A stretch of 63,422 nt of DNA, the filler included, from Lenisia limosa (taxonomy: Eukaryota > Protista > Breviatea), in assembly GCA_001655205.1 (NCBI GenBank). It is 9 parts of 9 records of this genome, joined end to end, with 100 filler letters (N's around TTAATTAATTAA, not from the genome) between each part and the next. Parts side by side here need not be neighbours in the genome. Positions count along the whole stretch, not along the records: positions 32,379 to 50,750 come from LPNZ01008162.1; 8 more parts are not named here. The stretch is one strand, 5' to 3'. The position numbers and the translations under genes were made by a program. Below the pieces are notes generated by a model. That model was given only the letters and a program-made list of their open reading frames with translations. It was not told where the DNA came from and ran no database searches. Positions 1 through 63,422 of the stretch are shown piece by piece (the first letter of the stretch is position 1; each line of letters begins with the position of its first letter).

Positions 1-32
1 TAAAGGCCCCAATAACCCCCACCCATTCCCAC

Positions 33-1281
33 ATCTTTCAGGCAGCTTGTGGCCCAAGCACGGTCCTCAGCAACGGACAAAGCGTCACAGAATTCCCGGG
101 CAGTTTCGAACCACCATAAGTGTCCGGCTCCAACAAAGTCCTTTACTCTCTGGGGGAGTGGGAGAATTGAATTGGAAATTTTAATACACTAAAGCCAAAA
201 ATGATGTTTATTGGCTTGTAAGTATAATAATTAATACCCTTCCACTCAAATAAAGTAATATACTATCTATCTATCTTTCTATCTATTATAGACTATGATC
301 AGCCAGATATTCATATCAAATATTGTTTAATATACCTGTGTATTGTACATCTATCCCCCCACCTCCTGCCCTGCGGCCACAATTCCGCTGAACGCCTTGA
401 CCGCGTGCCGTAATCCGAAGGTATAGTGCGGGGTCGCGGGTACGGGAAGGAGCTTCGTTTGGAAGGCATGGAGCACCTGGGGGTTATACGATGGAGGATT
501 TATGAAACAAAAACAAACCCCAAATCTCCTCTATTGGCTATCAACATACAACCAGGGGAAATTATATGATGGAGGGATATTACATGTTACTTACACATAT
601 GAGTATAAACCAAAGAGAGAAAGAGAGAAGATATACTACTATATGTACATCCAGGGGGAGGGACTTGATTGAAGATGGAAAATTTTAGGAGAAAAAAAAA
701 GGGTTTACAATTTATTATTAGAATATCATTGTATGCCCAGATACTCCCCCTTTCACAACTTTGGGCTTCCCTTCGGTCCAAAAAGACCGGGTAAATATCG
801 ATATTTATCGAAGAATTATCGAGAAATTCAGTCTTTTTTTTCGGACAGCAAGGAAGCCCTAATCATCACCCCAGCCACCTTGATAGTGGCGTCAATGCAG
901 GAAGTGAGACAGTCCTTTCGGTCCTCGTCCCAAGACGCGCCATCAATTGAAGCCATTGTACGCAGAATTCTGGAGTACATAAGTGGTGGAATTGGAAAAT
1001 TGATGAAACAAAAATGCCCGATCAACTCCTTGGCTGACAAACAAGGGTTAAAAACAAGGCAATTTATTGTTTTTGAATCCGTAAACAAAAAAAAGAAAAA
1101 AAGAAAAAAAGAAAAAAAGAAAAAAAGAAAAAAAGAAAAAAAGAAAAAAAGAAAACAATAATAATAATAAAGAAAACACCACCTTTACCCCACCGTCGCT
1201 GTGTGGGCTCATCAGGCTCAGCGCACCACATAACTGCGAAGTGTCTGAGAAGGCGCGAGGGGACGGAACTGCGTCCACTCC
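33..1281 (-). CDS. Dynein heavy chain, internal fragment (AAA3 arginine-finger/lid region), 4 exons, truncated by contig ends
   Basis: Spliced exons read GRSSVPSRLLRHFAVMWCAEPDEPTQRR / ILRTMASIDGASWDEDRKDCLTSCIDATIK / VLHAFQTKLLPVPATPHYTFGLRHAVKAFSGIV / GHLWWFETAREFCDALSVAEDRAW. These match recalled dynein motifs (PRLLRHF, HYxFNLRD, LWxHExxRVFxDRL...DRxW). GT-AG introns. Confidence 0.8.
762..862. mobile_element. MITE family A copy (~100 bp, terminal inverted repeats), in dynein intron
   Basis: tgggcttcccttcggtccaaaaagac...gtcttttttttcggacagcaaggaagcccta. Same family at 34549, 36700, 37458, 55184, 62028 and others. Confidence 0.8.
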
Positions 1282-1416
1282 CTGGATTTTGTAGGTAATT
1301 AAAGGTGTGAATGAAGTAGTAATGGAGGGTTGATATTGTGAGTAAATACGTAAATGCAGGATAGAGGGTTTGTTTTTGTTGGATTTAGAAGAAAATACGG
1401 AGTATGAATATTCATC

Positions 1417-1516
1417 NNNNNNNNNNNNNNNNNNNNNNNNNNNNNNNNNNNNNNNNNNNNTTAATTAATTAANNNNNNNNNNNNNNNNNNNNNNNNNNNN
1501 NNNNNNNNNNNNNNNN
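1417..1516. other. Artificial contig linker N44-TTAATTAATTAA-N44 (also 27768-27867, 29568-29667, 32279-32378, 50751-50850, 52530-52629, 58659-58758, 62275-62374)
   Basis: Identical 100-bp layout eight times. The 12-mer has stops in all six frames. Genes are cut off at these points. Confidence 0.97.
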
Positions 1517-2766
1517 AACGGAGTTGATTTGGGCTTTTTTGTTTCATAAATTTTCCAATTTTACTCCCCTGTACACTAGCTAGCAGGATGGAATGCCGTG
1601 TATAATTATATCTTTTTGATTTCTGGTGTTGAAGACTGGGAGCCTTTTTGGCTCAAGGATTCATTATATGATCTAGTTTAATGATGTCAATATCTCGTTC
1701 TGTTGACTCGTTTACTTTTTCATTTTTTCATTTTCTGGAACCAGTTGTTTTTGTCCTGAGTGTTAGTTTTGATGCCCTTGCTGCATTTTTCACACTTATT
1801 AACAAATGATACTGTGCGTTTTTAATTGCGTTTCACTCTTATTGTTCATGATATATTTATATTACCCCGCCGGTTAATTTTGCTGCTCCGTAGGATAACG
1901 GCCTTCTTTCACTGTAGTACAAAACGGTGATTGAAGTATACCTGCTTTGGTTATTGTGTCCAGATAGATTGTATCTAACCTTTGCAGGTACGCTGGAGTG
2001 ATGGGATGCGGTGCTGNNNNNNNNNNNNNNNNNNNNNNNNNNNNNNNNNNNNNNNNNNNNNNNNNNNNNNNNNNNNNNNNNNNNNNNNNNNNNNNNNNNN
2101 NNNNNNNNNNNNNNNNNNNNNNNNNNNNNNNNNNNNNNNNNNNNNNNNNNNNNNNNNNNNNNNNNNNNNNNNNNNNNNNNNNNNNNNNNNNNNNNNTATG
2201 ATGCAATCCGACCTCCCGAGCCCGAACGACTCTGAAGAGACGGATGAGGAGGTGCTTTAGTTCTTATTTATCATGCAGTTTTGACGTTTTGTTTCTTTCC
2301 TTTCACGAGTTTTTTTGGTCAGTTCATCACTCGAAGGGCGATGATGCATTTGCCCCTCCTTTGCTCCTATGCGCCCCTTTTTCAACAAGTTTATTCTGTT
2401 CCGCCTGGCTTCAGCCGCCAACAATCCCTCTTGTACACTCCTGCTAAACGCAATCAGTCAACCAAAAACAACACATGGAGCCTGGTCCTGGCTGGGCACC
2501 CAGACTGCAGACACCCCAGCACCCAAAGCACGTGCAACTTCCCGAAATGAAAATTGTGTGAATTTTAATTTGTAAGTTGCTTGTATGGGGACACCCAAGG
2601 GACACCTCCAAACCACTTTACACTGAAAACTAATTACACCACTTCTTTTGTGCGAAATCGGCGCGAAAAGCAACCTCTTCCCCATCTGCCACAACCCCCA
2701 ACAAAACCATCCATTCAGATTATCACCAACTTCATTCCTTCACTCATCCATTAAGCTGTTGCTGAG

Positions 2767-5600
2767 ATGCTGGTTCTGGTAGGACTTCTGAGCTTGTCCC
2801 TTCTCCAGGCGGCCTTCGGGTGGAGCAAGTGAGTGGTTCTTTCTGCCTCGGAGGGCTGAAGTGAGTCAAGTCTTACACCCTAGGATTGATGGAGCAGGCA
2901 TTGCTGAAGTTGAGAACCTCAGGTTTGGACACAATAACTCTGTTGACCCAATTCAACATATTCTAATCTTTGGAAACACAACATGAACTGTCGTTCACAC
3001 CCTATTATTTTTTATCGATATCTTTATTTTTATTTCTCATTGCTATATATTATTATATGCAGTTTATTTTAGCATAATATGGGTTTAAGTTAGTGACCCT
3101 TCAGACTGGTCAGCCCCCTCCAAGGCTCCAATGTCATCGTTTCTGATAACATCGGTAAGGCAACTCGGCAATTCCCAACTCATCATTGACGAGAGTATAA
3201 TGCAACTTTGTGACTCACCTTAGATAAATGTACACTATATCATATATATTGTTTTGTTACTTAATCCCCAGCGGTGGTGGGACTCACCAAAGGCTAGCGA
3301 ACTTTGTATATGTTTTTGTGTTTTTGTCATCTGGTCTTTGTCTAGTTTTAGCGCTGGTATCGCTTTTTTGTTGTTGTTTTTTTTTGTTTTGTTTTTTTGT
3401 AGTCTTGATTGGTACCTTTACACTCGTCTTCTTCATCGAAATTTCCTTCGTTTTACTCCCCTTGTACAGCCTCTGGACAAGTTACCCAGGATAAACTATC
3501 TCTTTCCGACCCCGTTAACCCCTCTGACGCTGTGACGAAGGTGAGGGGTGCTGAAACATCTGTGGTCATTCCACCTGCTTCACAGTCACTGATCTCTTGA
3601 GAGTGCCCTTGAAACCTACTTCAGTGAATACACAGCCCCCATTGTCAAGGGTGTAACTTTGGTGGGGGGGGGGGGGNNNNNNNNNNNNNNNNNNNNNNNN
3701 NNNNNNNNNNNNNNNNNNNNNNNNNNNNNNNNNNNNNNNNNNNNNNNNNNNNNNNNNNNNNNNNNNNNNNNNNNNNNNNNNNNNNGCCGACAGTGTTCTT
3801 TTTACTTTCAAAACTTCCCATTGTGGCGGACAACCAAGTGACAATGTAGAACCCCACAACAAGTACTGTTATCGTCGCTGTCCCGACTGAAATCGCTGAA
3901 CTCAATGTGGAGTACTCTGTTCTGATTTCAGTCCAACACGCTGCTTATGAGAACGTATGTTGGGGCCACATGACTTGGTATACGACTTGTCTTACACATC
4001 CTCCAGAGAATGGCGATGCTGAGCCCAACCAGAGTGTGTACTAGGATGACTTCTTCAATTTCCATTACTACTTATTCATCAAACACAGTGGGTGGGGGGG
4101 GGGCTCATGGTATACTATGAGAAGGTGTCCCTTCATTTCGGAAAAGAGCAATAGATACTGATTGAAAAGTTGTGGAGAAATGAAAGCCCGATATATCCGT
4201 AAACGTGGTAGTTCTTGAGCAGCTTCGTTAAAGTTTATAGGAAGCCGTGGTTGCAGAATCTCTTCATGTCATCTTTGTTGCTCCTGGAATTGACTCAAGG
4301 GCTGTAACAATGGAAACTGTTAGCGTAAATAGACTTATAATTATATGTTGTTTCATCCCCTTCGTTTTCTTACAGGTTTAGAAATCCGTTGTATCAGATC
4401 AAGACCCCTGTAAGAGGAATAGAGGGGCCATTTATGACCTTTTTTTTTGTTTTTACGTAATATTTATTTCTATTGTAACTTTTCAGTGCTCTTAGCCCCC
4501 TTCCCTTTCGATCGAGTTGTCTTTGTCCAGCCCATTTCAGACACAGCAGTTGTATCTGTATGAGGGTTTCCAGCCTAAGGCCATTGATTATTTCTGAACT
4601 CATTTTTTTGACACATCCACCCTTTTCCCTTAGCCCTCTAGAATAGATTCCTTCTCAGCCAGGATGCATCCCACAAGTCTGTTCAGTTCTACTCATTCAC
4701 TACTGGTGCTGAGTAAGCTAGTCCCCTTCCTTTTTTATTTTCTATTTTCCTTCATAACACACTCTATTAACCTACAGTTACACTGGAGATTATTCGTTGA
4801 CCACTTTTGCTGAGCACAGTTCATCTCTTTACGAGTCTCGTATTGTGGGTAGTTACATTTCTGGCGGACTTCCAGTCGATAAGGTTTGTTCGGCATATGT
4901 GATATGTGATACACGCATGTGTTTTGGAGAAGGCTATGACAATACAGGTATACTTCACACAGACCTACAGCACACCCCCAACAGTGGTTCTCAATATTCA
5001 CGATATCAATAGGAGTGGTGCAACAAATTGCAGTTAGTGGACATGTGGTTTTTTTTTTTTGACAGAGAGTAACATTGTTTCACTGTTCTAGTACTAGAAA
5101 CGGTGACTACAACTTACTTCACGTACAATTGCTTTGTCTACTCCAACCCTTCTGTTGTTGGCTGGGATTGTGAAGCTTTTTGAATGGTTCTTTTTAATGT
5201 CCTTCCTTTATATCATTAGAACTTTATGGATCGTCTTTTCTACATCGCAGTAGCCAGCAGTTAAGTTTTGTTCAATGTACAATCACGTATACTATACGAC
5301 GTAGATATTGTATTTTGTATCAATCATACAATATATAAGATAATATGGTGTCTCGGAGTATTGTTATAGTTCTTTGCTTTGAGCTGTGTTGAGGAGGAAT
5401 AGCTGCATTACTTAAAGTGAACTATATCCATGCCTAACAAATACCAGCAGCACAGTGGGCTGGGTGTCATTACCCAGTGGAGAGCGGTATCTGCAAAAGT
5501 AAAAAAAAACTGACAGCAGGAGAATTGGCCTTCACAGTGTATTCTATTCTTTCCAGTCCCGCCAAGGCCGACCTTTGAAGATCTCATATCAAAGCGGATG
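2767..5600 (+). CDS. Multi-exon secreted/surface protein of unknown function (may be two genes; 3' end unresolved)
   Basis: ATG 2767 gives signal-peptide-like MLVLVGLLSLSLLQAAFGWS. The first exons join in consistent phase (KIDGAGIAEVENLRLVSPLQGSNVIVSDNI / ASGQVTQDKLSLSDPVNPSDAVTK). Later coding-like exons include NPTTSTVIVAVPTEIAELNVEYSVLISVQHAAYEN and YTGDYSLTTFAEHSSSLYESRIVGSYISGGLPVDK. Confidence 0.5.
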
Positions 5601-5661
5601 ATCACCATTAATGAGCGGACGGTGTTCTGATTCGGAGAGAAGATGGGTCGATTCTAGACAG

Positions 5662-8600
5662 TCAATGCGATCTTCCGTCCCAGCCCCAATGCGGGTCCCT
5701 CCTACCACCGTGGTTTCCCCTTCGTTTATTTTTCTTCATATATTCAAGAGAATACTTGTCTTTTCGTACTTCTTCGTCCAAAGCGGCGAACTAAAATGTA
5801 ATATCGGAAGAGCCCTATACCGAAAGGCTTCGGATCTCTGGGTTCTTCAAGAGAGTGTACGCCTTCCACCACCGACGCTTGGCTCGTGACGGGCGCGCTA
5901 ATCTGTCAGCCACCTTTGGAGGTATCGGCAAGCTATTGTAGACAGCAAGCACGCAGATTCAATAAAATTTATACAATAAACCATCTATTAGGAACCACCT
6001 TTATCGCGGGAGAGCAAAAGATGACAGAACGTCCACTTGAGGGGGTTGTTATTCTCAGCATGCGACACAACCATTGCCATAACTGAGAAGTCAGATATAA
6101 AGGAAACACTCCGTCACGCAATTCCCTTTGCTCACAGCAAGAATACGCGGTGTCACTTGAAGGGTCAAAATGAGCTTCACGTTCACTTTGCCCACAGTAG
6201 CCAGTCGGCCGATCGGTCCTGGCAAACCGTCCAACTGCCTAATGCGGTAAAAACTGTCTATGGATTTTAGTGGAGATCACAGATTGAAGACTACGAATAA
6301 CAGTTGTTCATGACACAATACCACCCACAAACGTAAAAGATGTTGAAGACGAACCAAACAACAGCAGTAAACAGACCGCCAGTGGAGAAGGCTATCATTG
6401 CCACCAAGTCGTACACTGCAAACACTGCGGGACTGGAGGGTCAGATTTCTGTCAAACATGCTTAATAGTTTAGAATTGGAAGAGATAAAATGTAGAGCAA
6501 CCAAACGTGTTTTAGAAAGGAGCCTTATGATGTTCAACCGAAATAACACATGATTCGAGCGGCATTTCCGCCAGTCTTATGCATGATACCACTATTGCTG
6601 TGGGTATTCAACCAACAATTGGACTTTCGTGTCGATGGTCAGCAGGCTGCCGATGAACGGTAAGGTCACTCGGAAGAGGGTAGTCAATGATACTGGGGTG
6701 TTAGGAGCAGGTATAAAAGTTGATAAATGAGATAATGCAACATCAACAGCTTTCCTTGATAAACTTGGGGTCAAATCAGCATCCCCGAAGCCTACGAAGA
6801 ATTACAGCGATTCTCCAAACAAAGCATACTGCAGCCCATACACTGCCGTTTGTGAGGTATATCACTATAGCAAAGGCTGGAATGCTCAGAGTGATGGCAA
6901 TGAGTGTGCACAGCAGTCGGGATACCTTGTCAGTTAAGCTTGAATTGGCAAGACAATTACGTTGAAAGGCTTGATGGGAATGAGAAAGGATGTGTATTTG
7001 AAATTTTGGAAACCTATCATGGTGAACAGAGAACTAAACCCATTTCACGCTAATAGTAATCCAGGCCACCTGTATTCCGACGAAGAATGACGCCATCCAC
7101 GGGGAAAAGTCGGCAGGCTTCTGGAACATTCGGCCTGCTCGAAGCTCAAGGGTCTGCCAAGTAATAGTGTGCATGGTTCCATTATCAAATTGCAATCAGA
7201 TAGAAGAGTGTTGCCATAAAAAATGATGCTTGTTCAAACCTTCATTTTGACCGAGTGAAACACCTTGGTCCAGAAGGAGAGTAGAAATAAAAGCGCCAAA
7301 CAAAGGCCAATTCGAAAAGCAATTTTCATGACCATCTCGAAGACTGTCAGGAAGCCAACAATCTACAATTGTCAAGGTTCATTCAATCTACAATTGTCAA
7401 GGTTCATTCAATCTACAATTGTCAAGGTTCATCATTCAATCTACAATTGTCAAGGTTCATCCAATATTATTGTATGTCTCTATGCTAAATAGATAAACGG
7501 ATATTTCCATCAACTCCGTTCCATACAAATATCTCAGAGAATTGAGGCATAAGCCCAGCCAACAAATTTCCTCGTCTTGTATCCGGCTGTTTGTATGCCC
7601 AGAAAGACGACGTTGTCAGACATGGGCTGACCAAACATGATCCCTGAAGTCATGAACACTTCAATGAGTGCACTTTATTACAATGCTTATCATTTAATTT
7701 AGTCTTTCAAGATAGAGTTGGTGATGCTCATAGGACTCACCAGGAAGACTAAAAAGCATCAAAAGAGTATTCTCGAGTCCCTGTTCATCTACACGATGTA
7801 AGAAACAGACGACCTCAAACCATTAGGGTTTTGATCATCACCGAAAATGGAGTTCAGTTCGTTCACACTGATATCATGTGTGCCTAAACTGTCAGAGGCA
7901 ATATCCACCACTGGTAAAAGAAGGCATTTAAAGTTGTAATATATTGAATTAGATGATACTCAAGAAGATGGGGGCCAACTTTCGGCATTGATCAACCTAT
8001 TTCTCATGTTGTGTAGTTCACACTCGTAAATGAGTGCAGTGGTCTTGGCCTGTGGGGTGAGAACGGCACAACAAGGTATCGAATACATATCATAGGTAGT
8101 TACCACATGATATATTATATTACATACTCTGTATATATTATTATGTAATAGTATGTATATGTATATCATACATTTTGCTAGATGTATATGATGTGCATAT
8201 ACTATATGTGTAAATGAGAAATGAAACAAGGGTGTGTGTATGGCCGAAGCCGTCCACAGCGTATTGGTATTGGATCCAATCATTTGTCTTACAACAATGT
8301 ACAGAGATTTAAGAGTGCAATGACCCCCACTTGGAGACATCCGACAGACATCCATCGTAGGCCAGCTTCTACCAAAAGAACCAGAACAATGAAGGCCTAT
8401 ATATGTCAGGTCAACAGTCAGAAAAAAACAGGATAAATTGACACTGGGGATCAGTCCTCACGACTGAGAAAGAAAACAGTGATAATATAATAAACCTTAC
8501 AAGTAGAGAGTAGAAGAAGGCCAATTTGAGGCGAAGGGGGTAGTAGAAAGGGCGATCCAACTTTTGGTGATTGTGAAGGGGCTAGAACAAATCAAAGGGC

Positions 8601-11600
8601 ATGATGGCCGTCCAAAGTCACCAAGACGCCTACTTGAGGCCACAAGTACTGTTTGAACATGAGCTTCATGCGGAGGCCGAAACAAACAAAAACATTGGAT
8701 ACCTGTTGGGTTAAAGGGATAGGAAAAACAGTATCCCAACATATGATGGCATACTAGCCAACCTGGTAATAGATAACTTTGTCTTCGGTCACCGATGTTT
8801 GGTCGAACCCCAGGAATGTATACAGTCGTCTAAATGGATGGGATTCGTTGATTTAAAGAAACTTATTGAGAGCAGACATAATGAAAACTCTTGACTTTAT
8901 CAAGAAATTCTTTTAATTTTGAACAAAAAAGAAGCCCCAACAATGTCCACGCCCACATTCTTGCTTTTTGCCACCAGTCCAGGGTTGGCCTTGTCCTGAG
9001 GGGTGGGAGCAGCAGCTTTCGGGTGTACCTCAGATGAGACATAACAAACCGCGTTGTCGTTGGTTTCAGCCTAGAAGGAAATGAACGAAGAAGAATGTTG
9101 AAGAAAGCAGAACCCTGTTGGAAGAAATACTCAGAAAGGTGCCATTGTACCCACAATCCTCCGCACCAGTAGTACTGTACCAAGGTTGCGAAGGTGAGTA
9201 CAAAGAGGGACCACGCGTTGATTTGCATTATTCGTATCAGGAATCGTTGGAATATATCGTGTGTGTTGGGGTCACTACAAAGTTAAAGCGCTTCAAAGGA
9301 GCAGTTACAACGAAGAGGCAATGGGCGAGATGTTCCCACATACACTTTGATAAGGTTGTTTTGGAAGATTACAGCACTGAGAGCGAAGACCAATCCGATA
9401 ACAAGGGTCCATGAGTTCTTGCGTCTAGGGGTTGTGAACAAAGAATGTTGCATTTGGAATATCTATAATAACAACCACGACAAACCTTGTAACAGCCAAG
9501 AATGATGGGACACAGGCAAAACCAAGAAGAAGAACAGTCCTATCAAAAGACTCTAAGTGTAATAAACGTGTTCAGTAGAGCAACAAGTACCACATCATGA
9601 ATATAATAGCCAAAAAGCCCTCGGTACCTAATGAAACCGGGATGGGCCGTTTGGGATTGAAAAACTCGAAATCAGCGGATCTTAGGGTCAAGACATCAGC
9701 CAGGTTGAAGAGGAGGAACTTCTGTCCGGATTGCGCCGTTTTAGAGAGACTATTGAATGAGAGTTGGAAGGGAAGTGAAAGCAAGTGATAAGTGTTTATC
9801 AATACTAAAACCCAACCCTGAGAAAGAGATCCAAAAGGTGCCCTGTTTATAATAAGCAGTGCTGACAACTGGACCCTCATCAATACTCCCATCTTCATTC
9901 TAAAAAAATAAAATGGTCCAACATTGAACGCATAAACAACAAATCGCACACAAAATCAAAATAGATATAGTAAGGGTAACTTACATAGAGAGTGTACCAG
10001 CATTGGACATTGTTCTGGATCTAGAGTGTTATCTCTTATATCGTATTATTAGAAAGCGCGATCATAACCAATCACTACCTCAGTTAATGTAGAGTTCATG
10101 CTGAATTCAATCATCTCAAATTGGGTTTCAGGGGTCTAAACACATCAAATGGAAATGTTAATCCTAAGCATCCAGTAGCATTGGCCCAACCCTCTTACAA
10201 CAATATAAGAGCCAAACTTGCCATCTGGACCATGGCTCTCAATCTCGACAAAATGTTCCTGTTTGGTGAGGATTTGGTGAGATAAAGGGTGGAATTTTGT
10301 AATCAGCCAGAAAGAAACCACATCGGTTCGATAAGCTCTTTAAAAGATCATTTTATTTGGTACCAAATTAAAATCCGCTCGTGACCCACCTTATGTTCAT
10401 ATTCTGGAAAAGGAGAGCCGAGCAATAGGGGTTCCGAGAGGGCAGTGATGAGTCCGGACTGCGCTTCAACATGATATATTCCTGGGGGTCAATATGGCAT
10501 AATATTCTTGGGAGTAATGGAGACCAAGACTGAATCATTAATAAGCATAAGCATCCACATACCCGAGCCTCCAGAGTCAATTTTGGCATATACGTCGGTA
10601 TGGCCTGTTTCGTCCGTAATCAGGCCTTTTTCGAAAGACAAAAGGGGGTAATTCGTACCAGCTGCAAGTGGGTCAAATAGAGAACTGAGCAAGAATATAG
10701 AACTCTGGACTGGGGCAGTTCAAAGAAGAGTTTCATAGTTTTTCGGTAATATCATCCTTTTCCATATAAACCATGATGTATTTTAACTTGTCTATACTAC
10801 GTTTCAAATATCGAACAAATGGTAAGGAAACTATGACAGGATCCACTCACGGCAGGTTTGCGGTGTACATGTGTCACTGCACAACAGCTTCATCAACGCC
10901 TTGAATCCAGGGTCGGTGGTGATGATGTAGCCTAGGTCAATGAGTGTCATGAGGATCTCAGACTCAACAGCAAAATAGCATAGATTCAGTCAGTTCAAAG
11001 GTGTCTCATTTTCAATCAGGCCTTATTGTAAAAACAAGTAATAGAGAAAGACATACTAGAGTGACCATAGAAGTTAAGGACCTACCATGGAAAAGATCAA
11101 CTGAAAGGCTGTGGGAAACCAGACACTTGTAACACTAATGGATCAGCACAGCAATACTCATTTGAAGTTCCATATGTATTTGACAAGAAACGGGCAGGAA
11201 CAGCTCACGTCATCGGATTTCGAGTTCTTCGGCAGGCCCCAATACGTCGCCCTTTTCAAACGAAACGAAACAGGGGAGCCGGCCACACCGCCGAACTAAT
11301 CCGTCAACTCGCAAGACAAAAGGGTTTCATCACACGATGTTGGCCAACCTCATTAGTAAGCTGACTGGAAAGAAGAACATGGGAAGCGAGGGAGGTGAGA
11401 GCCGTATTAGGATTAAGTTCTGAAGGCGTCAGACAGTCTATATTAATGCGTAGGTAAACATTCTCTTTTATAAAACTCTCTCACAAAATCCTCAGAGAAC
11501 CCCCCTCCACGGACCCTTATTGACCGAAACATCGATTTTGTCGACTCTGTCGGTGCAGCCGAAGTTCAGTACAGCCAGTTGCTGCCCAAATGCCTGAGGT

Positions 11601-14600
11601 TTTAGTGCATGGTTCAACTCAGCCGCTATCTGAGATAACAAAAACTGATGTAGTATGTTACTTTTACTTATTTTCTTTGGAGCATCCCCTCGCAGTACCC
11701 TTATTGATACGATGCTGGTGGTGAGAGGGCACATTTTAAGGCGACCAGGCTATGTTGATCAGTTGTCAAACGGATACAAAAATGACATAAATAAAGGGCA
11801 CAACTTGATTCAGATGAATACAAGCCCACTGAAAAAGCAAATACGGATGGATCCGTTTTTGACTGCATGGCATGAGTGTCTCCAAAGGAAAAAACGGATT
11901 CGCTACCTACAAGGCTTTGTAACAGAAACGCGACAAATAAGTTGATATCTTGTTTAACTTATGCTGCTGCCAATCTAAGCTGGTGTTGCCTACTGATGCT
12001 CTGAAAAATCAGGTCTGCAGCCTCAACTTGATCCCAGTCAAATGTCGAATTAGCGCTGCACTGTACGGACACAAGGGGGTCTTCAGAGGCTCCGGTTGTC
12101 ACCGTACTGAAAATCATAAAAAAAAAAGTCACCTGCACTCGTTCACTTTCTTTCAAGTCATAAAGCACAGCGTAATCAACATCCTTACACACAGCAATAC
12201 AAACGAAGAAATCAAAACTTCATAAATTATACAGTTGTGCCTACTAAACAATTGGCTGAAGAACCACACATGTCGGAACAACCACATTAAAAGTTCCGAG
12301 GGAGAAGACATGGGTCCCCAAATGACTGGTGTACGAGGCCTGTGGAGTGAAAAATGACTGGTGTTGTGGGGTGAAAAATGATTGTTGATCAAAGGAGCGG
12401 GAAAAAACCAGTTCTTGCAAACTACATGTTTCAACTCAACATTTTCTCCTCAACTATTTAAGATCAATGGAATTTACTTGTCTTTGATGCCAGTGTATTA
12501 AACCCACGGCCATCTTACTCTCATTTCAAGACGACCATCACAATCATGGACATTTCTGAACACCACTGTCGACAATTTGTCCGAGCGCACCCAAAGCAGC
12601 CCTTGGAGATGGTAGAAGACTCCTGAACACCCAACATGAACCTATATTGTGAACTTCATTGGTTTATATCATACTATATTACATAGTATTAACATTTATC
12701 ACGCCACCTCTCAGATTGTATTATGTAAAGGCACACAAATATTCTAATCATAGAATATAGAATCGCCTACAGAGAGTGCTAGGTCAGTGGTTGAATTTGA
12801 GAGCTCATCCCATTGCCACATATCAGCAGTCACAATGTCATAAACTTGGATGCTCGAAACCTTGAAAGGTAAAACACTATCAAGCTACCAAGAAATACTT
12901 AGTCCTTATTCATGCAGCCTTTCTCAGTGAACCACTGAAGTACAATCCATATGAATATTATAATTGAAGGAGAATTTGATACTAAATTTCCATTCATTAC
13001 AGGTCAAACTGACCAGGGGAGTTTTGCTTTGGAACATAAATTCGGTTTGAGATGCGTAGTGAAAAGTGTATTGTTGATGTCTAAAAAGAGTGAGAACTGG
13101 TCTGATTTCAGCATTTAAGAAATTGCTCTAATTGAAACGAGTAATCAATGGGTCACCAGGCTTATCCCCTACCTTTGTACTCCGTTTGAAAGGGCAAAAA
13201 GGAAGTTGACCTCTCCAGACCAGTTCTCCGGTCTGCGATGGGTAAAATGGAAAATGATTCTATTCTAAACCCTTTTTACGAAATTGAAATGTCAAGCGTA
13301 AAACAATAATCCATTACCAGCACACAGAGTGTATGGTAAGACCGAGGGGTCAACGTCGCACATTGCTACTGAGGTGGATGTGAGTCCTAGAAGAGCACAG
13401 TCAATATTGGAGTACCTAAGAGGTCAGTCTGGTTGGTGTGTAATGCCTCGTACGTACCCTTCTTTGAACGTCGATGATTCAAAATGAACGGAAGCGCTTC
13501 GACACAACGATGGGGTGATGAACAAGTTTGTTCCTAAAACCCAATGATGTAATACCAATATTTACTGAGTAAGACAGCCTCTGCTAACCGTTTTGACAGA
13601 TGTAGGGGTTTTTCAATGGCATCGCAAAGCTGGTGAGGTTTGGAGCTGGTTTCATAAGTGAGCCAACAAATTGAACAAATAGAATCAAAACAAGTTGAAT
13701 GTTAAATGTGAAACCAAACAGCGTTGTTACAAAAGAACAAGTCGCTATTTGATGTACAGATTCATACCAGTTGTTATGAACACATCACCTTGCTCATTAG
13801 GCTCTGAAAATGGGTCTTGTGCAACATAAGTAAGCTTGGCTGTTGATTTAACTACAAATTATGAGGGTTGGAACGGGAAAAGATCCTTATACAAAACGAA
13901 AAGAAGCTCTCTACCTGATAATAAAACTACCCACTTTCATGAGGGGCAATTTCCGTCCATCCTTGTCGAATTTCGTTGGAAAATCTAGACATTAGACACG
14001 CGATTGTAAATACATAAAATCAGAATAGGCATTTCAAAAGCTATTTGAAACAAAAGTCCAAGAACGCAGCACACACCTTGCAATAATAGTTGAAACTCCA
14101 GGCACCAATATCGCATCCGAATCAGGGTCTGAAAAAATGAAAAGGACACCAAAGACCCAGTTTAAATCACATACTAAATATAATACATACTACACTATTG
14201 ATCATATCATATCATATACTATGTATGTATGTATCTGCAAGTTATACTACATCAGTATATGATATGGTCTAAAGTAACCCGCATTGAACAATCCTACTTG
14301 TTGAAGATGGCAAAGATAACGGAACTTTCTGGGTTGTTAGAAAGATAACACCAAAAAGAATATGCATATCAATGCAGAAGCAGCACAAAACAGCACCCAC
14401 TATGCTGCTACGAGTACCACAACCAAGGTCATAGATCTGAAGTGAAGACTCCATACCCAACCCATTTGCCGTCAGCTACAGATGTCAAGTTTCTTCGATT
14501 CTATGAAAATCTATGCTACATCCCACTATTGACTTAACTTTCAAAATAGACCAGGTCATACCCGCTTTCTGCTGTCCACAAGGCTGACACACGCAACGAA

Positions 14601-17600
14601 GTTGTCAGTGCATTGGTACTATAGAGTTAATCCAATCCAGAGATAAATGTTCACGTTTGATAATTAAAAAAAACGTGATATTAATACAATCATCAAATGC
14701 GCCTCCCCATACAAAGTTAGCAACAGCATAGACGTGATTGTCCCTTGCTCCCCATTGTACTTCTGCATTCTCAAGTCCAATTCGGCCTTCACAGTACGCA
14801 TTGCTGATTGGTAACACAACGTCAGGAAAGCAGCCCAACTGCCTACTCATCACTTTTAAGCACAATAATCGTCGGCCCCCCATGAACATTCAAGTTTACG
14901 TTGGAATACAATCCTGACACGCGGCAGTCGTACCGAAGATGCTGTGACGATAAATTCAAGGCAACCTAATAACTGTATTTCAACAAATGATAAGGAGGTT
15001 ATAATTACATGTCATATCTTTTTATCTTTTTAACAGTAGGTAGTGAGCGTGAAGATAATTGCAAAGGTGCCTACAGTGCTTGTACTTGAAATACTGAGAA
15101 GATGACAGCAGGTGTATCGGGCTAAATATATGAAATGACAAATCATATTACATAATGCTCAGTGGTTAGCACACATGTTTCTCCAAATAATGAAGAACCC
15201 CCACATTGTAAAAGGTCAAAGGGTCCACATGGTTCATTGTACCCATCAGGAAGCACCGAGAATGAGTTACTAATTGACAATACTGAAAAGATAAAAACCA
15301 AAGGCTGGGTGCAATTCCCTGAAACAAATCTATTTTTCTCAAGCTTGGGTCAAATAACTCACAAGATGGAATAATGTCAATAACGATACTTTCTCTCTCG
15401 TTGAACACCTAATCAATCAATAAACTGGTTTTTCAAATAATGAGGGTTTCTTCTTTTTCATTAGAAAAAGAGAATCAAACAGTTCAACAAACGAGCCCAG
15501 CCAACAAATGCGCCGTTGTTCATTGGACGTTCAGTGACAACAACTCCAACATAGTCCACTCCATGACTGAACTGATAGGGATCTGTCACCCTGTTCAATA
15601 AGGGGCGTAAAGGATTACCACAAAACACTTATTAGTTCCCATTTATCTACTTAATAATTTCGGAACACCAATAATATAATACAAAGTGACAGGACTGAAC
15701 AATGTTACTTACTCATATTGTCGACCCATCAAAATGACAGTTGTGGAATTTGGTTCACTACACCGGTCAGCTGTCTGTTCAACATGAAGGTAAAAATAAT
15801 GCACAATCCCGGATACATTTCATTCAATGATGAAAAAGAGAATTCAGCGACAGCAAGAGGCGGGTTAAAGACTAAAAGATGAGAGGAGAAAATATGATAT
15901 CACAGAGTGCAATACGCCCTAGCGTACGAGAGGACAAAGGGCTCTGTAATTCTCTTGATGGTCTTGAGTAGTGGCCTAGAAGGTCACTTATTTGATTCCT
16001 ATGATGCCACCATCCTTCAACAATAAAATCCCAGATGACAAAGTCATAGTGTTCGCGCACTCTAATTGCACACCTACAAAACTCGGTTGGGATTGAAGAG
16101 TAAACGAATTGTTCTCTAAACTGAACATAACTTTTTCCTACAAGTAAATAATAAACAAGGAATTCATTGGGAAGAATGCAAGATTTCTTTTCCTCACCGT
16201 TTGAACATCAATGGAGGATCCAAACCGAGTAACTGCCTGAATGGTTGTAATTTAAGGGGTAATCAGCCAAAGTGAATCAGCATTAGATAAGGATCCCAGA
16301 GCAAATCGGTTGACCCCCATCCTACCAAAATATCACTTTCCATTTGCAGTCGAAAAAGCGGATTTTCAGGCCTGATTACATAGAATTCGCCATTGATCAT
16401 CACTGCAAAGGCCTAAAGGTTAAAAACTGAATATTAACCTTTTCTACATTGTCCTCCAATTACCGTGTAAATATCAGAGTAGCTTTCCAACGTGAACGTA
16501 AAAGTCGCAGAAGTCATGAAAGTGGCGTTTAAATTGGTGGCTCCATAATTGAAGAAAACTAAAGAAGTGAATGGGTTCAAAAACGTAAGACAACCCTACA
16601 TATTTCTATCTACCAACCTTTGCCATCTCGTATTCCATAATTTTTCCTCATCGCTTCGGTCATATAAGGTACCAAAAAGGCCATGGAAGGCAGTCGAATT
16701 GACTCATCGTCTTCAAATGGACCCTCCTTAATTATCTAGATGTGTCGTCAAGTCATGTTATGAAGCAATACAAAATTCACTTGGTGACAGAAACCTCCAA
16801 ACAGTTATGGTATAGGTGGTTGTGAGGCCCAATGGCTCGACAAGATCGTGAGAAATGGTCATTTTGGGCACGGGAGCGTCTGAGATAGTGAAAAAAAGGG
16901 AATTCATTTTACAAATAACACACAACACATGCGAAAACCGAATCCCACAAACGAATATAGAACACCTGTGTATCGTCGACAGTAACAGGATTTTCGAAGG
17001 AGTCTTCTTCATCAAGTACTTCAAAAGACAGTCTATAGATTCCTAAGATCATTAGCCGAATGCAGTTCAGTGAAAATGACATGAAACTTAGCGTCAAGTT
17101 CTCAAAAAAGAACGAAGATTGTCCCCATATTTCAATACCAGCAAAGCACCAACCCGGTATAGCAGCAGTGACCGTAATGTTATTAAATGCCGTAAGCTGA
17201 AGAGGTCAGAATGGCAACTTGAAAATTGTTAAAACAATTATGATTTTGTAATCCAAGAAAATGTACATAATCATATGATATAATAGTATATTATCTGAAA
17301 AAATTGTTTGTCTCAGAAATAATTTAATAGTAGCTGTGGGGTTCCAAGCAAACCCCCGAATTTTCAGAAACCATGACGTTATTGGTGACAACAGGCTGGC
17401 ATAGAGGCAAGTACTTGGCATGCTCCTGTGTGTTGTCTGTCGAAGTGAGCTGAGAACAATAACTGACACTCACTATTTCATATCATATCCAACAATCTCA
17501 TTAAATTTTGTCTTCTGAACTAAATAAGTATGACTTACCATCATCGACGCCATGTACCCCTGATCCCCCATACTAAACACGGTCATAAGCTTGGCGGTGA

Positions 17601-18700
17601 CACTTTGCTTCAACAAACAGGCGTTAGAGGCCTCGTGGCTGGTGAACTCAATAGGAGTTAGAGTAGCTTGGATCTAAGACCGTAATGCTAAGCAGGATAT
17701 TCAAGAAGGAAGAGCCGGCAATAACACAGGACCTACCGTATAACCTTCCAGACCGTATCCGGACCTGTCCAAAAGAATAACCTGAAATGTAAATAAAAAA
17801 AATTAACTCAGAATAGCACAATTTTAGACTGCCCTTCACTTTTGGGTAAGTTTCCATCATTGGTATTCCAACAATGATCGTCGGGGCCATAGTCACTCCA
17901 AGTAGAATCTACAATTTTAGTAGAGCCATCATATATTATCACATGACGCAGAAAGCTGTGTACAGTTGGAAGGCAAACGAATGGGTGAATTAATATTATT
18001 CTATAATCCAATATCTGATGGAATAGACCGCTTCGGCCAGATACAACCTTGTTTTATTTATCATTTCTAGATATGAAGAGGCTCACCTTGTCTTTTACTC
18101 CTGAAATAAGAGGCAATGCATCAAATATAAATGAGGGGAAGAGATCTATTTCGTAAAAGAATTGGTTCAAATAATTACAAAACAAGAGACTCGACCTACA
18201 TGCGAGTGTTGTGGTGAAGATGAATAGAAATGATACGGTTGCGATCCAGGATGACCAGACATTGTCGTTTTGAAGATCAAATAAAGGCTAAACCGTGAGA
18301 AGGTTGTTGAATGTAATTGCACAAAGCGCGTAATAACAGGGTATCTACAGCCAGGGTCAATAAGAATTCGTATGTCCCCTAAGAACTGATAATTCCAACT
18401 CCCTTGATTTTGGGACAGCTTTTTACTTCAGATCAAGACAGTCCATTTCATAGCATCTGCCACCCCCCCCCCCACCGCACTTAACTGCTCCTTGCCAGTC
18501 CGTCTCAACGCCTGGTCCCCTACTGCGGAACGTTTAAGAAACGCTCTCCATCCCATCCTGTCTTTGGTGAAATGAATTATTGTTCGGTAGAGTTCAATAT
18601 ACTGTCGATTGGTCCGCTTTCAGTACGATTCAAACACGGAATCTAATCCCCATCCAACTTGGCTGAAGCGGAATTCTGATAAGAAAATGATATTAACAAT
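5662..18700 (-). CDS. Large multi-pass membrane protein: C-terminal STRA6/RBP-receptor-like domain (~9950-5780) preceded by a long beta-rich ectodomain; start not resolved
   Basis: C-terminal motif RAKRRWWKAYTLLKNPEIRSL (5833-5886) resembles STRA6 RARxRWxLAYTLLxNPxL. Other STRA6-like pieces are SHLRYTRKLLLPP...WWQK and possibly DHRHESPIV. Several TM exons, e.g. FLAIIFMMWTVLLLGFACVPSFLAVTRRKNSWTLVIGLVFALSAVIF (phase-consistent). Same-strand coding-like exons continue to ~18.7 kb. Confidence 0.7.
7359..7463. repeat. Intronic minisatellite, ~25-bp unit x4
   Basis: caatctacaattgtcaaggttcatt repeated four times. Confidence 0.9.
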
Positions 18701-19064
18701 TAAGAAATCTTCATAACGCCATGATGGTTGAATACAGTTTCACGCCTCTGCTGCCTCCCAAGGGGAAACTAGCAAATTTCCAATCTGTTAATCTGTTACA
18801 ACGATTTCTTGAGATTGAACAAAGCTTCCTTCTCTTTTTTTGACTAAATTAATCTGCACATTATTCTTTGATTCAAGGAGCACAAGAGGGGGTGAAAATG
18901 GATTGTTTGTTTGCTAGAAAGTAATGCAGTTACACTGTAACGTCTCCTTATGTTGTTTTTTGTTTGCACTTTTGGGCCCTTTTATCGCTTATTGAGAAGA
19001 AGTTTATAGTTCACACAAGTTTACGCTGGCTAGAGAGGATCTGAAGAGTTTTACACCAACAACC

Positions 19065-21877
19065 ATGTCTGATCTCACGTTTACCGATGCCTGGGGACGT
19101 GAATACCTCAAACTTGACGGTCTTTACACGCATTATGCTGATGATGGCAAGATGTACACATTTGACGGTATTGCTTTCAGCTACGTGGAGAATGATATCA
19201 CATACACCTACAATGGAACGGACTGGATCGCTACGGTTTGTGGTTTTATTTCTCTTGTGAAAGTTCTTCGTGGGAGCTTTGGAATTTATTAACTTAATAG
19301 TTCTTGCTTTGGATAGAATGCTCTCATCTACATCTTATTGTACAATGTTCTATTTTCAGTTATTTATTGTTTACCCATCAAGGGAGCAACAGAAGTTGAA
19401 GACGTTGAATCCCGTGATGTCAAATTGAAGGTGAGGATGAGGACACTTTTTAAATTCAATTAACTGAGAGAATAGTGGTAAAAATGAAATTAACTCGACT
19501 AATGTGTGAACAGGTCTTGCGTTACAGTGAGAAAAGGAAGCGAGAAGATGACAAGTCTATGCATCATGGAGGTGTTGCTGCCATTGTAAGAGGTTAATTT
19601 TGCGTATCAGGTTCTTTTTTTTTTTTTTTTACCAAATGTTGGTGATTTTCTATTGATACAATCGATAGTTTTGTTTTACGGATGGTTTTTCGCTGTGTTG
19701 ATACGTGCACCAAGCCTTTCTGATAGCTCCAGGACAGCAGTATGAAGATGAAGAAGAAGAAGAAGGACGAGGCAGTGGACGTGACTTTGGATGACGAAGG
19801 CCATTTGCAACTTGCCTACAACACGGTATGCTACGTGTATACAAGTAAAGATTATTTTGCTGTTGTTTTGATTATTTTGCTGTTGTTTTGTTGTGTTGTG
19901 TATGAAGCAGCCTCTGAAGTCATTAGGTGGTGTTCATTGATCACCTTCCTTTGGACACTGATAAGGATGAGCTGGCAGAGTTTGCAAAGAAGGCTGGTGT
20001 AATCAAAATGAACAAAGATGGTGGGGATGGATTATCCTGGTGTTTATTACATACGACATAGTGCGTAGATGCAATGGTTACTTACTGGAAATTGCTATTT
20101 TTGTTTTTGTTATCTCATTCCTCAGAGCTTTGCATTCGTCTCTATGAGAAGGACGATAAACTCACTGGTGGCGCCACGGTTGCGTATGAGCGAATCGAGA
20201 GTGGTCTGTGGATAGTGCCCCGTTATACATATCATATGTACATGATTATATTGTATACTATCATCTACACATGTATTTACATAATATAATTACTATATAC
20301 TATATATCTATAATATCTATATACTATATATCATATGTAGCTATGCATATGATATATGTATATAATTAGTATTATTATGAGGACACCTTGCAATTAATTG
20401 CCACAATTGGCTTTTTTTTCTCGAAGCAATTAATTGAAAATAATTGCGTAGCTGGTTGCCTTTTTTTGTAGAAAATCATATTATACGACATTATTTTGAA
20501 ATAAAGCCAAATATTGAGTGGTTATTGGAAAGTTTCAAAAAAGACAATGTTGTAGTACTCACGAATATATTCATCTCAATAAAATTCTGAAGAATATACT
20601 TGTCATTTATTTGCGATGGTCAGGCAATTTATTGCAATTAATTGCACGGAGCCCTAATAAACACATATTACGAACATATTTCGTCGCACAGGGTGTTCAA
20701 CTACAGTAAAACTCTCTTCTTGTTACACTTTTTCCTCCAATGTTATTCTATTTGTAGTTGTGATGGCGATGGAGGCTCTTGATGGTTCGCAGTACCGACC
20801 TGGTCACCCTGTTACAGTCACTGAGGTGGGCACGGCATAGGGATAGCGTGCTGCCTTGCATTCCCTTTTAATACAACAATCAACTTCTGACATTTTAGGC
20901 GAAGTTTAAGGCAAAAGCTGATTTCCAGCCAGGAAAAAACAAGGTCAAGAGAAAGCATAAGAGGTTTGAATAGAACCGTTAATGTGGTAATTAAACCTCA
21001 CACACAACAGCACCCGGCGTAAATGGGGTATGAATGATGAGGAAGATGAGGGACCCTGTAAAGAAAAGACCCAGCTTATCATCATCAAGAACCTCTTCAC
21101 ACTCGAAGAGTCATTGAAGGTCTGTGGGATGGTGGTGCAAGATGTATGACTCATAATATTCTCCTTTCCTCTTCTGTTGGTGCTATCCTGCAATATTTAC
21201 TTTGTGTTATTGACCCTCCAGGACTATGAGTTGATCAAGGACATCAAAGACGATATCAAAGACGCCTGTGAGCCTCACGGCGAGACAACGAAGTTTACGC
21301 TTTACGAGGTTGGCCAAATACTTGGGAGAGGACAATGTCATCATATCTCACAACAGAACCACCCGGAGGGAGTAATTTCTTTGAAGTATTCCACAGTCCG
21401 TGCGGGTGAGAAGCTTATTGCCGCACTAAATGGCAAAATGTACAACGGTGGGTGGTTACGGACGCAATCAAAATGTTTGAATGTCTGACGCTTCAGTCTG
21501 TCTCTCCCTCTGACTTATTCTCAGGGCATATTCTTGATGTTGGATACTGGGACAAAACGACTGATTATAGAGTTTGTGGCTTTGCATTGGCAGGAACAAT
21601 TGTTTTGCATATATTTTCTATATAATGCAACATAATATTTCATATATATACTCTTTTTTGACACACAGGTTGCTGAAAGTGAAGAATTGAAAGAAATGAG
21701 GAAGAAGGCTTGGGATGAGTTCCTCAATCGTTGGGGGGGTCTATGTAGCTGAATAATCAGCAAGTGGTTTATCTCAAGGTTCTTATGACATGCCTTGTCT
21801 GTTCTCTCGTTTCTCACTCTTCAGATGGTGAAGCGGAAGAAAACAGCGATGCTGACTCGGACGGATGGGAACAGTAA
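19065..21877 (+). CDS. HTATSF1: HIV Tat-specific factor 1 / CUS2 (U2 snRNP-associated RRM+UHM protein), ~14 exons
   Basis: VFIDHLPLDTDKDELAEFAKKAGVI, IRLYEKDDKLTGGATVAYERIES, LDGSQYRPGHPVTVTEAKF, LIIIKNLF, HPEGVISLKY...LNGKMYNG, WDKTTDYRV, RKKAWDEFLN. Stop TAA at 21875-21877. Confidence 0.92.
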
Positions 21878-21989
21878 CTCAAAAAAGCCCAAAGAAGGCT
21901 TCCTCTAACATAACCAAGTCTGAAGCTTTTGATTGTTTGCTAAATGGACTGTGTACATACCATACGAGTTGGGGGCACATGATAGTACA

Positions 21990-24900
21990 AACAAATACAT
22001 TACCTCTTCTCCGTGTTAAGCTGTGCCTGAAGCGCCTGTGGCAACTGGCTTTTACTACCACCATCACCCATGCGCGCTCTGCCGAGCCACCTTGTCTTCT
22101 GATCTTCGTCGCCGAGAAGATTGATTTTCGGTCCCTCAAACTCGGGTTGCATGTGAGATGTCTAGGAAGTTAGATATGGCCGGAGATAACAAACAATCCA
22201 AAGCAGAAGACAGGCATATAAAGGAAGGCCCAACTCACCCCATATTCGCCTCCTGGCATGTCTGGGTTGACCTTGTCGGAAAACACCCAGTTGGTGTGTC
22301 TCGGCACGATGGGGGCGGCTTGGGATGTATCCTGAGGAAAATGAAAGAAGCGAAATGCTGATAATCGAGTGGGAAGATATGTGGTGACAATCCTATGTAT
22401 GTATGACATTTCGGACTGGGAAGCATAACACTATGACTTGATGCTTACTTGGTCATTAAGATGCGTGTATTTAGATCGAGAGGCCAGACCAAAGTCGCGC
22501 ACCTGCATAACTGGGGGGAGTAAATTTATGAAACAAAAAAAAGCCCAAATCGATAACAACAAAACAAAGAAAGCCCAGGCCAGNNNNNNNNNNNNNNNNN
22601 NNNNNNNNNNNNNNNNNNNNNNNNNNNNNNNNNNCTGTTGACTAAGCATTTTGAAGACAACACAACAAAGAAACCTTCAAAAAAACTCTTATAGTTCTGA
22701 TACCTTTACCATCCCTCACCATCGGGCATATTTGCCTTGTCGAACTCGTCTCTTCCGGTACTGTCCGTCCATTCGTACTTCTTGAGCACATCCCCAAGTT
22801 CGTCATTGTAGAAGGCACCTGGTGGCGTCAGACGTTACAAATGGTTGCCAAATATGGTGGAAGGCTAAACTGAAATGTAAATCCCACCCTTGTGGTAATA
22901 CTTCTGCATGAACTTCATCTTGCCCTTTCTTTCTTCCTGAGCTTGTTTCTTGAGTGCCTCAATTCGAATCTCCTAAAAAAATCACACCCGCTCAATGGGA
23001 ACAGATACAAATAAATAATGATGAATGTCCAGCTCAACCCACCTCCTGCTTTCTCTCGAATTCTGTCATGTTCTCCCACTTCTTGGCACGCATCTCAGCC
23101 TCATTACGCCTGAAGTCAGACACGAACAACAAAATGAAACTGTATGCTGTTCCTCTGAACTGTATTTCCATGATCAAAAAATATTAGAGTTGACCCCCCC
23201 CCCCCATACTCTTCTCTGGCCTCCTTGTCTCTCTTGATACGCAACAGCTCACGAATACGCCACTTATCGTAGCCCCTAGAAGGTGAATAGAGGGCTCTAT
23301 GTTTCGTCATGATCGTAAACAGCTTAATCTGAAATTCCTTTCAAAATATGGTCCAATTTTATAAAAATAAACCTGAGGATGCATGAGACAAAAAAGAAAC
23401 TTTTAAAAAATCTCCATGTGGAACCAGCTCTTAACATCGGTTCGCAAATATTAATAGCATTAAGAAGTCCAGTGGATTTGTGCTAAAAGTGGATACTCAA
23501 CCCGTCCTGCCCAACTCACTCATCATCATGTCCATCTGAATCTGAACCCACGTCAATACCTTCCGCCATCTTCTCGTCTACATCACGTCAGGATAATTAT
23601 ATGCAACACAAGAAAAGTATCAAAATAATGAGAGACTGCGGAATGCCTGAAACAGCTTCCCCTCACCAAGTTTTTTTTGTTCTTCCTCGTTCTTTAAATC
23701 GTCTAAGAGCATTTTTTTTGTCTCAAGTACGCGCTCTTTGTCCTTCTTCTTTTGGAGCTCTTTCTTTTCCAATTCCCGAGCTTCTTTTTCTTCCTGTTCA
23801 CGAATCTAAAACGTATTAGGACAATACTATAATAAGCAAGAACAAATTAGCACTGCTAAACAGAGTAAACCACTGCCCCAACCGTATCTCTGTCAGCTTT
23901 TGACACAAAAATGGGTTTCAACTTCTTTCCCCCACCGAACGCATCTGTGGAATTGTCAGACCAAAAGAAAAGAACAAAAGGCCCGAAAACCAAATGGGAT
24001 ACCCCCCCCCCCCTTCACCGTCTGAAAGACCACTATCAGAATCCGCTTCAGACNNNNNNNNNNNNNNNNNNNNNNNNNNNNNNNNNNNNNNNNNNNNNNN
24101 NNNNNNNNNNNNNNNNNNNNNNNNNNNNNNNNNNNNNNNNNNNNNNNNNNNNNCCCAACAAACGTTTCCAAACGGATCATCACTCTCCTCTTCCTCAGCA
24201 ACCACGGGTTGCTCTGACTGTCGGATTCGATCTTGTTCCGCATGTTTCGAGGCCTTGGTACAGATTAATGCAACCCAATCGGAGTAACCACATGCATTAG
24301 ATGCATAAAAGACAAACGCATTTCTGTCAGTAAAACCTTGTCCTGCTTACCTGTTGCCTTGCTCTCACTCTCGCACGTCTTGTGTCGGCGTCTTCATCCT
24401 CTGACTCATTGGACTCCAGCTCCATGTCCTCATCACTGTCCCTTTCGCCTGGATAATCAGCATCTGGGACAGAGAAGAGTTTGATAGTTGTAAAGTGAAT
24501 GAACAAGCTTAACTGCACTTCATAAAAACATCCATCACCCACGTCGTCTCTCTGAGTGCCTCCTCACAATCTGGGCGGTGGCAAGGCGGTTCAGTCGTCT
24601 GTCAACCCTGGTAGATGTCAGTGCCAATGTCGATGTAAAGGAATATCAACGGGATAGTTTACCCAGTACATTCATTTATGTCACAAGGTACAAGAATAAC
24701 AAGATTCTCCATATTCTACCATCTCACTTTTGTTCAGTCTCTACAGCAGCTCCCGCAGCAACCACACTAGACTCCTGTCCAACTAAAGGATGACCACAAA
24801 AGGGGACTGCCACAGAACTGCCGTTGGGGGTTTTATGCAAGAAGAATAAATGGTGCCGGTTTGTTATTTGAACCATTTCCATCAAAAATTATCAGCAAAA

Positions 24901-25147
24901 AGTCAGTAAGAACATACATTTTTGGGTTGGTGCCTCACGAACAGCTTCCTCATACTCGTTGGCAGTTACAGGGGCTTTTCCGGCCCAATGACGAGCTAAA
25001 TTGTAAATAATCAAAAAAATAAAACAAGGTGGGCAAAGGAAGAGGAGAAGGGAGCGAAAAAAGGGGTATAAAAAACTTGGAAGAAATCTGCCTTTGCTTA
25101 CTGCCAATCGACCTCTGTTTTAGCCTCATATTCCTTGCTGCAGACAT
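21990..25147 (-). CDS. MFAP1: Microfibrillar-associated protein 1 (spliceosomal B-complex factor, Spp381-like); 3' end approximate
   Basis: N-terminal RHWAGKAP, acidic middle, YDKWRIRELLRIKRDKEAREE, KGKMKFMQKYYHKG, GAFYND...DEFDKANMP and VMQVRDFGLASRSKYTHLNDQ. Confidence 0.92.
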
Positions 25148-25456
25148 GATTGCCTATCTGTATGAAATACACCTTTCACCAAACAAGATAGGTCGCTTTT
25201 GTAAAATCTGCTCTAACTATAATGACTTCCTTATTAAATATGGCAATAATTCGGCAAAAAGACTTGACAACTTGAAGATTTCAGATTTACATTGTGATCC
25301 AGTGATCTAGTGATCTTCTAACAATTAGATGTTAGAAGGCTTTTAAGTGAAACTTGTCTATTACGAATCCTTTACGGTAACGACGCCTATAGGGTTTAGT
25401 CTAGTGTGTATATTGACTTTCTTTGTTAGTTTGGTGATTTTAGTTTGTTAAACACA

Positions 25457-27767
25457 ATGGCCTCCCCTCTTGAGATTCTTTCGGGGACCATTTCTCCTGA
25501 TGCTGCCGTCAGAGTCCAGGTTTGAGGGCATTTCAGGGTAAATAGGTTGAGGTTTGTGAAATGTTCCGTTCCCTGATTGATGTTATTGCGAGTGGTCACC
25601 GTTTATGTAGGTGACCAACCATCTTGAGGCTATGAAGACCCAGCCTGATCAGCTTGTTGCTTTCCTGATCCAAGGTGCTAATATTGAAGGACCTCTCACC
25701 GACCCTAACATCCTTCCTGTAGGCCTTGTGACGGAATCCTGTTTGATCTATACGATAATTGGTCTTTCTGCAGGATATGCACTTGACAATTTTGCTCTGT
25801 GTTGGATAGTCTTCACAAATCCACTCTTTTATGAAAATAAAGGTCTTAACGGCAGTTCCACAAACTTAATTTTCATGTCGTTATTTCGCTTCCTTTATTC
25901 CCTCTCTCTGTCCCTTTCTACACGCTAATATTACTTGAAATAGTAAGAAAAGTTACTCTTTCAGGCCCGTATGGCTGCCATCACCTTGATCCGTACTATG
26001 GTCTTCAAAGAGGTCTTCCAGACATTGTCCCCTGCTGCGATCACCGCTCTCAAAACGTGGGTCACTGTGTTTTATGTAATTCAATAGAATAACATCTGTT
26101 TATTTGAGAAAATGGCCCTGAAAGGAACGTGGCAGAGCTGCTTATTATTTGTGTAGTGAGATCATCAAGGGTTGCTCTCTGTCAGGCGAATATGAGGTAT
26201 GCTTAGGGTCTTGGTTTTCTTTGGTTGTGTTTCATTTTGATTCAAAATTCACGGTGGGTTCTTTGATTGGCCTCTTTATCCGTCTTTCAATGATGGGGTA
26301 GAGGTGCAATATCTTCAAAGCACCTGTTATAAATCGGACCTTGTCTTGAGTAACTCCCAGGCCACCATCCGTGACGCCTGGGTAATTGTTGGCGCTTCCT
26401 TCGCAGAGAAATTCATCGGTGGGAATACGGAAATTTCGGTCGGAGCAGCTTGCAGGGTATAACAGCGCCCCTCCGTCCATCACGTGGCTCAATGTAACAA
26501 ATGCAGAGCAATGGCCCGATGTTCTTCAGAACGTCCTCCAGCTCATGCAGTCCGAGAGCCCAATTGCCAAGTCCAGTGGCTTCCAACTTGCTGCCCACGT
26601 CATCCCCGTGAGCGCCGCTGTGCTGCTGAGTTCTCCGTTATTCTGATTATAATGCCCCAGGCTGTCAAGCTTCGCGCTGACTGCCCCATCAAGATCAGCG
26701 ACCAGGATCTCCTCGGCATTGCTCCCATCCTTGCCCAGGGTCTTGCTGAGGCTAGCGCCCTCGAAGTAAGCAGACGGAATGCTTGTCGCACTCGTGATAT
26801 GGCTTATATCAGCCAACTAAGTCACTCTTAACGTTTCACCCGCTAGGTCCGTGTTGCTGCAGTGCAGTGTGTTGCCGCCATCATCCCCACACTTGAGAAC
26901 GCCCAGGCTCGTCGCACCTACATGGAGGTCATTCCCTCTCTCGTCGCCGTGGGGGGGGGGGGNNNNNNNNNNNNNNNNNNNNNNNNNNNNNNNNNNNNNN
27001 NNNNNNNNNNNNNNNNNNNNNNNNNNNNNNNNNNNNNNNNNNNNNNNNNNNNNNNNNNNNNNNNNNNNNNNNNNNNNNNNNNNNNNNNNNNNNNNNNNNN
27101 NNNNNNNNNNNNNNNNNNNNNNNNNNNNNNNNNNNNNNNNNNNNNNNNNNNNNNNNNNNNNNNTGTGCAGGACAATGTTGCAACTGGACATAAAAATGAC
27201 GAATATTCTCGATAAACCCTCGACTAGAGTTTTTCCTTCTTCTCTAAAACACGTATCGTCATGAAGCATTGATAATAAACGAGCAGACACTGACCATGTA
27301 GCTTGCCGAGGTTGATGCCAAGTTCTTCCGTACGCATCTTGCCATGATCGTGTCAGGCTTCATGCAGATGGCTGCCAACGCCCAGATGTCGGAGGACACT
27401 CGTCTTCTCTCAATGGAGTTCCTCCTTGCCCTCGCTGAGTCCGCCCCCGGCATGCTCAGGAAACAACAGGACTTCGCTCAGAACAGTGGGGGGGGGGGGC
27501 AATATCAACCTCGAGGTCGTTGATTTTTACATTTTTGTTTTTGTTTGTTTTATATCCTGGTCTTTTAACGTATCAGTGTACAAAATCTGCGAGCAGTACC
27601 TTTTGTCTGCTGACGATGACGTTGCCGTTTGGCTCAAGGGTTCCGACGTTTGGGGGGCTCTTCAGCTTTGGTCTTTTTGTTACTGAATTAACTGTTTAGT
27701 TTGACGAGGATGACCTTGAAACTGAGGACTGCATGCGCGGTATCGTCTACGCGCAGCGCCTTGGTGG
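25457..27767 (+). CDS. IPO5: Importin-5 / karyopherin beta-3 (Kap121), N-terminal part, truncated at contig end
   Basis: MASPLEILSGTISPDAAVRVQ..., ARMAAITLIRTMV, LAEVDAKFFRTHL...RLLSMEFLLALAESAPGMLRK, which match recalled importin-5 HEAT repeats. Confidence 0.85.
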
Positions 27768-28089
27768 NNNNNNNNNNNNNNNNNNNNNNNNNNNNNNNNN
27801 NNNNNNNNNNNTTAATTAATTAANNNNNNNNNNNNNNNNNNNNNNNNNNNNNNNNNNNNNNNNNNNNGGGGGGGGGGATAAAAAACAACATATTGAAATG
27901 ATAGACAAAACGCTCGAAGTTAACATGGGCGATACATCCCGCCCACAAACGTGTAAATGCCGGATAATATGCACGTCATCCCGAGTATCATAGTCCTACC
28001 TAACAACTTTTCATATCATATATTTAACCTTACAGTCACCCCAAGAACCCTTATATCACCCTTTCGACACTCTTAGTACACCACCCACC

Positions 28090-29150
28090 CACCAGTCTCC
28101 AATATCATCATGATGGGAGTTGAGAGGCCCTTTTGCTACCAACGGAGCGGGACACTGCAGCGTAAGAGAAGGGAAATATATCGATGGAAAACTACCATAA
28201 AAATGCTCCTAAAATACATATCAAATGGAAATAATCATGAGAGTTAGGAATGTAAAAGCTGCAACAATGGGTCAAAATGAAACAAACGTTTTCAGACGTC
28301 AAAAACAAAGAAACGTTGTAAAAAAAACATAACAAGTTGTAGGAATATGCATTCTGCGCAATAATATATTGAAGATTATCCAAAAAGTCAATCAAAACAT
28401 ATCACCCATGTTGCAATATCGATTATCCTTCAGACATACCGGTTCGCATTTGGAATTGAGCGAATAGGTGTCTTCAGGACATGTCGAGCAAACACCATCA
28501 ACAGAAACCGAACCTACAGGGGGTGATTATTAAATATACAATATGCAGGAAACTAAAGGGGCTTAAACACATTTTCTCCGCAGTAGAGTATAGGAGGGTT
28601 GAGGGAGGTAGAAGTGATTAATGATCCTGAATATTCCTTGATCACATTCGCTCAACAAAATAAACATTTTAAACAATAAAAAATCTGAACTCCTTGGTTC
28701 ACACAAGCTGAGATATACACAAACAAAATCAACCTGAGACAACAAGACCCTAAGGTCAAATCCCCACACAAAAATTCCCGATTTCAAAAAAAAACACTTG
28801 CCATATCACCTGCCTGACACGTGCTGCAAATAAGGCCGGCTCCAGAAGCTACCGGTATTAATCCAGCCTCGTTACACAGACAGGCCGCTGTCCCGGACCG
28901 GTCGGATGAAGTTGTTCCGGTGGTGTTGGAGTTCGGCGGGCACTGATTGGTTATGATTGATAATTATGATTAATGGTTATGACTAATGAATACTGCAACA
29001 TATTCCCTCCCACAGCAGCACAGTTGAAGTCACCCTGTAGCGAAAACGAATTGTCTGGGCAGATTTCACAGACACCTGCTTTTGGTACTGAACCGCTTGG
29101 ACAGAGGTAGCACGAAGAATTGTTGCGGAGATACGGCATAATACATGTGC
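28090..29150 (-). CDS. Cys-rich surface-protein fragment with GCC2/GCC3 or ephrin-receptor-like CxxCP repeats
   Basis: SCYLCPSGSVPKAGVCEICPDNSFSLQGDFNC, QCPPNSNTTGTTSSDRSGTAACLCNEAG...CSTCQAG, DGVCSTCPEDTYSLNSKCEPVC. Confidence 0.7.
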
Positions 29151-29667
29151 TAGGTGGGTGAGAGCAAAAAAAAACCGGGGGAAGAGAGGTGGAGCGGAGG
29201 ATTATCAAATAATAAACATACTTGTAAACTCAAAAACAATGAGAATATATGACTTACGCTATGTATATAAATGTGCTAATGAAGACATTGGTTCTGAAAA
29301 AGAAGCGGTAAGTACTGAAACATACCAATCGTCAATTGATGAGTAAGGGGCGGAGGGTCTCGAATGATTGAAACACTACACTCAGTTACAAAGGGAGAAA
29401 CACTAATACCACTGAAATGTAAAAAGGGATAAAATCGGAGAGCTTCATGTAGTATATACATCCAGTATATATGATATATATACATATATATCATATATGT
29501 ATAGTCCAAGCTCCGGACATCATTCAAAATTCCCGGACACATCAAAACTCCTAGACAGCTTGAGTTTNNNNNNNNNNNNNNNNNNNNNNNNNNNNNNNNN
29601 NNNNNNNNNNNTTAATTAATTAANNNNNNNNNNNNNNNNNNNNNNNNNNNNNNNNNNNNNNNNNNNN

Positions 29668-31775
29668 CATCAGAGCCCCTTCTTTCAGTCAACCGCGGAT
29701 GGACGCCAACGTCTCCAAGTCCTGAGGAGCGAAGTAGCGACTCTCGAGGTCTGTGTGAATTTTTTAGGGTTTTTTTTGCTATATTGATACTACCATATTT
29801 ATTGAGAATTTGGAGGTTATTTTGTCGAAATGTGTACTGTATTTCTGCGCTTATATTTTTATTTAGAGCAAACAGAACGACGAAGGTCCCCCAGCAGGGA
29901 TAAGGAATTGGATGATGCTGTCAAGAGAATACGTGACCGACAATCTAGTAGTACGAGGGGNNNNNNNNNNNNNNNNNNNNNNNNNNNNNNNNNNNNNNNN
30001 NNNNTGGAGTTATTTATTTCAGGTATAATGAAGACAATCTTGATAAAAGGAGAATATTATATCAAACATGAAATTTTCATGTTAAACTATTACTTTTCTT
30101 ATCATGTTAACCGATTGTTCTTTCTGTTTTAACGAAACTAATTGTAGCATCCCTCAAAGAAGTCGAGCATGACCTCCAGCAACAGGCGATGCTGAGTATT
30201 CTCACCTGTGATGATCGTCATGTTGATACCGTTTGTCGCATGCAGATGGGTGAGGAAGTCAACGTTTTGTGGTTCCAGCCACGGGCAAAACGGAGGAAAA
30301 AGAAGTACTCTGACAGGTTGGTATTGCCTGTATTCAATCTGTATACACAGAGTTTTAATGTAAATGATCTAGTATATGATATATTGTCTCTTTTCAGTGC
30401 GATGGTGTGGAGAGTTTTGCTGGATTTTTTTTTCTGCTAATAAATGATGTATCAATAGATGATCAAGTATTGTATCAGAATAATGATTTTTTATGACCGA
30501 TTGGTCACTGTTTCAGCCAGCAACTTCCGCTTTCTGCACTCGACCCAAATCATCACAAGCCCGTTAGCGAGCCCCCTCAACCAGTACAAAAAGTGTGTCC
30601 TTTTGAGGGCGGTTGTTGATTTTCAAACCGTCTATATTTTCGAAATAAACGTTATTTGTTGAGCTTTACATTCAGTTCAAAATCGCTACAAATGCTCGAA
30701 AAGTCCGTGATAAACACCCAGATTAAAAGTGTATTATGTAATAATTATATGAAAGCTCTCTATTTTTTGAATTTCCGAATATTATGCATGATATGATATT
30801 ATTCATTATTTCCTTTCTGAGTTGAATTAGGTGTTTTTTGCTTCAATTCAACAGACCCCCCCCCCCCAACTTTATTTTNNNNNNNNNNNNNNNNNNNNNN
30901 NNNNNNNNNNNNNNNNNNNNNNNNNNNNNNNNNNNNNNNNNNNNNNNNNNNNNNTAAGGATTTATCGAAATTCTGTCTTTTTCGGACCGCCCTTGTAGAA
31001 ATACAGACTAAGGCAAACCAAAGGGTGCCACTTTCAGTTCGAAAACCCACTTAATATTGTTAGTTTTTAAAGATATATCGTGACAGTTTTTTTTTTTCTT
31101 TTCTTTAATTTGCCTAGAAAGAAGAGGTTCCACCAAAAAGCCCTCCTGAGAGCCTTAAACGAAGGCATCGCAAGGTATAGGGAGATAATTTATATTTGGG
31201 TATATAATAGTAGTTCCCAGCTGATGAATGTTTTTGTTTACCTAGATTTCGTAGTATAATATTTCTCTTGAACAATGAATGGCATTAACCAAAGCAACTA
31301 ACTTGGGCTTTGTTTGGTGTGCATTGATGTCTAATGGCTTGGGCTTTATTTGTTATGTTGTTCTAACGTGTGTTGCAAGCCATCAGAGTTGATTTGAGGC
31401 CTTTGTTTTATAGTTTCACTTTACCTCTCAATCTTTCAGAAAAAAGACAGTGAGCACAAAAAGGCCAAACGCAGTCAACGATCAAAAGATCAGAAACGGC
31501 CGAAATCGCCTTCGAAAAGCCCAGTCGGAACATCCAACGTCCATGCGGAGCTCGACCGTCTGAACCAAATGATTGATTTGGAGCGAGCGCACTGGGAGGA
31601 TCTTGGAGGTATGGTATTCCTCTTCTTCACTCAATTACGTGGGCACTTATTTCAATTCCAAATAGTTTCTTTAATCACACCAGTCGTAAAAATATCAGAA
31701 AAGTTTTTTTTTTTTATGTGCTTTTACTTATTTGTAGGCTCCGATTTGGTGGAACCGATTTTAGACGATTTTTAG
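29668..31775 (+). CDS. C-terminal fragment of a low-complexity K/R/S/P-rich protein, function unknown
   Basis: Exons EQTERRRSPSRDKELDDAVKRIRDRQ, KEEVPPKSPPESLKRRHRK, KKDSEHKKAKRSQRSKDQKRPKSPSKSP...LERAHWEDLG, SDLVEPILDDF*. Confidence 0.55.
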
Positions 31776-33297
31776 TGAGGTGCTTTAGTGTTCATTGTGT
31801 GATATTCTCTTTTTTTTTGTAAAGTAATGGTAATATTTAATTTTGATCCGAATCAATCATTTGCCAGGCCTAACCTTCTTAATCAACCCCATCCCCTATT
31901 CCTCAAGCAAACAACCAAAAGGGAAGCTGAATCGCAATGAAAAGCATCTACACACAAATCGGCGCTGTGACGGTACAAGGACCAAGACTAGCAAAGTCGC
32001 CCTTATCACGGGGGGTGAAGTCAACTACACTCTGGCCTGCACTATTGAGGCTGGCACGCAGCTATAGAGTGGATTAGATGTCATAAAAGATGAGTAGTCA
32101 GGCTTATATTTTTTATGCAAAAACCATACCCACTTAACACCTCCTTAACATCCCCCCATCTCCCAAACATTTAATCCATCAGCTTAACCCCCTATCATAA
32201 CCCCCCACCTTATCCGCTTCGGTAGTTTTACCGGAAAGGGTCAGGATCTCCGCAGCCGAAAGCTCGCGAGAATAGAGTNNNNNNNNNNNNNNNNNNNNNN
32301 NNNNNNNNNNNNNNNNNNNNNNTTAATTAATTAANNNNNNNNNNNNNNNNNNNNNNNNNNNNNNNNNNNNNNNNNNNNATCAACTACTACTACTCAAATC
32401 AAATAGCTCTCAGGCACGAATCCCTTTTGAATCCCGGACCGGACCTCTACCCAGCCATCGCTATCGGCCTGCGTTGTGAAATATTCGGAAATTTGTGACA
32501 CTTTGGAACATTCGGGATTCGCAGTAGGAATCCTAATCAAGTGTAGCAGTCAATGCTCCTCCCCCCCCCCCCNNNNNNNNNNNNNNNNNNNNNNNNNNNN
32601 NNNNNNNNNNNNNNNNNNNNNNNNNNNNNNNNNNNNNNNNNNNNNNNNNNNNNNNNNNNNNNNNNNNNNNNNNNNNNNNNNNNNNNNNNNNNNNNNNNNN
32701 NNNNNNNNNNNNNNNNNNNNNNNNNNNNNNNNNNNNNNNNNNNNNNNNNNNNNNNNNNNNNNNNNNNNNNNNNNNNNNNNNNNNNNNNNNNNNNNNNNNN
32801 NNNNNNNNNNNNNNNNNNNNNNNNNNNNNNNNNNNNNNNNNNNNNNNNNNNNNNNNNNNNGGGCCTTGAGGAGGCCTTCTCATTGGTGGTTTGTTGGACG
32901 TCTTGAAGGTAAAGAGGAATCAACGTTACAACCGCCTGGGTTTTATGTGGTACCAATGCGGGTTGAAGCGGTCTAATTACAATGACAGATTTCCTGTCAT
33001 TTCGAATATTTCGAATGGAACAATCTGAAATTGAGTGACATCTCCATTCTCACAAAGCAGAGTATATGATAGGTATTATGTGGCACGAGATGAGGTGTAT
33101 AACAGGATTGCCAAATTACGTATGAATGGAGTAATCGAACTGTTCTTCTAAAATCGTGGCTGTTTCATTCAACAAATTACAACATAAGGATACCACAAAC
33201 AACACCAGCAAATCCCCCCATCACCACCCTCCCATCACCACCCTCCCATTGCAGACCCACCCGTCCTAACATCAGTGTGATCCCAGAGATCTTTCAC

Positions 33298-36200
33298 TCA
33301 AAAAAACGAACCATTGCAGAAGTGGCGGCCATGTCCACTCCGATGGTGCTGAACGTTTCGGTGGTGTCCATTCCCGGCTCCTCCATTTCAAATTGAAGAG
33401 GCTACNNNNNNNNNNNNNNNNNNNNNNNNNTAGCGCTTCAGTACGAGGGGAAGTAAAGCGAAGGAAATTTCGATGAAGAATATTGGAGTAATAATAAACC
33501 GAATAATTTGAAATACAACCAACAAACAATGGTGCTTGAGAAATAACATTTTTCTTTCGGAGCGGAGAAGGGGGGGAGGGGATTTTATTGAAAATTGCAG
33601 TAGAACAATATTGACTCTCCAGAATTTCAACAGATATTGAGTGTGCCTACATTCCGTTTCAAAAGGGCCCCCTCACATCCTTAGCAGGCTTTTTGTTCTT
33701 TTTCCCTCCAGCACACAGCAGACAGACAGCAGCAATTGCCGCAATACCGAGAACCGCACCCATTCCTGCCTAATAGGTAAGTAAACTACCTAATACGGTA
33801 AGTCCACTACAAGTTACAGTTCTTCATTAATATTACATCAATAATATGTAACCCCAAACTTACCATAACAGGGGTTGATGACGTGGCAGAAGCAAAAATA
33901 CTGTCTTCTATATGGGTAAGTCAAGCATAGGCCTTCCTGGAAAGGATTTGTTAATATTATTATTCTCTTTTGAAGTTCAGTTCCCACCAGATGAGTTGTT
34001 GTCGTTGATTGAGTCCTCGCTTGTCTGAATTGTGTAAAGAGGTGAAAAGAGGGGTTTGTGTTTTGATTTTAACATAAAACAACTCTAATGGGTCAGAGCA
34101 GCCCCCTGCAAAGTATTCACAAGTACACAGTGACCCTAACCTCGCAAGCTTGAAGGTTGCAAGTGGTGGTATTGACTGGCTTTGAAGACTCGGGGCATGA
34201 CCAATCTGAAGTCTGCTGGAGTTAGATATCAATGTCTAAAAGCATGGAAACCAAGCGTTTTTCCAATTTGCCAATGTTAACCAAAGTGACACAACTTCTG
34301 GTCTAAGTAAGACTTTCCTTCGGTGACAATAACAATGGCCGATTTCACGATAAGCTCAATAAAAACCGCTATTTTACCGGTCTTGTTGTGACCGAAGTGA
34401 AGCCCTCAGTATAAGGCAGCCCTCACACCTCCTCCTTATTAACGTTGTCGTAACACGTGACGGTACGCGTCTGCAGACCGCCGCCGCATTCGGCTGAACA
34501 CTCCGAGTACGCAGCTATCGGGTACGTGGTTAAAAATGTGTTATGATATGGGCTTCCCTGAAGTCTCAAAAAAGACCGAATCTCCCGATAAATCCTAGAT
34601 AAATATCGATATTTAAACGGTCTTTTTCGGACCGCAGGGAAGTCCAAGTTATTAGGGCAGTGTATTGTGAGAAGTGTCCGCCCTATTCAAGCCCACCCCT
34701 CATTATTATCATCAAAAGGAAAGCCACCCTCCCATGATTATTAAAAGTACACACACACATACTATCAATATGTACCCACTAACAGGTGTTCCATTGGAAG
34801 GGGCATTGTTGCTCATTACAGACTTCCGAGGTTGTTGGCTTGGTAGAGGTGCACTTGCCGTCGCTTTCCTGTGCAATTAGAGGGCTTTTCTCAGGTCACA
34901 ATATTGTCTCAATATATCCTTGATAAATATCATATCTGCATAAAACCGAATGATGAGTATTCCTCCTACCAAGTCTCCATTGGAGGATCTACACTGCACA
35001 ACGCGAGTTCTCTTGCCCCCGCCACACGCTACGCTGCAGCCTTCCCATGATCCTGCTGTGTTAATTCCTGTCATATTCTGATGATGCATTTAATATCTTG
35101 ACATGGGAACATATCATATATAATATCTTGAGCATCATCAGAATATGCCAGGAACTGTCAAGATAAAATATGATATGTTCTCACGTGAATTATACCCACA
35201 AAGTTATGTTAAGATTGTTGTAACAATATATCATATCATACTTTTGAATTGTCAAATACTAACATTGACAAACCAATTTCCCCCCTTAGTACGTAATAAG
35301 GAGGAGTTGAGACATTGAAACCCAAAGTTGTTTTTTCAATATTTGATGTTTCATATCTCGAAAAAAAAAGCGATGTTAACCACACTTTTGCAGCTGAATT
35401 TTTATCCAAAAGACTTGGATCTGTTTGCATTTATCTACAAATTTTGTTTTGGGGACTGAATCTTTCTAAGGTACCACCAACCAGTAATCCAGTTAAAGGT
35501 GCAGGAGTGGGTGTTGCAAGCCTCAGAAGTGGCCGGCTTGACTGTAGTACATTTGCTGGCGCTTTGCTAAAAGAGAAATAAGTAACTATCCATATGATGT
35601 ATAGGATTATCTGGTACTGAACCAGTCTTCGATAAGATTACAATTACATTTCAGTAATAGGCCTGAGATAACCAAATTCAATTAATATGCCAATCTTCAC
35701 AGTAAAACTTAATAGCTCAATGGATACTGAATCGTGCTTACATAAATGATTCGGAATCGAAAAAAAGAGAACAATTACCCCAAAATACCAGGGTGCCCTC
35801 GAGAGTGCATGTGATTTCACGACTTCTTGACCCTGATCCACAGGTCCGACTGCAGCTCCCCCAGGTTCCTGAATATCTTAGTTTCTCAACCCCAGGTATT
35901 TGAAAGTTAATCAGCATGTCTCAAAACGGGTGGATGAAAAAGGACCTTTTATTATTATTTCTTGCATAAAAATTAACTATATCCATTTTTAAAATAAGAC
36001 TGACGCGTAGTGTCCTCTCGACCCCTACCAGATGTCCATTCATAGGTGCAGGCGTGGCTGTTGCAAGATTGGCTTTCAAGGGGCTTATCTCCAATGTTGG
36101 TCACACATTTCGAATCGGCAAGCTGCGAAATGAGAGCTTAATTGTGTTAGCTCTATGTCTTTGTTTAGAAAAAGCACTAAAGCGGAATTGGCAATGCACC

Positions 36201-39200
36201 CCTCCATCCCATACAACTTGATACAATGACACTTGTTACAATTGCAAATGTAAACAGAAACACTAACCACCTACCAGCTCCCCCTCAGATTCACACGTGA
36301 CTGTTCTGTCTCTGGTCCCGCCATTGCAAAGGGCTGAGCACTGGCCCCATGTGGCTACATGGATGATGGGGGTCTTGTGGTGGTGTTTGTGATAGTGATG
36401 TTTTTGACGATCTTAAAGTGGTGTTTGTGTTGGTGATGTTAACAATCAGAAACAATAAAAATAAGTGGTTCAGCCTTTACAAATATCGGATATCAAGTGA
36501 AATTTGAACTGTTTATAATGAATTGCCCTCATACACGTGACCCATTCATAGTGGCAGTCTTTCAATTCGCAGCCAAGCTAGAAAATCAGCCATTATTACT
36601 CAGACAATAGATCAAATTTATCAGTTTAAATTATTAACTCTAAATCACCTCATAAATCCACAAAGTTCATAAATTGCATTACAACTTGATATTGCATTCA
36701 GGGATTCACTTGATTTTCTCGATAAATCTTCGAAAACTATCGATATTTTACCGGTCTTTTTTTAATCGAAGTGAAGCCCTAATTGCATCATGATGCCTTC
36801 AGATTCATATTGTTTTTGACGAACGCCAGCCACGTCACCCCTCTCCCACAGTGTCTTTGAATTTGTACAAATGAGCGCATTGAGCATCATCTACAATTTC
36901 GTCCAAAACAACACAGTCAATTGTCCGGGTCTGTGTGCCAACACCACAGTTATTTGAACAAATACTCCAAGGGCCTTGAATGGTGACTTATACAAGACGG
37001 CATTTTCAAAAATGTGTCCAAAAATCGAAACAAGTCAATTCGGTTGAATCCATTTTGAACTAATGTCTCGATATCCACCCACCAGTAACCCATTTTGGGC
37101 TGGTAGAGCATGGGTCTTCATTGCACGCTTCAGATGCGACTGGCTTCTCGTTCAGACAAAGGCCGGGAGTCTGGGTTGTGAGTGTGTTATTTCAGGATGT
37201 TATCTCTCGATTACAAACATATTGTGTAAACGTAATGTTGGACCAAGTCCTATCACATCATGTCATAAATGTGATGGAAGGCCAAGCCCATTGTCATATC
37301 ATAAATCTATTATTTTTTAGCCCAAATACGGCGGTACCAGCAAGGTTGACACAGGTGACTGTTCGGGTTCTAGTTCCTCCGGCACACGTGGCAGAACATG
37401 CGCTCCAGTTGCCTGGGGGGTAAGGCGTGTGGGAGCGTGGGTGTGTGGGCAATAATAAGGGCTTCCCTAAGGTCCAAAAAAGACCTGTAAAATATCGATA
37501 TTTATCGAAGATTTATCGAGAAATTCAGTCTATTTTGGGATTGAAGGGACGCCCAGGCAATAATGGACATTTGTGTGAAGTAGTTGGGGTGATTGAATCT
37601 CCAATTTGCTGGGGAAGAACTGTCCTCCTCCTACTGATTTTCCAGTAGTTAGGGCAAGTGTGCGTGTTGCAATCTTCAATAGCAACTGGCTTGGTCTTTG
37701 TGCAGTACGATGAAGATACCTGCAGTTCATGATTTTTCGATACAGAAGATTTCGTCCCCTCCCTAAACAGGCCTCAACATATCCATCTTGACCAAACACC
37801 TTTTGTGGTGTTCCAAAATACCAACAAATGCGTATCAGACATAATTTGCCATTTTAATGAGGTTTTTAGGCACATTTAGTCAATTTGGAACGATTTTCCA
37901 AAATTTTACAATGTCAGAAATATGGTATTACAATGTTCGACCTTTATACAATTCAATTCTCAAAAACAAATCATTTGAAATGCAGTGAAACAGAATAGGT
38001 AAAAGGCTTATGTTGTTCAAAGTAGTCACCCTAGGTCACCCCCCCCCCACAGAAGTCATATCAGAGGTTCTCATGCACTTCACGGTTCTTGATCTTGTTC
38101 CGCCATCACATTGTTGGTTGCAATCGGTCCAGGTAGCTGAGAGTAAGTTTTGCATTGGGGATGCAAAATGATTGTATAAAAAGCTCATACTCCTTGTATC
38201 TGCTCAAGTAATTTGAGCATGCTTGATACTATTTTCTACTCCTTCCATCATACTTTCTACTCCTTCCATCATACTTTCTACTCCTTCCATCATACTCAAA
38301 TATGCACATCTTGAGATCACCCACATACTTACACTCCATTCATATGCACCACAGGCAGTGGGACACTGTTCAGTTGTAGCTGGTTTGGCTCCTTCACAAA
38401 GAGACTCATCAATCTTTGGTGGTAATGATGATGATGATGATGATTACGATAAGTGGCGTTGGGATGATGATGATGATGATGGTGGTGGTGGTAATGGTGA
38501 TGATGCTAAAGGTCCCCCCTACCAGTTCATTTGCACTGTCTTTGCAGAGCACCTCCCTAGAGTGCGTGCCAGCAGAACCACAAATGGTGCAGTCTCCCCA
38601 CGGTCCTATGGAGAGGGGATTTGTCAATGAAACGCTATACAAGGAGATTAGTGGCCTTTTAAATCTTGAATATTTTTATTAACTACAATACATTCTGAAA
38701 TTAACTTGTTAACATCAATTGGCAGTGATGGATAAAACCTTCACTTAGATATCCAAAATGTCAACACAGATTATCATTTGAAAAGAAGCTAAGTGTGATA
38801 TGGCAACCTTTGCATGGGGAAAAGACCTCACCTTTCCACCAATTAGTGTCTGCACAATCTGGAGTGCAAGCTTGCGACGGCTGCTCCATGGGGCACTTGG
38901 ATGACGGGTTTCCTAATATGGTAAGTACCGCACACAGCCAAATGAAAGTTGCCTAATTTGGAAAATGATATACAGTTTGCTTGAGGTGATATGTTGTAGA
39001 TTTCTTCCTGCAACCCCCCCCCCCCCNNNNNNNNNNNNNNNNNNNNNNNNNNNNNNNNNNNNNNNNNNNNNNNNNNNNNNNNNNNNNNNNNGTAGTTTTC
39101 CTTGAATTGGATGCCTGCTTCTCCACAGTTACCCACACAGGCACCCCAGGTGGCGTCAGAATTGCTGAAATGTCAGTTATAAAGCTTGAAATGTTAGGCA

Positions 39201-42200
39201 AAACGTTGATACCAGTAAGACTTATAAATGGACACGCCAAACTTATCTATCACCAATTTCCTACAGAGTATAGCTGTCTTGGTCGGCCACAATTTGATCC
39301 AGACACTCCCTATTGTATTCTCCAGCGCAGACTTAAATGGTAAAGGCATACAATTTCATAAATGGCTACACATATAATATATTGTTTACCCCATAGAGAG
39401 GAAACCAAATGATTATCGCAGTTTATACATATAATTATGTACTTTATATACTATGATGATACATTTTAAAATTCTTCCTTTGCGCAGGTTTAAATAAGCA
39501 TCTTTTGTACAAAATCTTTTAAATCAGAATGGATGTTACCCAGATCTTTCAAAACAATGGTACACAAAGATCTACAATCACGTATATGTTTCTCCACTAT
39601 TATTTCATACCTTTTCCATCGGCACAATACTCTCCATTCAACTTATTGTACTAAAATGTGAAAATAAAAATGGATTCCAAAACAAACATAACAAGTAGAG
39701 TCAGAGTATAGCTGAAAAACACAGAACTTAACAAATCGTAACAATAAAAACAGTGATATGAGTCTGTGCAATCATGCTACCCCTCGCCCACATACGACAC
39801 AGTAATGCTACCCCTCGCCCACATATGACACAGTAGTGCACTGCCCAGTTGAAGGGTGTTGGCATTTCGGTGAACTGCAAGTTCCGGTTACACCGCCATC
39901 GCATCTTGTGTAGTAAGTTGTTGGTGTTCATGCCAGGTCTTGTGATGTTTGTGCCACTATATCTATCGCAAACTATGGACATGATGCAATCACACTATGG
40001 ACACATGAAATCTAGTATGGACATGATGCAATCAGTATTCATCACACACTATGGACATGATACAATCAGTATTCATCATACAGTAACGGTATTCATAGCG
40101 TTGAGTGAGACATCAATGTGGCCATCCCATTCTAAAACCAAACTTACAGTTCAACTCCTCTTTCGTGGCACATCACATTGTGACTGATGCATCTTCCCTA
40201 AAAACGTCATGAGAAGTCCTTTGAGGTAAACCACCGCAATATAATTAAACTTTAATCCCTATACACAAGATTCAAATTGAATTTGATAAACGCATTTGTT
40301 CTCTTTTTCATCGAAATTAGTGGATCTGATTGCTTTGGTAATAATAAACCTTGGTGTTGAATAGTCATTTTAACACTTGGTTTGGCTATAAGAAGGCACT
40401 AATGTCCTGAAAAGAAACAATTGACTTTGAAATTATTTTCACAAGTTGTAGGACTATTGTTACAAAGAACGCCATTTTTGACACTTGACTCAAGTGATAA
40501 CATAGTAGTGCTTTCCCGTGAATAGTCCCCACTGACCTTGAAACATCGTCCTTGTGTGCCGTGAATATCTGTGCATGTCGTACCAGCAAGTTTATGCTGG
40601 GCTATATTCAATTAAAATGATAACTAAATTATAGATGATGATGTTCAATGTCAAGATGAGTAAACAAGATTATACTCCTAAGCCGTCCACGCAAATGACA
40701 GAGATGCTGATAGTAGCAGTAAAATACCACAATATGGCAATGTAACCACCTCAAATCAGACAAAATATCTCCTCTTCCATAAATTCTACCATAAGGACCC
40801 CATGCATACGGAAGCAAACGGGGCCGGTGCCAGTGCATCGATTGGAAAGGTCACAGAAGTCCAAGCTGCTTGACTGGCAAACTGTGCCCTTGGCTTGAAA
40901 CTTACAGTTCACACAGCAAGATCCTTCTTTGTGCCTGCAATATCAGAATAAAATATGACTACAAATTCTGTTGTTTGTAAATTGTAGCAAACATCACAAT
41001 TTTTATTTGTAAGAGGATCCAAGTACAAAAAAATTGAATTTCTTTTGTTGTCACCCCCATACACTTTAGCTGCTCGTGTTTGTCACGCCAATATTATTCA
41101 TGGAAATTTCCTTTGTTTTACTCCCCCATACACACACTCCGCTCCGGGCTTGTACTTGCAGGTGATGGGGTCGCAACATGGGCATTCTGACTCGTCCGGT
41201 CCGCAGTCACAATCCTCCGCTATAAAATTAGTGACTTTTGAAACCAAAGCCAAAAACATAAGAATATAAAAAAACTAAATTTCAGAACACATCCACCTTA
41301 AGAGGACAGGGAATGGAAAATAGGGTGATAGGTTACACGTATTTCACAATAATAACCAGCCACCTACAGGGATCGATTCTTCCGTCACCGCAAACAGTTC
41401 CGGGCAGGTTTGAAGGTTCTATAGTGGTGAAAATACACATTTTAACAGCCTTCATCTTCATCTTCAACAATACTTGTTTTTACACAATCCAATATGTTGT
41501 TTCCATGTCCACTGGAGCAGGGTTTCTAATAGGACAGTTTTTCATTCTCTTCTCGCGTCATATTGAACCCAATGTCACTTTTGTCTTAACAACTTCCCTT
41601 CCACTGGAAGAAGAAAAGCCACCCCCACCTGAAGTTGAGCCGAAGCATGCCAAACGACTGTCCAATTGTGTGCCCTAAAGTTGCGTGACAACTTAACAAG
41701 TGATCCCAAAATTTGGGAAAAGTCTATGTCTTAGGCGAGTTTTTATTTGAGTTTTGACAATTCTTGCTGACTCATCACCTTTTCCATCCGAAACAACCCA
41801 GGTGTCTTATTATGTACACACCCAAATAATTCTCACAAACTTGAGCTGCAGTAAATGTGCAATTGTCCATGAATGCATCATTATAGAGACACTAAAAGAG
41901 CGTGAAGAGAACGGATGTGACAATTAACTTTTTTGTTTGTATCATAGCTACTTACTCAAAAGATAACCCAAGGCGGAGAAAACCTTCTTTTGGATTCCCT
42001 GTGAATCCAAAAACCAATTAACTCCAAAATATCGATAATGTTGATAAAAAAGATGCCAAATTGTCTTACGTTATATTTATCAGTCGAATGGGGAACTCCT
42101 GCGATTCTATGGATCTGAGGCAATAAGAAAAAGATTAGAGACTGGGGTATTTTCCCTTATACATACTATACGCATGTAGATTGGGTTTGAATCGCAACAG

Positions 42201-45200
42201 TATTTGCCCTTATATACAGTATTTGCCCTTATATACAGTATTTGCCCCCCGTACAGATCTCGCGAAGTAGAGTGCCGGAATCAACTGAGAAGGCGATCCG
42301 TGTGCGTAAGCCATTGTGGTCACAGCCCTGAGTTTTGCGGGTGAAATGAGAATATTTTTGACACAGTTGAAAAAGCACAGCGGTTTGGGAAGGAGTATAT
42401 TTGAATTAAGAAATTTTCGGGAGGTATTCTGTCCATTCACCCATCTCACGCTGAGCACATAGCATTGACCGTTTCATGGTGGAATTCTGGGTCGAGGGGT
42501 GAAAATCCCACTCCACTAAAAAGTAAATTGAGTTTAAGCGCAGTGTTCTTTGGAAGAAAGTTAAATAACCCAAAACACTGTCCAAAGTAATCTGGATTAT
42601 TCCTGGTTGTTTGAAATAGATTTGAAAATTATACCCCCAAGTAATAAGGTACTTTCGCTACTTATCACAAATTTGAACCATCAGTATTGCTTATAAACGT
42701 GATAATGTGAACAGCTTAGCCTGGTGAACTCTTTCCCCCTTATTGTTCATGCCAAGAATACAATAATTTCAGGATCAGTTTTGCCGTCAAATCCTACATA
42801 AGGTACATGAAGATGTCTCCTGTCTTTCGATGAGAGGCGGCATAGGTGTACACACTAAACAATGAGCAAAAATCGTCATCAACATTCCAAAGCTAAGGAG
42901 TGATAACAAATATTACTTGTAATACGTAATACTGTAGATTAATAACACAAATTGCACTAATACGAAAAACTTCACTTGAATGGTGTACACCACATTGCAC
43001 TTGAATGGTGTACAACACACTGCACTTGAATGTTGCACTTGAATGGTGTACAACACACTGCACTTGAATGTTGCACTTGAATGGTGTACAACACATTGCA
43101 CTAAATCAAGGGCTTACGGGGGGGATTGGTATGGAGAATAGAACGAGGTCAGATAAGACCCGGCTTGTGAATCTGAAGTAGGTTAGGGTGGCCAGGGATG
43201 GTAAAAATGTGAATAACAAATTGACACCTGAATTAAGTTGAAATCTGAATTATGAATTAAGTTGAAATCTGAATTTAGTTGACATCTGAATGACAGTATG
43301 AAAACGAAATAAATCTGTGGAATCATAATTTGCATGAGATCAATAAAAACAAACACCCGAGACAAATCAAAACCCCAGAAATTAACTCCAACCTGTAAGG
43401 ACGGTATTAGATGCAAGCTTCAGAATACACTCATAAGAAATGCTGCCCCAAGTTGAACGCTTCTGCAACGGACATAAATAGATCTTCAATCAGATATGAA
43501 AAAGAACAGTAGACTATCATAATATACTGAAGATATCAAAAAACTCAGCCATTATTTGATCAGAGTGAAACCCTAAGCATTTATCGATGGTGAAATTAGG
43601 CAAATCCTAACATAGTGGCTATATGAATTGTCTGATCAATCATAAACAAACCACGAAGACAAGCCCAAATTTATACAAAACAAATCGTTGATCAATGTTG
43701 ATTATATTACGATTCAGTCCAGTGTTGTGACTTTTTATAAAACAAAGAATATGGTTACCCACCGCCATGACTTCATTGATGGTGGTGATAAGAATGATGT
43801 TGTGGTTCCAGCATGATGCACCGGACTGACCAAATCGGATCTGGTCGGCAACCAGATCAACCTGTGGGGTCAAGGTTATAAAAATAGTATTGTATTCTTG
43901 TGAATTTATCTGACATTAATATAATATACATATCATATAACTACAAATATCAGGCTCTAAACGATTCATCATAAAAATAACTGATCACCATTCCAAGATT
44001 TCAATCAAAAAAAAATCGAAACACCAATTAGCATAAAAAATATTGCAGCCTGTTACAACACCATGTAAGGTGAAGGAACCGCACTAAAAGAGCGGTGAGA
44101 TCACAATATCATTTCAGCATGTGCATATTTTACCCCAAACGGTAATGTACTTGTTTGTAGCTCTTCTGGACTTGGAGTATTCCTCTACCATGGCAAGGTA
44201 CTAAAGCAGTCAAGGGGTTTGAATCCGCGATAATCTGGGGGTCACCATTATTGAATTTCAACAACGGTAGTATGGTGACACCATTTATAACAGATGGAAA
44301 TATGTTATTTCCTCACAGGATATCCGGGTACCATAAATCTCAGCCCAGATAATCGTAGTTATGTCCAGTTTACAATAATCACAAGCTATATTGTGTTTTG
44401 CGGTTTTACCCATGATTGCAAGTTCGCAGAAATACAAAATGTTTCGAATGTCCAAATATGACTCACTTCGATGTCTGCTTTAGCAGGAGATTGTGTGATA
44501 ACAAAGCGTGACGGTTCATCCCTCTGGAATGTAATATTTATATCAACGTATGTGGAAGTAATAAATGTCAAGATACATATCTCATACATATTATGTGCAG
44601 TCATAAATATTCATCAATGAAGTCTTTTTCAATATAATACTACATGTTCTGAGGATAATAAAATGACATACTCTAGTTTGGTTGTTGAAAATTTCATAAT
44701 AATGGTGCTGATATTAAAATGATTTCGAGAGTAGTAAAATGATAAATTTTAAAAGGTTCATCCAATAGAGAATAAAATTTTTGGACAAATATGTCGAAGT
44801 TTGTGGGTTGACAAACCTTGATTGGGGAAGGAATCTCCTGTTCAATTGTATACTCCATACCCTATACAATTATACAATTAGTATTACTTGAAAGTGCCAA
44901 TATCAACAATAAAAGTGCTACACCGCCAACATCAACAATAAAAGTGCCGGTTTTAATGTCGTCGCAAAGAACCATGGAAACGACCGGGCTGGAAACGTCT
45001 TGTTCACCGACAGCCGTCTGAGGGGTGAGAGGGGACGATGAAGTGTTTGGTCAGACAGGGTAAGACTAGATGTGGGTGTTTCCTTTTGTGTAGGCAAATG
45101 GATCTCTATGTGTACGGCAAAAAATGAATAGTGTGGACGGGTGTAGGCACCACCAAGCCCACTCTCGTAACATGACCCTTGTAAACGCATTTAGATACGT

Positions 45201-46125
45201 CTCTTTCGTTCCTAGTTATTTCTCCATTGACGGAGGTGTACTCAGCATAGTCTTCTGTGAAGAGCTATGTGGAGTAAGTCAAAGAGTTTCTTGTTCAATC
45301 TAAGATTTCCCAAATTACCCAACATATATAATATATAATATGATATATAATACTATATGATATATAATATTATATAGTATAATATATAATATATACTATC
45401 ATATATAATGTGCATAAATAGTATAGTATAGCATATACTATATCATATGTAGACACGTTTTCAATGCCCCCTCCAACCTCATCATTGTGGAGCAAATCAA
45501 GTTCGAATGACTACCAAGTTAGTTCTGGAAAGCCGCACTACATAACAGTCTATATATCACGTATCATTCATAGTGTCTCCGGAAACCCTAGAAATAGTGT
45601 GCCGCCTGATGGTCACTATCAGGCTGAGAACAAAGTGTATTTAAAAATGATGGGGAAGTTAGGGCGAAATGAAGATATTAATCAAATTGCCAAATTTATA
45701 ATTTAGTAGGTCAGAATACAAACGCAATAATTGTTGCTGTTCTTTTTTGGAACCTGTATTCTATTCTGGCATAAATCGCATTACAATTGGACTGTCATCT
45801 CGCATCATATTTACTTCAATGAATCTGGTTCAAAATAAATGGTTAACCACCGCCAATACAATATCTTTGTCCTTTGTCATACCTGTTGGAAAGCCTCCAA
45901 CTTCAGAGTCAAAGAGGATCCGTCAACATCCCTCGTTCCAGTGTCGCTCTAGCATGTGAATATTGCATATTTCATATTTTCAAGTATCACAAGAGACCAC
46001 ACCGTTTATTTGGTATGAGTGAACGATTCATTCACCCTAACTCTAGGATAAGTGTATCCACCCCTACCATGATATTGACATTGACGGTTTCTTTCAATTC
46101 AGCGAAGGTCGTAGCGGCTGCAAGA
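33298..46125 (-). CDS. ADAM-family type I membrane protein: prodomain, M12B-like region, disintegrin, Cys-rich region, ~9 ADAMTS-type TSP1 repeats, TM and short tail; start and last exon approximate
   Basis: Prodomain: [25 protein letters not shown]...CVYKGHV and [18 protein letters not shown]12B start: [11 protein letters not shown]...[10 protein letters not shown]. Disintegrin: [10 protein letters not shown] / [28 protein letters not shown] / [35 protein letters not shown]1, e.g. [23 protein letters not shown]: [18 protein letters not shown] followed by KKNKK. Confidence 0.85.
34549..34646. mobile_element. MITE family A copy in ADAM intron
   Basis: tgggcttccctgaagtctcaaaaaagac...gtctttttcggaccgcagggaagtcca. 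Confidence 0.8.
36700..36782. mobile_element. MITE family A copy (internally deleted) in ADAM intron
   Basis: agggattcact...cgataaatcttcgaaaactatcgatattttaccggtctttttttaatcgaagtgaagcccta. Confidence 0.75.
37458..37555. mobile_element. MITE family A copy in ADAM intron
   Basis: agggcttccctaaggtccaaaaaagac...gtctattttgggattgaagggacgccca. Confidence 0.8.
42970..43102. repeat. Intronic minisatellite (tgcacttgaatggtgtacaacaca-type units, ~5-6 copies with internal deletions)
   Basis: Direct reading of repeated tgcacttgaatg units. Confidence 0.85.
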
Positions 46126-48090
46126 GATTAGCCATTGTTCTTTGTACACAATTTGATATTTATCTTGTTTGTTGTTAATCCATAATGCTATGTCTCCAAA
46201 ACAAGTGCGGATTATGTTAAAACGTCAAAAGTTCGGATAATGACGTGTCATATGTGTACTATTACGGAGACATTAATGTCTGTCCAAACATCCAAACATC
46301 CAATCATTATGGCATCTAAACCTGTTTTGGAGACAAAGCATTATGGATAAACAACAAAAAAAAATTATCCGAACTTTTGACGTTTTAACATAATCCGCAC
46401 TTATTAATTGCACCAATATCCAATTCATCATAGTCTGCCCCTCTTGAAATTTCAAGACGCCTATTATACTCGGCCAGTTCAAGACGCCTATTATACTCGG
46501 CCAGATACATCTATATTATTTCTCATTGCTATATATGTTACACGTCCCACCAACCCAATAACAGGCTGAACCAAAGTACGAAACGCGCCACTGTCATCCT
46601 TCTATAAACATTAGAAGAAATGTTGCAGAAGGGAAAATGAGTGATATTTGTGTAATAACACTGTGAATTTATTTTCAAACGGAACCACAACATCCATCAG
46701 TCCTCCTTTAATAGTTTGAACTTCTTAAGAAAATTTTCTGGAAAGAAATCGAGAGTGAAGGCAGAATAGTCCAGAAACTGTGTTTACTGTCACCTTATGA
46801 TTGGCAATTACAAAAACCTAAATCAAAACAAATTATTTTGAGAACATTAGATAATTAAATAATTGCAGTGCTTTGCCACTCAACCTGCTTTGCCTCGGTT
46901 GGATCAGCATGCGGAGTTGGCGGATAAGCGGAATGGCAGCAAGGTGAAACAGAAGCCAACCAACCACTGTATTAAATTTGGAGATTATTAATATCAGCTT
47001 ACGCGGATAGGGAAATGGAAAAGGCGAGTTCCAATAGCAGTTCTCAAGATGAGCGCTTAAATCAGGATACAGAAAGTGCTGCCAGCGACTTTTCTTACTG
47101 CACTACAGCTTCAATAAATATTTAATAGCACAATATATCACGCTAGAGAGGTGAAAGAGTGAAAGAGACCCAGATTCCATGTAATCGCTAATAATAGATC
47201 AATAGATCATTTTTATGTGAACCTTACTACCCTACTCAACTAATTTGCTTAAATCTTTAGATTACTGTATTCTGTAACTACAAATAAATTATCAAGTAGA
47301 TAATTTGAGGCGTTAGATAAGAGAAAACTTGATCTTGCTACTGAAGAGGTCTCCTCCCTTGCTCTCCTTCAATTTAGCATTTACAAGAAGACAAAAAAAC
47401 TTCAGTAGAATAAGGTTTGTGTTTGGCCGTGGCTCCCCACTGATCCCCGCCAAAACCATTGTAACTCCCATTTTTTTTATTTTTTTTTTTTATCCTTTTC
47501 TTGTTATATTTTATCCAAAAAAAAAAAGAATTTGTTGTCCAAAGTAGCGAGTCAACACGCAAAGAAGTATTACTTGGTTTTTTTCTTCATGTACAACGAT
47601 GCGTTCAATGCGCAATATAACTGATATTTCCAGCCAACATGGCGAGTTTTATGAGGGCGCCTGTCGTGTGCCCAAGGAAACGCAAAACACGAAAAACACA
47701 GGTGGGTGTGTCCTATGCTTGATTTTTTGCTTTCCTTTCTTGTGTTAAACAACGAGAAAACAAATATACCATATGCATCTTTCATGGATATCACTCGTGC
47801 ATATTGGACAACATCTCAAAGTTGGTTCATTTGGTAATAAGTATCTAGAGGTGATATAATGGGCATTAACTTGCATTCTCCCCCTCATTCACTCCACAAC
47901 AGAGTTGATTTTGTGCTTTTTTTTGTTCCACAAAGTTTCCAATTTTTACGATGCGTTGCTGCAGAAGAAGGGAGGGGAACGGCCTGTCCTTGGCTTTGTT
48001 TGTTTTGTTTTTATCAACTCTTGTTTATTATCAGACAACAGAGTTGATTTTGGGTATTTTTGTGTAATAAATTTTCTCCTCACCCTCCAG

Positions 48091-50668
48091 CAAGTTGAAG
48101 ATGAGGCAGACATGCGATACGCCATTTCGACTAAGGAGTTTAACGCAATGATTGATGAGGAGGACGACGAACCGAAACAGAAGGACGAGGTATAATGGGG
48201 GATGACGAGCCGAAACAGAAGGACGAGGTATAATGGGGGATGACGAGCCGAAACAGAAGGACAAGGTATAATGGGGGGATTTGGAATGGTGTGTATGCCG
48301 GGGAGGCACGCAGATAGCTGTGCACACAGTGTTGTAAGGCAAATGTTTGGGTGAATTAATATTATACTATAATCCAATATCTCGTATAAGCATGGTGTGG
48401 ACGGCTTTGGTCAGATACAACCTTATTTTGTATTTCTCATTGCTTAATATTCCCCTAACACAGCAGATTGACGCCTCGCTCACGGGGGACGCTGTCAAAA
48501 AGTCCATTCTCCCACAGCGTTTGAAAAGACCAAAGGTTGGGGAAGGTTTTTGATCGCGCCTCAATTTGTTCCTTCATAAACTATCTTCGCGTATACATCA
48601 TTGTTCCACATTTGGTTTTGAGGTTTTGTTTTTCTCTTGGACGGGTTCGGCCAAAGACCTCCTTTTTTCTCTTTCCTACATACTTCACCCCACCCCCCGA
48701 CTTTTTTGTTTCANNNNNNNNNNNNNNNNNNNNNNNNNNNNNNNNNNNNNNNNNNNNNNNNNNNNNNNNNNNNNNNNNNNNNNNNNNNNNNNNNNNNNNN
48801 NNNNNNNNNNNNNNNNNNNNNNNNNNNNNNNNNNNNNCTATTTTTTTTTGTCATTAATTTTCCATTTTACCCCCCCCCCCCAGCTCACGTCAGACGATCT
48901 AAGGGATCCGACTGAAGGACTTGATATTTTGCTGAAGCAGGCGAAACGGCTGAAACTTACCGGCAAATATGTTGGGAGGGGGGGGTACTAGACAGCTATG
49001 TTGGGTACTAGACAGCTATGTTGGGTTGAGAGAGAGTGCATGTATGTGAACTAATTTGCGCCAGGTTCAAGATTTCGGTAACATTCTTTCGACTTTTGAC
49101 GACTGGATGTTAAGGTTATTCCCCCATGCCAGGTTTGAATGGTTCCAATAAGACATTACGCATGACTTTTCAATACTTGTTCATTTACCTGTCTTTTGAA
49201 GCATGGGTGAATCTCTCTCTATGTTTTAGTTTCGACAGTCCTTGTCAAATCCTAGTATAATTGTGCTCTATTGCGGTCGTCCATAGCAAACCTTATTAAA
49301 ATGGTATAGTGATACGATCTTTTCCTTTAGATTTCTAATATAGTGTATTATTTCTCTTGTTCAAAATAACAAACTTACGAGCCCAGTCCGAAGGAGTCAG
49401 TGGAGCGACTGGCGAAGGAGTCGTCCACACGTTCAGCCAGAGTTTGAGGGGGAGCATTTGGTCAAATGCTGGGGGTCCCATTGTTCCAAAAAGATGACTC
49501 GATATCCTCGAATATCGATGTATTCACGTTATTGTTCGAACCGAAGGAATTGGTGCAATGACGCTTTTTAGTAAAACTGGGCTCTAATTGTAGTTCATTA
49601 CAGAAAGCTGTGCTAATTTTAGTTCAATACAGAAAGCTGTGCTTTATTGAGTGTCACTATAATTTGACCATAATCAATATCATAGAGCTTTGGCGAGATC
49701 AGCCGTTTATTTTTGATTTCAAGATATTGGTGATATCAATTCAGGTTCAACATCACAATTGATACCCTGATATCTTCAGGACATTATGGAAAGAATCCGC
49801 CTGGACTCATCGCTGCTATACGTACCAGTGAGGGGATTTGCCAACACATAGCCCAAGACCCCCCATACATAATCCATAACATTGCTTTCTTAGCGTGGGG
49901 TATGGAGTGCCATTGTTGGAGAACGGCAGAGGTTTTACGGTCTCACTGAGAGTCGGCATGCTAGGGCTAATAAGGAGAAATATATGAAAAAAGAGGGGGC
50001 TGTCTTTGCTCGAATTTTGAAGTGGGGGGGGGGGGGTANNNNNNNNNNNNNNNNNNNNNNNNNNNNNNNNNNNNNNNNNNNNNNNNNNNNNNNNNNNNNN
50101 NNNNNNNNNNNNNNNNNNNNNNNNNNNNNNNNNNNNNNNNNNNNNNNNNNNNTCCTTCGTTTTTTTTTTCTCATATTCTTGATCAAAATTTCCTTCGTTT
50201 TTTGGGATGTGGTGCTGTAGATGACTGGCCTGGGTTTGCTTGTATTGTTGTTTACAACCCTTGCTCCAGCCAGCAGAATTGATTTTCGGCATTTTTGTTT
50301 TAAAACTTTCCATTTTTACCCCTTAGACCGTAGTTCCAGAGCCGTCATTGACTGAAAAGGTCTTCAACTCCTCGCAGCCGGAACCTGAGATACCTGGTGG
50401 GTATGGATTAATGATTCCATGACCCCCGTCCTCTCCACCAATAGAGATCATATTCGCAAGTGATTTAAACAATAAGGGAATAATGATTCATCTTGATTGT
50501 GAATATGCTTTAATAAGGAAGCCTCATCGACATTGGCAATTATGTCTTTTCTATTTGGCAAACAATGTCTTTTCTATCTAAAAGTTAACAGAAATGGCGG
50601 AATTAGCACCAGAGAAGCCTGACATCATTGAGGACTCCGATGATGGCGAATGGGAAGTTCAGCTTGGT
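48091..50668 (+). CDS. TIPIN: TIPIN/Csm3/Swi3 replication fork protection protein; start and 3' extent uncertain
   Basis: KLTSDDLRDPTEGLDILLKQAKRLKLTGKY / VQDFGNILSTFDDWMLRLFPHARFE resembles the Swi3 domain (L...GL..L...K.KG....DL..LL..Y..W.H.LFP...F). Confidence 0.7.
48315..48445 (+). repeat. Repeat family C (~130 bp), intronic
   Basis: gcagatagctgtgcac...gtaaggcaaatg...gggtgaattaatattatactataatccaatatctc...ggacggctttggtcagatacaacctt...tttctcattgc. Copies at ~17950-18070, ~8215-8290 (reverse), 46490-46530, 52630-52675, 56770-56830, 59960-60035. Confidence 0.75.
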
Positions 50669-50850
50669 AGGCTGCGCTGTCTTTGGGCTTTGTTTATTTT
50701 GTTGTTCCCAATCCTCGTGTGTAGTTAGCCAACGGAGTTGATTTGGGCTTNNNNNNNNNNNNNNNNNNNNNNNNNNNNNNNNNNNNNNNNNNNNTTAATT
50801 AATTAANNNNNNNNNNNNNNNNNNNNNNNNNNNNNNNNNNNNNNNNNNNN

Positions 50851-52460
50851 AGGTCTCAAGGGCGCTTTCAAGAGCGGTGTTCTGGTTGGTCTGGGTGGGG
50901 TGAGACTTATTGAACACAAACCAAATAACAAAAAAATATATATAAAAAAGACACCATCCGTGCCACACCCCTCCCACGATCCAGCCGTTTTCGGGGAGAA
51001 CAGGGGCCTCGGGTGCAGGGGGAAGGTTAGCAAGGCGATCCTTTGCGGCCTTCTTGCGAGCGGCCTTCTTGGCACGAGCTTGGCGGGCCTTCTCGCGCTT
51101 GGCTTCCTGATATGGTAAGTAATAGTTTCCTAATCTGGAAAGTTATGATTCCTGAACTTCAGTTTCTTTTTGTTTTGCATTTTTAGTGGAAGGAAGCATA
51201 TCCCCATTTGGAAGACCATGATATTACCCCAGTGTACCTCAGCGTCCTTCTCGGCCTTCTTGGCAGCGGATTTGGCCTAAAAGAGATAAGCAAATGTATT
51301 TTAAAAAATTTGTAATCAAGCCCGGAAAAATGAAGCTTGTTTTATACATATAATATACACACAAATGTATAATTTGATAATATGATGATCACGAAGCAAA
51401 AAAGAAATTGAAGCCCGTGAACCTCAGCGTCACGCTTGGCCTTAGCCTCAGCCTCCTCCTTCTTGGCCTGCTTCTTACGCTCGGCAATTTGCTTCATCTT
51501 CTCCTCTGCGGAAATGACGGAGGTCTACAGGGTCAGTGTACGACGTTTTTATTATTTGAAATATAGGTATGAATTGAAAATGACAATTTATGATGCCTTT
51601 GAAGTAAAGAAGCAAAAAAAAAATAAAATAATAATAAGCCGGAACTAAAACCTCGATAAGATCGCAACATCTGCCAAAGAGCCCCTCACAATGGCAGCGT
51701 CGTCCTTAGTGCTGGGCTCAGCCTCGAAGGCGGAGTGGTTGGCCTTGGAGTTGAAACGGTCGAAGGCGGCCTTCTCGGAAGTATCGAAGGGACGCTTGTC
51801 TGAGGAGGGTAAAATTGGAAATTGATGTAACAAATAAAGCAAAAGCCCAAAATCAACTGGAAAAATGGATAAGTTTTTGGAAAGAAAAAAAATCCATTCT
51901 GCAGCTGAACCTTAAAAGATGCTATTTTTATTGGACTACGAAAGGGGGTGGCCTACTCTTCTTCTGCTCCTCCTCGATGATCTTAGTCATCTTGAGGACG
52001 TCTTGCTCGGACTTGCCAGGAATCTGGTCAGCAATGCGCTTCCAACGACCCATGGTACCTGAAATGTCATTCACAACTATTGTAGAGTGAATTAACTTGG
52101 TAAGGTTAAAAAAAAAGGGGGGGGGGGGGNNNNNNNNNNNNNNNNNNNNNNNNNNNNNNNNNNNNNNNNNNNNNNNNNNNNNNNNNNNNNNNNNNNNNNN
52201 NNNNNNNNNNNNNNNNNNNNNNNNGGTATCCCTATATATTTATTTGTTTCCCCAGATTTCTTATGTATTATATCTCTTGTTCAAAAAAAAATATAATCTG
52301 AGTATTCCATTAATAATACAAACCGCTTTTGAAACATAAAACAAGCAAAAGCACCCCCCCCCCCCNNNNNNNNNNNNNNNNNNNNNNNNGTATCGGCTTC
52401 GTTCCAACGAGCTGAGATAGCCTCACGGTCGGAGGTCTTCTTGGTAGCTCCTCCCTATGG
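50851..52460 (-). CDS. DNAJC2: DNAJC2/MPP11 (zuotin-related) C-terminal part with two SANT/Myb domains, truncated at both ends
   Basis: GTMGRWKRIADQIPGKSEQDVLKMTK (SANT1), KAAFDRFNSK linker, charged helix, and GW...NTALESALET (start of SANT2). The J domain is not in the contig. Confidence 0.65.
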
Positions 52461-52799
52461 AGTCAAATAAGGTCATCAATAGGCCCATCGTCGCATTTAC
52501 AGTTATAAACTATCCCAATACCCCCCCCCNNNNNNNNNNNNNNNNNNNNNNNNNNNNNNNNNNNNNNNNNNNNTTAATTAATTAANNNNNNNNNNNNNNN
52601 NNNNNNNNNNNNNNNNNNNNNNNNNNNNNGGACGGCTTCGGCCAGATACAACCATATTGCATTTCTTCTCTTTCTAGCCAGGTATTGGGGGCTAAGAAGA
52701 TATCATGAGTATCATAGCATATGCGAATTGGTTTTACTTTCAGTATTTATACTGCAAATATAGCATGTTTTCTTTATATTATATGTGATGACCTTCCCC

Positions 52800-55700
52800 A
52801 CTAGGTTGACACAGGTATGGCCATAGATATAGCCCCCCAGTGCTCCAGGCCCTTGATTTGGCGCACCCCTACCGCCGGCAAGTGAGAGGGACATGCAAGC
52901 AAACAGAGTTTTTTGTTTGTTTCATACAAAATTGTCAATTTCACTCCCCGAGTGATGGGATGCGGTGCNNNNNNNNNNNNNNNNNNNNNNNNNNNNNNNN
53001 NNNNNNNNNNNNNNNNNNNNNNNNNNNNNNNNNNNNNNNNNNNNNNNNNNNNNNNNNNNNNNNNNNNNNNNNNNNNNNNNNNNNNNNNNNNNNNNNNNNN
53101 NNNNNNNNNNNNNNNNNNNNNNNNNNNNNNNNNNNNNNNNNNNNNNNNNNNNNNNNNNNNNNNNNNNNNNATGTCCCCTCAGCACCCGGGCTTTACCCAG
53201 TTTCCATTGCCACCCAGGAGGTCGTGTTGAACCTCATGGTGGGTGATGTTGAATTGTAATTATGGGGAGGGAGGGATCATGTTTCCTTGCTCCAAATCTT
53301 TTCTGGCTTGGGATTTATTTGTTTGATAGTATTTACCCATTTACCCATTTACTCCCCCCCCCCCCNNNNNNNNNNNNNNNNNNNNNNNNNNNNNNNNNNN
53401 NNNNNNNNNNNNNNNNNNNNNNNNNNNNNNNNNNNNNNNNNNNNNNNNNNNNNNNNNNNNNNNNNNNNNNNNNNNNNNNNNNNNNNNNNNNNNNNNNNNN
53501 NNNNNNNNNNNNNNNCGGCATTTGTCTCGGTCAAGCTCGATGACCCGGGTACCCAATGGGAGACCCGGGTGTTTGGCAAGGCTCAGGAATGGCACCTTCC
53601 GGCCGCGACAGAGGAGTCGGCCTCGGATTGTCTTGATAATGTTGGTGGATCTCATGGTCTTGATAATAATGTGATGCTGCCACTTTGCATTGTCTTGATA
53701 ATGATGATGCTGCTCTTTAATGCAGAAGTTATGATTGAGGATGCTTCGCTATCAGTGTTGATTCCGGGCTTATGTATTCCAACCTTCCCCTATATCCCCC
53801 ACCCTCACGTGAAAGTTGAAATTGTGCTTTTTTGTTTTCTTAAATTTTCCCATTTTTCTCCCCCTTTCATATATAACCCACCACCACCCAGACCCCTCTC
53901 CCGCACCCGTCGGTTAGCGACGCTCTTATGCCCTCGGGAGCCGCGGGTGCCCTTGTCGTTTCTTTGGTTCCGACGTCTTGTTCGTCTCTTGCCTATCTAC
54001 ATGGCACTTCCGCCAAGCCCAATATCACAGTGAGGGGATATGTTGTTTGTGTGTGAGAGGAAATTACGGTATAAATTGCCTCTTAGACAAATGATTAGGT
54101 GAATTAAGCATTCCAATATCATCAACATCGCATCTAATCTCTTACATCATGTGGGCGTCTTCCGCCAGATTCAACTTGGTTTTCTTACTTCCTCCTCTTC
54201 AAACATTTTTTACTTTGAGCGTGTTTTATGCCTCTGTTAGGTTCAATTCTTGTTTTTTTTTTTGAATAAAAAATTCAATCATACCTTTTTGTTTTTTCAG
54301 TTTTACTCTGCTCAAATAGTACACTTTAAGCACTCTTTTAGACCTGACCCCCCAGATACCCCTCCCTCTCTCCCTCATGAAGCTAGCCCGAGAAACCAAC
54401 GCTAAATGGCCTACTCCAACTTCCCACCAGGTATGTTAACAGGGAAATGGGTGAGACGTTCACTGGGTGTGTTAATAGGGAAATGGGTTTGACGTTTGAA
54501 AGATCGTTTTTTTTCAGGAAATAATGTCACCGGTGATGATTATGTGATGCTGTGCTGCGGAAGCGACTGGTCTAGGTTTTGTGCTGTGTTTCAACTCTTG
54601 TGCGTTTCTCACATGTTCAACCAACAGTCTGCTGTTTATAATTATTTTATCAATTGTCATTCCCCGTACGTGACGGGATGCGGTGCTGCAGAANNNNNNN
54701 NNNNNNNNNNNNNNNNNNNNNNNNNNNNNNNNNNNNNNNNNNNNNNNNNNNNNNNNNNNNNNNNNNNNNNNNNNNNNNNNNNNNNNNNNNNNNNNNNNNN
54801 NNNNNNNNNNNNNNNNNNNNNNNNNNNNNNNNNNNNNNNNNNNNNNNNNNNNNNNNNNNNNNNNNNNNNNNNNNNNNNGTGGTGTCCTCAATTTCCGTAG
54901 TGCAACGCCGCCTTGTGGTCACATTGTGGCCGACCTTAGTGGTTACTTCGTATTTGCCTATACCGCTACTCTGCCAGGTATGGACGTTGTTTTCGTTTTG
55001 TCGTATCATATTGAGTCTATTGTCACTCCTTCACCTTGTTCAGACTCACCTCCCCCAGTTCCATAATAATATCACATCACGCTTACACTCTTGGTCTGAC
55101 CCCTCCCCCAGATCCAAGGTGCAGCCACTTTGCCGCCTGAAAGCCCGACAGATCCCAAATCACCCGAATCTCCCGAGGTACGGTAGGGTTTCACTTCGGT
55201 TCGAAAAAAGACTGATTTCACAATAAATCCTCGAAAACTATCGATATTTTGTAGGTCTTTTTCGAACCGAAGTGAAGCCCTAGGACTAGTTTTAGAAGGG
55301 TGTAGACTATTTGATCCCATAAATAATCTACTGCCATTTTCACCATAGTCCCTTTTCCCCCTTATTTTTACTCACATTTTCTTAAGCCGTTCGCCCATTC
55401 GGTGTCGCAGTCGTCCATTGCCCCTATTTACGGACCACTGAAGGCCACTCGCATGAATGGTGGGGGGGGGGGCTATTTCTATCCATTTTCAATTTCTATC
55501 ATTGCCATTCTAGATGTTTCAAATTTGTATTACTGTCAGAATTTCTCCTTTTCACCCTCGGCAATTCCTGACACGATTGACAAAAGATTAAGCTCAATTT
55601 CCATGTCAGGACTTATCGCGGCCACTGTGTTTCTCTTATGCTTCCAGAACCCGAGTTTGAACCTCCATACGGCTTGCCAGAAGTTGTCCAAGAATGTGGG

Positions 55701-58445
55701 CGCGTATTTGATAAAGAAAATATACTATTGGTTAAGTATATTATAACATATGATATACTACATGTATGTACCTATTTATGTATGTTTGCTTTACTTACCG
55801 TATTAGGCAATGCCCGTTCCGAAGACATGACGGCCCAGTCCGGGGCTCGCCTTGCCGTTTTAATGCAGAACCTGGGGGTGCATGTCAGCACTCAGGGCGA
55901 GCCTATCCGAGCCATTGGCAGCAAAGACGGACATAGCATCGCTTTTGCGGTTGCTATTGCTAAAACGTGGGGAGGGGAGGGGTGCATATCTATCCTGTAC
56001 CGTGTCCTACCCACCACCCTTATGTCTACATGGGCTTAATTCCTCTCTCTCCTTAATATTCTCTACCCTTATTTTTGCAGCTCTTTCGGTTCGGCCGTTC
56101 CTGTAGCCACCTTCCCGGCCCGCTGGAAGGCCCTTTACGACAATGTAAGAAGGAATGAAAGTTGTTAGCAGATCAAATCTCTTCCTCTGTCGCTACGATG
56201 CGAAGGGGTCTAAACTCTTCCTCTGTCCTTAGGAGCTAAAATGGTCTTTTTTTCGGCACAATTTCACCATCTCAGTCCCTTCTATGGAAGTCCGATTCCT
56301 CCGGCCGCCTAGAGGAATCCCGCACATTCACCGTTGAAGTACCAGATCACCCGGGTACCCTGGTAGGCTCCCCGAAGTGGCTCATTCAACCACAATCTCT
56401 ATGATCAGTGACAGGGATTAGTCTTGACCGGTTTTCCTTGGGAAATCACATGCAAATCGGTCAAGACTTATCCCGGTCACTGTACATGCCATATATCTTG
56501 TCATATATTGGTCAAGTCTTACCACTGCCACTATCATAGTCTACATGCCATATTATTTGAGAGATAAAATAATGTTTGTGGTTTGGGTAGCTCAATTTAT
56601 CTCGCAGATGAGCATTGACATGACTCTGAGACTGTGGGCGGATCGAACTGACGGAGGCTTCCCCGGTCTTGAAGTGGACGTTAGGCCCCACATTGTCGTC
56701 ATCTCTGAAATGGCCGTGCCACTGTACTGCAAAGGTGTGAGGACGTTACATTGCCCTTTAGGGACAGAGATTGTGTGCACGGAGTTGTAAGGCAAATGAC
56801 TGGGTGAATTACTGTTATATTCCTCCAATATCTTTTAATGACCCCAAAAAGACTGGGGAAACTCCAAGATATTTTTGAGGATTTATCGAGGAAATCAGTC
56901 TACTGACATGGAGCATTTGTGTTGTAGATGTTAGCGATAATCCCAGTAAATACTAATTAGATAATCCTAAATAGTTACACTGTATGTATTCGTATTGGTT
57001 GACAAAATGTCACACATATCTGACCCCATAGGACGAAATGATGAAGTACGTCAACTTTCTCCCCACTCCGCCACCATTCTTGACTGGAATTTCCCTGCGT
57101 TCACTCCGTCGCTTCTCCCCACTTCTACCTTATTTGGTGGGCTTGGTTCATAGTGTTTGCTACCTTTGTTTTCTTTGGGAGAGGGGAGTTGCCAATTTTC
57201 ATGTTTTTTCATTATTACTGGAGTGATTGGATGCGGTGCTGCAGAAGCGACTGGCCAGGGTTTTGTTTGTTTTGTTGTTATCAACCCTCGTGTGCTGGGC
57301 TGATTTGGGCTCTTTTGTTTCATATTGTCCAATTTTACTCCCCCTAACCCTCCCTGCAGCCCACAAAGTTGAGTTAGGCTTCTTTTTTTGTTGTTGTTGT
57401 TTCATAAACGTTCCAATTCACCCCCTTAGCCCACAAAGCAGCCCGCGAATTGGCCATTGGGGCCGAGTCCTCTGAAGGGCGATGTTGGGCTAACGAAGTG
57501 GTTGCTCTGCCGCCGGCGTACAGCAATGAACAATGTGGAGGGGGGGATGGGTGATCAATATGATATTATTATTTTTTTGGAGCAAGAGACATAATATATA
57601 TTAGAAATCTAGGGAAATAAATAAATAGGGATACTATAAACTATTAATCAATTAAAAACGAATCTATATTTTCACCATATATTTGTCTTTACTGGCCTAG
57701 GCTTTGTTTGTTTTGTTGCTTCAACCCTTGTGTGTTTCCCAAGTGCTAAGCCAACAGAGTTGATTCTGTATTTTTTTATTTCATGAATTTTCCATATTTA
57801 CGCTGGAGTGACGGGACGCGGTGCTATGGGCTTTGTTTGTTTTGTTGTTACCAAGCCTAGTGTGTTGCCAGCCAAATGAGTTGTTTGTTTTTTTTTTAAT
57901 TTTGTTATTTACCCCCTAGTGGCCCCCCCAGGATCAGTAAATATTCCTCAGTCAAAGGTCTCCATACTTCTCACAGTCTCTCGCAAACCACTTGGTGAAA
58001 ATGTGGGGATGGGGGATTTGTTCGTTTGCATCCCTAGCTTTTATTATTTGAATTCCCTTCCCAAAGATTTAGGCCAAAAAGACTTTATAATCACAAGCAC
58101 TGTTTATCATGACCTTCACTCTCCTCGGACTATTTACTATTGTTTTTGAGGCGCGGAACACTTTAATAAGGGCTTAACAATCCGAAAAAGTCTGAATTTC
58201 TCGGTAACTCTTCGAATACCGATATAGCCCCGATCTCCTTTAGACTGAGGTGAAGCGCTAGTCACAATAAAGCTTGGCCTGACCCAGCTTCTCAAACCCC
58301 TGTAATCTCAAAATAACATTCATCCAGGGCCTCTTGATCCGGCTCAGCCCCCGCATTTGGGTCAGTAACCTCACGGGAGCCGATATTTCGATGGTCGCAG
58401 CCGGAGGCGAGAGAATTGACACCGTGCCGTTTTCCAGTGTTGATG
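52800..58445 (+). CDS. VPS13: VPS13-family bridge-like lipid-transfer protein, internal fragment with VAB/SHR-binding-type repeats
   Basis: IRLSPRIWVSNLTGADISMVAAG, VDVRPHIVVISEMAVPLYCK and LSPHSATILDWNFP resemble recalled VAB repeat motifs. Many phase-compatible exons. Confidence 0.55.
55184..55282. mobile_element. MITE family A, best-preserved copy
   Basis: Left end TAgggtttcacttcggttcgaaaaaagac and right end gtctttttcgaaccgaagtgaagcccTA form a near-perfect ~28-bp inverted repeat with TA at both ends. Confidence 0.9.
57218..57344 (+). repeat. Repeat family B (~130 bp, C-tailed, splice-site-associated), near-complete copy
   Basis: ctggagtgattggatgcggtgctgcagaagcgactggcc.gggttttgtttgttttgttgttatcaaccct...tgatttgggctcttttgtttcatattgtccaattttactcccc. 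More than 15 full or partial copies in the window. Confidence 0.85.
58167..58260. mobile_element. MITE family A, degenerate copy (further degenerate copies at ~30955, 34311, 49490, 56841, 59116)
   Basis: taagggcttaacaatccgaaaaagtctgaatttctcg...gactgaggtgaagcgcta. Confidence 0.65.
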
Positions 58446-58949
58446 GTGGGGGTGAAATTGGAAAATTTATGAAACAAAAAAGATCGTGCTTTTCAAGTGG
58501 GGGGTAAGGCGAAACGAGGATGAGTATGAACCTATGCATTTGCACACACAAATCAATAATACGGAATATGCAGCTAAATAATATCAACACCAAACTCCTC
58601 TACATGCACTCTTTTTATATATTTTTTTTTTTGTTTTATTATTTTTATATTGTTTTTTNNNNNNNNNNNNNNNNNNNNNNNNNNNNNNNNNNNNNNNNNN
58701 NNTTAATTAATTAANNNNNNNNNNNNNNNNNNNNNNNNNNNNNNNNNNNNNNNNNNNNGTAAAATTGGAAAATATCTGAAAAAAAAACCCCAAATCAACT
58801 CTGTTGGCTGAAAACACACAAGGTTGGTGAACCCGGACTATTATGTCAAAGGCAACAAAAATATGGTTAATAACATAGTGATGTTAATATGTTCAAATTA
58901 GGACTGCGAACAATTAATTTTTTGAAGAAATTAATTGACAAAATTAGAA

Positions 58950-61900
58950 ATTAAAGTGTTTGGAATAGTGTTCTCGATTCAAAAGATGGTGGATTTCTGT
59001 TCCTTTGGTCTTTTAAGCGGATTGGTTGAGCAGTCTTTTGTTGCATTTTTATTTTTACCCAATTTCAGGAGAAAAAAATTACAGCCATTTTTACACTGCA
59101 ACATAAGCATCGCCAAGTGCTCCACTTCGGTTCGAAAAAGAACGGTAAAATATCGACAGTTTTTGAGGATATATCGAGAAATTTTCGAAGCCCTAGTTTT
59201 CACCAATACAGTGTTAATTACACACCACCACATACGGTGACCGAGATAACTGTTGACATATTTTCCTTGGAAAATCAGAGTTAATCGGTCAAGATTTATC
59301 CAGTCAAAGAGGTGTATACTCCTCCAGGGTAGGCGTTGATTTTGGGCTTTTTGTTTGTTTCCTAAATTTCCCAATTTCTCCCCCTCCCCCCTCTTCAGAA
59401 TGACCTTACCTGGCCAGCAGCTGCGGCCGCCAAGGGCACCTCTCTCCTCCAACCCCACATCTAGTTATAATCTAGTTATAATAGCTACTATCTCCTAGGT
59501 ATAGAGAGAAGAATTTCAAAATTGAATACTTCATACGTACACCCATTCACATATCGTGTGAATTAATATCATATCATGTGAATTGTTACCATTTACTTCC
59601 CCCCACTCTTCAGAATGACTAACCCGGCCCGCAGCATCTCCGGCTGCCAAGTGCACCTCTCGCAGAAGGGGGAGCAGAATGTCCCAAAGTGCCAAGTTAA
59701 GCTGGCGGGGTTATACGGAGAGGGGGGGAGTAAGTAGAAAAAAAAAACAGCACAAAATCAACTCTTGCATGAGGGTTAGCTTTTGCATCCCTCTTACAGT
59801 AGTCACACTAATAGCATCATGGTAAGTCAGGAGGCAGCTGAAGAGGGTTTTCAATGAACTGTGTCGCACCTCTGGTCGGAAGTCGATTGAAATTGACTAG
59901 GAAGTCAGAATATAATCTGAGAGAGAATATAATCTGGAAAAAAATACAAGAATGTATGATAATTAATCAATATCTCTTATAAGCGTGATAGAGTGGACGG
60001 CTTTGGCAAGATAAAACCTTGTTTTCTTTTTTTAAAATTCACATTGGTATAAATACATAGTGAATCAGATCAAACACTAAGAGGAGCCCCCCCNNNNNNN
60101 NNNNNNNNNNNNNNNNNNNNNNNNNNNNNNNNNNNNNNNNNNNNNNNNNNNNNNNNNNNNNNNNNNNNNNNNNNNNNNNNNNNNNNNNNNNNNNNNNNNN
60201 NNNNNNNNNNNTATCCTAAGACAAAATTAGGAAATATGCAACTATTAGGAAATAAGTAACTATTAGGAAATAAGTAACTATTAGGAAATAAGCAAAATTA
60301 GGAAATAACTCAGGGTAAAATAATGAACCCAAAAATTGGGAAAGCAATCAAAAAAAAAAAAAAGTATTACATTTTATGTAATATATATGATATGCACAAA
60401 CCCCTACTCCTCCCACCTTATCTCCTTCTTGATAGGCTTTTTCGAGGCTTTTCCTGGAAGGAGGAGTAAATTGGAGGTTATAAATCAACAAGGTGAAATA
60501 ACGTAGTTTTACAAGACATGTATTATTATGATATGTATCACCCCCCCCCCACTTTATCACAGCCTCAGAAGACTGTAAGTGGTCAGCCACCTGGCAAAGC
60601 AGCGAGATAGCCGCAAGAGAGACGTTGAGATCTTCTTTCTGCAGGGCTGGGGGAGGGGAGGGAGTAAAACGAAGGAAATTTCATAAAAGTATACATAAAT
60701 CGCTCTAGTAAGGCCTAAAAGAACTGAAGCCCCTCTTCTTCTACCAAAACAATAATACAACCAACACATCCTCTCCCAACCAAAAGCGGTAATGCAAGTG
60801 ATGCACGTGGGGATGCAGCTGTATGGGAAGGTCAGTAAGTAGTCGTTTGTTACTGTCCGGAGGCACTCGAAGGAGGTTGAGATGCTCTGGGGGGGGGGGG
60901 GGNNNNNNNNNNNNNNNNNNNNNNNNNNNNNNNNNNNNNNNNNNNNNNNNNNNNNNNNNNNNNNNNNNNNNNNNNNNNNNNNNNNNNNNNNNNNNNNNNN
61001 NNNNNNNNNNNNNNNNNNNNNNNNNNNNNNNNNNNNNNNNNNNNNNNNNNNNNNNNNNNNNNNNNNNNNNNNNNNNNNNNNNNNNNNNNNNNNNNNNNNN
61101 NNNNNNNNNNNNNNNNNNNNNNNNNNNNNTGAGTTCCGGTTACAAGATGTCCCCTTGAATACAATAAATAATATCTAAATAAAAATCATTGAGTCTTCAA
61201 AACAAAAATACATCTCAAATTCACAGAGACTTCAAACAGACAAGCCCCTCATACTGTGAAATCCGAAGATTTAGAAATAGACTGGAGAAGATCGAACACA
61301 AACGGCCAGGATTTGGGGGTGAGAACATGACCCGTGGTTTCGAGGAGGAGTTGAAAGTACGTCAGCACCGCTGAGGGGAGGGGGGGGTAAATTGGAAAAT
61401 AATGAAACAAAACGCCCTAAGAAAGAACACACAAGGGATGATGATGTTGTAAAATGAAGAAAACGTTGATTAAAATTGGAGGTGAAATCTGAGGAAAATG
61501 GGAGTATTGATAACAACTCACTCCCCTACTCTCAACATTATTTCTTCCCAAAACATTATTTCTTCCCAAAACATTATTTCTTCCCAAAACAATATTTCTT
61601 CTCAATGCGCAACCTACCAGGCTATCACCCCCATTATCTATTACATCATTTCTTCACATTATATAAAATTTCTTCACATTATATAAAATTCCTTCCCCTT
61701 TATAATCAATTACCCCTGTTACATAATCGAGCGTCCTTGCGTTTTGAGCGACTCAGCCGATCAATGGGGATCAGAAATTGGGTCTGACGAGCAAAGAACT
61801 CATTTTCACTCTCGGTTTGTGACCTGAGGGGAGGGGGATGTAAAGGATTGATCCCAGGTTTTACCACAATCTATCTATTCAATAGCTAGCTAGTTTCATA

Positions 61901-62242
61901 CTCCGGGCAGCATTCGGCTTCAACTATGTTCGCATAACATATGAAATAGTCTACCATACACTCATTCATATTGATATTCGAGATATCCTATACACTATCT
62001 ACAGAGTATATGTAACAATCATATAATTAGGGCTTCCCTATGGTCCGAAAAAGACCGGTCAAATATATATTTATCGAGGATTTATCGAGAGACTAGGTCT
62101 TTTTTGGGACCGTAGGGAAGCTCTACATATAATCCACCCACCTTAAGAGAGCGGCTCTGCAGAAAGCCACCATCGCCGTAATAGCATGATGCCTGAGGGT
62201 TTGGTCTGTGCCTTCAGCCACAAACATGAAGGTGGCAGTGAG
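58950..62242 (-). CDS. MON2: MON2 (Sec7-like Golgi/endosome trafficking scaffold), internal fragment
   Basis: LTATFMFVAEGTDQTLRHHAITAM, LLLETTGHVLTPKSWPFVFDLL, SFECLRTVTNDYLLTFPYSCIPTCITCITAFG, QKEDLNVSLAAISLLCQVADHL, DFRPEVRHSSLKTLF, LWDILLPLL. These occur in the order expected for MON2. Confidence 0.88.
62028..62125. mobile_element. MITE family A copy in MON2 intron
   Basis: TAgggcttccctatggtccgaaaaagac...gtctttttttgggaccgtagggaagctcTA. Confidence 0.85.
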
Positions 62243-62419
62243 CTGAGGAAAAAGCAGTGAAGGGGGGGGGGGAGNNNNNNNNNNNNNNNNNNNNNNNNNN
62301 NNNNNNNNNNNNNNNNNNTTAATTAATTAANNNNNNNNNNNNNNNNNNNNNNNNNNNNNNNNNNNNNNNNNNNNCCCCCCCCCCCTCTTTTTTTTCTTTT
62401 CTTTCTCTCATACCACTTT

Positions 62420-63338
62420 TAGGGACAAAAAGAAGCCTAGCAAGGACAAGGTCCAACCAGTCAAAGCTCAGACCCCTAAGTTTAAGAACAAAAACAAGAA
62501 GACAGAGGTTCTTAAGGGCCAACAGCAGGTAAATTGACAGGGGAAGCTAGAGAGTCATATTTATGCACTGATGTTTGTTTCAAAATGGTGCGAATCTATT
62601 TTGTGTGATGTTTTTTTTTGTATTTTCACATATTTTCAATTTGGTAGCGACTTTAATTTCTAGAAAATATTAAACATCGAAATATCCTTGGTTTTACCCT
62701 CCCTGTTGAACTTTTTTTTTTTGTGTGTGTGTGTGTGTGAGTTTCTTTTCTTGAGAAGTATTCGGTGCTAATACTTCAAGGTAAGCAAGAAGGCGAAAAA
62801 GAATAGGCAGGTTGCCCAAGTCCAGCCTCCTAGTCAGAAGAAGAGCTTGAGACGACCACAGCCCCAAGTTCAACAGTCAAGAAGGACAAAGAAAGCTCAG
62901 CAACAGCAGCAGCAAATGCAACAGCAGCAACAACAACAAGAGCAGCAACAGCAACAACAACAACAGCAGCAACAGAAAAAGAAGCAACAACAGCAGCAGA
63001 AACAGAAACAGCAACAACCGCAGCAGCAACAAAAGCAGAAGCAGCAAAAGCCACAACAAAAGCAGCATCGTCCCCAACAACAGACCATGCCAAAACCCAA
63101 AAAGATGCAACAGCCACAGCAGCATGCCCCCAAAAAATTACAACAGCAACCCAAAAAGCAGACGTCTAAGTTTGCCCAGGCTAGGCTCGGTCAAGGACCG
63201 GTTGTAACTGCTGGCACTATACAGCCAATTATTCATGCGAGTATGCCCCCCATGACCCATCCAGTGGGAGGGGGCGCTGTTCACGAATCTCAGTTCTGTT
63301 TTGGTGTTGGTATAGTAGCTACATTGATTTGTTCCTAA
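62420..63338 (+). CDS. Lys/Gln-rich low-complexity protein fragment with a long CAA/CAG-encoded poly-Q tract
   Basis: Exon DKKKPSKDKVQPVKAQTPKFKNKNKKTEVLKGQQQ|gt, then an open frame with Q/K/P runs (62890-63155). Splice joins are ambiguous. Confidence 0.55.
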
Positions 63339-63422
63339 TCCCTCAGAGAAGTGCCTCCTAATTTTTTAGAGGGCTAACCCAGGTGCACCTTTATTCCGTG
63401 AAGCCGGCCCCAAAAAACCTAT

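Follow-up and report, generated by a model that had tools for sequence, protein, structure and literature searches.

A candidate intron-rich gene for a membrane-anchored ADAM-like protein with a true disintegrin domain and an array of ADAMTS-type TSP1 repeats

The locus examined here, part of a window of 63,422 nucleotides (the whole stretch analysed, filler included), raises the question of whether an ADAM-type head and an array of ADAMTS-type TSP1 repeats (TSRs) belong to a single gene and, if so, what kind of protein this gene encodes. On the minus strand, 41 GT-AG exons can be chained from an ATG at 46597, with a putative signal peptide, to a stop codon at 33661-33659, giving ~1050 codons with consistent phases and 0 in-frame stops (table 1). 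The exon boundaries were picked by the analyst, and therefore the phase consistency is partly built in. The first coding exon has the donor G/GTTGGT in phase 1, compatible with the next exon. The range initially given to the gene (33298-46125) needs correction at its start, which lies upstream at the above ATG, and its end is most likely the above stop codon. Exon 43462..43393 is out of phase and was therefore not included in the chain. The Rfam search and a loose tblastn returned only noise, sub-threshold in the former case. The reading that we favor, with fair though far from full confidence, is that of one intron-rich gene for a type I membrane ADAM-like protein of ~1050 residues, acting as a non-proteolytic adhesion or ligand-binding receptor.

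Table 1. Features of the candidate gene and of its 3′ flank, in positions of the window
Feature	Coordinates	Strand	Basis or remarks
First coding exon (ATG and signal-peptide-like hydrophobic stretch)	46555..46597	-	ATG and hydrophobic-run scan, by eye
Putative prodomain exons	46117..46068, 45948..45883, 45264..45163, 45017..44922, 44861..44817	-	GT-AG, all junctions phase 0
Linker exons (two)	44523..44467, 44234..44151	-	Strong splice sites, both phase 0
M12B-like region, candidate exons 1-4	43861..43763, 42892..42798, 42515..42450, 42114..42070	-	Phase-consistent GT-AG chain
M12B-like region, candidate exons 5-7	41891..41841, 41691..41629, 41511..41474	-	Phase-consistent GT-AG chain
Disintegrin domain (three exons)	41418..41368, 41219..41132, 40934..40810	-	Pfam, PDB, ESM Atlas
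Short Cys-rich segment (three exons)	40601..40537, 40197..40148, 39904..39812	-	Splice sites, phases checked
TSR1, divergent, tentative	First half 39164..39092 (into gap 39027-39091), second half 38912..38832	-	Motif, own-gene profiles
TSR2 to TSR9 (16 exons)	34141..38605	-	Pfam TSP1_ADAMTS on first-half exons
Juxtamembrane exon (4 Cys, phase 0->1)	33864..33936	-	Sole phase-consistent exon link from TSR9 to TM, strong sites
TM helix, basic tail and stop (33661-33659)	33659..33765	-	Hydropathy, reading frame checked
AATAAA, ~70 nt past stop	33584..33589	-	One of 7 in 13.5 kb of strand
ORF beside gap 33406-33430, downstream of it	33298..33404	-	ATG 33386, donor 33312

The disintegrin is recognized in two of its three exons. 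The second matches Pfam PF00200 at positions 4-36 (E 2.7e-5) and the third at positions 33-72 (E 7.5e-7), while in the PDB the third exon also matches snake disintegrins and ADAM22 (E 9e-6 to 2e-3). The loop is of the xCD form (ADAM type), and the ESM Atlas gives a Disintegrin cluster as look-alike (0.94). The initial annotation of a true disintegrin, of the ADAM/snake-venom type, is confirmed by these minus-strand exons. A search of the 41-residue disintegrin exon against 1.84 billion representative proteins gave 43 matches, all of them to prokaryote-like proteins in which 10-16 disintegrin repeats stand in tandem. No eukaryotic sequence reached ~35 bits in this library, which therefore contains no close ortholog of the exon, and no ortholog that would speak for a conserved architecture was recovered. 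A metagenome scan returned two loci, but long bacterial housekeeping ORFs are located at both, and the matches are therefore due to chance.

The eight clear TSP1 repeats that had been claimed are found as TSR2-9. Their first-half exons match Pfam TSP1_ADAMTS (PF19030) with E values from 7e-4 to 1e-9, and this is the best family for 8/8 of them; profiles built from the gene's own repeats recovered a held-out TSR5 as well (1.7e-8). The TSRs share a uniform layout, each being split into a phase 1->0 exon and then a phase 0->1 exon, with a shifted intron in TSR5. Pairwise identity between repeats is 27-47%, which is an indication that the repeats are old and not an artefact of assembly, and despite this divergence none of the six Cys positions is lost in TSR2-9. 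As judged by the exon map alone, TSR1 to TSR9 stand back to back, with introns of 101-429 nt, a TSR1-TSR2 interval of 226 nt and no further coding exons.

The assignment of TSR1 as a ninth, divergent TSP1 repeat is more tentative. Pfam gave no match on its exons, and the profile from the gene's other repeats scored its first half at 6.6 bits and its second half at -0.6 bits. On the other hand, the W..C..CG motif is restricted to TSR first-half exons among 30768 six-frame residues, and ~0.04 chance occurrences of the TSR1 motif are expected in the whole piece. The gap at 39027-39091 (65 N) removes the 3′ end of the first exon of this repeat or its intron; order, strand and spacing on both sides fit one repeat, with a frame that is unknowable across the gap. 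TSR1 begins on the same side of the gap as the ADAM part and, given how rarely its motif is expected by chance, the adjacency of the ADAM part and the TSRs is independent of the gap join.

At the 3′ end, the TM exon is in phase after TSR9 and carries an alternative donor at 33677. As had been proposed, it encodes a TM helix (Kyte-Doolittle mean 2.38 over 19 residues) followed by a basic tail with KKNKKPAK. The gap at 33406-33430 lies beyond the preferred stop codon, and the ORF next to it could be an optional last exon (phase 0) but more probably opens the next gene as its first exon.

The joining of these two parts in one transcript was weighed against a locus of two same-strand neighbor genes, namely a short secreted ADAM-like gene that ends just after exon 39904..39812 and a TSR-only membrane protein of the THSD7/properdin-with-TM kind; the single gene would in that case be a product of the reading only. 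We consider such a pair unlikely. Read-through past 39812 runs straight into a stop, the donor at this position is weak (score -2.8), and invertebrates commonly have membrane proteins made of TSRs only (PMC5446238), all of which would suit two genes. However, TSR1 has no Met-led signal peptide ahead of it and starts in phase 2 with a good acceptor, and the TSR part as a whole lacks a separate signal peptide. The 650-nt intron between the ADAM part and TSR1 is not longer than the gene's other introns and contains no AATAAA, while one is located 70 nt past the final stop. Moreover, neither a TM exon nor an EGF exon is present within the ADAM part itself, and an ADAM-like gene without stalk and without anchor would itself be unusual. 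From the ADAM part (A2) to TSR1, a single in-frame GT-AG solution exists, and the agreement in phase at this point counts as a 1-in-3 coincidence only. We infer that all exons form one transcript, and the initial reading of prodomain, disintegrin, ~9 TSP1 repeats and TM anchor as a single phase-consistent gene is retained.

The N-terminal parts of this single gene are less readily recognized by profiles. Pep_M12B_propep aligned to segment 45109-45264, on one exon, at profile positions 64-93/93 with an E value of 0.22, which is below the cut-off. By eye, the ADAM-like motifs C-x-Y-x-G-H-V and Y-x-I-E are seen in this region, and typical motifs extend over four exons. Together, they tentatively point to an ADAM-type prodomain. 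The second linker exon contains a Cys-switch-like P-C-H-G, a functional reading made by eye only, and no RxxR furin site.

The M12B-like region spans 41474..43861 and comprises ~155 residues without an intact zinc site. Its likeness to ADAM catalytic domains was noted by eye and a MP-like fold may be presumed. Nevertheless, the M12B-like region of the initial annotation found no counterpart in the searches: Pfam reprolysin, run on each candidate exon singly and thus insensitive, gave no match even at E<=10, and the PDB search with these exons gave none either. H-E-x-x-H is absent from every minus-strand frame of 46400-41300, a contiguous stretch without assembly gap from the prodomain to the disintegrin, and a sheddase role is therefore unlikely; the proposal of a shedding receptor is not supported. 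The ADAMTS catalytic motif HEXXHXBGBXHD was likewise not found. Judged from these residues, the protein is probably a protease-dead ADAM-like one. For an active membrane sheddase, the zinc-site exon would have to be missed in the model or split by an intron. The putative prodomain with its Cys-switch-like site does suggest descent from an active protease, and there is a slight chance that an intron splits HExxH. Against these stand the gap-free stretch without the motif, the lack of Glu and of at least one His in both candidate helix remnants, and the absence of a furin site, so that an active enzyme is very improbable.

The Cys-rich segment, of ~70 residues with 11 Cys, precedes TSR1 and has an ADAM-like pattern by eye only. 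Its initial assignment gained no Pfam match, as ADAM_CR was not detected in its exons even at E<=10, and a PDB search was equally negative; since an EGF match is missing too, the usual ADAM combination of Cys-rich domain and EGF-like module is not found. Taken exon by exon, Pfam supports the Disintegrin and TSP1_ADAMTS families, gives for Pep_M12B_propep only the E value mentioned above and does not find reprolysin. The domain series first described is mostly real: the disintegrin, TSR2-9 and the TM helix stand, the prodomain and TSR1 are retained tentatively, and the M12B-like and Cys-rich parts were not recovered by any profile.

It could be argued that the model does not describe a working protein, either because this copy is decaying or no longer functional or because the draft assembly has distorted the locus. 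The MP-like and Cys-rich parts are unrecognizable to profiles, the locus has five N gaps with poly-G runs at their edges, and the disintegrin-exon query has no close relative among the representative proteins searched. Yet neither stops nor frameshifts (0) interrupt the 41 exons, and the conservation of all six Cys in TSR2-9 at such low identity agrees with purifying selection. Moreover, ADAMs without catalytic activity are ordinary, functional proteins. Decay or distortion is thus quite improbable, and we continue with a presumably functional single gene.

The protein would begin with a signal peptide, then an ADAM-type prodomain with a Cys-switch-like site and without a furin site. Next would come a metalloprotease-like region that is shortened and degenerate and lacks the zinc-binding HExxH, followed by the true ADAM-type disintegrin (xCD loop) and the short Cys-rich segment. 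Nine ADAMTS-type TSP1 repeats would substitute for the usual ADAM Cys-rich/EGF stalk, and the C-terminal part would consist of a small juxtamembrane piece with Cys residues, a single TM helix and a tail that is short and basic. Such a pseudoprotease would have no cleavage activity and may serve as an adhesion or ligand-binding receptor, as do the inactive ADAMs 11, 22, and 23, with the disintegrin head and TSR array held away from the membrane and towards binding partners in the matrix or on cell surfaces. If all exons do belong to a single transcript, an ADAM head (prodomain and true disintegrin) can ride on a stalk of TSRs that is anchored in the membrane, in a layout that standard definitions assign to neither family; the gene would then also be a candidate for an adhesion receptor without proteolytic activity.

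The genome had initially been called protist-like, but nothing in this piece points to a protist; the TSP1_ADAMTS-type repeats, the ADAM-type prodomain and disintegrin and the phase-1 module boundaries are animal-like, and the favored reading is that of a gene most likely belonging to an invertebrate animal. Its tiny exons and the lack of a matching human architecture set the contig apart from human DNA. It is very doubtful that a non-animal or early-branching gene represents an independent membrane-anchored ADAMTS-like assembly, with the ADAM-TSR combination having arisen more than once or before the ADAM/ADAMTS split. Lineage-specific domain shuffling of TSRs is common and, therefore, the finding is interesting but not startling to a specialist.

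In comparison with known systems, the gene falls outside both the ADAM and the ADAMTS definition, as initially claimed: it has no EGF-like module, its TSRs occupy the position of the ADAM stalk, no Cys-rich/spacer block follows the first TSR, and it combines a TM anchor with a true PF00200 disintegrin. With ADAMs in general it has in common the PF00200 disintegrin with an xCD loop, the type I TM anchor and the cytoplasmic tail. The inactive ADAM11/22/23 share with it the signal peptide, the short tail, tentatively the reprolysin-type prodomain and probably the loss of the zinc site, and ADAM22 is among the PDB matches. In contrast to them, nine TSP1 repeats are placed here between head and membrane, and neither an EGF-like module nor a Pfam-recognizable ADAM_CR or reprolysin is present.

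ADAMTS and ADAMTS-like proteins share the repeats, which score best on TSP1_ADAMTS, and, tentatively, the M12B-type prodomain. ADAMTSs are secreted without TM or cytoplasmic modules, carry HEXXHXBGBXHD and have Cys-rich and spacer regions after a central TSR (PMC4448532). On the contrary, the exon map shows here back-to-back TSRs without a spacer, together with a TM anchor, a true disintegrin and no zinc motif.

THSD7A/B and semaphorin-5 resemble the present gene in that several TSP1 repeats lead into one TM helix with a short tail. They differ in their N-terminal head, which is a Sema domain or none, and in having no prodomain and no disintegrin. The class-5 semaphorins are noted in PMC7663992.

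No published match for the whole domain mix was found in the literature, and the closest published precedent, by domain layout, is the sea-urchin EBR1 (Kamei and Glabe 2003). In EBR1, nine TSP1 repeats come directly after an M12B propeptide, a reprolysin-type domain and a Cys-rich domain (PMC13672419), and it is therefore an already published ADAM/ADAMTS hybrid. It has an intact zinc signature, no TM anchor is described for it, and many CUB-TSP1 units follow, with the TSP1 units of its species-specific CUB-TSP1 region reported as single exons (PMC13672419). The present gene has no CUB and no such tandem units past the initial TSRs, as the ~480 nt from TSR9 to the stop are occupied by the juxtamembrane and TM exons and leave no room for CUB exons; it differs further in its TM anchor and in its two exons per TSR. 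If the single-gene reading is true, this gene and EBR1 together provide a data point on the shuffling of ADAM and ADAMTS architectures in invertebrates.

The sequence of 32379-50750 in the window was analysed, which has a G+C content of ~33-44% and includes five N runs. Poly-G (or C on the other strand) directly abuts these gaps at 39014-39026 and at the edges of 32573-32860 and 50039-50152. This suggests a short-read draft scaffold and has the appearance of a two-colour sequencing artefact at the ends of contigs, which makes gap-adjacent bases unreliable. There is no long ORF on either strand, and the minus strand shows many short stop-free stretches bearing clear protein motifs, which identifies the locus as an intron-rich eukaryotic gene; it does not resemble human DNA. 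In detail, the full chain consists of 41 exons (~1050 codons) with AG/GT at every boundary, all phases consistent and no in-frame stops; the splice sites were picked by the analyst, and phase consistency is thus weaker evidence than it appears. Introns carry four tandem repeats (38425-38505, 38233-38296, 42995-43102, and 39774-39839), namely (ATG)27, 21 bp x3, 38 bp x2.8 and a 31-bp duplication repeating the donor region of exon 39904..39812. The initial annotation had placed an ADAM/ADAMTS hybrid at 33298-46125; the observation was largely right, but its coordinates need adjusting.

Coordinates of gaps and of selected features of the ADAM-like exon chain
Feature	Position	Strand	Remarks
N run	32573-32860		
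N run	33406-33430		
N run	39027-39091		
N run	48714-48837		
N run	50039-50152		
First exon, signal-peptide-like	46597..46555	-	found by scan for ATG and hydrophobic run
Seven small exons, M12B-like	43861 to 41474	-	consistent phases; several strong splice sites
Cys-rich segment	40601..40537, 40197..40148, 39904..39812	-	~70 residues, 11 Cys
TSR1 first-half exon	39164..39092	-	open into gap 39027-39091
Juxtamembrane exon	33936..33864	-	4 Cys; sole phase-consistent exon joining TSR9 to TM exon at 33765

The first exon is located 470 nt upstream of the start proposed previously, and its phase-1 donor matches the exon at 46117. Downstream of it, there are five exons with ADAM-prodomain-like motifs, recognised by eye in all but one, with a single sub-threshold Pfam match to Pep_M12B_propep (E 0.22, positions 64-93/93). 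Two well-spliced exons follow, one of which has a P-C-H-G Cys-switch-like site; no RxxR is present.

The M12B-like exons follow by eye the order of the ADAM catalytic domain (V-D-L-V-A-D at the start, A-M-C-S, and a C-V-K-T-K-P end adjoining the disintegrin), in a total of only ~155 residues. Pfam reprolysin models gave no match to any of the seven exons even at E<=10, and a PDB search with the first of them gave only noise. H-E-x-x-H is absent from all three frames of 46400 to 41300, a stretch free of assembly gaps, and both candidate zinc-helix remnants lack Glu and at least one His. Based on the absent motif, the lack of a profile match, the short length and the incomplete remnants, this region is treated as present but probably degenerate, with an intron-split zinc motif as the only loophole, and the protein is treated as presumably non-catalytic. 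The sheddase function proposed earlier is thus not supported.

Two adjacent minus-strand exons match the Pfam disintegrin model PF00200 at positions 4-36 (E 2.7e-5) and 33-72 (E 7.5e-7), respectively, and the C-G-D-G start comes from the preceding small exon; the three are joined by GT-AG sites in phases 1, 1 and 2. The second of the matching exons resembles solved structures of snake-venom disintegrins and ADAM22 (E 9e-6 to 2e-3), as well as a Disintegrin cluster of the ESM Atlas (0.94). As in the ADAM/P-III xCD type, the integrin-loop region has an additional Cys. The pattern of the Cys-rich segment starts like that of the ADAM Cys-rich domain; its exons gave no Pfam match to ADAM_CR, and no EGF-like exon comes after it.

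Of the nine thrombospondin type 1 repeats (TSR1-TSR9), TSR2-TSR9 are each built by a first-half exon (80-86 nt, phase 1 in and phase 0 out, W-x-x-C-x-x-x-C-G-x-G-x-x-x-R-x-x-x-C) and a second-half exon (85-94 nt, phase 0 to 1, C-...-K-P-...-C-...-C-...-W). Every first-half exon of TSR2-TSR9 gave a Pfam match, the best-scoring family being TSP1_ADAMTS (PF19030; E 7e-4 to 1e-9). In TSR5, the internal intron is shifted and a long exon spans profile positions 4-45. When held out, this repeat was recovered at 1.7e-8 by profiles made from six or seven repeats of the gene itself, which gave no further matches on either strand. Identity among the repeats is only 27-47% in protein and 47-60% in DNA; they are copies that diverged long ago rather than a product of misassembly.

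TSR1 is the repeat already described as divergent: Pfam matches neither half, and the scores with the own-gene profiles are 6.6 bits (first half) and -0.6 bits (second half). Despite the latter score, the second half, beginning at 38912 or 38952 (alternative acceptors), follows the Cys/Pro/Trp pattern along its full length in the alignment. Among the 30768 six-frame residues of the piece, there are five instances of W..C.{2,3}CG, all at TSR first-half exons including that of TSR1; the number expected by chance in the whole piece was roughly estimated at 0.04. By analogy with the other repeats, ~7-13 nt of this exon and its donor would lie in the gap; the two halves start 252 nt apart when the estimated gap is counted, compared with 184-417 nt in the other repeats. 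Since TSR1 begins on the ADAM-proximal side of the gap, the adjacency of the ADAM and TSR parts is independent of the scaffold join.

All exons of the chain probably form one gene. The junction 39812 -> 39164 has one in-frame solution with a good acceptor and a weak donor, the latter being what two adjacent genes in place of one might show. However, the 650-nt interval holds no AATAAA, and taken separately, the ADAM part would lack an anchor and the TSR part a signal peptide. This favours one gene; two genes are unlikely.

At the C-terminal end of the single gene favoured here, the second exon of TSR9 ends in phase 0. Hydropathy of the TM stretch averages 2.38 on the Kyte-Doolittle scale across 19 residues, and KKNKKPAK comes next. 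The frame then reaches a stop at 33661-33659, with an AATAAA at 33589, 70 nt past it and one of only seven on the minus strand in 13.5 kb. An alternative donor (GAT/GTGAGG at 33677) could splice to the ORF right after gap 33406-33430, with a stop near 33298. That ORF has a good ATG at 33386 and a donor at 33312 (minus strand), and the piece ends with an SH3-like exon (32397-32549) on the same strand as the ADAM-like gene. For these reasons, 33298-33404 is more likely to be the beginning of another gene than the end of the ADAM-like one, the gap hiding the acceptor region; this apparent second, downstream gene on the minus strand would include 33312-33386 and 32397-32549.

The protein search with the disintegrin exon returned matches (P0001-P0043) that are all prokaryote-like with many tandem disintegrin repeats. 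These proteins have 200-1800 residues and 10-16 tandem Pfam Disintegrin repeats, some also Reprolysin-like domains, and outscore every animal ADAM against the animal-type query. No eukaryotic match was found at ~35 bits (E 0.001 in a large protein library), so no close ortholog of the exon is on record in that library, from which proteins of the gene's own genome seem to be absent. The metagenome loci LWDU01041928.1 and AJXC01011427.1 were rejected as relatives, being bacterial contigs with tRNA synthetase and secretion ATPase ORFs and a 27-residue match due to chance. The repeat type, the ADAM prodomain with disintegrin, and the symmetric phase-1 module boundaries give an animal-like impression, and the label of a protist-like genome finds no support in the piece.

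By definition, an ADAM comprises prodomain, metalloprotease, disintegrin, Cys-rich and EGF domains together with a TM and a tail (PMC1867822), and ADAMTSs are secreted, with a central TSR, Cys-rich domain and spacer and no EGF, TM or tail (PMC4448532). A literature phrase search for a natural membrane-anchored ADAMTS yielded only an engineered construct, and surveys of cnidarian and sea-slug TSR proteins include no such combination. Provided that the exons belong to one transcript, the architecture would be a new combination of known kinds. Its nearest precedent is sea-urchin EBR1 (PMC13672419), in which nine TSP1 repeats come after an M12B propeptide, a reprolysin domain and a Cys-rich domain and before a set of CUB-TSP1 units. 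Unlike the gene studied here, EBR1 has a CUB array, an intact zinc site and no described anchor.
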